Source of the DNA: Lepidodermella squamata | Lineage: Eukaryota; Animalia; Gastrotricha | Length of the DNA: 64,000 nt | Assembly: GCA_047495785.1 (NCBI GenBank) | Contig: JBLDXI010000002.1 | Location: forward strand, 2,046,001 to 2,110,000 | Direction of reading: 5' to 3' | Shown: positions 1 through 64,000 of the stretch, one piece after another | Layout: every line of letters begins with the position of its first letter | Numbering within the stretch: the stretch's first letter is position 1 | The notes under the pieces: generated by a model | Seen by the model: the letters and a program-made list of their open reading frames with translations, nothing else | Told to the model about the DNA's origin: nothing | Database searches by the model: none | Made by a program: the position numbers and the translations under genes

Positions 1-612
1 GATGAATGGCGCACAGCAAAAGCCATTAGTGAGTCTTACATCGAATTTCGCCTCGGGTAAATCGTAAAAGTCAGCAATAGGAAACAAGTCGGCATCGCTA
101 GTAACTAGATACAGATCCGGGTCGTGCGAGAACGGCTCGATATCTGCAACGAAAATTCTACCGATTTGAGCGAAACCGGTTTTCAGGTCATCCGGAACCG
201 GCAGGAAAATCACGGTAACACCGCCGAGGTTTTGTAGCGTTTCGTAAACGAAATTGAGGTGATGGCCAGATTGTAGCCAGGGTGAGTCATCGCCGGCTAT
301 GATAACTGCGGCTTCAAAGCCGAGCCGTCGCCAGGCTAGGGCAGTGATAGGAAGATAGAAGGCGTATGAGCATTCTGAATCCCCAGCCGCGCATCTTTGA
401 TTATCGACTGACGGCGTTGAGGCGGCTATTACGGCGACTTTTCGCCTCGTTTGGCCGCGGGATGGATCTTCGCAACTTAGTGGAGGATCTTTATAGCTTC
501 TCAAGGCCTCTTTATCGTGGTAGCGCCTTTGGAAAACCACATTCGAAGCAAGGTAAATTATGGCAAAAAATGATGAAATAAGAATTGCTACAGCTAAATT
601 ACGGCGTAACAT
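1..612 (-). CDS. Type II membrane DxD-motif protein, GT-A glycosyltransferase-like, paralogue 1 (3' end outside window)
   Basis: Manual translation from ATG at 612: MLRRNLAVAILISSFFAIIYLAS (TM)...RKVAVIAASTPSVDNQRCAAGDSECSYAFYLPITALAWRRLGF...YLVTSDADLFP. Same motifs as the adjacent paralogues. Not in the ORF track because it runs off the edge. Confidence 0.85.
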   Translation of the reverse strand, partial: MLRRNLAVAILISSFFAIIYLASNVVFQRRYHDKEALRSYKDPPLSCEDPSRGQTRRKVAVIAASTPSVDNQRCAAGDSECSYAFYLPITALAWRRLGFEAAVIIAGDDSPWLQSGHHLNFVYETLQNLGGVTVIFLPVPDDLKTGFAQIGRIFVADIEPFSHDPDLYLVTSDADLFPIADFYDLPEAKFDVRLTNGFCCAPFI

Positions 613-789
613 ATTTTAACAATTTTATAGCATTCATGTTGCTATCTGGTATGCCGCTGAGGCTTAAGATTATAACAGGCGCAATTGTTGGCATAAGAGC
701 AGCTTTGTAGGAGCTGCACTGTAATATTCCGCTTTTTACACTCAAGTCGAAAAGTAGCGCGCGAACAATAGAAATTCAAACGCTTTATT

Positions 790-2083
790 TCAGGAGCCCA
801 AATCTGGTTCGTGTAAATAATTGAACTTCGTTAAACGTTCGCTATGAATCGCCCTCAATTGATCGATCACTTGACTGATATTAGGAACTTGGGCTCCCAT
901 TCTCGTCATGAATTCGTGCCAATAAGTTGTCACGTTGAACGTCGGCCCGGTGATTAATTGAGCCAGTTGTTCGAGATTCAAAAAGTTCTTCAGCGTGTGA
1001 CCAGGTAAAGGGCAATGGGCATCGTGCACCCTGAGCCATTCAGACTCTATTTGGTGGCTCGGCCAGCCGACTCGGTCCCAACGAAACTTTTTGCCTGCCT
1101 CAGAACGCCTGCAGATCGATTTTTGAGCATGTCGGTAGAGCTGGATAGAAATCAGGGATTGATCCATGAACCATGAGGCAGAGGGCCCCCGAGTCACATT
1201 GACCGGTAGACCTTCGTATTCGGCTAAAATAGCCGCCTTAATCCGCTCGACAGGGTCAGTATTATTAGAAGTCTGCCTAATATTTTAAAATTTGGTCCCT
1301 TGTTGGTGCGAAGAGTTTCGAAATAAACCTGTAATTCATAACGGAATGCCAAGTAGAAACTCGCATGCCAACATTTGACAACGCAACCATAGCTAGAACC
1401 AACAAGTTATATACAGACATGCATAAAAAATCCTTACGAATTTGGTGTCCTCTGTGGTAAAATGGTTCGCAGCAATGACTACCAGTCAGTCGAATATCGA
1501 AATTTCTCGCCGGAAGCGAGAAAATATCGGTGATAGGAAAAAGGTCTGCATCGCTAGTGACCAGGTAGGTGTCCGGTTCCGAAGCTAATGGCTCCATATC
1601 GGCCGCGTAAAGTCTCCCGACTTGCGCTATACCCACCTTAAGCGACTCACTCGATGGCAGGAATATGACTGTCACATTCCCAATAGCGAGCAGGGTGTTG
1701 TAAACGAAATTCAGGTGGCTACCGGGCTCGAGCCATGGATTCCGCTCTCCAGCAATTAAAACTGTAGTGCCGTAGCCGAGTCGCCGCCAGGCCAAAGCAG
1801 TTAGAGGTAGGTAAAATGCATAGGAACATTGTGAATTGCCTTCCGCGCACTTTTCGTTGCTAATCGAAGGTGTTGTAGCTGAAATAACGGCAACTTTCTT
1901 TAACGGTGGCTTTCGTTGGTAGGCGCAGCTAGGAATCGGCTCGGTATAGAAGTACAGTATGTCCGATGTCTTATCGAGTGTGAAGAAATTCAGTTTCGAA
2001 ATTTCACGAACGAATGCCGTTGCAACAAATGCAAAAGCGGCAATTACTACGAAGAAAGACAGGGGATTACGAGGAAACTTCAT
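790..2083 (-). CDS. Type II membrane DxD-motif protein, GT-A glycosyltransferase-like, paralogue 2 (3 exons: 2083-1438, 1392-1329, 1276-790)
   Basis: N-terminal TM, SYAFYLPLTALAWRRLG, TSDADLFP (DxD), HCC, WFMDQ, DAHCPLPGH. GT-AG introns join ORFs 1277..2083 and 790..1197 in frame. Confidence 0.85.
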
Positions 2084-2268
2084 CTGAGTTCCTTCATCAC
2101 ATTAATCCTCTGGTTCCGCACTTTTGGCTCAACAGAGAGTGCAAAAACAAAGGCGCAGGGAAACAGAATTGTTGGTAAACGAGTACATTTTTATTTGTTA
2201 GCTATAAGTATAGTACACCGGCAGTTTCGCGCTTTATTCAAGCACTTTTCAACTTGGCACTTGGCACT

Positions 2269-3613
2269 TCAAGTTCCTAAATCTGGCTCATGCATGTAGA
2301 AGGATTGCTCAACTTTCTGCGATTCCGCTACTTCTTTTTCGATATCTTCCAACGGTTCGACTTTTGCGCCCATCAGCGTTGTGTAACGATGCCAATACGC
2401 TGTGACGTTTAGGGCTTTCCCAGCAATCATCTGGGCAAGCTCTTGCAGGGCCTTGAAATTCTTCTTCGTATGACCAGGCAGAGGGCAATGCGCGTCGTGG
2501 GCGTTGAACCATGCCTCCTTCGACTTGTGGTTAGGCCACGAAATGCGGTCCCATCGATTTCGGCCTTCCATGAAGTCGGACCTTCGACATGACGCGTTAG
2601 CTGCTGCCAGCCAGTGTTGCAAATGAATTGAGACAATTTGCTGATCGAAGAACCACTCGTTGTTTGGCCCTCTGTGGGCGTTTATCGGCAAATGACCGAA
2701 TTCTTTCATAATCGCTGTTTTGATTCGTTCGACAGGATTCGTATCGTTCGAAATCGCCCTGAACGATAGCAAAATTGAGTTTTGAATGAACGAAATCCTT
2801 CACAATACCGATAATTCATCATTGTATGCCAAGTTGAAATTCGCATTCCAACGCTAGACAAAGCAACCATAGCTTGAAAAATGAAGGTTGTATTTCAAGT
2901 AGTTGAAAGGGCTACGACTTACCAATGCTTTCGCCTTTATGAGGAAAAGGATCGCAGCAATGCCCGTTCGTCAATCTAACATCTTGGTTAGGCAGTTGTA
3001 AATCGTAAATATTAGAAATAGGAAATAAATCAGCATCACTAGTGACTAGGTACGTGTCGGGTTCTAACGAGAACGGTTCGATGTCTGCCGCGAAAACACG
3101 GCCAATTTGAGCCATTCCGACTTTCAAATCATCTGAGGTAGGCAGGAATATCACAGTAATATTACCGAGTTCATTCAGGGTTTTCAAGACGAAATTTAGA
3201 TGAGAGCCTTCTTTATGCCACGGCTTTTCATCGCCAGCGATTAACACAGCCGAGGCGTAACCATGACGTCGCCAGGATAATGCAGTGAGAGGTAGATAAA
3301 AAGCGTAGGAGCATTCCGAATTTCCAGCAGCACATTTTTCGTTATTGACCGAAGGTGTGGTTGCAGCAATCACCGCCACTTTCTTCTTAGGAAGACCGCG
3401 ACTTTTGTCGTCACATTTTAAAGGTGGGTCGTTGTAATGCTGCAGAGGAGGCTTTTTTGGTTCTTCAGCCTTTTGGGTTGTCGGAATTTCATGAATAATT
3501 CTAGCCTGTGGATCAGCGACCCTCCCAGCGTTGCTGATAATGCTTAGAACTGTTGCAGCGATCGCCAAGCTGATTAGTAATAGAGTAAGAGACAACAAAC
3601 GCCTGGGAAGCAT
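2269..3613 (-). CDS. Type II membrane DxD-motif protein, GT-A glycosyltransferase-like, paralogue 3 (3 exons: 3613-2923, 2872-2809, 2758-2269)
   Basis: Same motifs and same two intron positions as paralogue 2; C-terminus HEPDLGT vs HEPDLGS. Confidence 0.85.
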
Positions 3614-3826
3614 GATTTTCTTGACGTGGTTTGATAATCTGCAATTCTTGCGTTGACTGGTTCTTGCAGGTACGCAGCAGGGGTAAGGCGATCGATTCTC
3701 GACGTGGCGATCGGATAAAAAAGCGGCATTTCTTTATTTGACCAAGTTTTTTGGTAATTTATTATTAATTTTTCCTGTCATTTTTTAAGCAGTGCGATCT
3801 TCGATATATTGATCGACAAGCGTTTG

Positions 3827-6210
3827 CTATCCGCTCAATATAACAAGATTAGCCTCCTCGTCAGCGAGACCACCGGCAAAATCGAATTTAGTGACTTGTT
3901 TGATCCATGGAATGATCTGAAAGCAAATTAAGAGAACTGACTTGATTAACAGTGGATTTGACTCACATTGCAAACTCTGCTGTAAACACCAGGGTATTCA
4001 TTGGAGCCACACTGCTCGTTGCCCAAAGAAACCAGCCCAACCACGTAGGTTCGATTGTTCTTCGTGGCCATCAGAGGTCCCCCACTGTCTCCAAGGCAAG
4101 TGCTGACACCTGGCTGAGTTCCAGTGGCGCAAAACATTGATTCATATATGGAGTTATTCATTTTGGCCTGGCATTGTTTATATGGGGTGAAACCGAGCGG
4201 AACTGTCTTCATCGTCCGAGATGTTAATTTTGCTGTTTACAATCAAAGGACGTGCAAAATATGTAAATATATCTCCTTAAAATTTACGAACTCGCTGTGG
4301 CGCCCCAGCCAGCAGCAATGAAAGATGGGCTTCCATCTATGGACGTTGCCATAGATTCTTCGATGTCCACTGCTCCTTCGCACATTTTGTCGGGATTATC
4401 AGGCAGGCAGATAGCAGCGATTGATGAGCTAAGCGGCACTGGGGCGTTCAGTTTCAGCAGAACGTAATCATTCTCAGCCTCTTTGTAAGAGTACTTTGGA
4501 TGGACGTATAATGTTGCGTTTGTAACGACACGAATTAAGGCTGCCTCTTCATTTCCATTGAAAGATCGCAAGCCAAGTTTAACGATGAGGCTATGATTAA
4601 AGAACATGAAGGTTAATAAGATCAAATTTTTCATGCATTAACTTACACATCCGGAACTTGCAATCCGTCAGTTTCAACGCAATGAGCCGCGCTTAATACC
4701 CTAATAGTGCATTTGAGTTTTACGAATCAGCTCAACGAAAAGTCTTTTACCACGACGAGCTTATAAGTGCTCCGCCACAAAGCTTGGCTTCTTTTGTCCT
4801 CGTGTAGAAAATATCCAACTTTACCTGTAGCAAGATATGTAAGACGCAATGAGTTAAACGGCTTTTAATCAGTACTTACCATCCATGGATAGAAATCGGG
4901 GTAAGAATTACTTTCACCCGCTCGCTTTCCTCTACGCCGCCCAGCTGTGGTCGTAGCTACTTCATTGTTTGAGCTTTCCTTGCCCAGTTTGTACCATCCG
5001 CATTTCTTACATTCAGCGCCACGACAATTTTGGTATAGATGAGGAGTAGGTGTTGTTGACCTAGGACTCGCTTCCTCTCTAAGAAGTCCATACGGGCAGG
5101 TAGCGTTCAGCTCCTTAGCGAATCGTGGATCCCTATGCAGACACGCTATGTCCTTCAACGTTTGTCCCAGGCAATTAGTTCCGCTAGTTGGAAGTCGTCG
5201 TTCGCGCAGCAGGTGGCGGAAGGTTTCAAATGTACAAGCGTTAGTAGTGCTGGCCAGCGTCATCGCACAGTCCATGAGCAGTGTTTGCTGGCAAGCAGGA
5301 CTTCGCGCAAACATCGGAGCGCCGGATTGGATGAGCAGGCTGATTGTTTCGAATTTCGCAACTTTCACAGCCAGGTTGAGCGTGAACAACGGTTGCGATG
5401 GGGAGACGCCAAGTTCGATAAGTTTACGCAAAACGTTAAATCTACCGCTTTCTATTACATGCATCAGAACGTTTTTTGGCGGTTCGCCGAATTCTTGATT
5501 AATTGTATCTATGCCCCGTTTCCTTATCTCTGTCTCGTCCCATAGATAATCAAGGCACTCTAGATCGCCTTGGCGTAAACACCCGGCAAGAAAGGCTAAA
5601 AACACGTCGTTTCTAACGTGCTCCTTCGCCATGAGGCGCGGCGATTTCTTTTCACAGTCCAACATTTCAACCAATTCAGCCGACGAAGACACGTTCATTA
5701 GCAGGAGAACAATGTTGGAAGAGCAGTTGATGTTAGGGGTTAAACAAGTCATTAGAGGTGTCCTGTCGCAATCGTCGCTTTGAACATCAACTTCGGACTT
5801 GGCATCGACCAGCAGACGAACTAAACTGGCGTTTCCGGCGATGACTGCATAGTGAAGAGCCGCCTTTCCATCGTTGTCAACCGCATTAACATCCACACCC
5901 TTGGTAATCAAAGTCTTCGCCTCAGTCGCACGACCATTTTCAATAGCTTTAATTTCATTATTTGCGTGGAGATAAAAATTGCTTTGATGTGGAACTTACC
6001 CGCCATCAGATATGTTTTTCCACCTTCATCTTCATCCTGGAATCCAATGTTCAGAGATCTTTCCATCAAATCTCTTGCTTGCTTGTGGTTGCCACTCTTT
6101 AAAGCCGCCATCAAAGCCTGTTCGTTTCCAGCGGAACTCGCTGTCGCGATGGAGACGAATAATAAAGCGGAAGAAAGAAGGATTCTGTAAGTTAAAGATA
6201 AAATTCTCAT
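3827..6210 (-). CDS. Secreted ankyrin-repeat + S1A (chymotrypsin-like) serine protease fusion, ~686 aa, 7 exons (6210-6000, 5946-4880, 4824-4751, 4700-4647, 4590-4292, 4232-3967, 3916-3827)
   Basis: Signal peptide MRILSLTYRILLSSALLFVSIATASSA; ankyrin motifs GKTYLMAAIENG, GVDVNAVDNDGKAALHYAV, RTPLMTC; then CKKCG, RRRGKR, YPWM|VKL...CGGALISSSW|VLSAAHC, ENDYVLLKL, ICLP, GWG, CLGDSGGPL, PGVYSRV, PWI. All six introns are GT-AG and preserve frame. Confidence 0.82.
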
Positions 6211-7641
6211 AGTTCTGCGTCCTGCAGTCACGAATTCGAAAGTAACAAGCAGTGCACGCTCTCAGCAGCCAAAGTAGTAGCACGTGTGAGCTTTAATTCC
6301 CTTCGAATAAATCCGCTATAACAGCGCACAAAAAAGTCCAAAACAATGGCTTTCAACAATTCTAATGGGCTCAGTGTTTTCCAAGCAAGGGAATTAATGC
6401 CATGTACAAAGTCTTCGTTTTTTGTCAGGGGGTTAAAAGACCAAACAGGATACAGGATGTTAAAAATTTGTCGAGATTGCTCAGCCACTTCAAATGAATT
6501 TACTCATCGTTTCAACCGGTAATAAAATGGCGCCGAAGCTATTTTTCCCCTCTTTGCTTCGTAGCGTGCTCCTCATTTCTTCAGCAATAATCAGCAACCC
6601 CAATCTGCGATAGCGCAACCAACAAAACCATCGTCATATCCCTTCCAAGCTGTAACGCCAAGTCACCAAATCTATTTGCATGCAGTGATCTGGACGTGCG
6701 ATCAATTTTGATATATTTTGTCAACACCAATCCTGAACACTGCTATCCGAAAATCGAACGAAGAGTTGAGACAAACGGGCGAATAATGGTGGCAATGTGG
6801 ATAAGATGGCAGTCAATTATTTGCCGGCTTGCAGTAAGTATTCCAGATGTTCAACAAATCTTCAAGCATACAGCGCAGACGCCGAAGCATTCTCCTCAGA
6901 TTATCGAACTTAAGACATTAGTCAATCATAATCATCTTCAATTAGGTGATTGCATGGGTACCGCAATTCCAATGCTTCCCCACTCAGCTAGTCCACGTTC
7001 ATTCGTCTTGAAAAGTTTTTATTGGTGGCATTGCCCTTCAGAACGAGACAAACACCTCTAAGATTACCTTCGTCGATGGAAGTTCGAAAATGCCTTCGAA
7101 GTTTGGCTGGAATATGGTTAGTTAGTTACCATATTGAAGTATGGTAATGGGGAAAGGTTGTAATGGAAAATCCGGAACTTAGATTTTTGTTCTCCGTTTG
7201 ACCTCATCCACTACTGTTGCAAGGTCTCTTTCAACGTTTAGCAATATTACCTAATGATCTAATGGCAAACGGCAACCAGTTTCCAAATGCTCAAGTTTGC
7301 GTGGCGATCATGATGAACAAATTATTTTAAAGCAGTTTGAAGCAGAGGTATATTCAGCCGTCCACTTCCGAAATGAGCTTTGTACTTTTTATCGGCCCGT
7401 TTCCCGACAACTTCGCTAATTCATTGGGTCTTGGAAAGCGACCTCAGACTACCTTCGAACCTGGGTCGACGCTGACTGAATTACTGCAGCAAAAGTGTTT
7501 ATTAAATAAAGGTGTCAGTCATTAGAAAAGTTCAGCAATTTTGTATACCTATTATTTGGATTTATTTTATAGCCTTAATTTCAGCCCTCACCTTATCGAT
7601 ACTCAACAGGTGCGGGTCCACCCACTTCCCCCCTTTTAGGA

Positions 7642-7676
7642 GCTTGCAACTTGCAGCTTGCAGCTTGTAGCTTGTA
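7642..7676. repeat. Short 7-bp tandem repeat (GCTTGCA/GCTTGTA)n
   Basis: gcttgcaacttgcagcttgcagcttgtagcttgtag. Confidence 0.7.
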
Positions 7677-8982
7677 GTGACAAGGAAGTGGGCTCGATAC
7701 ACATTACGTATTTATTTACTAGAGGGAGAGGGAAGTTTAAGTTTCAAGGTTTGATTCCACCAGTTACCAGTTCAACTTTGAGTGAGTTCGCGATGCTTTT
7801 ACTTCTGGCTGGTTGCTTGTGTGGAATCTTAAACCTTATATTTTACTTGGACACTTTGTTTCCACCTTACCTTACTTGGTACTTCAAATTCTAGAAAATC
7901 TAAGCTAACATTTGCTCCCACTTTTAAGCTGTTTTGCGACTTGGCTCAATCAACTGTTGCATTAAGGCGATCGTATCGCAGGTATGTAAGCTAAGTAAAG
8001 GGATGATTACCTAATTCTCAAACCTCAAACTTCAAACCTATTCGTAATCAATAACTCTTGTGTCACTGAACCAATGTGTGCGTTCTTTACCATATTAGAG
8101 CCTTTACTGACGTATCAATATCATAGTGTTTCGACATTTTATTTCTGGGAGTCTCAATTTTAAAACACCTGTGACACAGATATTCAATGAAAACATCCCC
8201 AGGCATAGATTTGATAGCTAATTTCTCCGCTGCAGTTCTATCTAAAGACGGAGCTCACAGCCCCGAAGACACGCGTTTTTTGCGCATTGAATATATTTTC
8301 TGTTAGTTCTAGTTTCGGGCACGTGCTGTAATATCAATTGTCATTAATCGACGATGACAGAGATATCATCAGAAAAACTCGCCAAAGCCATAAGCTTTCA
8401 TTAATAGCAAATTAAGGCTGTCTCTTCGACTGATCATCGTAACTGCCACTACCCAAGTCAGTAGGTGATACCCCAGGAAAATTTTCTTATCTCCTCTGCT
8501 GGTCATCGTGTCGCCATTGGAAGTCATCGATTAACAGTTACTTATTCCGATTTCATCACCCCAACTTCTACACTCCTGACGCGTTTTTCGACTGGCTTTG
8601 CCGGTTGCCTGAGCCTGACCTCTCCGCTGTAGAAGAATAAGAAGATATGGATCACTTTTAGCCTAGTAAGAGCCGAATTATTAAATTGTCTCTACCTCTC
8701 CGTTGTTTGCTCAATCTACACGTAACATGGGCGTTTATCAGCGTGTTTTTATAGGAACGATTGGTGTTTAAAATTGCGGTTTTGGAGTGTCATTTCGGGA
8801 GTTAAGGACTGTTTTTCTTGCGATTTCGGCCAAATGTTGCAACGTAGGTGTCTGGGTGCAATAAAATTTTTAACCTGCTTAAAAAACACTGCGTATCTCT
8901 GAATAAGTAGCTTTATGATGGACCGTTGAGTGACGGTAACTATTCTAAACCTCGATGCAATTCAGCGTTTATTTTCTGCGTC

Positions 8983-9273
8983 AGTATGCGAACTATCTAG
9001 TCGAGAATAATTAATTACATAGCTTGAAACAACTATGGAATGTTAAATGAAGTTTCGTTGCAACACATTTCCTATTAGTCATACTGCTGTGTTTTGGCAA
9101 GTTTTTGCCTGAACTACCTGATTTTGCCTGATAGTATGCGAACTATCTAGTCAAGAATAATTAATTACATAGCTTGAAACAACTAGGGAATGTTAAATGA
9201 AGTTTCGTTGCATCACATTTCCTATTAGTCATACTGCTGATGTGTTTTGGCAAGTTTTTTTGCCTGAACTACC
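8983..9273. repeat. Near-identical tandem duplication of ~136-141 bp (8983-9118 and 9133-9273)
   Basis: Both copies read agtatgcgaactatctagtc(g/a)agaataattaattacatagc...gcctgaactacc with only a few substitutions/indels. Confidence 0.92.
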
Positions 9274-9601
9274 GGTTATACGCCCATGAATGCGCTTTAT
9301 CTGACGTATGCACTACCGCATTATAACATGGTATTTTTCTGATTACGGCGTCACAATGTATTTTTTACATAGTTTTGCTGGCTGATAAAATCCTCGAGTG
9401 AGAGGCGTACACTATTGTTGCTGATAAATAATTCTAATGCGACCTACAGCTTACAACTCGATATTTTTTATACGTTGCTAGCACGCTTTTCGTCACCGCG
9501 TGCAATTTTACTTTTTTTTAATATGAATCAGCACTGTTGGGGTCTCGTGCCATCATTGCTGTATCATTTTTTATGCTCTTTCATAGGAATTTTGTTTAAA
9601 A

Positions 9602-11953
9602 ATGAGTAGAGCTTATTCAGAGCTCGAAAGTTACCAATATGGCGGGTTCTACGAACCGCAAAATGAATACTACTACCAAGACCAGTTTTATGGTCAGCCT
9701 TTGTCATCGCAATATCCGTACGAGTTGCAGCCGTACGGTCAATACAACGAGCCGGAAATTCAGCCGGGTCAAGTTGAATTTTCGCCACTGAAAAGAAAAG
9801 CTAACTTTTTGGATAATGACTACGCGTTGATGCCTCCACCGCCGAAGATGATGCCGATAGCTGTTGAATTCAGCCGGGATAGTCTGGTCACGCCGCAGCC
9901 AGTGCCGGAAAACTTCTTCGATCCCAACTCGCCGAGCTATATAGCCCCGACTCCTGCAGTCGACGAGCAGCAATCACTCGAGTCACCCGACGACTTGTTC
10001 GGCCTCACCGAAATTCACCCTGTTAGTTTTCCATAGTTAAATCTGCTTAGAATAACGCTCGAAATCGAGATCAAATAGCGATCTCAGGCACCTTATGAGA
10101 TTAACATTTTAATTTTCTGTAACAGGATTACACTGATACGCCGTCCGATATTGACGCATTAGATCCGTCGATTTCAGCGCCGATTTTCGACGAAGATTCC
10201 AACGGAATTCCGATTCTAGACGGCGCTGATGTCAACATTCACGAGTCGCTGTCTTCCGCAGTGGGCATCCAGGATCACCTCGGACAGCCATCGACCAGCA
10301 GCACCAGCAGCTCGCCTGAATACGAGAAGGACCCGCTAAAGGCCTTCAGAGCCGCGAACTTGCCCAAATGCTTCCATGCGACGCATATTGAAGGCTTCGT
10401 CAACAAGCAAATTTGCTATGAAAAACCGGCGAACTTCGTCGTCCGATGTGTTCATTGCCGCGAGGCTTACAGCATGGTAAGCTGATTTATTTTAGTTTGA
10501 ATGAAAAATGAGTCTTCATATTTAATACATTTTTTGGGGAAATTGGAATTGAATTAAAATCGGGAGATTAGACTTGAAAAATTACTGTGATAACCGCTTG
10601 AAGTTGAGGTTAGGGTTAGCATAAAATCCGAATTCTCAATCGGTTTCAGATCAATAATTGTTGAAATAAATTGTCCAAAAATACCAAAATTTATGACTCT
10701 AATTCGATTTTCATCAGAAATTTACGTTTCCTTTAAGTTGGACAACTTTATTGCAATTTTTGCAGTAAATTAAACCAATTAAAAAATTAATTCGCAAGAG
10801 CCAATGATTTTATTCAACTAATTAAACTCAAATTGTTGATCCTTGAAAATTCTTAAAATTTGTTTTTAATTAACTATCGCATTTTTTTAATAGAAAAAAT
10901 CAATTTTGGGAAGCCACGGGCAAAATCATTGATTTCAGCCTAGGTTGATTAAACTCTTGAATTCAGAGGCTCATGTTGAAGATCTTAAATTACCTCAGGG
11001 AACAGGGCAAAATCTCAAACTATTTGAGCCTTAAAAACATTTCACCGAAAGTTTTAAATTCCGATTTTATTTCTTAGCTTCCGCCCGAGTTGTTGGCAAA
11101 GTTTGGAGATGCGCTGAAGGGCCGGTATTATGACCAAAACAAGAACCACACGATCGCTGTTTTCCTTGACATGGGCGATCACGACCTGCTAGTTTCGTTG
11201 ATCTTCGCGAAACAACACGAAGAGGCTGCGATTGCCAGCAACCAACGCCGTGTTACCTTCGAGTGCCACAACACGCTGCAAGCGGCTGACCTAGAGGAAA
11301 ATGTCCACATCTTCGCCGACGAATTGATGCGCGAAGCCCTGGTGGGCTATTTCCAATTGTTGGGAAAATGCGGCTACTACTCGGCGCATTTCAAAGCGGG
11401 CGACGAGGCTAGCCAGCAGTGGTGTCGCACCCTGATCGACCGGGCCATCGAGGCCGGGGCGGCTGTTGACTGCCAGACCATGGGCGCGGCACCGCGGCGC
11501 ATCTACACTTTCTACGACTGGCTGCACGAGAAGGTGAAGAGTCGGCGAAACATCGGCAACATGCCTTTGTTTGACGGCGACAAGCTGATGACGGCCATTG
11601 TTGATACAATTGTCAGACAGGAAAGGCAGAGAGGCCGGTTCGATGAGAACAAAATGTGGCTGGCTGTTAACACGGCGGTAAAGAAGGTGGACGATTTCGC
11701 GTTTGTCGCCGTCCTCCGCAACCCGGGCGCTGTTAAAACGGACTTGGCGTCGCGTTGCAATTGCGTCGATTACTGCCAAGCGGCCCCGGATTGCGGCATG
11801 ACGGCGAAGGCGATGCAGCCCAGCAGGGACCAGTCGATTTTCGACTCGTGCTCGCGTTTTGTTGAAACTACCCACCAGTTCAATTTTCGCTTCGATCAGC
11901 TTGACCTAGCGAAGATTTGCACGAGCGAGGTCATTCAACACGTTTGCTGCTGA
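9602..11953 (+). CDS. Stand-alone divergent p300/CBP-like (KAT11) HAT-domain protein, paralogue 1, ~548 aa (exons 9602-10021, 10126-10476, 11078-11953); likely pseudoenzyme
   Basis: Phase-0 GT-AG introns join three ORFs. The C-terminal ~330 aa align by eye to the p300 HAT: FRAANLP, VVRCVH, SNQRRV, EALVGYF..LGKCGY..AH, QQWCRTLIDRA, MPLFDGD, FAFVAVL, FRFDQLDLAKICT. The N-terminus is Y/Q/P/acidic low complexity with a KRK motif. Confidence 0.75.
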
Positions 11954-12807
11954 TTCCCGCAACGAAGTGCTCTGGCTACTTTTGAGCAAGCCTAAAATAA
12001 CTCGAATTTGTTTTCTTTTTTTTTAAATAATTATGCCGGTCAAGTTGTGATTATAGCCCGGGTGATACCGAAGATTTATGAAACTGGTCGAGGCATTTTG
12101 ATTGAGACTGGTTGAACCGTTCCAATAATTCTTAGATTATAAATTGCTGCTCTAAAATTTATGCTTATATTTTCCCAATAAAAGGAGTTTTTGTATTTTT
12201 GCGGATTTTTTTAATAAAAGTACAAGGGATAAAATAATACGTTCCGGATTAATTTTTTTTATTTCAGCTGGTTGCAGATGAAAGCTTCTGAACAATTAAC
12301 CGCTCATAGGAATTGAGAGCTATCCCCATGGAAAATTTTGTTTTTGGCTGCTGAAGTTCATAATTTACACTTATTTTCTGGCACGAATATTGTTATGGAA
12401 ACGAAAGACGAAGTCGCAAAATTAGTGAATTTGCAAGATTTTTCGCCTCAGATTTACCAATATTCAATTTTAAAGCGGAAGTAGTTTTTTTGCTAAAAGC
12501 GTTAAAAAATTCAACTTCAAAAAAACTGGGCCCAAAATAAAGTTTATTTTCCGGAAACTGACAAAAGACCGGAAACTCTTGTATTTTACATCGTTAACTG
12601 AACAATTTTTCACAGTTTGATCTTAATTATTATTTTACAGAGGGAATATTTTTCGGCAAGACATAATCATGGGCTAAACCGGTAAACACCTAGTCTTCGT
12701 AAAAATTCTTTACAGTAAATTCAAGAAAGAGCGCGCACATGAATCATTAATAATGCAAGAGAGATAAGAGCGCCGTTTTTTGCCGTAAAAATGAGTTATG
12801 TTGTAAG

Positions 12808-14606
12808 ATGAATCATCATCAATTTCGCCATCCCGTAAAACGTTGTGCCGAGCGCTATTTTCCCAGTTTCTACAGGTATAATCTACCGGATTCGACTTCT
12901 TCAGCGACTGGGTCCCGTATCGGGTTTAAATTAGAAAAGATGCTTAGCTTACCGAAAACTAACCAAGAATCGCTCGGCAATTGGCAGGTTCCTGCTCGCT
13001 TGAACGGGCAAAAATTCATTCAAGCCAGGAAGCGTCCCAGCCAAGACTATGAAGGATATTATCGCGAACCACCGAATAAGCGGATAAATTGGTTTCAAGA
13101 GGCAGAAAGACATGACTATTATTCGACAGCTCAAACTGACAACTGGCACCTTGATTTGCTGCCCAATTCTCAAAATCAGACAAATTCTTCGATGTTGTTG
13201 CCATCACAGCCGGATTTCGATCTGTTGTCGTTAGAAATGAACCGATTCACGCTTACTAGTATTAGCCCGGTATGCCTTTTCTAAGAGCTTTGAAACGTTG
13301 AGTATTGAATATGACTAATTTTTCAAGGAATATGAATTCATCGAAGGACCGTCGCAAATGACTCATCTTACACTTTGGCCTGAGTCAACACTTGAGCCGG
13401 TCCCTATCGGCACCCATTTTGACAAAGGAATATTTTATACTAGTTTACCAATGTCAATACCGAGCTCATCAGCTACTGCTACTCCCAACTACGCTCCGTT
13501 CTCCAACTTCCCCTTACGGGCGAAAGGTTAACCTTTAAACTCCATTTCTTTATGTCTCATGTATGTTTTTCTCTAATACAGATCTACCCCGATGTTGGCA
13601 CAGTGACCATATTGAAGCATGGGTTTCAAAGAAAATTCCCTATTTCAGCTTCGCAAAACCGGTCGTCCGATGCATTCATTCTAGAAAATGCTCTTTCAAG
13701 GTAAATTTTTGGATAAAAATTGAAAATTTGCACAAAATTCCAATATTTTAGCTCCCGGAATACCTGAGCCAATACATGCGGGATGAATTGAACGGACAGG
13801 TTGAGGATACTTACACCCGTCATACCATAGCAATATTTCTCGAGAATGACAAACATGACTTGCTGATTTCCATGATTTTCGTAAAGCAACATGGGGCAGA
13901 TTCGATCGAGTCCAATCGCCGGCGAGTAGCCTTATCATGCCAATCGTGCTTAGAAGCCGTTGATTTGTCGCCTGAGATATATAGTTACGCAAACGAGGTG
14001 CTGCTTGAGGCAGTAAGCGGCTATTTTATCATGCTTGGGTCGTGCCGTTTCAATACAGCTCATTTTCGAGGGAACGATGCGACGAGTCAGCAATGGTGCC
14101 GGGGTCTAATCGATCGAGCGATTGAATCTGGGGCAATAATTGACTGCAAAAAGATTGATGGCAGCGAGCGAATCTATAACTTCTACGAATGGATGGCTCG
14201 CATGAGCTGTCGAAGGCAGATACGGAAAATGCCGCTTTTCGAATATGGCACTTTGCCCAGAGTCATCGACGAAACGATTCGCCGGCAATTGAACTCGAAG
14301 AAAGAAGCATTTGACGAGAGAAGTATGTGGCTATCCGTGAATAATACGCTAAAGGAAGAAAATGACTCGATTTTCGTAGCAGTTCTATCTCACGAGTCGG
14401 CAGGTTTACTACCGAGATGCACGTGCAAAGTTTGCTCTAATGCATACGACTGCCGGTTCTTCAGCTCTGATTATCTGGGATCCGCAAATTCCGCATTTGA
14501 TTGCTGGGAAAATTTCCAGTCGTTTCGCAGTATCAATTCATTATCATTCGGTAGCTTCGCTAATGCAATTGCTTCAACGTCACGTTTCATTCAGCTTTAT
14601 AGATAA
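12808..14606 (+). CDS. Stand-alone divergent p300/CBP-like (KAT11) HAT-domain protein, paralogue 2 (exons ~12808/12940-13269, 13328-13526, 13582-13700, 13752-14606; start uncertain)
   Basis: Clear paralogue of 9602-11953 (HTIAIFL..DKHDLLISMIF, SNRRRV, SQQWCRGLIDRAIE, RIYNFYEW, MPLFE, MWLSVN, FVAVL). Shares the phase-0 intron just before LP. Confidence 0.72.
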
Positions 14607-14797
14607 GTTGAAACTGAGTTCTTTGTTCGAAAGCTGGTGTGAAAATAAAAAATTAGGGCGTTCTTTGTTGTCGTTCTCAGGAGTAGTCGTGCTGTTTCCA
14701 CGATCTGACGAGGTAACAAAGGAAACAGTGATTTGTTGTAACATGCATGATTCACAGGCGAGGGGCGAGGGTCACGACTGATTTTGCGCGGTGAACC

Positions 14798-14806
14798 TAT
14801 ATAAAT
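14798..14806 (+). promoter_or_regulatory. Candidate TATA box for the secreted Gly/Gln-rich gene
   Basis: CTATATAAA about 80 bp upstream of ATG 14880. Confidence 0.5.
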
Positions 14807-14879
14807 GAGCGATTTTGGCAGGAAAAATTAAACTTAAATTGAATTTTTACTCCCAGCTGGCCTGGTTTCTAACAAAATA

Positions 14880-15482
14880 ATGACATTCACAACTTTCTCA
14901 AAAGTACTAGTTCTTCTGGGCTTTCTCAGCGTTGGTGAGAGCTGTATGATGGGCTCAAATGGTGATCAATCATCGACTCAAGGATCAAACAATTCTTCGA
15001 TGCAAGGCGGGTTCGACGACTACGACGGGCAGCAGTCTCAAAACTCCGGGATGCGTAACCTACTCCAGGGCGGTATGCAGATGATCGGAAGTATGCAGGG
15101 TGGACGAGGCAATAACCAAAGGTCGAATCAAACTCGAAGCCAGCAACCGGGCGGCCGCATGTTTAACAACTCCAGCAGCGGGTTCGACATTTCTGGAAAC
15201 TTCAATGGCACCCTGAGTCGCAGGCGAGATGACATTGGCAACGGGTCTTCTACGTCCATGGACAATAATGACCAAGGCGGCCGTCGACGTGGTGGCCCTG
15301 GTGGTATGGGTCAAGGTGGCCCAGGGGGTATGCTCGGTGGAATCTCGCCTCAGCTGGTTCAAAGCGTTCTTCAAAGTGGAGTCCTCAACAACTTCATCGG
15401 TGGTGGCGGCAATTCGCAAGGCGGCATGAGAAACGGACGTCAGCAGAATCCTCCAGCGGACTACGGAAATCCCGACCAATAA
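14880..15482 (+). CDS. Secreted low-complexity Gly/Gln/Asn/Met-rich protein, 200 aa, intronless
   Basis: Signal peptide MTFTTFSKVLVLLGFLSVGES followed by C-M-M; MQGG and GGPGG repeats; two RRR sites; AATAAA overlapping the stop. Confidence 0.8.
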   Translation: MTFTTFSKVLVLLGFLSVGESCMMGSNGDQSSTQGSNNSSMQGGFDDYDGQQSQNSGMRNLLQGGMQMIGSMQGGRGNNQRSNQTRSQQPGGRMFNNSSSGFDISGNFNGTLSRRRDDIGNGSSTSMDNNDQGGRRRGGPGGMGQGGPGGMLGGISPQLVQSVLQSGVLNNFIGGGGNSQGGMRNGRQQNPPADYGNPDQ

Positions 15483-15698
15483 AAATTACGAACATCTGAC
15501 GAAACATGATTTTTTTAAGTATGTCGCAGTAACAGAGCAATATCTGGGCTGATATTTGTTCGATAAAACCGCTAAGAGATAAGAGAGCTACTTTTTACAG
15601 CAATGAGCCACCCACCATGAAAAAACAAGCAGGCCATCACAATTAAGTGGTCGCTTTTTTACAGATATACTGTCAATAAAAAATTACAGTCACTGTAA

Positions 15699-17374
15699 AT
15701 GTCTGGCACTTTTTTCTACAACGCTAGTTACGGCTCGGTGACCATACACCGTCAGAGCTCATTGTTGCAGAGGCAAAGTTCATCGGTAGCTTTCCAACGA
15801 CAAATCTCGGCTGTTAAACAGGTAACCATACCCGAGCCGGTTCCACAGAAAGATGAATCCGTCAAAGAAACGACCCCTCTACAAGTTCCGACTGGGAGAT
15901 TCGGACGATTTATGACTCCAAAATTTATTCGCGGCGTAAATTTGGGCTTGATGTGTCTTGCAATTTTCGGCTACGGCATGTGCACATCTCTTTTTGCGCC
16001 TTTCTTCCCGACAGAAGCTGAAGAACGCGGAGTTTCGTCAACTGTTGTCGGCCTCATTTTCTCGTCATACACATTCATGATGTTCGTCGGGACGCTTGTA
16101 AGTGGTGTTCTAGCGAAACACTTGGGGTTGAAGTTCATGATCGGCGCCGGTATGTTTATGGCCGGGGGAGCGACTATCCTATTCGGATTCTTAGATCAAG
16201 CGCCAGCCGGAGACAGCTACGTCATTCTATGCTTTGCAGTTCGAATAATTCAAGGTGCTGGGGCAAGCATGTAAGATGCGAAAATTTACTTCTCCAGATT
16301 CTAATTTGAACCAAATAGGTACATGACGGCTTCTTACAGCGTCTCCGCAGCTCTTTACCCCGACGACATTGCGTTTGTTTACGCCCTGATGGAAACCGCG
16401 AATAACATCGGTCGAATCATTGGACCAAGTGCTGGAGGGGGTCTGTACACACTCGGAGGTTTCTCTCTACCTTTCCTCGTCGTTGGATCGATGCTACTCT
16501 TCTTCGGCGCATTTTCCCTTCTCGCTCTTACGTTGACTGCAAGAGCAATGCCTATGCTTGATGGTTTAACGAGTGACTCGAATGAAGGCGAACAGGCTCA
16601 ATCGATATCTTGGTTAAAATACTACCGTGTATCAGTCCACGCTTGGGTTTTGTCGATATCTCAAGCGTTATCCGCTTCCCTTCTCACATTTCCAGAGCCT
16701 ACATTATCCGTCTACCTCGCAACTTTAGGCCTGGATGACGCGTCTTTAGTTGGACTCGTCTTTCTCGGCGGTTCTCTGGCTTACTCAATTTTCTGCCTTG
16801 GCCTTGGAAAAATGGCTGATCGATTTCCCAAATACTCGTACTGGGTAATTGCGAATTCATCTATATCAGATTGAAGTAATATTTCCGTTTCTGACAGTTT
16901 TTAGCAACCGGGGCTCTTATCGTCTTAATTGGCATGCTTCTGATTGGACCTACTCCACCCTTGCAAAAAGTCTTGCCACCTTCAGTTGCCCTAACTATTG
17001 CCGGCAATACCATGATTTACATCGGAATTTCTTTCCTATTGTCAACAGTTCCTCAAGCATTACTTTCCTCAGTTCGTGGCGCAGGTTACCCTGAAGGTTT
17101 CGAAACCAGTAGTTACATCGCCACGCTGTACAACGGCACCTGGTTTGCCGGTGGCTGTTTCGGTCCAACAGTTTCTGGAGCCCTCGTTGATGCGATGGAT
17201 TTCCCTCGAGCTGCTACAGTTATGGCTGGGGTGGCTCTAGTCTTATTAATCAATTTGATTATCGGTGAAGTGAGTGATCGATGTGGAGCTTGCAAGAACA
17301 CCAAACGGTCAGATGACTACCAGCAAATATTGGAGTCATCGAAAACGTTATCGGTGCACCGACCGAAAATTTAA
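15699..17374 (+). CDS. MFS transporter, SLC18B1-like, copy 1 (exons 15699-16270, 16319-16844, 16898-17374)
   Basis: SLFAPFFPTEAEERGVS..VVGLIFS, FGFLD, R.IQGAG, GRIIGPSAGGGLY..GGFSLPF, FPEPTL, G..FGP..SGAL: typical SLC18B1/C6orf192 motifs, ~12 TMs. Confidence 0.88.
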
Positions 17375-17665
17375 ATAGTCTTGTGCATTTAGCATTTATT
17401 CTTCACTATTAAACAGACGGCTAAAGTGTTTGTCTTCACTCTGAATAAAGACTCGGGGGAGCCGGTCTAGACTGCGTAGTAACATCGTCATTAACAACAC
17501 TTCACTATAATATATTTGAATAAGCAATATGTTTTTTGCGAAAGTTGAAGAAACAATGCACTACAAACAAGTCGAGCGGAGACGGTGGAAGCTAGGTGCG
17601 GGGATCGTTGAACAAGTAAATTTTAGTAAGCGTAGAGAACAAAGCATCATAGACTATTGCTATTG

Positions 17666-19122
17666 ATGGCTTCCGAAGCAGAATCATCCAAGGTGTTAAT
17701 TACCAGTAACAACGAAGCTGCAGAACCTGCAAAGAAAGTGAAAAGAGATAGTATCGCTCCTGCCTTGGAACGCGCCAGTAGCAGCGCGGAGAGCTGGCTA
17801 CTCTCGCCCAAGGTACTTCGAGCAGCCAATTTAACCGTCATGTGCGTCGCAATCCTAGGTTACGGAATGTGTTACTCAGTCTTTGCGCCATTTTTCCCTC
17901 TTGAGGCCGAAAGGCGCGGAGTCTCCGCCACAATCGTCGGGTTGATATTCGCGACGTATAACGTTGTCATGTTGATTGGGACATTTTTAACTCGCTTCCT
18001 CGTCACTCATCTCGGCCTTCAATTTATGCTGGGATCTGGCATGTTTCTAGCGGGCGCTTCCACTATTTTGTTTGGTTTTCTCGACACAGCGCCGCCTGGA
18101 GCAAGTTACATAGCATTATGCTTCGTTGCAAGGGCTATCGAAGGAGCTGGAGCTAGCATGTACATGACTGCAACCTACAGCATTTCAGGAGCTATCTACC
18201 CGGAAAATGTGTCGTTCGTATACGCCCTTATAGAAACATTTAACTCTGTCGGCCGAATAATCGGACCAAGCGTTGGCGCTTGGCTATTCAGATTAGGTGG
18301 ATTCCCTCTTCCATTCTTTTTTGTCGGCGTCTCCTTGATTGTCATCGGAGTGATCACATTGATTGTCCATATTGCTTCCTTGAAGTATCTACCCGACCTT
18401 GATGCTTTGGCAAACCAGCAGACTGCCAAATCAAGCCAATCAATATCGTGGTTTCACTACTATCGAGTGTCAACTCAGGCGTGGATATTGTCCATATCAC
18501 AAATTCTTATGTCTTTCCTGTTTTCTTTTCCTGAGCCGACGCTAGCACTTTATTTTGCTAAACTGGGAATGAGAGATGTCGCTTTTGTCGGAGTGGTATT
18601 CCTTAGCGGATCTCTTGTATACTCATTACTAAGCATCGGAATCGGAAAATTCGCAGATCATTACCCCAAATGGAATAATGGGGTGAGTTAGTTTTTCATT
18701 ATTATTTATTACCTGTCTAAACTGGTTATTCTTGTCAGGTTAGGATATTGGGGGCAGCAATACTAGTATTTTCAATGGTAATTATTGGGCCTATTGAACA
18801 GCTTGGCTTTCTTCTCAAGCCATCGATATCCATGACCGTTGCAGGAAACACCTTCATTTATATTGGAATAGCTTTTATTCTATCGCCTGTGCCCCAAGCC
18901 CTGCTGATTTCGGTTCGTAAGGCAGGTTATCCTGATGGGATTGAGACTAGTTCGTTCATCGCCACCATCTACAACGGAATGTGGTTCGTTGGTGGAAGTT
19001 TTGGACCGGCTGCGGCTGGGGCTCTTATGGATGCTATCAGCTTCGAATGGGCTGCGATGACAATGGCAGGAATCTCACTTTTTCTCATGTTTATGCTGAT
19101 TTTTGGCTCTAAATTTGTTTAA
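17666..19122 (+). CDS. MFS transporter, SLC18B1-like, copy 2 (exons 17666-18682, 18739-19122)
   Basis: Same motifs; single GT-AG intron at the family-conserved position. Confidence 0.88.
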
Positions 19123-20204
19123 AACTAGTAAATTGAAATATTTTATGCAAAATGAAGCAGTGTGAAATTTACGCATTCGTAAATTCAGGCTTGCACTTGC
19201 CCAATCTTCGCTCCTGATCGTTATTGGGACCCTTCCTAATCAATGCACTTTCGAAAATTGGCTCATCCTTGCAGTCAACAAATGGCTATAACTAAAATTC
19301 GATAATTGTTTCTATTATTTCGTCAGGATTCGTATCCTGAATTCTTAGAACATTTCTTTACTCTTGCATTGCTAAAGGAAGCGCTTTTTTTGAAGCCTAG
19401 ATTTCATGCACCTTAGCGACGCGTACAGTTGCTCGGCAACAACAAAAGCCGCGCTATTTTAGGCTTCGCAAGGGTATTTCCAGGTACAAGTGTTATTTCA
19501 TAATGAATAGCAAATATCCCTATATTGCTTTACCTATCAAACGTGAAATTATGGCACGTTAAATTGAAACCGAAATAAGAATGGGCTTAATTATTGTTTT
19601 TATTGGCAGTAGTCACTCATCATGTCTCAGAGGTCGCGAATATCGGCGGTTTGTTCTGCTGCAATTCTAGTCAAATTTGGATAGATTATCAACATTTTTA
19701 TTCAAATTTATCAACATTTTCAAGTTTTTCACTATCCAAATTTAGGAATATCTGATGCGATATTTCTTTATTGTGACAGGTATGCCAGGTGGGTTAGTGA
19801 TGAATCTCGTAATTACGCGCATTATGCGCTGTGAGCTTACGAGTTATACCTGGGACTCGGAGCCGATATCGATTCCACATATCGATTTTACAAATCAGTG
19901 ATTTTTCCGATATCGGCAACCTTGGAAACCAGTATTGAAACGTGTTTCCACCTAGCAGGTAGGTTCTCACGGGGAATCAGTATCGATCAAGAAAAGAATC
20001 GAAAAAATGTGGTTCAAGACTCTTGAATTTAGACTGGACCCATTTCTTTAGAGTTATCAACAAAACTCAATCAGCGAGATTCTTTCATTTTTATTCATAG
20101 TCACCCCGCGAAACTGGTGGTAATAAAATGACAGCAAAAAAAGCGTGAAAATCACTGGTAACGCAGATAATAAGTAATGAGCAGTAGTTCTTGCGGACGG
20201 AAAT

Positions 20205-23200
20205 TCAGCGTATGTAATTCGCCTGGGCCATTTCCGGGCTCGTGAAAGCCGTCAAATTGGCGAGTTCATCGCGCGAAGTCGCCGGCGAGTACAAATGCAC
20301 CTGTCGCACGTGCGTATCTCGCCCGTTTTGGTGGTTCGACAAAATCGTGAGCTGGACTACAAACGCCCGCAGCGGGTTCGTAATCGCGTCCAAACTGCCG
20401 GCCGCCGTCGCTTCCCAGTCGGCGGACGACGCTGCCAGAGAGGCCTGCTGCTGTTGCTGGCGAGCGTGGGCGGCCGCTGAGGCTGAGGCGGAGAGGCGAA
20501 GGTTGCCTTTAAGGGGGATTACGACCCAACCGACGGGTTCAGTCAACTCGACGGCTTCCACTTCGTAGAGATCGAGAAAACTTGTACCAGCGCGAATTGA
20601 GAGTCTATGAAAAAATTAATCATAAAATTAAAAAAAAATCTCGGGTCTACATCATTCCATCGAACTAATAATTTCTTTCCGCGAACCATTTTCACTTAAA
20701 ACGTCGGAAATATATAAAAAAGGTTAAAACTAAATTAAACCATCGGAAAGTCATTTTACTGCATTATTACATCGAAACATTAGCTTAATTTATCGAACGT
20801 GATCTTAATTTATCGGAACATGAGCTTTCGGAATATGGAATGCGCGCGAACTGATTTGAAACAGCTCGCCATAGCATCATTCAATCATTCTTTAGTTTTA
20901 CTCTTCGATATTGGATTTTTCTAGAAAATATGAATTACTGATGATGAATAAGTAGAATCAGAAGCTTATGAGGATGGCATTTTCATGATGAGGATGACAT
21001 AGAGACTATTCCTCCTAGGTAGCTGCGCGTTAGCGTAATAATTGAGTTGTACCTATAGCTCCGCTCTTTGTGGTCGCGCAATCATCTAGCTTTCATCCTG
21101 TTGACGAAGTTGAGTTTGATGATGAGGAGAACGGCCTTCATTCGCGAGGGGCTTATCAAGAATCATCTTCGTCTGGTTATTTTACTACGGCCATAGGGAC
21201 TGTCATTTGGCATCGAAGCATTGCGACTGATGAGGCACTTTCACGTGAAAATAATGAATGGCCGCTAGCGGTTTGGAAATGTTAAGATTAAGATTAAGGA
21301 TTAAGGTATAAGGTAGATTAAGGTGAAAGATTAAGGTATTTTCCGACGCTCATAAGTCAAATTGTAGCTTAAATTCAACGACTTGCTCCCCGCTTTCAGC
21401 TCGCTTTAATACCAAGTACCACGTACCGAGGTATTCCGACGGTTTCAGTAGAGTATTAGATGACCGTTGACAAGGGAAAATTTGGTTTTGGCGAACTTAC
21501 TATTTTTCTCTGCAAATCGCCAAAGCGGACTTAAAGATGGCCATTATCGAACTCTGATAATATAATATAATACAATACAATAAAAATAAGATAAGATAAC
21601 AGTTTTCTTGAGGATCTTGAATTTTCGAATTTCAGACTCCTAGTAAACTCCTATCTTCCTTATGAAAGACCCAGGATCAGTTTGATTAGACCCAGGAAAC
21701 CCCTATAAGTGTCGCTGGAACTTCTTACCGATTTAGGTTGACGTAGGGACACAAGGCTGATTCACTAAATTATTTGAATTTCTAGCGAGAATCTAACCTC
21801 AGAGTATCCTAAAAAATGTCGATTTCTCGAAGCCTAACCCGTGGACGCGGTCGAGCTGTTATCGTATACAAGAAGAGCCAACTGCTAGTATACGAGCTCA
21901 AGGCCGTGGGCATGATCGAGCTAGCCGCTAGCCGTGTTCGTGCTTGATTTTCAATTTATACTATAAACTATAATATTACCCCGTGACTCGTTTCGTAATT
22001 GGTGATTTAACGATGTCTTAAACTATCGGAATAATATTTAAATATTAAATACGAATTTCCGATGAATGTAGAATAAAAATTATATTTTGATGGTTCCGAT
22101 GGTTTAAGTAAAAATGGTTCGCGGAAAGAAATTATTAGTTCGATGGTTTCATGTTACTTCAAAATCTCGAAGGACAAAATTAAAGGCAGATTTAAATTGC
22201 AGTAATGCACGGTAATTTTTGACACGTAAACATGGACACTTTTAGGCTAAAACTATCAGATTTCGTCCAAAATTAACTTCAAGGTGCTTAATAATCGATT
22301 TTCCGATTGTTCTCTCGAAGGGAAAACTATTTCTTGCGAGGAAATTAAAAGCCGGCATCTACCTTAATTTCATTTGCTAATACAATTAGACCATGAAGAA
22401 TTTGTGTTTTCTGGAAGTAAAAACCCCACCTTCATTTTCTTTCCTATTCGAGAACCTAGAAACTCACACGGTCGTTGCATATGCAAATTAACTTTCGAGA
22501 TTGTCCGCCAATTGCCTAACCACATTTAAATTGCCAAAAATAAATTAAAAATCGAAAAATTCTTAAAATTTGCGGCGCCATATATTTTTGAGGTTTTTCG
22601 ACAATAAATCATTCCAATCAGAAATTGCCTTTCTCATATTTCGTTCAAAGTTGGGAAATTTTTGAATTTTGAAGAAAAGAATTCTTCTAAAGAAAAACAG
22701 AAAAATTGAAAAGAATGAATGCTTAGAAATGGATAAATGCCCCTTTTGTACCAATATTCTCCTTTTGAATGGTCCACGGTGCATCTTGCAATTATATGAT
22801 CTAGACTTTCTTTTGAGATCGCAGACTATTGAACTTCATAGAGAAACATACTAATAATTATGACTCATTTAACTGAATAAACACTGCCGAGGCAAGATAC
22901 TGTGCAAACAAGCCTTCCCACCAAACCTGGAATTACTTTTTTACACAAAGTGGTGAGAATTATATGGCGAATTCCTGCAAGAATGGGTCAACATTTAGAC
23001 CTACTAATCTTCTACTGAAATTCAAATGGTGATATAATTGTGAAATTAAATGAAATTTCATCTAGGGAAAATAACTTGAGGATGATTGACGATTGACGCT
23101 CAGAACCAGGGTAAATACCCATTCATTACCTAAATTATCCCCTTATGTTGGCATATGATACAAATAACTCACTTTTCAGGCGTGTAACTTTCATCCATCT

Positions 23201-23456
23201 TGACATTGACATGCAAGCAAACGTGTGAGATGGCGAATTTTCGAGGCAGGCTGATGTTAATGTAATGCGGCTGTTGGCCATCCGACTGCCAGTAGGTGTC
23301 AACACACTCGTCGCGCAATTTATCGACTCCGAATCCGGCTTTGCACGACGAAACGCTCCACACCGCAAACTGACCGATTTCAACCAAATTGAACTCACGC
23401 TCGAGTTTATCAGGCGATATTCCTTGATCACCTGTTAACTTGAGAGGAACAGTCAT
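20205..23456 (-). CDS. ANAPC10: Anaphase-promoting complex subunit 10 (DOC1); exons 23456-23173 and 20604-20205
   Basis: AVWSVSSCKAGFGVDKLRD, TYWQSDGQQPH, DESYTP, IRAGTSF, EPVGW, NHQNGRDTHVRQ and the C-terminal IR tail. Confidence 0.93.
20650..22153. mobile_element. Non-autonomous DNA transposon (~1.5 kb) with long terminal inverted repeats, inside the APC10 intron
   Basis: ccatcgaactaataatttctttccgcgaaccatttt (~20657-20692) is the exact reverse complement of ~22111-22146, with further degenerate matches on both sides and repeated subterminal ATCG(G/A)AA motifs. No transposase ORF. Confidence 0.75.
21282..21337. repeat. Degenerate (TTAAGA/TTAAGG)n tandem repeat
   Basis: ttaagattaagattaaggattaaggtataaggtagattaagg... 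Confidence 0.65.
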
Positions 23457-24613
23457 TTTTCGAAATTGTTCTAAAACGAAATTGAAAAAATCCACCTTAA
23501 ATTTTCAAGCGTTTTCAATTTATTATTTTCGCCTCGAAGATTTTTCACACATCGCGGGTAGTATTATCGCTCGAACACATGAATTCATATTTAAATAAGG
23601 CGTGTTTCAAATCAATATTTGATGGTTATTTCAGTGTGCTGTTGTTTGCCAAATAATTTTATTTTTGAAATCTAAAAAATCACGCGAAACATAGAGAAGA
23701 GAGAGCGAAAGAAAGAGAGAAAAAGACGCACACTTCTTAAATACCTATCATTTTTTCGATAATAATGTGGCTTAAAGATACAATTGGTATATAGTATATA
23801 TAATATTTTGTACAGATGAGCGGCTCAAAAAACAGAAAATCTTTTTATATTAAGATCGCGGCAAAATGAAAAATTACAACAATTTTACAAATTACTCGGC
23901 TGGGCGTTTTTGCTAAATAATTCCAGATGGCTAAATTTAATTATATCAAAACGTTTTCAATAATGATAAAAAGAGAGACATTTCTTCAACCAAAAACCAC
24001 ATGACTTGATTTCAACATTCTATGTATCGCAAACACTGGGCTCGTCATCAGTAATGATAATAATCAGATGCGTTGTTAACAGTTTCACGTTCCAAAGCTA
24101 CCTTAAGTTTGTGTCAACTTGGGTGAAATAGATCTAGGCGAGGCTGAAAATAAGGATTGAGCTAGCCGCTGCATTTTCAAAATGTATTCGAACGAAATCA
24201 ACAAGGACGTGTGGTGAGACTTGACAATTTTTCAGTAAGAAAAAGGAGCCGCAACTAAACCAGCATTCCCGTCTAGTTGCTGAGCTCGCGTAAAATATTC
24301 TCATATATAACAGTTCATACAAATCGAGACATGTCTGACTGGAGAGAAAGCAGAAGTTTTATCGCTTGTAATTCTTTTTGCTGCGACAGGGAAAACTTGA
24401 GTGTGAAAAACTTAGCTCAACTAGTGATAAAGGACAACAAAACTTGCTCTTGCCTTCTCAGGTAGCATTAAACATTTGTAACAACACAACGAAAATTAAG
24501 TAGTCATTTACAGTTTGATATTTGTTTTCTTTCATATCAATATATATATATTTATTCATTTCAATTTTCTCGAATATGAAAGGTCGAAATTCTGACAAAC
24601 TACAAATGATAGG

Positions 24614-25292
24614 CTAGCGTCCTGTGTTACCGGAGTTCCCAGCTGTGCCAGCTGGTAGAGGCGCAGTTGTTGCGGGTACAGTCTGTTTTTTCTGATTTGC
24701 ATTGGTGTCAAACTCGTCCTCGTCGTCCTTCCACGATTCTTGAACGATAGCTTGCACCCGCTTTTCGTACTCGCGCCGGTTTTCGCGATATAGCTGAGCT
24801 GCTTCGCTATTTGCGGGCGAGTTGGGATTTGGATCATGGAGGAGGGATTGGATCGAGGTAAGAATGGCTGATACATCGTATGTTGGACTCCACCGATTTT
24901 GCAAAATGTCGAGGCATATACTTCCATCCGCGTACACTGTAATAACACCGATGTTTATCAGTAATTACTGAATACTAAAAATTATGAGCTTCAATACCAT
25001 TCGGATGGAACATTTTGCTTAGAAAGCGCACTGTCGGAGGTTTGTTCGGATATTCTTCCGAAAATTCGAGGATGAGTTTGAAAGTGCCGTCCTCGAATGG
25101 AGTATCCTGTGGACCAAAAATTACAGCATTCCATGCCATGATGTTGTTATCGGTCGGCGCACCGCTAACACCGGCGGGAGGATCATCTTGCAACCTAAGG
25201 AGGCATACCATTTAATCAAGTTACACTATTGTTATAAGCCAATGGCACCTTTTAAAATCACGCATCAAACGCCGACGAGCTGGAGTAGACAT
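24614..25292 (-). CDS. UBE2A: Ubiquitin-conjugating enzyme E2 Rad6/UBE2A-B (exons 25292-25249, 25194-24998, 24936-24614)
   Basis: [28 protein letters not shown]...[37 protein letters not shown]; catalytic Cys intact. Confidence 0.96.
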
Positions 25293-26510
25293 TGCTAATA
25301 GATACTATTAATAAAAAGTTTCTACGGATAAGAAAATATGAAATAACATCAGAGATTACATATGCGTAATTGACGATTAAATCAGTCTCAATCGTTGAAA
25401 TTCAACTGACGAATATTATTTCAACGTTCGGCTCCCCTCATATTAATCTAAATGAGAAATTCGCGAAACTTAGTCGCGTTGAAATATTCGCCACAACAGA
25501 TACCATATACCATATAAACAAATGGTATACAGAAAGCAAGGACGCGTCTGTTTTAGAATAGGTAATTCGAAAATAAATGGTGAAAATAAGTGATTCGACA
25601 TACGGCATAATTTAATGCAGAATACGGAGTTGGAAGTAGAGGATGAACAGACATCGACTAAGAATGTGGAACGAGGCGCGTGGACATTCGCAATATTAGA
25701 GGTAAGAGGTAAGAATGAAGCTGATTATTATTCTTTACTCAGGAGTAAACGATCATGAGCAGGAATAAATTTAAATAAAACTGCTGCTAGCTGCTAATTG
25801 CTCAATGCGTACTGCAAGTTCGATTGACTTGCTTCAAAACCTAAGAATGATGAAACTAGAAAATAATGATGCAGTGATGGCGGAAACTCTACTTTAAATA
25901 GGCAGAATGAGTCATTTTGGTGCATTTTCTAGAACAGAAAACTGAGCTGAAATCAGGCAACAGGCATGACAATTAAGAGCCAAAAGCCAAAAGTTGTTGC
26001 GTACATTCTATTCATCATCAAGATTTGGCATTCACGGGATCGTTCACTCGGACCCTGTTGCGCGCACAAAAAAGGCCGAGAAAGGTCAAATTTCGAAAAT
26101 AAAAAGTTTCCAATGCCAAGAGAACATTCAATTTGCAATTTGGAAAAATTACCTAATAATAAATGTCAATATTTGAAATCTCGAAAAATATATCGCAAAA
26201 AAACGAAAAGCAAACAACTTTTTTAAGGTCTGCGGTGCCTGGCCGCTTTGCAGGTGTGGCACACGAAAGTTCTTTAGGTTTGAGAGGCTTCGCTGTTGTC
26301 TACTGTCTACCGATTACGTAATTTGCAAACCGTTAGATCTTACTTGTAGCAATTATGATTCCTCCAATTGCGCTTTTCCTCAGTTCAGATCCCAGAGCGC
26401 AGAGCGATCATCAGCTGATTTTTTGAGGGGTTCATACTCGATAGCCAAAGGCCGACAGTGTTTAATAATAACAATTTTATTTTATGTTTCTTAGAGCGCC
26501 TTCTTTAGAA

Positions 26511-29500
26511 ATGGTGATTGCATCCGGAGTGAAGATTGTCTCTGCACATCGGACCCGCCAGAGTGTGACCTATTTGTCGCATCGAGCGTTATGCTCCATT
26601 GCACCACCCCTTCCTCCGCCACCACTCGGTCGTGTTCTCGCGATTCGGCGAGAAGATCAATCTGTATGGGAACGTCGTGCTCCTCTAGCCCCTCACCATG
26701 TTCGAGAACTCGTCAAGAACGGTGTGAAAGTCATTGTTCAGCCGTCGAATAGACGTGCATATACAATGGGCGAATATCAAGGCGCCGGCGCGGTGATTCA
26801 AGAAGATCTATCAGAATCTCCGTTAATTCTTGGCGTGAAGCAAGTACCGATTGACGCGTTAATTCCCAACAAAACATACGTCTTCTTCTCGCACACAATC
26901 AAAGCGCAACAAGCTAACATGCCACTGCTGGATGCAGTGTTAGAAAAGCAGATTCGTTTGATTGACTACGAACGTTTAGTTGATGAGAGAAACCAGCGGT
27001 TGGTTGCTTTTGGTCAGTACGCTGGTGTGGCTGGTATGATCAACATTCTTCACGGCATCGGCTTGCGATTGCTTGCTCTGGGTCATCACACCCCTTTTAT
27101 GCATATCGGTCTCCCTCACAACTACCGTAACTCTGAAATGGCTAAAGCAGCTATTCGAGATGCTGGCTACGAAATTGCTCGCGGTCGAATGCCAGCATCG
27201 TTAGGGCCCTTGACATTCGTTTTTACGGGCACTGGAAATGTTTCTCGAGGTGCTCAGGACGTGTTTCAAGAACTTCCTCACGAATATGTCGAACCTTCCA
27301 CTTTGGCAAGGGTGGCTCAACACGGCTCGACGAAAAAAGTTTACGGCTGTGTGATCACTAAACAAGACTATTTGGTTCGGAAGCCTCCTAGTGACATTCC
27401 TGAATCTCTGATCGCACAATCGCCTTCTTCGACTGGCCATCCTCTTTCAAGCGTGTCGAATCACTTCGATAACGAAGAATTCGAAGCTCACCCTGAACGA
27501 TACGTCAGTGTTTTTGCACAGAAAATCGCCGCTCATGCCAGTGTCATTGTCAACGGTATTTTCTGGACACCGAAAATGCCTCGGCTGATTTCGCTGGGTG
27601 AAGCAAAGGGCTTGATGCGGCCGTCGGCCATGCCGTTTTTGCCTGAGAGACCAGGCTGTCCCCGTTTACCCCATCGTCTTATCGCCATTTCGGATATCAG
27701 TGCTGATCCGGGAGGTTCGATTCAGTTCATGAACGACTGCACGTCCATCGATGCACCGTTCCAGCTGTATGACGCTGATCAAGTAAGCCTTATTTCTACA
27801 TTTTAGACCGAATTCTCAGAGCTTTCCATTACTAAATTTGAATATTTTCCCTGTCGTTGCTTTTATTTTCGCGATTGAAGTTATTGAATGAGGAATTTTC
27901 TAGGATCCATTCTTTTCAGTAAGGTTTTTTCTGACGAAAAGCATTGAAAATTGAATTAAAGCAAGGAGGGTCATCAGAATTCGTGAATTCCCAGAGGGTT
28001 CGGATATTTTCTTATACATTTCTTTAATTAGCATGTTGGGAATTCGCTCACAAAATATAATATTTGTTTGTTTTTCGCTCCTAGCATGTTCACAGTGGAA
28101 GCTTTGCCGGCCCTGGCGTCTTGGTCTGCTCGATCGACAACATGCCGACACAACTACCACGCGAAGCCACCGACTTTTTCGGTTCTCTGCTCTTCCCATT
28201 CGTCGGCGATTTCTTGAAAAGTGACGCCACGACTCCATTGGAAAAATTCGACGGCGCATCGCCGGTTAAAAAGGCTATTATCGCTTCCAATGGCGAGCTG
28301 GCCCCCGACTACCGCTACATTGCCGCTCTTCGCGCCTCTCGCAGACAGCAACAGAGATTGAACGATGAAAATCAGCAAAACTCAACGCAAGTCACGGAGC
28401 AGAAGGGCAAGAAGGTTTTGATCCTCGGGGCCGGATTTGTCGCCTACCCGGCTGTTGAATACCTGGCTAGAGATTCGAACCTACGCTTAACAATTGCCTC
28501 GCAGTTGATGGACGAAGCTAGTCGATTGGCGAGCCGATTCCCGGCTGTTGAACCGGTCCTGTTGGACGTCTCCCAGCGACCTGATGAGCTGGAGAGACTA
28601 GTTAAAGACCACGATTTGGTTGTCTCGCTACTACCAGCCCCGCATCACCCGCCAGTTGCGAGGTTGTGCGTGAAGCATAAGAAAAATTTGGTGACCACAA
28701 GTTACGCCTCGCCTGAAATGCAAGCGTTGGACCGAGCTGCGCGAGATGCCGGCGTCACGCTTTTGAACGAAATCGGCCTCGACCCGGGTATTGACCATCT
28801 GTTGGCCGCCCGTTGCCTCGATGAGATGCGCGAGGCTGGTTCCAGGGTCGAATCTTTCGTGTCATGGTGCGGCGGCCTGCCGGCCCCTGAGTGCTCTGAC
28901 AACCCCCTGCGCTACAAGTTTTCATGGGCCCCGCGAAATGTCATCGCAAATCTGATGCTAGGCGCGCGTTGGCTGCAGAACGGCCAGGTTAGGCAGGTTG
29001 CGGATGGCGGTGCGATTCTTGACGCGGTGACCAATCTGACCTTCCTACCCGGTCTTGCGCTTGAGGGTCTGCCAAATCGCGACAGTTTGCGCTATCAGTC
29101 GGTGTATCAGTTAGGCAAAACGGCACACACGTGCATGCGTGGTACGATTCGGTACCGTGGGTTCATGCATGCGATGAGGGCGATTGTGAAAGTCGGCCTG
29201 GCGTCTGACCGGCCATACCCCAGTCTCCATCCTTCTGCACCAGAAATTGTAAGTTATTGAATGAAATCATATTTTTGCAATGATAGATTGAATGAAAACA
29301 GCATTTGAACGCGGTTTGAAATTTTAGAATTCGAAAATCGATCTCTGATTTATTAGTTCCGTGAATTATTTTCAATTTTTTAAGGTAGCTTATCAGACTA
29401 GCTGATATCTTGAAAGGGTAAAAATCGATCAGACTGCTTCGAAAATCGTTCGAATTGCTGTAATTTGGCATAGGCGTGGCATTCATAATTTTGAGATTTC

Positions 29501-30801
29501 AATTAGGAGTTCAAAGTAATACGAAAGTGGTGATTTGATCATATTCAATTCGTGGCTTCCAAATTTCAAGTTGCAAGGAAACCTGAGCGTAATCAGAGCG
29601 GCGTGGCGAAAGAAAATGACCAGAATAGAAATTATTTTCTTTTATAGAGTAACCAAATCACTTTGCTTCGAATTTTCTTAAAAAATTACTTTTCGTTATT
29701 TTGATGAATCATGTTCGCAAAAGGAAGATCAGGACTTATATTGAAAATCATGCAGAATATTATGGCTATTTATTTTGATGTTTTTTTCAAATTAATCACG
29801 AAGTCTCCAAAATTTTTCAAAGATATTTTAAGGTGGATTTATTTAGTAAGTGATTGTGAGTGATTATCTGTGGTTTCCGTTGAAAGACGAAAAATACGCG
29901 TTTTCAAGTAGGATCTAAGCTGCCATTGGATCGCCTAAAATTGGTTCTTATTTTTATTTTTTTTCAAGATTTTTGGGTAATTTTTTAACTCGGATTTATG
30001 ATTAATTATCGTTTAGTAGGACCATTTATTTGGATTTTTCAAATTGATCATGAAATAACCAAAATTTGTGAAGACATTTTAAGGCGGATTATTTTATTAA
30101 AAATTCGTTTCCGTTGAAAGTGAGGCTCAGCATATATTATATGCCGAGAAATACGCGTTTCGCGCGATCAAGTGGGACCTACGATTGGATCGCCTGTAAT
30201 TATTTTTGCTTATTTTTACTTTTCAAGATATTTTGGTAATTTTTCATCTTTGGTTTATGATTAATTATTGTTTTAGACTTGGCACCGTCTATTGGCCGAG
30301 CTGTGCGGCCGTGACGCCGATATGTTCGACGACACGCTCAAATCGCTGCTCCTTCAACAATACCTCGGCGGCGACGAGACGCTCCTGGCAGTGCTCGTCG
30401 ACCTCGGCCTCCTCGACAACTCGATTGTCGTCGAAAAGCGCGGCACCCCCGTCGACACGCTGGCCTGTTATCTGGCGAAACGGCTCAACTACGGCACAAC
30501 CGACCGCGATTTGTGCCTCCTCCGCCACGACATCTCGGCTGTTACCATCAACGGGCATCGCGAAACGCACTCGTTCACCCTGACCATGTACGGCCAGTTG
30601 CCGACTGAAACGCAACCAGGCGTGACGGCCATGGCGCGGTGCGTTGGCGCGTCGGCCGGCGTGGCGGCTCGCATGCTGCTCGACGGTGAAATCGAACGAA
30701 AAGGCGTTGTTCTACCGGTTACGGCTGATTGCTACAGGCCAATGTTGCACAGACTTGAGAAGGAAGGCATTGTTGCGAAAGAAACCGTCACTCGCCACTA
30801 G
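26511..30801 (+). CDS. AASS: Alpha-aminoadipic semialdehyde synthase (bifunctional LKR/SDH); exons ~26511-27782, 28085-29248, 30277-30801
   Basis: [96 protein letters not shown]. Start codon uncertain. Confidence 0.95.
29765..30276. repeat. Degenerate ~255-bp tandem duplication in AASS intron 2, duplicating the 3' splice-site region
   Basis: Shared blocks tttccgttgaaag, aaatacgcgttt, attggatcgcct, ttcaagat, tttatgattaattat...tttag occur at 29765-30016 and again at 30022-30276. Confidence 0.7.
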
Positions 30802-31584
30802 ATCTGATAAAACTGTCTACCTTAATACAACAGATTTTATTTCGAATCGTTTTCTTCCGAGTATAATAAGAAGTGTTTTGTGGCTCTAATTTCGAGGCTT
30901 TCACTGGTTGGTTGTATATCTAAGAAGTATCATTCCTTCTCGGTTGATGTAATTTTTGAAAATCGAGTGAGCGAAGCAAAAAACGAGAGTAGATCTGATA
31001 TTTCGTTTCTTGGTGATTTGGGTAAAATCATAATATTTTTTCGTCGAATTTTTGTTTCGTTCGAAAGACATAGCTTATTTTTAATGCCGCGTTGTTGTTG
31101 ATTCGTGCAAAGTGCAAGAACATTTGAGGTGTGCTGCTACTGCCATTTTGTTGCGAAAAACTTGTACGTGTGTACCTTAGACGTATTTTGACAGGTGCGA
31201 TGTATATGTTATTATCAATTTCCCTTGAGGATGAGGGTTTAAAACAATAAAAATCGCAAATCTGATATTTTTGTTGGCTTTTATTGAATTATTGTTTCAG
31301 CTCCTGTTTGCAAGAATCCTGATATTGACCGGGGAATTTCAGATTTTTCCCCCGAATTTTCAGCATTTTCCACGTTCTATTGCATGTATAGAACAAGGGA
31401 CAAAATTTAGCTATGTCTCGGAAACAAATTTCATATTATTGATTCGAAATTTCGGGAATTTCATTATGAATTCAAAAATCATAATAAACGAAAGATACTT
31501 ATTTCAGCTTGATTCCCTGGCGAAAAAAATGTGTCGCGACTGGTTTTGAGCTAGAATCGCTAAGCCCGAATGCATAATTTTGTT

Positions 31585-31832
31585 CAGTGGCGTAGCCAGG
31601 ATTTTTTTGGGGTGATAATCCCCCCCCCCCTTTTCCCCTCGGGCTCGAAAAATTGCTCGAAAAAGTCTATTCGCGTGCGAAGAGAGCATTAGCTGACGCC
31701 TTTTTCGGATATTTTAAACCCGAAAATGGGCTTGAAATGCATTAAAATATCATTCATAGGAAAATTGTTGGGGACCACTTTCAGGAATTTTTCGGGTTTT
31801 ATCCCTCGATCCCCCTTCTGTCTACGCCCCTG
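31585..31832. mobile_element. hAT-type MITE, 248 bp
   Basis: TIRs CAGTGGCGTAGCCAG / CTGTCTACGCCCCTG (13/15 match); flanking 8-bp TSD ATTTTGTT / ATTTTATT (7/8). Confidence 0.85.
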
Positions 31833-32243
31833 ATTTTATTGTTCCCCAAGTTGAACTCTTTGGCTCTTTGTGGCACTCAGTCCCATTGTCCTTGTCCTTG
31901 CAGTTTTAGCTTTGATGGCCCTTACATAATTTGCCGGAAAGGCGCACGGGTGGTAAGAGGCTTGCCCCAATATACGGCCGACCCTGCATCGCCTTCATAT
32001 CATCCACCATAGTCGCGGAAGGACAGCTTCTCAGACATCAAAACACGCTTTGAGTTTACAGCATTGAGTTTAAAAATGTCGTAAAAATGTCTTCTCTCTC
32101 GATCGCACCCGAGTGCAGCTGAACAATCCACGTGGGCGTTTAACTTTCAAACTGTTTAGCTAAAAAATGTTGTGCACCTTCATTCATTCATTGTACCGAG
32201 TCTCGTAATTCTTCGTAATTAGCGAGTTGTAGACAATATACAA

Positions 32244-33639
32244 ATGTTGGAGGAAAAAAGCCCAAGTGCTGATACTCATGTAGGAGCGAATAACCTTGCT
32301 ATGAGCGAAGAATTTGAGAATGAGACGGATAGAAAGCGCGGAAAACTTCGCGCCCTGAACCTAGCTGTTATGTGCGTGGCTCTATACGGCTACGGCACAT
32401 GCATTTCGCTGTTCGCGCCGTTTTTCCCGATGCAAGCAAAATCGCGCGGCGTTTCTGAAACTGCCATCGGCCTGATATTCGCATCATACGCAATGGCCAT
32501 GCTATTTGGATCTATAATCAGTGGACTAATGGTTAGGTACCTTGGCCTCAAGTTCATGCGAGGAGCTGGAATGTTCTTGGCTGGCGGTTCCACGATTCTA
32601 TTCGGCTTTCTGGACAAAGCCTCGCCTAGCCCGTGCTACTTATTCATGTGTTTCGCTGTAAGAATCGTGGAAGGCTCAGGTGCGATCATGTACCTCATCT
32701 CCTCATACAGCACTGCGGCAAGTTTATACCCTGAAAGCGTGTCATTCGTGTACGCCATGCTTGAAGCATTCAACACAGCTGGGAGAGTAACTGGTCCTCT
32801 TTTAGGTGGATTCTTGTTCGGCTTAGGTGGATTCTCATTGCCGTTTTTCGTTACTGGCGCTGCGATTTTAGCTATTGGACTGTTAACACTGGCATTTAAC
32901 AGCGAAGAAGTCAAGAAAAAGGAAAGTCTGAATCCAATCTCAAGGACTCTTTACTTCCGAGTCTCCCCTCAAGCCTGGGTGATTTCAGCATCTCAAATAA
33001 TAATAGCAGCACTTGTTTCATTCCCAGAGCCAACACTGGCATTGTACTTGGCCAAGCTGGGCATGGCAAGTGCCCAAGTAGTCGGGGTAATATTCCTGTG
33101 TGGATCGCTTGTCTTCCCAGCGACAAGCCTCCTAGTCGGCAAATTTATCGACAAATTCGAAAATTTAATACCCGAGGTGAGAAAATGCTCAATTTTTATA
33201 CAATTTCTTACATTTCTTGCTGTAATAGGTTTTGATTTCCGGGTCGGTTGTAGGGGTTATTTCAATGTTGTTAATCGGACCTGCCGAATTTATCCAATCG
33301 ATTTTGAAGCCATCGATCGCGTTAACAATCGCTGGCAACACTCTCATGTACCTCGCAATGGCTTTCCTCCTCACGCCGATACCGCGAGCTTTACTGACCT
33401 CGCTTCAAGCAGCTGGCTATCCTGATAATGATGAGACAAACGCATTTATAGCCAGTATTTACATGGGTATGTGGTACGTTGGTGGCAGTTTTGGCCCGGC
33501 TATGGCGGGTGCTCTGGCGGAACATCTTGGATTCGAAAATGCGGCTACAGTTATGGCCGTTGTTTTACTCTTACTAACTTTTATTCACATTTACGGTGCG
33601 AGGCTTAGTAAATTTGATGTCAATAAAGGCAAGTTATGA
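32244..33639 (+). CDS. MFS transporter, SLC18B1-like, copy 3 (one intron ~33177-33228)
   Basis: SLFAPFFP, FGFLD, FPEPTL, GGSFGP motifs; GT-AG intron at the conserved position. Confidence 0.87.
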
Positions 33640-33844
33640 AATAGTTGGAAATTGACAGTCCAAAATTTTTTAGCCTAGTTAAAATTCGGGAAAATTATCA
33701 GAGTAGACAAGAAAACAGGTTGGCTCGTGCCAACATTTTCAAACGCGTGTTGTAGCACAAATTGTTTTTAAAACTCTTTTGGCTTTAAACAAAAATGGCT
33801 AACCAGTCAGCAATTAGATAACTATCATCCAAAATCGAAGTTGG

Positions 33845-35350
33845 ATGACTTTAACGGCTCTAGGCTCATTGGAAGATGAGCACACTTGCAGTGCCAAGCT
33901 GGAATATGGCTCCACATTACTTTTTAGCGAAAAATCGAACAAAATCGATCCTTCCTATGGGTTCCAGGCCAAGAAGAAATTTCTATCGCCCCGAGCTCTT
34001 CGAGCTGTTAATTTTGGCTTGATGTGCTTTTCGCATTTCGCCTATGGGAAGTGCCTCTCACTCTTCGCGCCATTCTTCCCGCCCGAGGCTCATCGAAGAG
34101 ACGTTTCGACTACAACCATTGGCTTGATTTTCGGCTCCTATACTTTGGTCATGCTTCTCGGAACTTTTTTGAGCGGCCTTTTAGTCAGGCATCTCGGTCC
34201 GCAGTTCATGCGTGGCGCTGGAATGTTCATGGCTGGCGGTGCTACTGTTTTATTCGGTCTACTACAGATCTCGCCACCTGGCCACAGCTACGAAATTCTG
34301 TGCTTCGTTGTGAGGGTTGTCGAAGCAACAGGGGCCAGTATGTATATAACAGCTTCCTACAGCATTTCGGCCCTTCTTTACCCGAAACATATCTCCTTTG
34401 TGTATGCCCTATTGGAAGCAGCGCATTCTGCTGGCAGAGTTTTCGGCCCTGTTATTGGAGCGATTCTATACAACTACCTCGGGGTTCACATCCCATTCGT
34501 CGCCCTGGGAACGTTGCTTCTTGCAATCGGGCTAGCCACCTTGATCGCAAATCAAGTTAATTCAAGCTGTCTACCTGACCTTGAGTCATTGATTGAGGAC
34601 GAAAATCCCGAGGGAGAAATTTCTTGGCTCATATATTTCCGAGTTTCTCCACAAGCTTGGCTTCTATCGCTCACTCTCGTGCTTTCATCGTTCTTGGTTT
34701 CATTTACAAAACCAACTCTTTCCCTTCATCTCGAGTCGCTGGGTGTCGTTGATGCCGCGTCCGTGGGTTTCGTTTTCCTGGCTGGATCCCTTGTCTACGG
34801 AATAATGAGCCTTCTCCTAGGGAAGCTGATCGATGAAGTTCCAAAGCTTATGCCTGGGGTACTTTTTCCATAAAATAATGTTTTGGATTCACTATTTATT
34901 GTTTTGTAGATGATGCCTCTTGGAGCTGCCGTAGCCACAATTTCGATGCTTTTGATGGGCCCCACTGAACCACTGCAAGCTTTCATTAAACCCTCGACCG
35001 CAATGACGGCTGCCGGCAACATGTTGCTATGTTTTGGGCTGGCTCTCATCTTGGCACCCATTCCTCGAGCACTTCAAGCCTCTGTTCGTATGGCCGGCTA
35101 TCCAGACGGAATAGAAACTAGTTCGTTAATCGCCGCAGTCTTCAACGGCATGTGGTACGCTGGTGGCAGTTTCGGCCCAGCTATTGCCGGTATCCTAATG
35201 GACTATCTCGGTTTCGCCCTCGCCACCGATGTCATGGCGGGATTTTCGGTTATTCTCATGTTAATTTTGATTATTTCTGCGTTTTCGACCAAATTTGATG
35301 ACAAAAGCTCGACAGCAGACAATTTGAATGATACTTTATTATTGGAATAA
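33845..35350 (+). CDS. MFS transporter, SLC18B1-like, copy 4 (one intron ~34859-34909)
   Basis: Same family motifs; more divergent (FTKPTL in place of FPEPTL). Confidence 0.87.
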
Positions 35351-35488
35351 AAAGTATTTTAATGACGGTTATAAAAAATAGTCTTCTCGACCTAATTTCT
35401 ACGCCTACTCAAAAGATAACTGATATCTCTAAGAAAGACTTGTAGTATCAAACGGGTGTAGTAGCAGTATGTTTACTTTGGTTAAAAA

Positions 35489-37052
35489 ATGGTCAAAAAT
35501 GAGATCAGCGCGTCTACGTCAGTGTCTTGGAGTGTAACTTATGGAACGGTTGACGTATCGACGTCAAGCAATAGCAAAACAGCGCCTGAAGCAATAAGAC
35601 ACCTTAGTTTCAAAGAATGGCTATTCTCCCCGCAAGTTTTGAAGGGGATCAACTTAGGTATCATGCTACTCGCAATTTTCGGCTACGGCATGTGCGTGTC
35701 TCTATTCGCTCCTTTCTTCCCGACTGAAGCTGAACGACGCGGCGTTTCTGCTACAGTCGTTGGCCTAATCTTCGCCTCCTACACCTTCGTAATGTTCGTT
35801 GGCACACCGATAACTGGCGCTATGGTGAAACACTTAGGCCTTCAGTTCATGTTAGGAGCCGGTATGTTCTTGGCAGGAGGCGCGACAGTTCTTTTCGGCT
35901 TCTTAGACACAGCTCCAGCTGGCCCGAGTTACGTCATCCTTTGCTTTGCAGTTCGAATAATCGAAGGTGCAGGGGCTAGTATGTACATGACAGCGTCTTA
36001 CAGCTCATCCGCAGCTCTTTACCCGGATAACATTTCATTCGTCTACGCCCTCCTCGAAATGGCACTGAATGTTGGCCGAATCGTTGGTCCAAGTCTTGGC
36101 GGGGTGTTGTTCAACGCCGGCGGGTTCCCCCTCCCATTTTTCATTGTCGGAGCATTACTTCTTATCTTCGGAACATTATCACTGATCGTGCAATGGTTGA
36201 CCGCTAAAGTTCTCCCAGTCCTTGATTCTATGACGCAAACTAATGAAACAAATTCGGCTAAACCGATTTCTTGGACACTGTACTACAGGGTTTCGATGCA
36301 TGCCTGGGTGCTATCTGCTAGTCAAGTGCTTTCATCCTTTCTATTCTCATTTCCGGAACCAACTCTATCGCTGTACCTCGCTGAACTCGGCCTAACTGAT
36401 GCTGCTTTGGTCGGAGTTGTGTTCCTTGGCGGATCTTTAGGGTACTCGGTCGTTTGCGTCGCATTGGGCAAAATTGCTGATCGATTTCCAAAATACAACT
36501 ATTGGGTAGGATTTCCAATTAATTAATCGATAAAATATAATCTAATAATTTAAATAGATGATGTCTTTTGGAGCGGTCATATTAATCGTCGCGTTCATCC
36601 TTATCGGTCCAGCTCCACCTCTTCAGCCGCAACTACAACCGTCAATCGCCGTAACCGTGGTTGGGAATACGATGATCTATGTCGGGGTCGCTTTCACCCT
36701 ATCACCCGTACCTCAGGCATTACTGTCATCGGTCAGAGCTGCCGGCTACCCCGACGGTATTGAAACAAGCAGTTACATAGCCAGTGTCTACAACGGCATG
36801 TGGTTCGGGGGTGGAGCGTTTGGCCCAGCAGCAGCAGGCGCACTAATGGACGCGCTGGGCTTCGAAATGGCCGCATTTGTCCTAGCAGGAATAGCCCTGC
36901 TCCTATTGATGATTTTGATATCAGGCGAAATTCTGGACAGATGCCGTGTCTGTAAGCAAGTCGGAACGAATAGTAATGACACTACCGCTGAATATACGAG
37001 ATTTCAAGATTCAACACGGTCCGTTTCCATGGCCAGACCTAAATGGAACTGA
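35489..37052 (+). CDS. MFS transporter, SLC18B1-like, copy 5 (one intron ~36506-36557)
   Basis: Same family motifs. Confidence 0.88.
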
Positions 37053-37109
37053 TTAGATAAGATAGCAATATAGTTTCTTTCCATTGAGTAAAACAATTTC
37101 TGAATAAAA

Positions 37110-38681
37110 ATGAGCAGACGTGATATCAGTGAATCAACATCAGTTTCGTGGAGTGCCACGTACGGCTCTGTGTTAGCCAAAAGCAGCGTCGCAGAGGCGA
37201 ATAGAGCATGGTCTGAGATCGACGGTACAACAAAAGCCGAAGCAGGCAGTTTCAAGAAATGGCTGCTAACTCCAAAAGTTCTTCGAGCAATCAATTTGGG
37301 GGTTATGTCCCTCGCAGTCCTCGGCTACGGCCTATGCAGCGCGTTATTCGGTCCGTTCTTCCCGACGGAAGCAGAAAAGCGTGGAGTCTCCGCAACAGTT
37401 GTTGGATTGATCTTCGCGGCCTATACTATAACAATGTTTATCGGGACACCAATTACCGGTGCTTTGGTCAACCACCTTGGCCTGATTTTCATGCAAATTT
37501 CAGGGATGTTCCTCGCCGGTGGCTCGACAATTCTCTTCGGATTCTTAGACACAGCCCCGCCTGGGGATAGCTACGTCATCCTCTGCTTTCTAGTCAGAAT
37601 TATCGAAGGCATTGGGGCTAGTTTGTATATGACAGCTTCCTACAGTTCAGCTGGGGCGTTATTCCCAGATAATATCGCATTCGTCTATGCCCTGCTTGAA
37701 ATGGCTCTTAACATCGGCAGAATTATAGGCCCTAGCATTGGAGGGCTTCTATTCAATTTAGGTGGATTTCCTCTCCCTTTCTTCGTAGTCGGCGCCTTGA
37801 TTTTGGTCCTAGGCATTTTTTCGATGATTGCTCAAAAGGTGACGACAAGTTATCTCAACGACCTGGTGGATAGCGGTTCGAAAAAGAACTCGGAAAAGAA
37901 GCAAGCATCCGTGTCTTGGTTTCAATTCTACAAAGTTTCGTACCATGCTTGGATTTTAAGCTTAAGCCAAGTGTTAACCAGCTTCCTATTCACGTTTCCT
38001 GAACCGACTTTGGCGCTATATTTGAACAAATTAGGCCTAACTGATGCAGCTTTGGTTGGGTTAGTTTGGCTGGGCGGCTCGCTTGGTTACTCCCTGCTTT
38101 GCCTAATCATTGGGAAAATTGCAGATGTATATCCAAAAACTAGCTATTGGGTAAGTAAAATCCCACCGAAATGTCTCGTTTAAATCTTAATTTCAAAGGT
38201 TATGTCTCTTGGGGCAGCCATTGTGGCTGTAGGAATGTTCCTAATTGGTCCAACGCCATCTTTGCAATCCACCTTAAAGCCTTCAATCGGCCTAACAATA
38301 ACAGCTTACATTTTCATCTATATCGGAATCGCATTTCTGATGTCCCCTGTTGCGAAGCTGTTACTTACAGCGGTTCGACAGTCTGGTTACCCTGAAGGCA
38401 TTGAAACAAGCAGCTACGTCGCTACAATTTACAACGGCACGTGGTTTGCTGGCGGCAGTTTTGGCCCGGCTGTAGCTGGCGCTCTGGTAGATTCATACGG
38501 CTTCGAAACCGCGGCGACAATAATGGGTGGCTTCGGAATCCTGCTGTTCCTTATTCTCATTATTGGAGGAGTACTGAACTGGCGAGGATTTTGCCAGAAA
38601 GTAGTCCCAAGTGTTGGCACAAAGTCCGACTACCAGAGATTTAAAAATTCATCAGTTTCAATGTCACGATCAAGATGGTAG
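37110..38681 (+). CDS. MFS transporter, SLC18B1-like, copy 6 (one intron ~38151-38198)
   Basis: Same family motifs; N-terminal STSVSWS.TYG shared with copy 5. Confidence 0.88.
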
Positions 38682-38714
38682 TTAAATAAAACTTGAATTT
38701 CCTGTTATATTTTT

Positions 38715-39946
38715 TTAACCTCCTGTGATCGAGACAAAATCGCTCCAATATTTCAATACATCGAACGAAAAATTCGATAATAAATTTTTAACCAAAGGGT
38801 AGAAAAGCTTCAAGTTCTTTTCGGAGAATCCCGGCATAGGGAGATGAGCTTCGACCTTCCCATCCAGCCAGTCTAATCCAGTTCGAGAAGGTTGAAATGA
38901 TGACCAGTCGTAGGCCTCTATCCTGCGAAACAGCCAAGGATCCATTTCCGAGTATCGACTCAAAACGGATGTTTGATAAACCGTTGCTTCAACACAATTT
39001 TTCGGTTGAAGATTTGCAAGATCGGACCTCCATTTATCGAGACGATAGCTGATCATTTCTTGATCGTAGAACCAGGATTCATCCCCTCTTTTAAAATTGC
39101 TCGGAACTTTTCCGTACTCCAGCTCCAACGCGGCCATTGTCATTTCAAGTAAAGTTGAAGCATTAGGATTTGATCTAAAATTAGAATTGTTTATTTTTAA
39201 GCTGGAGTATTGGAAAATTACTTGTAATTCATTATTTCATTCCAAACCGGGATTCGAATTCCAACACCGGCCATTGATATCATATTGATAGCTTCTCCGC
39301 TTTTGATAAATGTCCCACAACAGTGAGAATTAGCCACCTTAACAGCCTGGTAGTCCTCTTCGAAAACGTAAATGTCCCTCAACGGAAGAATATCTGCATC
39401 AGCTGTAACCAGGTATGAGTCGTTTTGTTCGGAAAATTGTGGCAAGTTGCCGACGAAAAGACGGCTAACAAGGGCTGTTATCAATTTTACATCTTCATTC
39501 GCTTTTACAAAGATCACCGTTGAATTCGATGTTTCGATCAGAGTTTTGTAAACGAAATTGTAATAATTTCCTTCAACATGCCAAGGCCGTTCATCGCCGA
39601 CGAGCAGAATAATCGGGGTGTAGCTCAACCTTCGCCAGGCCATAGCAACAATTGGTAAATAGAAAATGTAACTGCATTCGGCATTGTCATTTTCGCAACT
39701 GGAGCTATTGGATGGAGACGTTGCGGAGAATACAACGAATTTATTGCTGAATTTAGGTTTCGTAAATTTGCAGAAAGGCAGTTGATGCGTGGAATTTTCT
39801 GGAATTTCGAACAATTTCGAGGATTTATCCGCATTTGAAAGGCTAAAAATCCGATTAATCGCAATAAAAATTAGAAATATTGAGACTAAATTAGCGATGA
39901 AGAAAATAGTTTTCAAATCAACAAAATAATACGCAGCTCGGCCCAT
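38715..39946 (-). CDS. Type II membrane DxD-motif protein, GT-A glycosyltransferase-like, paralogue 4 (exons 39946-39222, 39174-38715)
   Basis: TM, ECSYIFYLPIVAMAWRRL, TADADILP, NSHCC, WFYDQ, EAHLPMPG; retains only the second family intron. Confidence 0.83.
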
Positions 39947-40270
39947 TACAGCGGCTGCATTCGCGACGTGTGAAATACGGTGTTCAAGCCCCAATATTTC
40001 TCTGTTTGTTTGAGAAGCGTCTGTCAATAAATTTTTATACAGAGGTCATACATGTTTTTACGGTTTATTTCGTTTTAAAATTTCACCGCTGACTAGATAA
40101 ATAATAATATACGTGAATCAAAATGCATTAATCTTGGCTTGAATGATGGCTAATAATAAATTATGCCGAAATGATTCATTTGCAGATAAAAATTAGAAAA
40201 AAATAAGTGACGGAATACCTAACAATAGCGATTATTTTATGAAAGCCTGATGCATAGTTACTTGTAAAAA

Positions 40271-41805
40271 TCAAGTCAGGGCAAGTGGAGCTGTCGACGA
40301 TGACGAGTCTTTGCGCCGCTTCTGCGCAAGATTCCGATCGATCCACCTGCCGCTGTCGAATGAGCCCTTTTTGCCGGACATTTCATCCAGCGTAATGTGG
40401 CGAAGAATATTTTCCGTGTTGTGGAAAACATGGCGGATATTTTCCGTGTCAACAGCAGTCGTAAAATGCGGGTAAACAGTTCGACTACCGGTGGACTCAC
40501 GATGCCCGGACTCAGCACTGACTGCCGACTGGAAAAAATAATCGAATTATTCTGATTTTTTATTTAATTTTTAAATTTACCAAAAATTTGCTTAGGATGA
40601 ACTCTTTGACTTTATCGAGCTCGCTGATTTTTTCCGACGATGCTTTGAACTGTTCGAATTCAGGAAAATTCTTGGCCAGACTCTTCGTACCTTGAGCTTC
40701 AATTTTCTGCCGTAGTTGATCCTCTTTATTAAGGAAGAGAATGTGGGACAAATATCTTAGCCATCGATTGCTCCAAAGTGATCCCATGAGCTCTGTCGAT
40801 TCAACGAGTTGATTCTGTGTCTCATCCTCGCGAAGAACCATGTCGTAGCACGAACTTGAAGCGACGTACATAATGACGGTTGCATCGTTGAAGCACTGAA
40901 TCCATTTTCGCCGCTCATTTCTTTGCCCGCCAACATCGAAAAAGCTGGAAAATTTTCGAAATTTTTCAAGAAATTTAATTCAAGTTAGTCATTACTGGAA
41001 TTTGATATGCTTCAGCATGAATGTGGTTTCGAAAATTCCAGTGGTGATTTTCCGGCACCTGATGATGTCCTGATCGGTCGGGACGTAATCAGGGCTGTAA
41101 ATCTTGTCAACCATGTTTAGGAAACTAAATAAAATAACAATCCAGTTGCTAGTGACTCATTGCAATAAAATTCTCACTATTCGGCTGAATCGTAGAGTAA
41201 ATATTCACTGGAGCGTTTGAAGCAGGCCTGAACGCCAGGATCCGACCAAAGTTTACTCACATGTTCCACAAAATCCTAATAAAAATATTTGATTATTTTC
41301 ATCGTAAATTCTGATGATTAACTTACTTCATTTGAATCATCAAAAACTGATCGCCGGGCTTGAGACTGAATAAAATCGAGTGAGTCTTGATTTTCAGCAT
41401 TAGCAAGCTCAATCGAAAGGGTCATCATTGCGCCGGTAATTGTCTGGCAATTCGCGAACATTAGAATCTTGGAAATTTCCAACGCAAAAAAATCTACCTT
41501 AATAGCAGCCTTAACATTGTCACGGATGTGTTCGACATATGTTTTCCTCTCCCTATATAGCCAATTTTAAAATAATTTCGCTTAATTTAAGGTAGATTTT
41601 ACTCTTTGGAAAATCCGTCCCCGTGCAAAATTTTCATTTGCTTGATAAAAGTTGATTTGCCAGATTCACCGGGGCCGAGAACCAGCAGGCGATAGGTGTT
41701 GACGTAAGCTTCCTTCTCCTTTCTCAACATTTTATCGATTTTCTTGGAGTTCAACGTGGCCTCGTCATCGCCACCGGTTCCACCGCCACCACAGCCACAG
41801 CTCAT
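40271..41805 (-). CDS. Heterotrimeric G protein alpha subunit, divergent Gs-like, multi-exon, with C-terminal extension
   Basis: MSCGC N-terminus, [94 protein letters not shown]. Confidence 0.9.
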
Positions 41806-42821
41806 TACACGCGCCTTCAAATTAATAATAAAATTATTTCCTATAAGGTGGAGGGAATTCTGCCGTGAAAGTGAAAATTTTCTAGTCCGAGAGTTATCAG
41901 CGTTTCGACTGAGCTGTAAGTTGCCAGCGAGAAACTAGAGAGATAAGGAGTTTGAGTGGGCATAAAGACCAGTGCGTTATTTTTTAGCCGGGTAATAAAA
42001 TACGCATTATTCACTTTGAATACCTGCAATTTGTGGTGTGCTATGAGAAAATTGATAGCCGCTCACATTATTTATTATATTACTCGTTGTGCAAACATAA
42101 GAGCTGTAATATAAACTCCGATTTGGCACCGCATAATCACCCGGGACGTTAAATGCATATTTTTTCGCAATATTATTTCGGCGAAAACGATTATTTACTC
42201 AACTCGTTAAAAAACGAGGAAATTGTCCATTTTCAGTTCTAAAAAAATACACATTTTTATAGTAATATTTTTTTATTGCATCACTCGAATTCAAAAGTGT
42301 CTTTCATTTTTTTTTCATCGCCAGCGTAGAACAATATCAATTTTTTTGTTAACAATTAAAACGAGGACGATAGAATTTTTTTCGTATAATCAACAAATAT
42401 TGTTAAGCTATATATACATCTGCGACTGAATTTCGGCCGTCATTTATGACGTAGAAAAGCCAAAAGAGGGTGATTCAAGCCCCTCTTTTGCGACGGGGTA
42501 AAACATTAATGACTGGACATTGTCGTCAGATGTATAACCGCGGACGAGAGCTAGTTTCTGAAGTTTCGAACTAAATTCTAAATAGATTTCGGTCCAAGGC
42601 AGTTTTCAACGAGTAAATCAAAATGACATGAAATTCGAAGACATATTATTATTGTTTTTATAACATTTATACAGAAAAGCGCGCTGTTTCAGTGGAGATT
42701 TTTTTTTAAATATTAGGCGTAAAAATTGCTGAGCGCGCCCAGAAAAATGGCTGGTGTTTTTTCATGTCAGATTCGGCCAATTTTAGGCGCAGTTTTTCCT
42801 GTTGCCGGACAGTTATTTCAT

Positions 42822-43475
42822 CTAGAATTTCGGTGCGGACTTGGAAACTTTCTTGAGGACTGGCTTGACGCTAGAAAAAACAACAAATTCAAATTCAAAA
42901 TTAGGAAAAATGGGACAAAAAATTACAATCGTCCTCGGACGTCGTTGACTTTGGCTTGAAGTTCGTTTATCTATTAGTGATGAGAAAATTATGTGAACAA
43001 TTTGAACTAGTTGGATTGAATTACCTCGTGCTCTTGTTTTCCGAGCTTGATCTCCCACTCCTCGCGTTCGTCTTCTGACTTGACGAGAAGGGCGAATAGG
43101 TCTTTTGCAATCTTTCTAAGCTGATCTAATATAAAGAGGTATGTATGCGTCATCAATTATTTAATCGAAAAAACAAACCATCGGATAGGGTGTCAGCGGG
43201 TGGGAGATCTTTCACGCGTTGCTTGACGTATTTTTCACGCTCTTCGAATTTTCGCTTAGCTTCATTCTCGAGCTCTTCCTTGACACGCTGCATGATCAGT
43301 TTCTAAAATAATCAAGGAATTGATGAAAAAATATGAGAGATGAAATTATTTTAATCAAACCTTGAGGCGCGCACGTTTTTCGGGCGACAGACCTCCCAAA
43401 CCCTTCTTCTTCTCGCTGAAATTAAAAAAAAAAATCAGATAAATCGTGAATAAATAGGTAAATATATTACCTCAT
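42822..43475 (-). CDS. TnI: Troponin I, short form, 125 aa, 6 exons (43475-43471, 43415-43361, 43302-43179, 43125-43025, 42970-42927, 42870-42822)
   Basis: Spliced product MSEKKKGLGGLSPEKRARLKKLIMQRVKEELENEAKRKFEEREKYVKQRV...EWEIKLGKQEHEINELQAKVNDVRGRFVKPVLKKVSKSAPKF. GLGGLSPEK and NDxxGxFVKPxLKKV are protostome TnI hallmarks. Largely missed by the ORF track. Confidence 0.9.
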
Positions 43476-44187
43476 CTTGATATTTTATGACTACTACGAC
43501 GACTCCAAAATCGCAGGTTACAAATTAAAACACTGAAAATATAAATTGAGAGAGTGCAAGTTTTAGGGTAATTTTTCAACGATTTTAGCTAGAAGTAGAA
43601 AAAACATAAGTAAATTGACTAAAAAGCGCCGATCAGTAGGCATGTTTTTCTATTTTATCGTAAGGTAAAATGTGATTTCGACGCCATCGATACAGAAGCT
43701 CGAGGAAAATAAGCAAAAAATAAGCGCATTACTAGAATGATTTTTCTAGCTGAGCGCAGCAAATGGCTCGCGAGCAGCGAACGAGATTCCGAATGTATGG
43801 TTAGCGGCTATATAATATTATACCCGCGATTATTCCACGTACATACAAGTAAGTAAGTATACGCATGTGTTTGATGGACAGCGCCATAAGCTGCATAAGC
43901 AGATGCGCGGCCTATATATCACGTTGGGCGCGTTGCGCGCTTTCGCTCGATCGCGCGATATATGGCGCGCGCGCTAAACAAAATCGTTCAGCAGCAGCGT
44001 ATAGTCAGTCGAAGCGGACGCTCTTATAAGCCGGGTGTGTGCGTGTGCGCGCCCGGGCTTTGCTACAAGCCGCTGCGATAATAGCAATAATAACAACCAC
44101 GTGCATCGGCGCACCGATTCCTACTTGTAACACGCGAAACACCTCGGCTGCCACGCCTAGCGCCTCCACTGTTTATGGTATACTAAA

Positions 44188-44197
44188 CTATATATAG
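44188..44197. promoter_or_regulatory. Candidate MEF2 site in the CpG-rich region upstream of troponin I
   Basis: CTATATATAG matches CTA(A/T)4TAG, ~710 bp upstream of a muscle gene. Confidence 0.35.
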
Positions 44198-44441
44198 GTA
44201 GGAAGAGCGCCACCTTTTATACTCTTGCGGTATATGTATATTGCCGTACACCTACACTGTTGCTGCCAAAATACACCATGTCGAACAACACATCGATCTG
44301 TATCTCTTAATGCCTCATATAAGTTACGTTGTTTACCATACATATCCTTAATCAGGCCGAAATTCAACCCGTTGCCAGGTATAAAGCGTGCTTAGCAACC
44401 ACATTACAGATTTATTTTCGCTACACGTTCTGAATGAGACT

Positions 44442-46718
44442 TCACTTCACATTTGATATCAAGCGACGAATAACAACAACAAATTTTTCTGAGAATAGTA
44501 CGAACATACTCGTCAGAGCCGAAATATTCAAACAAGTGACTGATCCAACAATTTGCTGGGTTACATGATAATTAGTCGATGCTAATGTAATGAAAATCGC
44601 CCCGATTAGTAAGGGTAGATTGACGAGCGACGCCATGCGGTAACGTCTAATCTCAGGGTCTTCGACCTTGGCAATTGATATGGATAGTAGAACAGCCGCG
44701 CCCGCAGGAATTAGGTCGATCGCCACTAGCGTCATCATGTATTTCATGCCATCATCATTAGCACCGCATACCTCGACATAAACATGGCGCAAAATGTCAC
44801 GTTCTGTAACGTACTCGCTAAAAACAAGCTTGATACGCGATTCCATAGGATTATTGACGAGCCATGCAGTTAATGATGACACGCTCAGGATTAAGACAAG
44901 GATAGGTGCAATATTAGCGAATAGAAATTGCAAACGCTTAGATCCTTTAGACATCACCCTGGTTGGCTCAATAGGCGACCTTGGAAATACTGCGACTGCG
45001 GTGTGCACATTGTAGGGTGTGATAGTGGCGCGCTGCCTCCCAGTAGCGTAAAAGGCCAGCTTTCGATAGAGCACTAAATGAACGACGGTTCCTCCAATGA
45101 CAAGGAAAATGTATTTCAAATTACAAGCTGCTACCGAATGGACATTCATAGCAAAAATGATTGAAGCTGCGTTGAGTATCACACAAGCAAAGGTGAAAAT
45201 AACCTTATCGATTCCAAATTTCGACATCAAGGACAAGAGTTGGGAGAAGGTTGCTATTCCGCTGATGACGCAGGCAAATATGAGATAAGCCTCCGGGACG
45301 TGGATTACATCTATTTCTTCCCCTGGCCAATCAGCTGGAGGTTTATTTGTCGCCGTATACCAGACGTAGGGTTCAACTATGCGAACAACATAGTTTGTGA
45401 CATCGCTGACGTTTGTTTTGTTTGGCGGTAGAACGATTTCATAGTTTATCCGCGTCCTATTTTCTTCCGGCAACCACTGAAAGATGTATTGAGGCTCGGA
45501 GTCCATTTCCAGCCTTGGCGAATAATCGATTACGCCCTGTCTGAATCCGACGAACTTGATAGAGGCAGCACTCCTATTTGCCGCGTTCATGACTATCTGA
45601 GGATATTTATCGTAATCCTTGAGGGACATATTCATCGTGTTGAGTATCTTCTCAGTTCCATCTAGAGTTAGAATGGCCTGAAGGTACTGATCGTGGCAGA
45701 GGTAACGCCTTCCGTAGCCAGACATGCTCCTTGCATCAGGAACCGCCCTGTCAATTATTTCGTCAAACTGCTTGGCGTCGTATCCAAGGATGGTTTTCCC
45801 GCTGTTTTCGACTCCAAGACTTGTCCAAACTCCCCCGATGAAAACAGTATATTTGTGCTGTTCCAAGACCATGGCTTTGGTACATCCCGGGGCGATAACG
45901 TCCGGTTTGACACTTGGATCCGTGAAAGTGAGTGCACCCATGATGAAAACGTATCGAGGGCCCGTTAATCCGTGACTGAAGCATTTGCACAGAAACAGCA
46001 AAGAACCCGTTAAATCGGAAATCTCAAACACTATCACCCGTGCACCTGACCTCTTCAACCCGAGGATCAGGTCATCAGTCAAATCGAAACCCGCGTCGTA
46101 ATGCACAACCTTCAAGCCATTTTTTACGGCGAGGTCATAAAAGTAGGATGCCACATAGAAGTTGAGAATCGTTGTGCCAGCATTCGCCAGTATCGCAATC
46201 TTCTGCCAATTTCCAAGTCTCTGGATGAAGTTGAGCCTGGGCAGGGCAAGTGCCTCACCGGACAATCGCATGCGATAGAAATTCGGATACATCGCCCGAT
46301 TGGCCGTGAAAAACGGCGATAGGCAGACAGGTGAAACGCTGACCAAATGTGAATGGTGGAGAATTTGGGCTAATGACTTGCATCCCGCAGTATAACCTCC
46401 CCCGAAGACAACGGGCGATTTGATTGAATTGTTAGCTTGCTTTCTGTAGAATTCTATCACTCGCTGAGTTAGAAAAACACTCCCTGGTCCTTCCTCCTGA
46501 GTATAAGCAACCAACTCGTAGCCTGGCAAGATGTCGTTCCTTTTGTTGGCAATTTCGATCATCAGCTTTTGGACGTGCGGGCAAATGTCACCAGGAGCAT
46601 CGAGAACTTGAATTGTGGTGGAACCAAAAAACATTTCCAACTTAGTCTTTTGTCCATGTACTGGATAATTCGCGAAAAAAGCAAGACTTACGGCGAATTG
46701 AAGAATGGGCGGTTTCAT
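44442..46718 (-). CDS. Class C GPCR, GABA-B-like (Venus flytrap + 7TM), intronless, copy A
   Basis: Signal peptide; N.R.DILPGYEL, NR.MYPNFYR, LK.SGARVI, C..F..G.TGPRYVFI (ANF/VFT motifs); PPAD linker; seven hydrophobic helices; no cysteine-rich domain; very short C-tail. Confidence 0.87.
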   Translation of the reverse strand: MKPPILQFAVSLAFFANYPVHGQKTKLEMFFGSTTIQVLDAPGDICPHVQKLMIEIANKRNDILPGYELVAYTQEEGPGSVFLTQRVIEFYRKQANNSIKSPVVFGGGYTAGCKSLAQILHHSHLVSVSPVCLSPFFTANRAMYPNFYRMRLSGEALALPRLNFIQRLGNWQKIAILANAGTTILNFYVASYFYDLAVKNGLKVVHYDAGFDLTDDLILGLKRSGARVIVFEISDLTGSLLFLCKCFSHGLTGPRYVFIMGALTFTDPSVKPDVIAPGCTKAMVLEQHKYTVFIGGVWTSLGVENSGKTILGYDAKQFDEIIDRAVPDARSMSGYGRRYLCHDQYLQAILTLDGTEKILNTMNMSLKDYDKYPQIVMNAANRSAASIKFVGFRQGVIDYSPRLEMDSEPQYIFQWLPEENRTRINYEIVLPPNKTNVSDVTNYVVRIVEPYVWYTATNKPPADWPGEEIDVIHVPEAYLIFACVISGIATFSQLLSLMSKFGIDKVIFTFACVILNAASIIFAMNVHSVAACNLKYIFLVIGGTVVHLVLYRKLAFYATGRQRATITPYNVHTAVAVFPRSPIEPTRVMSKGSKRLQFLFANIAPILVLILSVSSLTAWLVNNPMESRIKLVFSEYVTERDILRHVYVEVCGANDDGMKYMMTLVAIDLIPAGAAVLLSISIAKVEDPEIRRYRMASLVNLPLLIGAIFITLASTNYHVTQQIVGSVTCLNISALTSMFVLFSEKFVVVIRRLISNVK

Positions 46719-47264
46719 TATGTGAGTAAACGTTGTCGAGAATCAGAATGTTGTTTTTGATTTTATTGAGCACGCTGTAAAACCTCGGTATGCTAATCCA
46801 AGGGGGCGTCGAGTAACTGGAGACTGCATAAGTTAATTGCCTATAGCCGTATGCGTAGAATTTCTCAGCAGGTTCACTTGTTCGATGAAATTCTATCATC
46901 TGTTAGACATCAGGCAACAGCTCATCCTAGCATCTCTATGATATTATGCAGGCTTCGCCAGCTTTCAATGCTGGCTCTCGAACGACTTAATTGAACGGGG
47001 TGGGGAGGGGGGGGGGCGAAGAATTTTAAGAAAAGCTTACGCCATCACGCACGAAGTGAATCTTGTGATTGCGCCCATATATCAATCCCTATTATGATGT
47101 GTTGGCCTGTATCGGATGAAAAACGTTGAAGCCTTGACGACAAAATGACATTTATTTTAATAATTAATTTCTACCTCTCACTAATACCAATTACTTAAGG
47201 CTGTCATTACTGTTTTATATAAAAATTAATTAACAAAGTATGAACTCCGATCTCTATGATAAGC

Positions 47265-49541
47265 TCAACGTAAATTTGCAATCAATCGACGAATAGCAAC
47301 AACAAATTTTTCTGAGAATAGTACGAAACCGCTCGTAAAGCCGGAAATATTCAAACAAGTGACGGACGCAACAATTTGCTGGGTAACATGGTCATTAGTC
47401 GTTGCTAAAATGATGAAAATCGCCGCGATGAGCAAGGGCAGGTTTATGAGCGAAGCCATGCGGTAGCGTTTAATTTCGGGATCGGCAACTTTGGCATTTG
47501 CTATCGATAACAGAAGAGCCGCTGCCGCAGGGATTAAGTCGATCACTGCTAGCGCCATCATGTATTTGATGTCATCGGCTTGACTAGCCTCACATACTTC
47601 GACGTAAAGATGGCGTAAAATGTCACGCTCTGCTTCGTATTCGCTTGGGAGTCTCTTGATACGCAATTCCATCGGAGTTGCGACAAACCAAGCTGTTAAT
47701 GATGATGCACTAGCAATAAAGACAAGCGCGGTTGCAAAATTAGCTAGTAATACTTGCATCCTCCTAGAACCAGTCGAAACCACCCTGGTTGTTGGAATCG
47801 GCGACTTACTAGCGCTATTAACTACCGAGATTGCGGTGAATTTAGTGCGGTAACTTGCCTGTCCAGTGATGCGCTGCCTGGTTGCCGTAACATAGGATGC
47901 CAATTTACGATAGAGAACTAAATGAACGACGGTTCCTCCGATAACTAGGAAAATATATTTCAAATGACAAGCAACTGACGAATCAACATTCAGGGCGAAA
48001 AGAATTGAAGCTGCATTGAGTAAGATACAAGCCAGTGTGAAAATTATCAGCTCAACTGACGACTTCGTCGCCAAAAGCAGCAGTTGGGATAGGGTTATAA
48101 TTCCGCCGATGACGCAGGCAAATATAAGGAAAGAATACGGGACCCGAATCACTTCAATCGCTTCACTCGGCCAATCAGCTGGGGGTTCCTTGGTCTCTGT
48201 GTACCAGACGAAGGGTTCAATACTGCGAGCAGCATAGCTTGGGTTTGTTAGGTTCGGCGGTAAAACTATTTCATAGTTTATCCGCGTCCTATTGTCCTCT
48301 GGCAGCCACTGGAAGATGTATTGTGGCTCGGAGTCCATTTCCAGTCTTGGCGAATACTCGATAACGCCCCGTCTGAATCCGACGAACTTGATGGAGGCAG
48401 CGCTTTTATTCGCCGCATCCATGACTATTTTGGGATATTTATCGTAATCCCTGAGGGACATATTCATCGTGTTGAGAATCTTTTCAGTTCCATCTAGCGT
48501 TAAAATGGCCTGAAGGAACTGATCGTGGCAATGATAGCGCCTGCCGTATACAGACATGCGTCGCGCATTGGGAACCGCCCTGTCAATCATTTCGTCAAAC
48601 TGCTTTGCGTCGTATCCTAGGCTGGTGTTCCCTGTATTATCGACTCCAAGACTTGTCCAAATTCCTCCAACGAAAACCGTATATCGATGCTGCTCCATAA
48701 TGATGGACATGGTGCAGCCCGGGGCGACACCATTTGGTCTAAGATTTGGATTGACATAATTTAACGCAGCTATGATGAAAACATATCGAGGCCCGGTTAT
48801 CCCGTAACTGAAGCATTTACATAGAAACAGCGCATAATTTGTCAAATCAGAAATCTCAAAAACTATCACTCTCGCTCCTGATATCTTCAACCCGAGAACC
48901 AAATCGTCAGTCAAGTCAAAAGCAGCATCGTAATGTACGACTTTCAAACCATTTTTTACAGCGAGGTCATAGAAATACGATGCAACGTAGAAGTTGAGAA
49001 TTGTAGCACCGGCATTGGCTAGTATCGCAATCTTCTGCCACTTACCGATTTTCTGAATGAAGTTCAGCCGTGGCAGGGCGACAGCCTCGCCAGACAACCG
49101 TATTCGATACAGATTCGGATACATTCTTCGATTAGTTGTAAAGATTGGCGATAGACAGACCGGTGAAACACTGACCAAATTTGAATATTGGAGAATTTGG
49201 GCTAGTGATCTGCATGCCGCTGTATAACCTCCTGCGAAAACAACAGGCGATTTTATTGAATCATTTGCGGGTTTTCTGTAGAATTCGATCAAACGCTGAA
49301 GTAGAAGGAATCCCCCTGGTCCTTCGTCCTGACTATAGGCAACCAACTCGTAGCCTGGCAAGATGTCGTCCCTCTTGTTCACGATGTCGATCATCAGCTT
49401 TTGGACGTGCGGGCAAATGTCACCAGGAGCATCGAGCGCTTGAATTGTCGTGGTGCCAAAAAACATTTCCAACTTGGTCTTTTGGCCCTGCACTGGGTAT
49501 ATCATGAAAAGCGCAAGAAATACGAAAATTATTTGGTGCAT
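47265..49541 (-). CDS. Class C GPCR, GABA-B-like, intronless, copy B
   Basis: Close paralogue of copy A over the full length. Confidence 0.87.
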   Translation of the reverse strand: MHQIIFVFLALFMIYPVQGQKTKLEMFFGTTTIQALDAPGDICPHVQKLMIDIVNKRDDILPGYELVAYSQDEGPGGFLLLQRLIEFYRKPANDSIKSPVVFAGGYTAACRSLAQILQYSNLVSVSPVCLSPIFTTNRRMYPNLYRIRLSGEAVALPRLNFIQKIGKWQKIAILANAGATILNFYVASYFYDLAVKNGLKVVHYDAAFDLTDDLVLGLKISGARVIVFEISDLTNYALFLCKCFSYGITGPRYVFIIAALNYVNPNLRPNGVAPGCTMSIIMEQHRYTVFVGGIWTSLGVDNTGNTSLGYDAKQFDEMIDRAVPNARRMSVYGRRYHCHDQFLQAILTLDGTEKILNTMNMSLRDYDKYPKIVMDAANKSAASIKFVGFRRGVIEYSPRLEMDSEPQYIFQWLPEDNRTRINYEIVLPPNLTNPSYAARSIEPFVWYTETKEPPADWPSEAIEVIRVPYSFLIFACVIGGIITLSQLLLLATKSSVELIIFTLACILLNAASILFALNVDSSVACHLKYIFLVIGGTVVHLVLYRKLASYVTATRQRITGQASYRTKFTAISVVNSASKSPIPTTRVVSTGSRRMQVLLANFATALVFIASASSLTAWFVATPMELRIKRLPSEYEAERDILRHLYVEVCEASQADDIKYMMALAVIDLIPAAAALLLSIANAKVADPEIKRYRMASLINLPLLIAAIFIILATTNDHVTQQIVASVTCLNISGFTSGFVLFSEKFVVAIRRLIANLR

Positions 49542-50419
49542 TTTAAGTGTTTTTATTTTTAAGAATCAGAAAGAATTTCTTGAATCAGCAGACGTTGATC
49601 TAGTACATTAAGATCCTTGCTATGCAGGTGCGAGGAGGCGTCGATTAGTTGAGGCTTGCGGAAGTTTATAACATCCTCGAGGCGTGGATTCTTAGCTAGC
49701 CAGCTGAAACTCTATATTCTGCATTTGGCTTTGGCTGTCATCGCGGCAGATGCATGATGCACTTTGAAGCACTGGGCAAACAATTTTAATAAATCGCACC
49801 TTATCCCGCTCTACGCGTTTTCGACATTCAACACCCGACGAATCGATGACCTCAAATAAGTAACACTTTCTAGCTTATCAACTCATAAAATGCTAAGAAA
49901 ATTGGGCAGTGAGTGACTGCGACGTGAGGGAAGTCAAACTGGTTTAGAAAATCAAACCATAATTCGCATCCAGAGAAGGTTTTTCGACTCGCAGCTCCCC
50001 CACGTAGTTGGACTTTGACTCCGAAAATCTGGCCTTAGATGATAGCAATGACTTTTTCGACACATTTTCATTCCGCAATTTTCGAGTTTTTCTTCCTCAA
50101 CGAAGCTCAATGTCGATATAAGTAGATCTAGTCCTTGAACTCCTGAGTTAATACACTCACTGCCAACGACTTTTTCCCATAGATGAATTAAAAATCTATG
50201 CGTTTTCCGGTGAGCATGACCTCAAAAGCGCACTCTAACGATGGGAATCTCGATTTCAGCTTTGAGCGCAAATTTCACATATAGTTATAACAGATTACGC
50301 AGTCTTTGATGCTACTGTTGGGGCCCGATTCCGAATTCTATTGCGATCCGGCGATCCGGCCGGCTCGTACGCAGACGGGTAGCATCGACTTGCCGCTCCA
50401 CGCTCGGGCCGCTTTAAAA

Positions 50420-50848
50420 CATACTCTCTCATACTCTCATACTCTTTATTTTATGCAAGTTGCCTTTCGACATTTAGCATTTGGTATCAGACATCATCAC
50501 AAGGCTTATGAGTCAACTATTCCCATGGTTGATGGTCGAACCATGGTCCCCAGGCTTTGCGTACTGAGTAGCCATATCTTGATTGCCGGTGAATGGCGTC
50601 CTACACCGGGAGGTAGGAAACCGCGGTCTCGGGTGGAATTGCTTGGCGGTGTTACCAGCAGGTACGCACTCGAGGATTGTGCCCTTGGCTCCGTAGTCGG
50701 CGACACGTCTTCCTGTCAGCTTGATTAACGGTCCCAGAAACGCCGCATTCAATGCGTAGAAGAATGATTGGTGTTGCGGTTCTGGGGATTGAACCCGTGC
50801 CTCTTCGCCGCCAGTAAGGTGCTTGGACCGCTCAACCACTTGCTCCCC
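50420..50848 (-). mobile_element. tRNA-derived SINE (~430 bp)
   Basis: Minus strand: Pol III A box TGGTTGAGCGG (~50838-50828), B box GGTTCAATCCC (~50795-50785), unique body, AATAAA and a tandem (GAGTATGA)n tail at 50444-50420. No cloverleaf acceptor stem. Confidence 0.65.
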
Positions 50849-52436
50849 TGCCCGTCGCCAACTATCGCCCGATCTCTATCACATCGCCGGTTGCTCGAAC
50901 GTTCGAACGATGCTTAGCTTTTCAACTAAAAGCTCATCTCTCTAAGTTTTGGTCGCCATCGCAGCATGGCTTCCGAGAAAAGCACTCAACTGACACTTGC
51001 GTAGCTGAGTTCACTGAGGATTGGCGGCAATCTATGTGTAATGGCAAGGTTGTTGCTGCTGTTTCTATCGACTTATCGAAGGCTTTCGATACACTCAACC
51101 ACGCGGGCATTATCGAATCTTTTCGTAGCGCCGGCCTATCACCGTCGGCATTGCAACTGATAGAAAACTACCTTCAAGGTCGCCAACAAGCAACTAAGGT
51201 CAACAACGAATTGTCTTCATTCGAATCGGTGAATCTCGGCGTTCCACAGGGATCCGTACTTGGACCCCTAATGTTTACGGTTTACGTCAACGAATTGTCA
51301 GCAGTTGTTACTCGGTGCAGAATAAAGCAATACGCCGACGATATCACAATTTACTTTTCAAGCAGAAATGTCAATGAATTACGATCAGTTCCACAGCAAG
51401 AGATGAATCGTGTTTGCTCATGGCTCAGCAGCAACTCTTTGGCAGTTAATGGGAAAAAGTCGCAGTTTTTGCTTTTGAAATGTGCTATGCCATCCACGCC
51501 GGATTTTTCCATCACTATCGGCGACGCAGTTATCGGACCATCAAAAGTTATGACCACTCTTGGCTTCACCATTGACTGCAAACTTTCCTTCAAAAAACAT
51601 ATCAAAGGTGCAAAGAGCAAGGCTCGACGGGGATTGTATGCCCTCAAACTAGCTGCGAAATTCGTCGACCGAAAAACTGCCATCATGATGGCCAATGGCT
51701 TGATATTCAGCCATATCAATTACGGTGACCTAACCTTAGGTCAGGCAGCACCGACTACTCTAGCAAAGCTTCAGTCAACGCAAGATCGTGCCGTCCGAAT
51801 CATATGCGGCGCTCACTCACTCGCAGATGCGGAGCCTCTTCGCCATCGACTCGGCTGGGTCAACGTTCAACAGAAACACGCCATCCATTTGGCGACATTC
51901 ATCCACAATTGCCTGAATAAACAAGCACCGGCTGCGATTCAAACACTTTTCAAGCTGAACCCGGTCGGCAGCTACTCAACACGTAACACTGAGCCAATGT
52001 TCAAGCCGACGTATTTGTCAGTTCGTGGTACGTTGAGCCTTAGCTATCGCGGTCCCGATCTCTGGAATCAACTGCCTGCAGAAGCTCAAAATGCTGAGTC
52101 AGCTGAAGCGTGCCGCTCAAATGTTTATGCTTATTTTTACGAAAGAAATTCCACTGGTTTAGGCCTATGATAAATTCGATACACTATATATTTTTATAAT
52201 GCTGCGATGCTGTTTTGTTGTGATGTTATTATGATTTTGTTATTTTACTTAATTCTCATCATTGTTCAATCGCTCACTCTTGCTATATGCACTTAATAAC
52301 ATTTTTTATGTCATCATTTGCCAATGTCCTATACCTCTGTAACCTGTCCTGCAATTATCTGTTTCATTTTCAATTCACCATTGTCAAGCTGCTCTCTCTT
52401 GGGCGTCATAGCTTTGAAATAAATAAATAAATAAAT
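50848..52436 (+). mobile_element. 5'-truncated non-LTR retrotransposon (CR1/L2-like): RT domain, 3' UTR and (AAAT)n tail
   Basis: Open frame from ~50848 to 52170: NYRPIS, QHGFR..HST, IDLSKAFD, GVPQGSVLGPLMF, YADD, LGF.ID..LSF..HI, YRGPDLWNQLP. 3' hairpin caagct...agcttt and tgaaataaataaataaataaa tail. No endonuclease domain present. Confidence 0.92.
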
Positions 52437-52638
52437 TGGACACTTTCCGGGTTAGACGACTCCGCTTCACAACTTTCACTGTAGAAGCCCAACATCCACT
52501 TATATCCCTTAAATTCAAGAAGTAGAATAATTTATTGATAACTTGGAACTCGGTATCATGCTGGTACCAGTTAAGAAACATTCTAGACACCAACTATATG
52601 AATTTATTTCGGCAATAAATTTTACATTTTAATTGAGA

Positions 52639-52760
52639 TCACCATCCATTTGCGATCAATCGGCGAATGACAACTACAAAATTGTCTGAGAATAGCACGA
52701 AAACACTCGCGAATCCGGAAATATTCAAACAAGTGACAGACGCAACAATTTGCTGGGTTA
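52639..52760 (-). pseudogene. Relic 3' fragment (TM7 and C-tail) of a deleted class C GPCR copy
   Basis: Translates TQQIVASVTCLNISGFASVFVLFSDNFVVVIRRLIANGW*. It is joined abruptly at ~52760 to sequence matching the 3' flank at 56902ff. Confidence 0.85.
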
Positions 52761-53007
52761 ATTCGAAAAAGTCCGGTTTAGACGACACATTTATGTTTTC
52801 TGCACGAGCCACTGAAATCGTCCGTTTTGTCCGGTTTACCCACTTTCAGTTTAAGTTAGCCGCAAGTTATATCCTCCTTTTATCCTTTCTATTCATTGAG
52901 TAGGATAATGTAATAACTTGGAACTTCGTATCACGTCGGTACCAGTTAAGAAACTTTCTTGACACCATTATTACACATTTATTTCGATAAAATATTTAAA
53001 TTAAAGT

Positions 53008-55282
53008 TCACTTTACATTTGCAATCAATCGACGAATAACAACTAAAAATTTGTCTGAGAATAGCACGAAAACGCTCGTAAAGCCAGAAATATTTAAGCA
53101 AGTGACGGACGCTACAATTTGCTGGGTTACATGGTTATTAGTGGACGCTAAAATGATGAAAATCGCTGCGATGAGTAATGGCAGATTGATGAGCGAGGCC
53201 AAGCGATAGCGCTTAATTTCAGGATCTGCAACTTTGGCATTCGCTATGGAAAGCAGAACAGCTGCTGCCGCGGGGACTAGGTCGATCACTGCTAACGCCA
53301 TCATGTATTTGATGTCATCGACTTCACTAGCTTCGCATACTTCGACGTAAAAATGACGTAAAATGTCACTTTCCGCATACGCTAGGGATGTTCTTGATAC
53401 GCAATTTCATTGGAGTTACGACGAACCAGGCAGTTAATGAGGATACGCTCGCAAAAAAGACGAGCGTTGTTGCAAAATCAGCAAGCAATACTTGCATCCG
53501 CTTAGATCCTGAAGTAACCACCTTAGTTGTAGAGGTAATTGATGACTTGGGGAATACTGATATTGCGGTGTGCAGTTTGGCATGATAGTGGGTTGAACTA
53601 TTGATGCGCAGCCTGCTCCTCGTCGCGTAAAATGCAAGCTTCCGATAGAGCACTAGATGAACAATGGTTCCTCCAATGACAAGGAAAATATACTTCAAAT
53701 TACAAGCCGCTGCCGAGTGAGCATTCAGGGCGTAAAGGATGGAAGCTGCGTTGAGTAACATGCAAGCAATGGTGAACATGATCCTATTGATTTCCAACTT
53801 TGACGACAGTAGTATCAGTTGGATGAAAGTCACAATTCCGCTGAGGACGCAGGCAAATACGAGAAAAGCATCCGGGATCCGGATAACTTCAATTGCTTCA
53901 CTCGGCCAATCAGCTGGGGGTTCCTTAGTCTCAGTGTACCAGATGATGGGTTCAATACTGCGAGCGGCATAGCTATTGATATCGGTTACGTTTGTTTTGT
54001 TAGGGGGTAGAACTATTTCATAGTTAATCCGCGCCCTATTTTCGTCTGGTAACCATTGTAAGATGTATTGAGGCTCGGAATCCATTTCCAGCCTTGGAGA
54101 GTACTCGATAACGCCCCGTCTGAATCCGACGAACTTGATGGATGCAGCACTTTTATTCGCCGCATCCATGACTATCTTCGGATATTTATCGTAATCCTTG
54201 AGGGACATATTCATGGCGTTAAGAATCTTCTCAGTCCCATCTAACGATAGAATTCCGTGGAGGAACTGGTCGTGGCAATGATATCGCCTCCCGTATGCAG
54301 ACATGCGCCGTGCATTAGGAACAGCTTTTTCCAACAGTTCGTCGAATTGTTTGGCGTCGTAGCCAAGACTGGTTTTTCCTGTATTATCGACTCCAAGACT
54401 TGTCCATATTGACCCAACGAAAACAGTATATCGATGCTGCTCCATAATGATTGACTTGGTACAGCCCGGGGCGAAAACTTCGGGTCTAAGATTTGGATCT
54501 ACATAATTTGACGCGGCCATAATTAGAACATAGCGAGGTCCGGTTATCCCGTAGCTGAAGCATTTGCACAAAAACAGTACAGAACCTGTTAGATCAGAAA
54601 TCTCAAATACTATCACCCGTGCACCTGACTTCTTCAACCCGAGGATCAAGTCGTCAGTCAAATCAAAAGCAGCATCATAATGCACAACTTTTAGGCCGTT
54701 TGTAACTGCCAAATCGTAGAAGTAGGATGCAACATAAAAGTTCAGAATCGTATTGCCGGCATTCGCCAGTATCGCGATCTTCTGCCATTTACCAATACTC
54801 TGGATGAAGTGAAGTCTTGACAGGGCGACGGCCTCCCCTGACATGCGCGTTCGATACAAATTCGGATATATTCTGCGGTTTGCTGTAAAAGTCGGTGATA
54901 GGCAGACCGGTGAAACGCTGACCAAATTTGAATGGTGGAGAATTTGACCTAGTGATTTGCATCCCGCAGTGAACCCTCCTCCGAAAACAACGGGCGATTT
55001 TATTGAATTATTAGTGGGTCTCCTGTAGAATTCTATCAAACGTTGAGTTAGAAAAAAGCTTCCTGGTCCTTCCTCCTGGGTATAAGCAGCTAACTCATAA
55101 CCCGGCAAGATGTCGTTCCTTTTGTTGACGATGTCGATCATCAGCTTTTGGACGTGCGGGCAAATGTCACCAGGAGCATCGAGCGCTTGAATTGTCGTGG
55201 TGCCAAAAAACATTTCCAACTTCGTCTTTTGCCCATGTACTGGGCAAATTATTAGAATGCCAAGATATATAAATAAATACAT
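53008..55282 (-). pseudogene. Class C GPCR, GABA-B-like, copy C, frameshifted in ECL2
   Basis: ORFs 53366..55282 and 53008..53304 are in different frames. Relative to copy B (AGC GAA TAC GAA GCA GAG CGT GAC) there is a net 5-nt deletion near 53375-53382; no intron signals. Confidence 0.8.
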
Positions 55283-55978
55283 TATCAGTTAAGCTGTTTA
55301 TAAACAGAAAACGCTTTTTGATTTAATTATGGCACACTAAAATCGTTTTAGCTATACAGTGCAAGTGGGCATCGATTTACAGGTGACTGCGGAAGTTGAT
55401 ATCTTGAGCATGGACCTTCAGTAAGCCAGCGGAAACTCTATCTTCTGCTTTTCTTCCGCAGTTCTATACACGGTGTCCGCTTAATGATATGCAGCTTTTA
55501 GCTCGAAAAATCTAAATCGCGTGCCAAAAGTAGCACCGCTATTTATAGCTACTGCTTATTATTGAACATCATGTAGGTCTTATATCGCGCCAGGATATCA
55601 TAATCTAGCCAATAATGTATTTTGAATTTTTTATGCAATCGAGCAGTGGGCGAAAATGTGTAGGAAATCCCACACCATCCTGTTCTATATGACAACACCT
55701 TAATCGATGGCCCCAAACATGTGACAGCATAGCTAAAATAGCATATCGAACTCGCAGAAAGCCAGCCAGTTTCATCCGGGTTTTTTTTAGGCCCGCAACA
55801 AGTGCATCATCCTGGTCCGTTTTGGTTTTTTGTACGGTAATGAAGAATGATCTCGAGCGAGCGCATATATGTAATAAAAATCAAATTAACTCCACTGTGC
55901 CGGTCTTATGATTGACGCTGCATTTCGGCTGTGCGCGCAAAGAGCACGCGTAATAGGAGCAGTAAAATTTTATGAATC

Positions 55979-55981
55979 CTC

Positions 55982-56026
<45 letters not shown>
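55979..56026. repeat. (CT)n microsatellite
   Basis: ctctctctctctcgctctctct... Confidence 0.95.
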
Positions 56027-56031
<5 letters not shown>

Positions 56032-56511
56032 CTAATATTATCCAAGTTTTTGCATGCAAATCGACCACCTAAATTTCGTTGTGGGATAAAATCAACTGAT
56101 ATACCTTGTTTTTCCCTGTTCTCATTTTGACGAACTGTGTACGGAGAAGTGTAATTTAGAGCGAATTCGGCCTAAGCGACCACCGGACTAAGTTCGGCTC
56201 AGACAACTGAGTCTGTGCGCTTATAGAATTATGATACATTAGCAGAATTAAGATATGCATTAAGATATGCATCGCGTTTATTGAATTGATTGATTGATAT
56301 TGATTGATTGATTACAGCGCTATCATTATTAATTATTACATTAAGTTTCCAAATAACTGCATACAGAACTGTGGCTTATGTTTGACAAGATATAAGCAGC
56401 ACCGGTTTGCCGTCGTGTTCGCGATCCAAGTATCTTTCTCAAAATACACAAATGTCACCTGGCGCGGCTTGATTTCAAGAGTAACTCGTGACGTCTTCCG
56501 CCTGTCGCGCG

Positions 56512-56773
56512 GCTGGCTATTCTATAACGGGGCCTGCGACACGACAAACCGTGCTCTCGAGACAATTTCTATTGTTTATGTGCGCGCCCGACCGTTCAAC
56601 GCGCGCTTTGTTTCGAGCTCGACTTTGTGCACGCGCGACACTGATTAGACGCCCGCGACGCGCGACTTTGTCGGGAGTTAGTGAACACAGGCGCGACTGT
56701 CGCGTGCAACAGCGTGACTGTCACGCACTCAAGTTGTCGGGCGCGACAAATCGCGCATTAGTGAATATCCAGC
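56512..56773. mobile_element. Putative MITE (~260 bp) rich in CGCGAC/GTCGCG motifs
   Basis: Imperfect TIR GCTGGCTATTCTATAA vs reverse complement GCTGGATATTCACTAA; many internal CGCGAC-type motifs; CpG-rich relative to flanks; TSD not evident. Confidence 0.55.
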
Positions 56774-57144
56774 TTTAGAGGACGTTAAACCATAGCGAGC
56801 AGGAACTGATGCTCGGAAATTACCAAAGACAAAGTAATGTCCTATGTAGGTAATGGTCTAAACCGTACTTTTCATCCTTCCCGCCTCTGAAAATCGCTCC
56901 GAATTCGAAAAAGTCCGGTTTAGACGACACATTTATGTTTTCTGCACGATCCACTGAAATTGTCCGGTTTTGTCCGGTTTACGCACTTTCAGTGTAAGTT
57001 GGCCATAATCACTTATATCCTTTCAATTCATTGAGTAGAATAATGATGTAATAACTTGGAACTTCGTATCACGCCGGTACCAGTTAAGAAGCTTTTTGAC
57101 ACCATTATTACACATTTATTTCGATAAAAAATTTAAATTAAAGT

Positions 57145-59487
57145 TCACTTAACATTCGCAATCAATCGACGAATAACAACTAAAAATTTATCGGAGAATA
57201 GAACGAAACCGCTCGTAAATCCGGAAATATTCAAACAAGTGACAGATGCAACAATTTGCTGGGTTACATGGTTATTGGTCGACGCTAAAATGATGAAAAT
57301 CGCTGCGATGAGCAAGGGCAGATTGATGAGTGAGGCCAAGCGATAGCGCTTAATTTCGGGATCTGCAACTTTGGCGTTCGCTATGGATAGCAGAACAGCC
57401 GCTGCCGCAGGAATCAGATCGATCACCACTAGCGTCATCATGTATTTCGTATCCTCCACCTCACTAGCCTCGCATAGTTCGACGTAAACGCGGCGTAAAA
57501 CATCCCGATCTGCTACATATTCGTTAACGACGTGCTTAGTACGCAATTCCATAGGATTTATGACGAGCCACGCCGTTAATGAGGATAAGCTCATGATTAA
57601 GACAAGGATAGGCGCAATGTTAGCAAACAGTCGTTGCATCCGCTTAGAACCAGTCGTAATCAACCTGACTGTTGGAGTCGGCGACTTAGCAAATGCTACT
57701 GAGATTGCCGTGAATTTAGTGCGCTGACTAGGTGTACCAGGGGTGCGCTGCCTGCTCATCGTTGCGTAGATTGTCAGTTTACGATAAAGAACTAAATGAA
57801 CGACGGTTCCTCCGATGACTAGGAAAACATATTTCAAATTGCAGGCCGCTGCCGAATGAGCATTCAGGGCGAAAAGGATTGAAGCTGCGTTGAGTAACAT
57901 ACAAGCCAAGGTGAAAATGGTCCTATCAATTTCCAACTTCGAAGTCAGTAGTAGCAGTTGGATGAAAGTCACTATTCCGCCGATTACGCAAACAAATGCG
58001 AGAAAAGCATCCGGGACCCGAATCAAGTCTATTTCTTCACCTGGCCAATCAGCTGGTGGTTCCTTGGTCTCCGTGTACCAGACGTAGGGTTCAACTCTAC
58101 GAAGAGCATAGCTTGTGACATCGCTTGCGTTTGTTTTGTTTGGCGGTAAAACGATTTCATAGTTTATCCGCGTCCTATTTTCTTCTGGCAACCTCTGAAA
58201 GATGTATTGAGGCTCGGAGTCCATTTCCAGCCTTGGAGAGTACTCGATAACGCCCCGTCTGAATCCGACGAACTTGATGGAGGCAGCACTTTTGTTCGCT
58301 GCGTCCATGACTATCTTCGGATATTTATCGTAATCCTTGAGGGACATATTCATCGCGTTAAGAATCTTCTCTGTTCCATCTAGCGTTAGAATGCCCTGGA
58401 GGTACTGATCGTGGCAGAGGTATCGCTTTCCGTATCCTACCATGCTCCGTCCAGTGGGTACAACTTTGTCCAAAAGCTCGTCGAATTGTTTGGCGTCGTA
58501 GCCAAGACTGGTTTTTCCTGTATTATCGACTCCAAGACTTGTCCAGATTGATCCAATGTAAACAGTGTATCGATGTTGCTCCAGCATAGTGGACTTGGTA
58601 CAGCCCGGGGCGATTACATTCGGTCTAAAATTTGGATCAACATAAGTCAACCCAGCCAAAATGAATACATATCGAGTTCCCGTTATCCCGTAACTGAAAC
58701 ATTTGCACAGAAACACTACCGCACTTGTCGTATCAGAATTTTCAAATACTATTACTCTTGCACCAGACTTCTTTAATCCGATTACCAATTCGTCGGTTAA
58801 TTCAAATGCAGCATCATAATGCACAACCTCCAAGCCGTTTGTGACGGCGAGGTCATAGAAGTAGGATGCAACGTAGAAGTTTAGAATCGTTGAACCGGCA
58901 TTGGCTAGTATCGCGATCTTCTGCCATTTTCCCAGTCTTTGGATGAAATAAAGCCTAGGAAAAGCGAGTGCCTCGCCGGACAAGCGCGTTCGATACAGGT
59001 TTGGATACATTCTGCGGTTAGCCGTAAAGGTTGGTGATAGACAGACCGGTGAAACGCTGACAAAATTTGAATATTGCAGAATTTGGCCCAGTGATTTGCA
59101 TCCCGCAGTATAACCTCCTGCGAAAACAACAGGCGATTTGACTGAATTATTTGTCGATCTCCTGTAGAATTCAATCACTCGCTGATTTAGCAGATTGCTC
59201 CCAGATCCTTCGTCCTGAGTGAAGGCGACCAACTCATAATCAGGCAAGATGTCGTCCCTCTTGTTCGCGATGTCGATCATGAGTTTTTGAACGTACGGGC
59301 AAATGTCACCAGCAGGATCGAGAACTTGAATCGTGGTGGTACCAAAAAACATTTCCAACTTTGTCTTTTGTCCATGAACTTGATGGATCACGAATGCAAG
59401 ACATGCAAAAATTATTTGTCTTAGCATTGTCATTATGATAGAAAATCTCAAGAAACTGAATAGAAAAATTTCCTTATATTGAGGCAT
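57145..59487 (-). CDS. Class C GPCR, GABA-B-like, intronless, copy D (true start probably the MTML Met ~59433)
   Basis: Full-length paralogue, closest to copies B and C; its 3' flank (56902-57144) is duplicated at 52760-53007. Confidence 0.87.
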   Translation of the reverse strand: MPQYKEIFLFSFLRFSIIMTMLRQIIFACLAFVIHQVHGQKTKLEMFFGTTTIQVLDPAGDICPYVQKLMIDIANKRDDILPDYELVAFTQDEGSGSNLLNQRVIEFYRRSTNNSVKSPVVFAGGYTAGCKSLGQILQYSNFVSVSPVCLSPTFTANRRMYPNLYRTRLSGEALAFPRLYFIQRLGKWQKIAILANAGSTILNFYVASYFYDLAVTNGLEVVHYDAAFELTDELVIGLKKSGARVIVFENSDTTSAVVFLCKCFSYGITGTRYVFILAGLTYVDPNFRPNVIAPGCTKSTMLEQHRYTVYIGSIWTSLGVDNTGKTSLGYDAKQFDELLDKVVPTGRSMVGYGKRYLCHDQYLQGILTLDGTEKILNAMNMSLKDYDKYPKIVMDAANKSAASIKFVGFRRGVIEYSPRLEMDSEPQYIFQRLPEENRTRINYEIVLPPNKTNASDVTSYALRRVEPYVWYTETKEPPADWPGEEIDLIRVPDAFLAFVCVIGGIVTFIQLLLLTSKLEIDRTIFTLACMLLNAASILFALNAHSAAACNLKYVFLVIGGTVVHLVLYRKLTIYATMSRQRTPGTPSQRTKFTAISVAFAKSPTPTVRLITTGSKRMQRLFANIAPILVLIMSLSSLTAWLVINPMELRTKHVVNEYVADRDVLRRVYVELCEASEVEDTKYMMTLVVIDLIPAAAAVLLSIANAKVADPEIKRYRLASLINLPLLIAAIFIILASTNNHVTQQIVASVTCLNISGFTSGFVLFSDKFLVVIRRLIANVK

Positions 59488-60037
59488 TGAGCCTGGTATG
59501 CCGATGCGAGTATGCGTGGAGTAACTGGATACTGCGGAAGTTAAATAGATCGCGCCTGATGCGTAGAATTTCAGTGAGCTAGCGGAAGCTCTATCACCTG
59601 CAGTATCTGCTGTTCTCTAGAACCGAATTATTTTGCCAGGAAATCAGACCGTGTTTTGTCATAGCATTTTTGTGCAATCGAGCCAGTTAATGGTACGGTC
59701 GGCGAAAAATGAGAAATCGTCCACGGTCACATTACATATGAATCATGAGAATCGGCCAACGCCCGAATCGTGTGCACGGCGTTAGTATGAAAAATACCCA
59801 AGGCACAGACAGACTCGGAAGTTTAACAAATTACGTTAATTCATGAATCTAGTACAATTTATAACAAAACAGAGCCACCTCACTCGTGCACACGACGGAA
59901 ATTTATGAAATGTCAAATGACTCCCCGCAGTTCTTTTCATTCTCACTGTATCAATTTATTAATTTAAATCTTTTCAGCGCTCAGCCGTGTTCCAACTAAT
60001 TATTATTTGTAATTTATTTGTAATGAATTGTAAGTGT

Positions 60038-62395
60038 TCAGTAAATAGAGCTGAGCACCATGTTCTGTGCCTGGACGTGGTTTTGCCTTTGCGTCAAAAC
60101 TATCAAACCGCAGCAGACTGACAGTGCCATAAACCCGCAGACAGCGGTGATCTGCTGTGCTAATGGGTTTGAACCGAATATCATCACAATGAAAATCGCA
60201 GCCATAAAAAGTGTGGGCGACTGAAAAGCAGCTAACCGAAGTCGCTTCGTTTCCGGATCTTTCACATGGCGAGTAGATACGCCTAACAGAGCGGCTATCA
60301 TGGCAGGAGAAAGATTCACTAAAACCAATGTCCACAGCAGTTCATCGGAAGTACGTGACATGCATACGTTTGTGAAAACGTGAACAAACTTGTCGTCAAT
60401 AGGCAGATAGCGACTAGCCAGCTCGACATTGTAATGTTGCACTGGATCAAGTAAAATCCATCCGAGAATAATGGTGAAATGAAAGGAAATCGCGGAGGCA
60501 ATTATGGATAGCATCACTATCTTTTGAACGCGAACCGGAATGATTTTAGCGGCCTTTCTCGGATGTTTTGATGACGTGTTCGAGTGGGTTTTCCATCGCG
60601 CAGTAGCACCAAGAGTTGACCTGATTTGGGAATGGACGACTGTTACGGTGGGTGTTTCAGCATTATATCGCCCTCTGTTCCAATAAGCTATAACGCCCAG
60701 GCGAGATGCTAAGAATCCGTGAACGATTGACATTGCTAGACTTCCCAGAAAAATCCGTATGGAACAGAGAGTTCTAGACTCCGCATCAAACGCGAATAAA
60801 GCAGCAGCTGTGTTGCAAAGAAGACACCCGAAAGTAAGCACGAGATTAGTCACAGATGCGCTGCAGCGAAATTCGCGTGATCGTAGCTGTGAAAGATATA
60901 GCGATTCCAGAATAGAGGCTAACCCAACCAACACTACAATGACGATTCTGAAGTCTTCAGGAACATTTATTTTTTGAATTTCTATGCGATAAAAATCAGC
61001 GGGCGGTTGCCCATCCGATGATATCCATCGAACAGCTTCAAACGTTTTGACCTGGTAGTTTTCAGCATTTAAAAAGTCAGAGGTATTTGAAGGAAATTGA
61101 AACTGAGTTATGATTCGAACAGGACGATCTTCAGGAGTCCACTGGAATACATACTGAAACTCAAAATCATTCTCGAGGCGCGAAGAGCGTTTCACCACAC
61201 CCTGTCGTAAGCCGATGAATTCGATCGTGGCTGCACTAGAGTTAACGGCATCCATGACTACCTTTGGATTTCTCTGATAGTCTGCCAATGACATGTTAGA
61301 AGTTCGAAGAATGCGATCTGCTCTATCTAGAATAAGAAGCGTTTGAAGGATGTCATCATGGCAAAAGCTCCTTCGCCCATAGCCGCTTAGTTTCTGAACA
61401 TTTAGAACTCTTTGTTCCAGCATCGCGTCAAAACGCTTCAAGTTATAGCCCAGAGTTGTGGCGCCTTCATATTCGCTGCCTATCGATGACCATATCGGAC
61501 CGATGAAAAATGTTTGCCTGAGCTGTTCCAGCATTATTTTACGGTCGCACCCTGGGGCTAAGTTTACAGGGTAGTCATAAGGATTAGAATACTGTTGCGC
61601 CCCTATCAGAAATACATAACGGCTCCCCGTCATGCCAAACCGATAGCAATGGCATAGAAATATATACACCCCAGGAAGGTCGGAAACGTCGTACGCTATC
61701 ACTCGAGCATCAGATGCCTTAAGAGCGGAGATGGTCTCATCAGTGATCTCTAAGGTAACATCATAGCGGAGAACCTCCAAATTATGCTTTACTGCCAAAT
61801 TATACAGGTGGTTTGCCGTTAAGATATTTAGGAAATTATCTGCTCTCGCAAGAATCGCAAACTTCTGCCACTTCCGGACGCTTTTGATGAATTTGATTCT
61901 GGGCAAAGCCGTGAATTCGCCAGACGATCTGAGGCGATAAAGATTCGGGTACCGTGCTCGATTATCTGTGAAAACCGGCGCAAGACAAACCGGAGCTACT
62001 GCAACCATGTTCATGTGATGAAGAACTGGAGCGATCGACTTACATCCACCAGAATAGCCACCGGCAAATACGAGTGGAGATTGAATGAAATTATCCATTT
62101 CAGCGCCGTTTTCCATTCGTCTCGCGTAGTCGAATAAGCGCTTCGCCAAGAAAATGCTACCGGGCCCTTCCCCTTGGTTATTGAAAACTATTTTGTAATC
62201 GGCTAGGATATCAGACCGGTTGTTCACAATATCCACCAGAAGCTTTTGAACATGAGGGCAAATATCGCCTTCAGGGTCACATACTTGAATATCAGTTGTT
62301 CCAAAAAATATCTCCAATAGATTTGGTTTATCGAAAGCAAATGTGCTAAGCGTCAAACAACTGGCAGCAATCGTCAATACGAAGCAAAAGTACAT
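60038..62395 (-). CDS. Class C GPCR, GABA-B-like, intronless, copy E (second subfamily)
   Basis: LEIFFGTT, GDICPHVQKL, YPNLYRLR, PPADFY, 7TM; more divergent from A-D. Confidence 0.87.
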   Translation of the reverse strand: MYFCFVLTIAASCLTLSTFAFDKPNLLEIFFGTTDIQVCDPEGDICPHVQKLLVDIVNNRSDILADYKIVFNNQGEGPGSIFLAKRLFDYARRMENGAEMDNFIQSPLVFAGGYSGGCKSIAPVLHHMNMVAVAPVCLAPVFTDNRARYPNLYRLRSSGEFTALPRIKFIKSVRKWQKFAILARADNFLNILTANHLYNLAVKHNLEVLRYDVTLEITDETISALKASDARVIAYDVSDLPGVYIFLCHCYRFGMTGSRYVFLIGAQQYSNPYDYPVNLAPGCDRKIMLEQLRQTFFIGPIWSSIGSEYEGATTLGYNLKRFDAMLEQRVLNVQKLSGYGRRSFCHDDILQTLLILDRADRILRTSNMSLADYQRNPKVVMDAVNSSAATIEFIGLRQGVVKRSSRLENDFEFQYVFQWTPEDRPVRIITQFQFPSNTSDFLNAENYQVKTFEAVRWISSDGQPPADFYRIEIQKINVPEDFRIVIVVLVGLASILESLYLSQLRSREFRCSASVTNLVLTFGCLLCNTAAALFAFDAESRTLCSIRIFLGSLAMSIVHGFLASRLGVIAYWNRGRYNAETPTVTVVHSQIRSTLGATARWKTHSNTSSKHPRKAAKIIPVRVQKIVMLSIIASAISFHFTIILGWILLDPVQHYNVELASRYLPIDDKFVHVFTNVCMSRTSDELLWTLVLVNLSPAMIAALLGVSTRHVKDPETKRLRLAAFQSPTLFMAAIFIVMIFGSNPLAQQITAVCGFMALSVCCGLIVLTQRQNHVQAQNMVLSSIY

Positions 62396-62926
62396 TGTCT
62401 TACAACAGACTATGGCGGATAAAACACGAAAATCTAAGATTTAATGTATGTACACTTATTCTTATTAAATAGCCAGGGTTTATTTTGGAGCTGATGTACG
62501 ATGGTTGTAGGAGGAATTTTGTTGGCACTGGCCTGAAAATAGCACACATACATCTGAATACACATGAAAGACTCAAATGAATATCCGCTCAAATGATGCG
62601 AGGTTGAGAAATGTAACACCAAAAAACGACATTTTCAGCAGAACTGCGACAAAAAGCGATGTGGGTTGGGGATTCCTGATATTATAATCATTAAATTTGT
62701 CTGCGATAATGATCTAATTTTTGTCTGAGATTCTCAACATGAGCTTTGGGAATCTGAATCTGAATTTAGTCTCTCATTTTACCTGTTTTTCCTATTACTT
62801 TATTACTTTGAATAGGGTTTCTCTGTTGCTAAATTTTGTTTCGAAGTTCGCAGCTTCTGAAAATGAAAATTTAACAAAAGCATGAAGTATCACGAAAATT
62901 TCATGAGCAACAAAAAGTCCAATTCA

Positions 62927-64000
62927 TCATTCTATCGGATACAAAGCTGAACGATTTCTTCGTGGTAAAATGATTAAGCTGGAGCCAACCGATAGCGCGA
63001 GAAAACCGCATGACACAGTGATTTGCTGCGCTAGTGGTGAAGATTCAAACATGATTATGATAAAAATAGCCCCCAGAAGAAGCGTTGGCGACTGCAGTGC
63101 AGCTAATCGCAGCCGTTTGGCTTCAGAATCTTTCACATGACGCGTCGAAACCGCGAACAAAGCTGCCAAGAGTCCAGGAAAGATGTTTATGACTGTAAGT
63201 GTTAGTAGCAACTCGGAACTTGTGCGGGACGTGCAGACGTCCGCAAAAACTCGAACAAATTTATCCTCACTCATGACGCGTCGGCTCAGTGTCACTAGCT
63301 CAACGTTGTCGTGTCGTAAAGGATCAGAAATCAACCATAAAAACAAAGTAGCGAAATTCAGGATAACGGTGCTTATTATTCCGATGAACGCGGTCGATTT
63401 TTGCACTTGAACCGGAATTACTCCCCTCCATTTTTTGGGGTACACCACTGAAGTTGCTGTTATTCTTTTTGTTCCGATAGTGCTGCCAAAAATTGACCTG
63501 TTTTGAGTATCAATGTGCTTATAAACCTCCGCCTGAGCCTTTCTGCCATTCCAAAATACAATGACACCCAAGCGACATGCCAAAAACACGTGAATAATCG
63601 ATAGTCCAAGACTTCCGAGTAAAATTCTTACAGAGCAAATAAAGCTGGATTCCGCATCTAATGCGAACAAGATCGCTGCTCCATTTGTCACGATACAGCC
63701 AACAACAAACATTAGATTCGTCACAGAAACTGAATTTCTAAACTCAATTGAACGACAACTATAAAACGTTGCGAGTTGTAAGATTGAACTGAAAGCCGCA
63801 ACTGATAGAATTAGAGCTCTGAACTCATGAGGAATCTTGATTTCCCATTTTTCAATTTGATAGAAGTCAGCGGGAGGTTTTCCATCTTTTGTAGCCCATT
63901 TAATGACATTGAAATGCTTTATACGGTACTTTTCCACGTCGGAGTATGTAGTAACATTAATGGGAAACTGATACTCCGTGATAATTCTCACGGGATAATC
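62927..64000 (-). CDS. Class C GPCR, GABA-B-like, copy F (5' part outside window; second subfamily)
   Basis: PPADFY, SVTNL, CSVRILLGSL, STRHVKD.E.KRLRLAA.QSPTL shared with copy E. Confidence 0.85.
   Translation of the reverse strand, partial: DYPVRIITEYQFPINVTTYSDVEKYRIKHFNVIKWATKDGKPPADFYQIEKWEIKIPHEFRALILSVAAFSSILQLATFYSCRSIEFRNSVSVTNLMFVVGCIVTNGAAILFALDAESSFICSVRILLGSLGLSIIHVFLACRLGVIVFWNGRKAQAEVYKHIDTQNRSIFGSTIGTKRITATSVVYPKKWRGVIPVQVQKSTAFIGIISTVILNFATLFLWLISDPLRHDNVELVTLSRRVMSEDKFVRVFADVCTSRTSSELLLTLTVINIFPGLLAALFAVSTRHVKDSEAKRLRLAALQSPTLLLGAIFIIIMFESSPLAQQITVSCGFLALSVGSSLIILPRRNRSALYPIE

Follow-up and report, generated by a model that had tools for sequence, protein, structure and literature searches.

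Introduction

The p300/CBP protein is a central transcription coactivator of animals, and its HAT domain normally lies within one large single- or low-copy protein. In p300, D1399Y is a known dead mutant. Fungal Rtt109 is a stand-alone KAT11 fold with little sequence similarity to p300; it is active, binds acetyl-CoA, retains the covering loop and needs Vps75/Asf1.

Several inactive versions of acetyltransferase folds have been described. The CREBBP mutant Y1503C, which corresponds to p300 Y1467C, is catalytically dead, and R1446C/H lowers CoA affinity about 10-fold (PMC13624666). CREBBP Y1482 (p300 Y1446) occupies a position within a loop that is deleted in the proteins described here (PMC13624666). 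Catalytically dead CREBBP is still biologically active, through interference with EP300 (PMC13624666; PMC12333230). The pseudo-HAT domain of O-GlcNAcase (OGA) has an acetyltransferase fold, does not bind acetyl-CoA and is non-catalytic (PMC12494797, PMC12747287); it has been described as a histone-binding domain, a proposed module (PMC12747287).

Here we describe two neighbouring genes, g1 and g2, found in a 64,000-nt stretch of DNA from a small invertebrate (the window, to which all positions refer). They probably represent an undescribed 'dead enzyme' family, related to the p300/CBP HAT, that binds partners rather than modifying them; a search of the literature found no paper describing this family.

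Results

Two tandem genes are transcribed and spliced

The two genes lie head-to-tail, 855 bp apart, and their reading frames of 548 and 544 codons are unbroken over three exons in g1 and four in g2 (Table 1). All five introns are of the GT..AG type, and every one of them is supported by a spliced joint in contigs from public runs. The pair of spliced paralogues proposed in the first-pass annotation stands as drawn, on the + strand. A 1369-letter X1 contig covers the last three introns, and the intron preceding g2 exon 4 matches g1 intron 2 in its position. X1 depth was absent from intron 2 and from the intergenic DNA, and dropped to zero past 12283. An X1 contig carries a loose end, T then A20, beyond position 12192, which marks the g1 poly(A) end. 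Contig depth was far lower for g2 than for g1. In conclusion, g1 and g2 are both transcribed and spliced, and a poly(A) end is seen for g1.

Table 1. Positions of the g1 and g2 features in the window
Feature	Position	Strand	Content	Evidence
g1	9602-11953	+	548 aa	
g1 exon 1	9602..10021	+	start codon; aa 1-140, Tyr/Gln/Pro-rich acidic low-complexity N-terminus	ORF, GT donor
g1 intron 1 joint	10021>10126	+		present in X1 contig
g1 exon 2	10126..10476	+	acidic linker, then HAT-like domain onset at 10345 (FRAANLP, aligned with p300 F1288)	
g1 intron 2	10477-11077	+		skipped in X3 contig, 237 and 230 letters either side of joint
g1 exon 3	11078..11953	+	remaining HAT-like domain and stop codon	
g1 four-Cys cluster	11756..11794	+	RCxC-x(2-4)-C-x(4-5)-DC	3/3 family members
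g1 3'UTR	11954..12192	+	AATAAA at 12177-12182, poly(A) addition site ~12192	
g2	12808-14606	+	544 aa	
g2 exon 1	12808..13269	+	low-complexity N-terminus, aa 1-154	joint to 13328 present in X1
g2 exon 2	13328..13526	+	phase 1 end; domain onset at 13514 (LRAKDLP)	
g2 exon 3	13582..13700	+	HAT-like domain N-terminal helix and strand	
g2 exon 4	13752..14606	+	remaining HAT-like domain and stop codon	
g2 four-Cys cluster	14418-14453	+	RCxC-x(2-4)-C-x(4-5)-DC	3/3 family members

g1 and g2 share a single domain with one protein from another species

Each protein consists of a variable low-complexity N-terminus followed by a single domain of ~330 aa. g1 and g2 are 42% identical in their last exons and 46% identical in the domain. 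A third family member, P0001, is encoded in another species by an intronless 386-aa ORF that keeps the same domain, with 56 residues ahead of it. P0001 was the sole further homologue recovered from ~15 billion public proteins, the one real homologue when the last-exon profile was run exhaustively with HMMER against 1.84 billion representative proteins (a bacterial repeat protein also matched in that search was rejected as spurious), and the only match to the family profile in a word-indexed search of 5.8 billion clusters. Relatives were not found in a scan of metagenome contigs with profile A2, and a tblastn search of the window with the two proteins detected no third copy. The language-model matches of P0001 fell in unrelated nematode families and were discarded as noise.

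As had been claimed in the first-pass annotation, bromo, PHD, KIX, TAZ and ZZ domains are missing: Pfam detected no domain in any exon or in the upstream + strand ORFs. These Pfam results, the 855-bp spacing of the genes and the short N-terminus of P0001 agree with the stand-alone architecture proposed there. The basic, NLS-like patches that had been noted are present as short patches (KRK and RKR...KR) but are not conserved in the third member. A four-cysteine cluster specific to the family is invariant in all three proteins and absent from p300. The family also shows invariant Cys, His and Arg positions that are its own.

The domain is related to the p300/CBP HAT

Single sequences gave no direct match to known HAT domains. 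The expected hit to Pfam HAT_KAT11 (PF08214) did not materialize, either at E <= 1 with the translations of all g1 and g2 exons or at E <= 10 with full-length P0001, and searches of the PDB with single sequences returned nothing. By contrast, a profile of the three family members (A3) matched 16 PDB chains, all of them p300/CBP HAT chains, the best at E 3.8e-5 (26 bits, 213 positions). The last-exon profile alone had p300 as its sole PDB match, at E 0.05. Language-model features likewise indicate KAT11. Identity to p300 is ~15-17% in the aligned region.

In the profile-to-PDB and structure alignments the motifs follow the order of p300, from FSAKRLP (1288) through NQRRV, GY..GY..H and QEW..LD.A to P.FEGD. 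The colinearity reported in the first-pass annotation holds for this part; its extension from FFVIRL to LEFSSL lacks statistical support, the profile of this C-terminal third alone giving no match in the PDB, and the third is poorly modelled.

AlphaFold2 models were built from alignments of 3-5 rows and are of low confidence (mean pLDDT 48.8 and 37.8), which makes the geometry of the active-site pocket unreadable. With the P0001 model, the best 56 Foldseek matches, all at E <= 0.001, were p300/CBP (top E 3.8e-8), and a fold search with the g1 model returned p300/CBP exclusively. VIA comparison of residues 57-241 of the P0001 model with p300 1288-1489 gave Z scores of 10-11.6 over 163-180 residues, the best being Z 11.6 with 166 residues aligned and an rmsd of 4.9; the next fold, HAT1, scored Z 8.1, ~3 units below p300/CBP. 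In the ESM Atlas shape search, HAT_KAT11 appeared in all six top sets. The fold match covers only the N-terminal two thirds of the domain. The models, low in confidence as they are, predict a p300-type HAT fold, in line with what a structural comparison had been expected to return. The interpretation first put forward, that the domain and the p300/CBP (KAT11) HAT are homologous, is supported by the profile search, by fold searches with p300/CBP on top and by language-model features.

Residues needed for catalysis and cofactor binding are lost

In the profile alignment, both arginines that bind the CoA phosphates in p300 are replaced: R1410 by Ala in all three members (g1 A337, g2 A340), and R1462 by Ala, Thr and Ile among the three. 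Directly behind the conserved W1466, the catalytic Y1467 is replaced by C373 in g1 (11423-11425), C376 in g2 and Asn in P0001. H1434 (g1 H361) and W1466 (g1 W372) are retained, but their spacing, 32 residues in p300, has shrunk to 11 in g1 and g2 and to 16 in P0001. The p300 L1 loop that encloses CoA (1436-1459, including W1436, Y1446 and K1456) is intact in no family member: g1 and g2 lack 21 of its residues, W1436 and Y1446 among them, and in g1 the deletion lies after position 11389. The shortened spacing bears out the L1 deletion of about 21 residues predicted earlier. So does the reported absence of the Lys-rich autoinhibitory loop agree with the sequences, in which no long Lys-rich insert separates the PLF(D/E)G motif from FVAVL.

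The proposed loss of the catalytic and CoA-binding set was thus found for R1410 (to Ala), Y1467 (to Cys) and W1436, whereas the change of D1399 to Asn or Ser depends on the alignment, through the placement of a 3-residue indel: HMMER and the gap-free P0001 give Gln (g1), Glu (g2) and Glu (P0001), and an ungapped alignment gives Asn/Ser. The lost residues are ones experimentally required in CREBBP/p300 (PMC13624666), which favours the pseudo-HAT interpretation, inactivity being read here from sequence only. The family appears to have lost the capacity both for catalysis and for holding acetyl-CoA.

The domain is constrained while the flanking regions drift

Between g1 and g2, synonymous sites of the domain are saturated (pS 0.87) and pN is 0.36; raw pS and pN are given instead of dN/dS because of this saturation. 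In the N-terminus and in the C-terminal tail, pN rises to 0.50 and 0.61. Indels among haplotypes avoid the CDS or preserve the reading frame, as does the +4/-1 pair at 12921/12934 in g2 exon 1 of an X2 contig, and the single-base indels among contigs all lie outside the CDS. Among the differences listed, 12 polymorphisms are synonymous and 20 non-synonymous, counts that are indicative only, and eight of the nine in the tail are non-synonymous. These results show purifying selection on the domain, with drift in the N-terminus and the C-terminal tail. That both genes are kept as intact ORFs, as first suggested, is borne out by the frames, the expression and the domain constraint.

Discussion

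A probable pseudo-HAT family and its possible role

We consider it probable that g1 and g2 arose by an old tandem duplication in a lineage-restricted gene family, and that the KAT11-derived domain of this family, judged by its sequence, would no longer be an acetyl-CoA-dependent lysine acetyltransferase and would serve as a non-catalytic binding module. The retained core would then bind basic lysine-rich segments, with histone tails and the autoinhibitory loop of genuine CBP as the likeliest candidates, and multivalent contacts of the activation-domain kind would come from the disordered N-terminus, which is acidic and rich in aromatic residues. With such a binding core and such N-terminal contacts, the proteins could serve as adaptors or as competitors when transcription is controlled, not as writers. 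The scaffold or CBP-mimic role suggested for g1 and g2 remains putative, as does their nuclear localization. A more far-reaching version is doubtful, though conceivable: the dead HAT would have become a new module recognizing lysine-rich segments or CBP and multiplied in the lineage as stand-alone copies, a toolkit made from a dismantled part of CBP that tunes or antagonizes the coactivator.

It is unlikely that enzymatic activity persists, with the active site and the cofactor pocket rebuilt so that the domain still transfers acyl or acetyl groups, perhaps with the help of a partner, as in Rtt109, or from another donor. In favour of this, the fold core is retained along with H1434 and W1466, g2 and P0001 may still have an acidic residue where p300 has D1399, the domain is strongly constrained, the family has Cys, His and Arg residues of its own that do not vary, and Rtt109 is an active KAT11-fold enzyme with a different catalytic set. 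However, the loss of the L1 loop that encloses CoA coincides with that of the catalytic Tyr and of both arginines that bind the phosphates, and the Tyr to Cys change at this site abolishes CREBBP activity (PMC13624666). Moreover, P0001 has Asn where g1 and g2 have Cys, so that no replacement catalytic residue is conserved at the Y1467 site.

The resemblance to p300/CBP could also be something other than homology, the domain being an unrelated lineage-specific alpha/beta fold that is acetyltransferase-like in a general way. We regard this as very improbable: the lack of Pfam HAT_KAT11 and single-sequence PDB matches, the low-confidence models, the unmatched C-terminal third and the unrelated nematode families among the language-model matches of P0001 would fit it, but all profile matches (E 3.8e-5) and 56 of 56 Foldseek matches at E <= 0.001 are p300/CBP, the VIA Z score stands ~3 units above the next fold, and the motif order, NQRRV and W..LD.A included, is colinear. 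Hardly any credence can be given to the proposal that g1 and g2 are decaying transcribed duplicates without function. Intact frames of 548 and 544 codons have survived saturated synonymous divergence, pN is well lower in the domain than in the tail, indels fall outside the CDS or restore the frame, and another species has kept a homologue; these points outweigh the high divergence, the fast C-terminal tail (pN 0.61, with eight of nine listed polymorphisms non-synonymous) and the much lower contig depth of g2.

Comparison with known systems

The family resembles the p300/CBP HAT (KAT3A/B) in its fold, as found by structure search, in core motifs that are colinear from F1288 to ~E1521, and in the conservation of H1434, W1466, the NQRRV strand and the P.FEGD loop. 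It differs from it by the lack of R1410, R1462, W1436, Y1446 and Y1467, by an L1 shorter by 21 residues, and by an identity of only ~16%; by the absence of the autoinhibitory loop and of bromo, RING, PHD, ZZ, TAZ and KIX domains; and by a stand-alone organization with an added Cys cluster and a disordered N-terminus. If the interpretation as a non-catalytic binding module is correct, the family would define domain boundaries for a minimal p300-like core without the L1 and autoinhibitory loops.

Rtt109 is likewise a stand-alone KAT11-fold protein, but it is active and has a covering loop. Neither the profile search of the PDB nor the fold searches with the family returned it. The OGA pseudo-HAT differs in being of the GNAT type, not KAT11, and in being fused to a glycoside hydrolase, and its origin is independent. 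A naturally evolved g1/g2 family that is expressed, selected, domain-only and unable either to bind the cofactor or to catalyse would be the first pseudoenzyme family of the KAT11 type of which a trace was found.

The cancer-type 'zombie enzyme' forms of CREBBP (for example Y1503C and Y1482N) include the Tyr to Cys change that g1 and g2 carry at the same position. Each dead CREBBP is a complete multidomain protein with one somatic mutation, whereas g1 and g2 encode domain-only proteins in which several losses, ancient and of the germline, have become fixed. The family would offer a parallel to the lymphoma 'zombie' CREBBP mutants and, as an experiment of nature, would show what remains to the HAT fold once its chemistry is gone, such as binding substrates or partners or competing with active CBP.

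Gene structure and expression

Two genes, g1 and g2, are arranged in tandem at 9602–14606 on the + strand. Their models were derived from ORFs and splice signals, and all introns have GT..AG borders. Contigs from three public sequencing runs (X1, X2 and X3) were aligned on 9500–14700, and 5/5 introns were recovered as exact joints, which bears out the tandem spliced paralogues of the first-pass annotation. The first g1 intron was joined in X1 (10021>10126), the second (10477–11077, 601 bases) in an X3 contig that extends 237 letters to one side of the joint and 230 to the other, and one X1 contig of 1369 letters spanned all three g2 introns. X1 depth was nil in g1 intron 2 and in intergenic DNA, and a loose T-A20 end was found in X1 behind 12192, with an AATAAA 10–15 bases earlier; X1 thus has the properties of an RNA run, and the g1 transcript receives its poly(A) tail at about 12192. 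X2 is DNA, introns and spacers being covered. Contig depth, a poor proxy for expression, was far greater over g1 than over g2.

Two non-canonical joints inside g1 exon 3 (CG..GG, skipping 86, and AC..AC, skipping 125) came from one low-depth X1 contig and are probably assembly artefacts or a paralogue chimera rather than introns. X1 contigs across g2 exon 1 also contained 'opposite strands' joints. These are assembly artefacts of a hairpin-like kind and leave the 5' part of the g2 transcript with weaker support than the remainder. The g2 ATG stands immediately after an AG (ttgtaag-ATG), which could be a candidate trans-splice acceptor if the animal uses spliced leaders. Elsewhere in the window (GC about 43%), an ORF and two tandem pairs of paralogous ORFs were noted; the former was blank in Pfam.

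Coordinates of the features (window positions unless stated otherwise)
Feature	Position	Strand	Remark
g1 exons	9602–10021, 10126–10476, 11078–11953	+	548 aa product
g2 exons	12808–13269, 13328–13526, 13582–13700, 13752–14606	+	544 aa product
g1 AATAAA	12177–12182	+	
Joint CG..GG	11403–11490		g1 exon 3
Joint AC..AC	11525–11651		g1 exon 3
'Opposite strands' joints	13011–13127		g2 exon 1
AG before g2 ATG	12806–12810	+	
Four-Cys cluster, g1	11756–11794	+	
Four-Cys cluster, g2	14418–14453	+	
Four-Cys cluster, P0001	residues 328–341		
ORF	14880–15482	+	200 aa; hydrophobic signal-like N-terminus, then Gly/Gln/Asn/Ser/Met-rich low complexity (GGMQ, GGPGGM repeats)
Paralogous ORF pairs (1277–3613)	1277–2083 with 790–1197; 2912–3613 with 2269–2772	-	similar secreted or membrane-type proteins
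Two neighbouring ORFs near P0001	L001 1705–2277, 2375–2944		190 and 189 aa; Pfam blank

Domain architecture and constraint

Both products consist of a low-complexity N-terminus of about 215 residues followed by a single domain of about 330 residues. The N-terminus is enriched in P, S, D, E, Y and Q in g1 (net charge -28), and in S, P, L, T and N in g2 (net charge -1). Pfam detected no domain in any g1 or g2 exon or in the + strand ORFs upstream of g1, and the spacing between the genes is 855 bp, of which 239 are g1 3'UTR; there is thus neither room nor sign of exons for the bromo, PHD, KIX, TAZ or ZZ domains, in agreement with their reported absence.

Synonymous sites are saturated between g1 and g2 (pS 0.87 in the domain), so the duplication is old. 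The non-synonymous difference was lowest in the domain (0.36), higher in the N-terminus (0.50) and highest in the last 46 codons (0.61), and both multi-exon frames are intact despite this divergence. Among the listed differences that distinguish the run contigs from the window, all single-base indels fell in introns, UTRs or spacer DNA; the sole indels within coding sequence, both in one X2 contig (+4 at 12921, -1 at 12934), jointly restore the frame. Among the substitutions listed, which are a subset, the g1 domain core (aa 214–480) had 3 non-synonymous and 4 synonymous changes, the g1 tail 8 and 1. In conclusion, purifying selection acts on the domain, whose flanks are far freer.

A single relative in sequence collections

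A profile of the g1 and g2 last exons was used for an exhaustive search of 1.84 billion representative proteins. The only true relative was P0001, a metagenomic protein of 386 aa (E 1.3e-30); a second match, a bacterial repeat protein, was judged spurious. The family profile again retrieved P0001 alone from 5.8 billion clusters (word-indexed search), a scan of metagenome contigs found no relative, and no third copy was found within the window. P0001 is an uninterrupted ORF present on four ENA metagenome contigs. It adjoins animal ion-channel genes (BTB_2+Ion_trans, Neur_chan_LBD) and thus derives from another small animal. L001, the P0001 contig, is an animal contig in an environmental metagenome assembly, and its potassium-channel and Cys-loop receptor genes are intronless. 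P0001 aligned with g1 residues 158–498 (28% identity) across the exon 2/3 junction, which is independent evidence for both the splice model and the stand-alone architecture.

The NLS-like patches described in the first-pass annotation exist as short basic runs (KRK at g1 64–66, RKR...KR at g2 74–92) and have no counterparts in P0001; nuclear targeting is therefore not counted as established. A four-Cys cluster, RCxC-x(2-4)-C-x(4-5)-DC, is invariant in 3/3 family members and has no p300 counterpart. At its start the domain has a second family-specific set: C-x-H-x2-H, located in the first helix, together with VRC (g1 C222, H224, H227, C248). Both the cluster and this set may be zinc or structural sites.

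Homology to the p300/CBP HAT domain

Single-sequence searches in Pfam (exons, P0001) and PDB gave no match, so that the proposed check against HAT_KAT11 (PF08214) came back blank for g1/g2 exon translations and P0001. The three-member last-exon profile found 12 PDB sequences at E <= 10, all 12 of them p300 (best E 0.05). With A3, the full-domain profile of g1, g2 and P0001, 16/16 PDB sequences were p300 or CBP, the best match (E 3.8e-5, 26 bits) covering 213 profile positions over p300 1303–1521.

Shallow alignments kept the confidence of the AlphaFold2 models low (mean pLDDT 48.8 for P0001, core 60–80, and 37.8 for g1 exon 3). The structure search suggested earlier nevertheless retrieved the p300/CBP HAT: with the low-confidence P0001 model, all 56 Foldseek matches at E <= 0.001 were of this domain (best 3.8e-8). 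VIA-align gave Z 10–11.6 for 42 p300/CBP entries (163–180 residues, 16–17% identity; model 57–241 versus p300 1288–1489), followed by HAT1 (Z 8.1) and GNATs (Z 6–7). The poor g1 model had p300/CBP alone among its top 50 (best E 3e-4), HAT_KAT11 appeared in 6/6 leading sets of an ESM Atlas shape search, and language-model features of g1 exon 3 pointed to HAT_KAT11 clusters with a weak score (0.78). We conclude that the g1/g2 domain is a strongly diverged homologue of the p300/CBP HAT. The C-terminal third alone gave no detectable sequence match and was badly modelled; colinearity with p300, claimed for the whole domain, holds from p300 F1288 to about E1521 and is therefore plausible but unproven from FFVIRL to LEFSSL.

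Loss of catalytic and cofactor residues

Residues were called from the HMMER alignment of A3 with PDB sequences, p300 numbering being anchored at N1389 in PNQRRV and cross-checked with the VIA ranges.

Family residues at p300 HAT positions
p300	g1	g2	P0001
R1410	A337	A340	A
T1411	D	N	S
H1434 (kept)	H	H	H
R1462	A368	T371	I
W1466 (kept)	W	W	W
Y1467	C373	C376	N
H1434–W1466 spacing, 32	11	11	16

The alignment reproduced the replacement of R1410 by Ala and of Y1467 by Cys in both copies, as well as the deletion of about 21 residues in L1. With the short H1434–W1466 segment most of the L1 loop is gone, including W1436, whose loss was claimed at first, Y1446 and K1456. At the D1399 position P0001 has E, gap-free with p300, and g1 and g2 have three additional residues, which makes placement insecure: the N and S of the first-pass annotation hold in its ungapped reading, and HMMER gives Q and E instead. 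Between PLF(D/E)G and FVAVL lie about 40 residues without lysine enrichment, consistent with the absence of the Lys-rich autoinhibitory loop; the equivalent p300 stretch has about 88 residues and includes that loop.

In a 2026 study of CREBBP hotspot mutants (PMC13624666), activity was undetectable with Y1503C (p300 Y1467C), Y1482N (p300 Y1446) was dead, and R1446C/H (p300 R1410) bound CoA about ten-fold more weakly. g1 and g2 carry natural equivalents of all three defects and lack the whole loop in addition, which makes a canonical acetyl-CoA-dependent mechanism appear very unlikely on sequence grounds, although Rtt109 illustrates that other residues can make the fold active.

Proposed role

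g1 and g2 are expressed and selected, and encode a stand-alone KAT11-derived domain devoid of the cofactor loop, the phosphate-binding arginines and the catalytic tyrosine. Taken as a whole, the pseudoenzyme reading of the g1/g2 proteins is considered probable. As such, the domain would act through binding. Its retained core would still bind lysine-rich basic segments, for which histone tails and the CBP autoinhibitory loop are candidates, and the acidic, aromatic disordered N-terminus would make activation-domain-like contacts, the proteins serving as adaptors or competitors in transcription control. This specific combination of core docking and N-terminal contacts is tentative, and we regard it as possible rather than probable.

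No description of KAT11 pseudoenzymes or dead p300-like paralogues was found by full-text searches, and the Lepidodermella squamata genome paper (PMC11660948), whose reported GC of 43% matches that of the window, mentions neither acetyltransferase nor CBP or p300. In public protein collections the family is absent apart from the metagenomic ORF. Precedents for non-catalytic action have been described: the pseudo-HAT of O-GlcNAcase is now presented as a histone-binding domain (PMC12747287, PMC12494797), and catalytically dead CREBBP acts as a 'zombie enzyme' by interfering with EP300 (PMC12333230; bioRxiv 10.1101/2023.09.05.556242). The O-GlcNAcase domain is of the GNAT type, whereas that of g1 and g2 is KAT11-derived. 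The family is a new, probably non-catalytic form of a known fold family, the type of system itself not being new.
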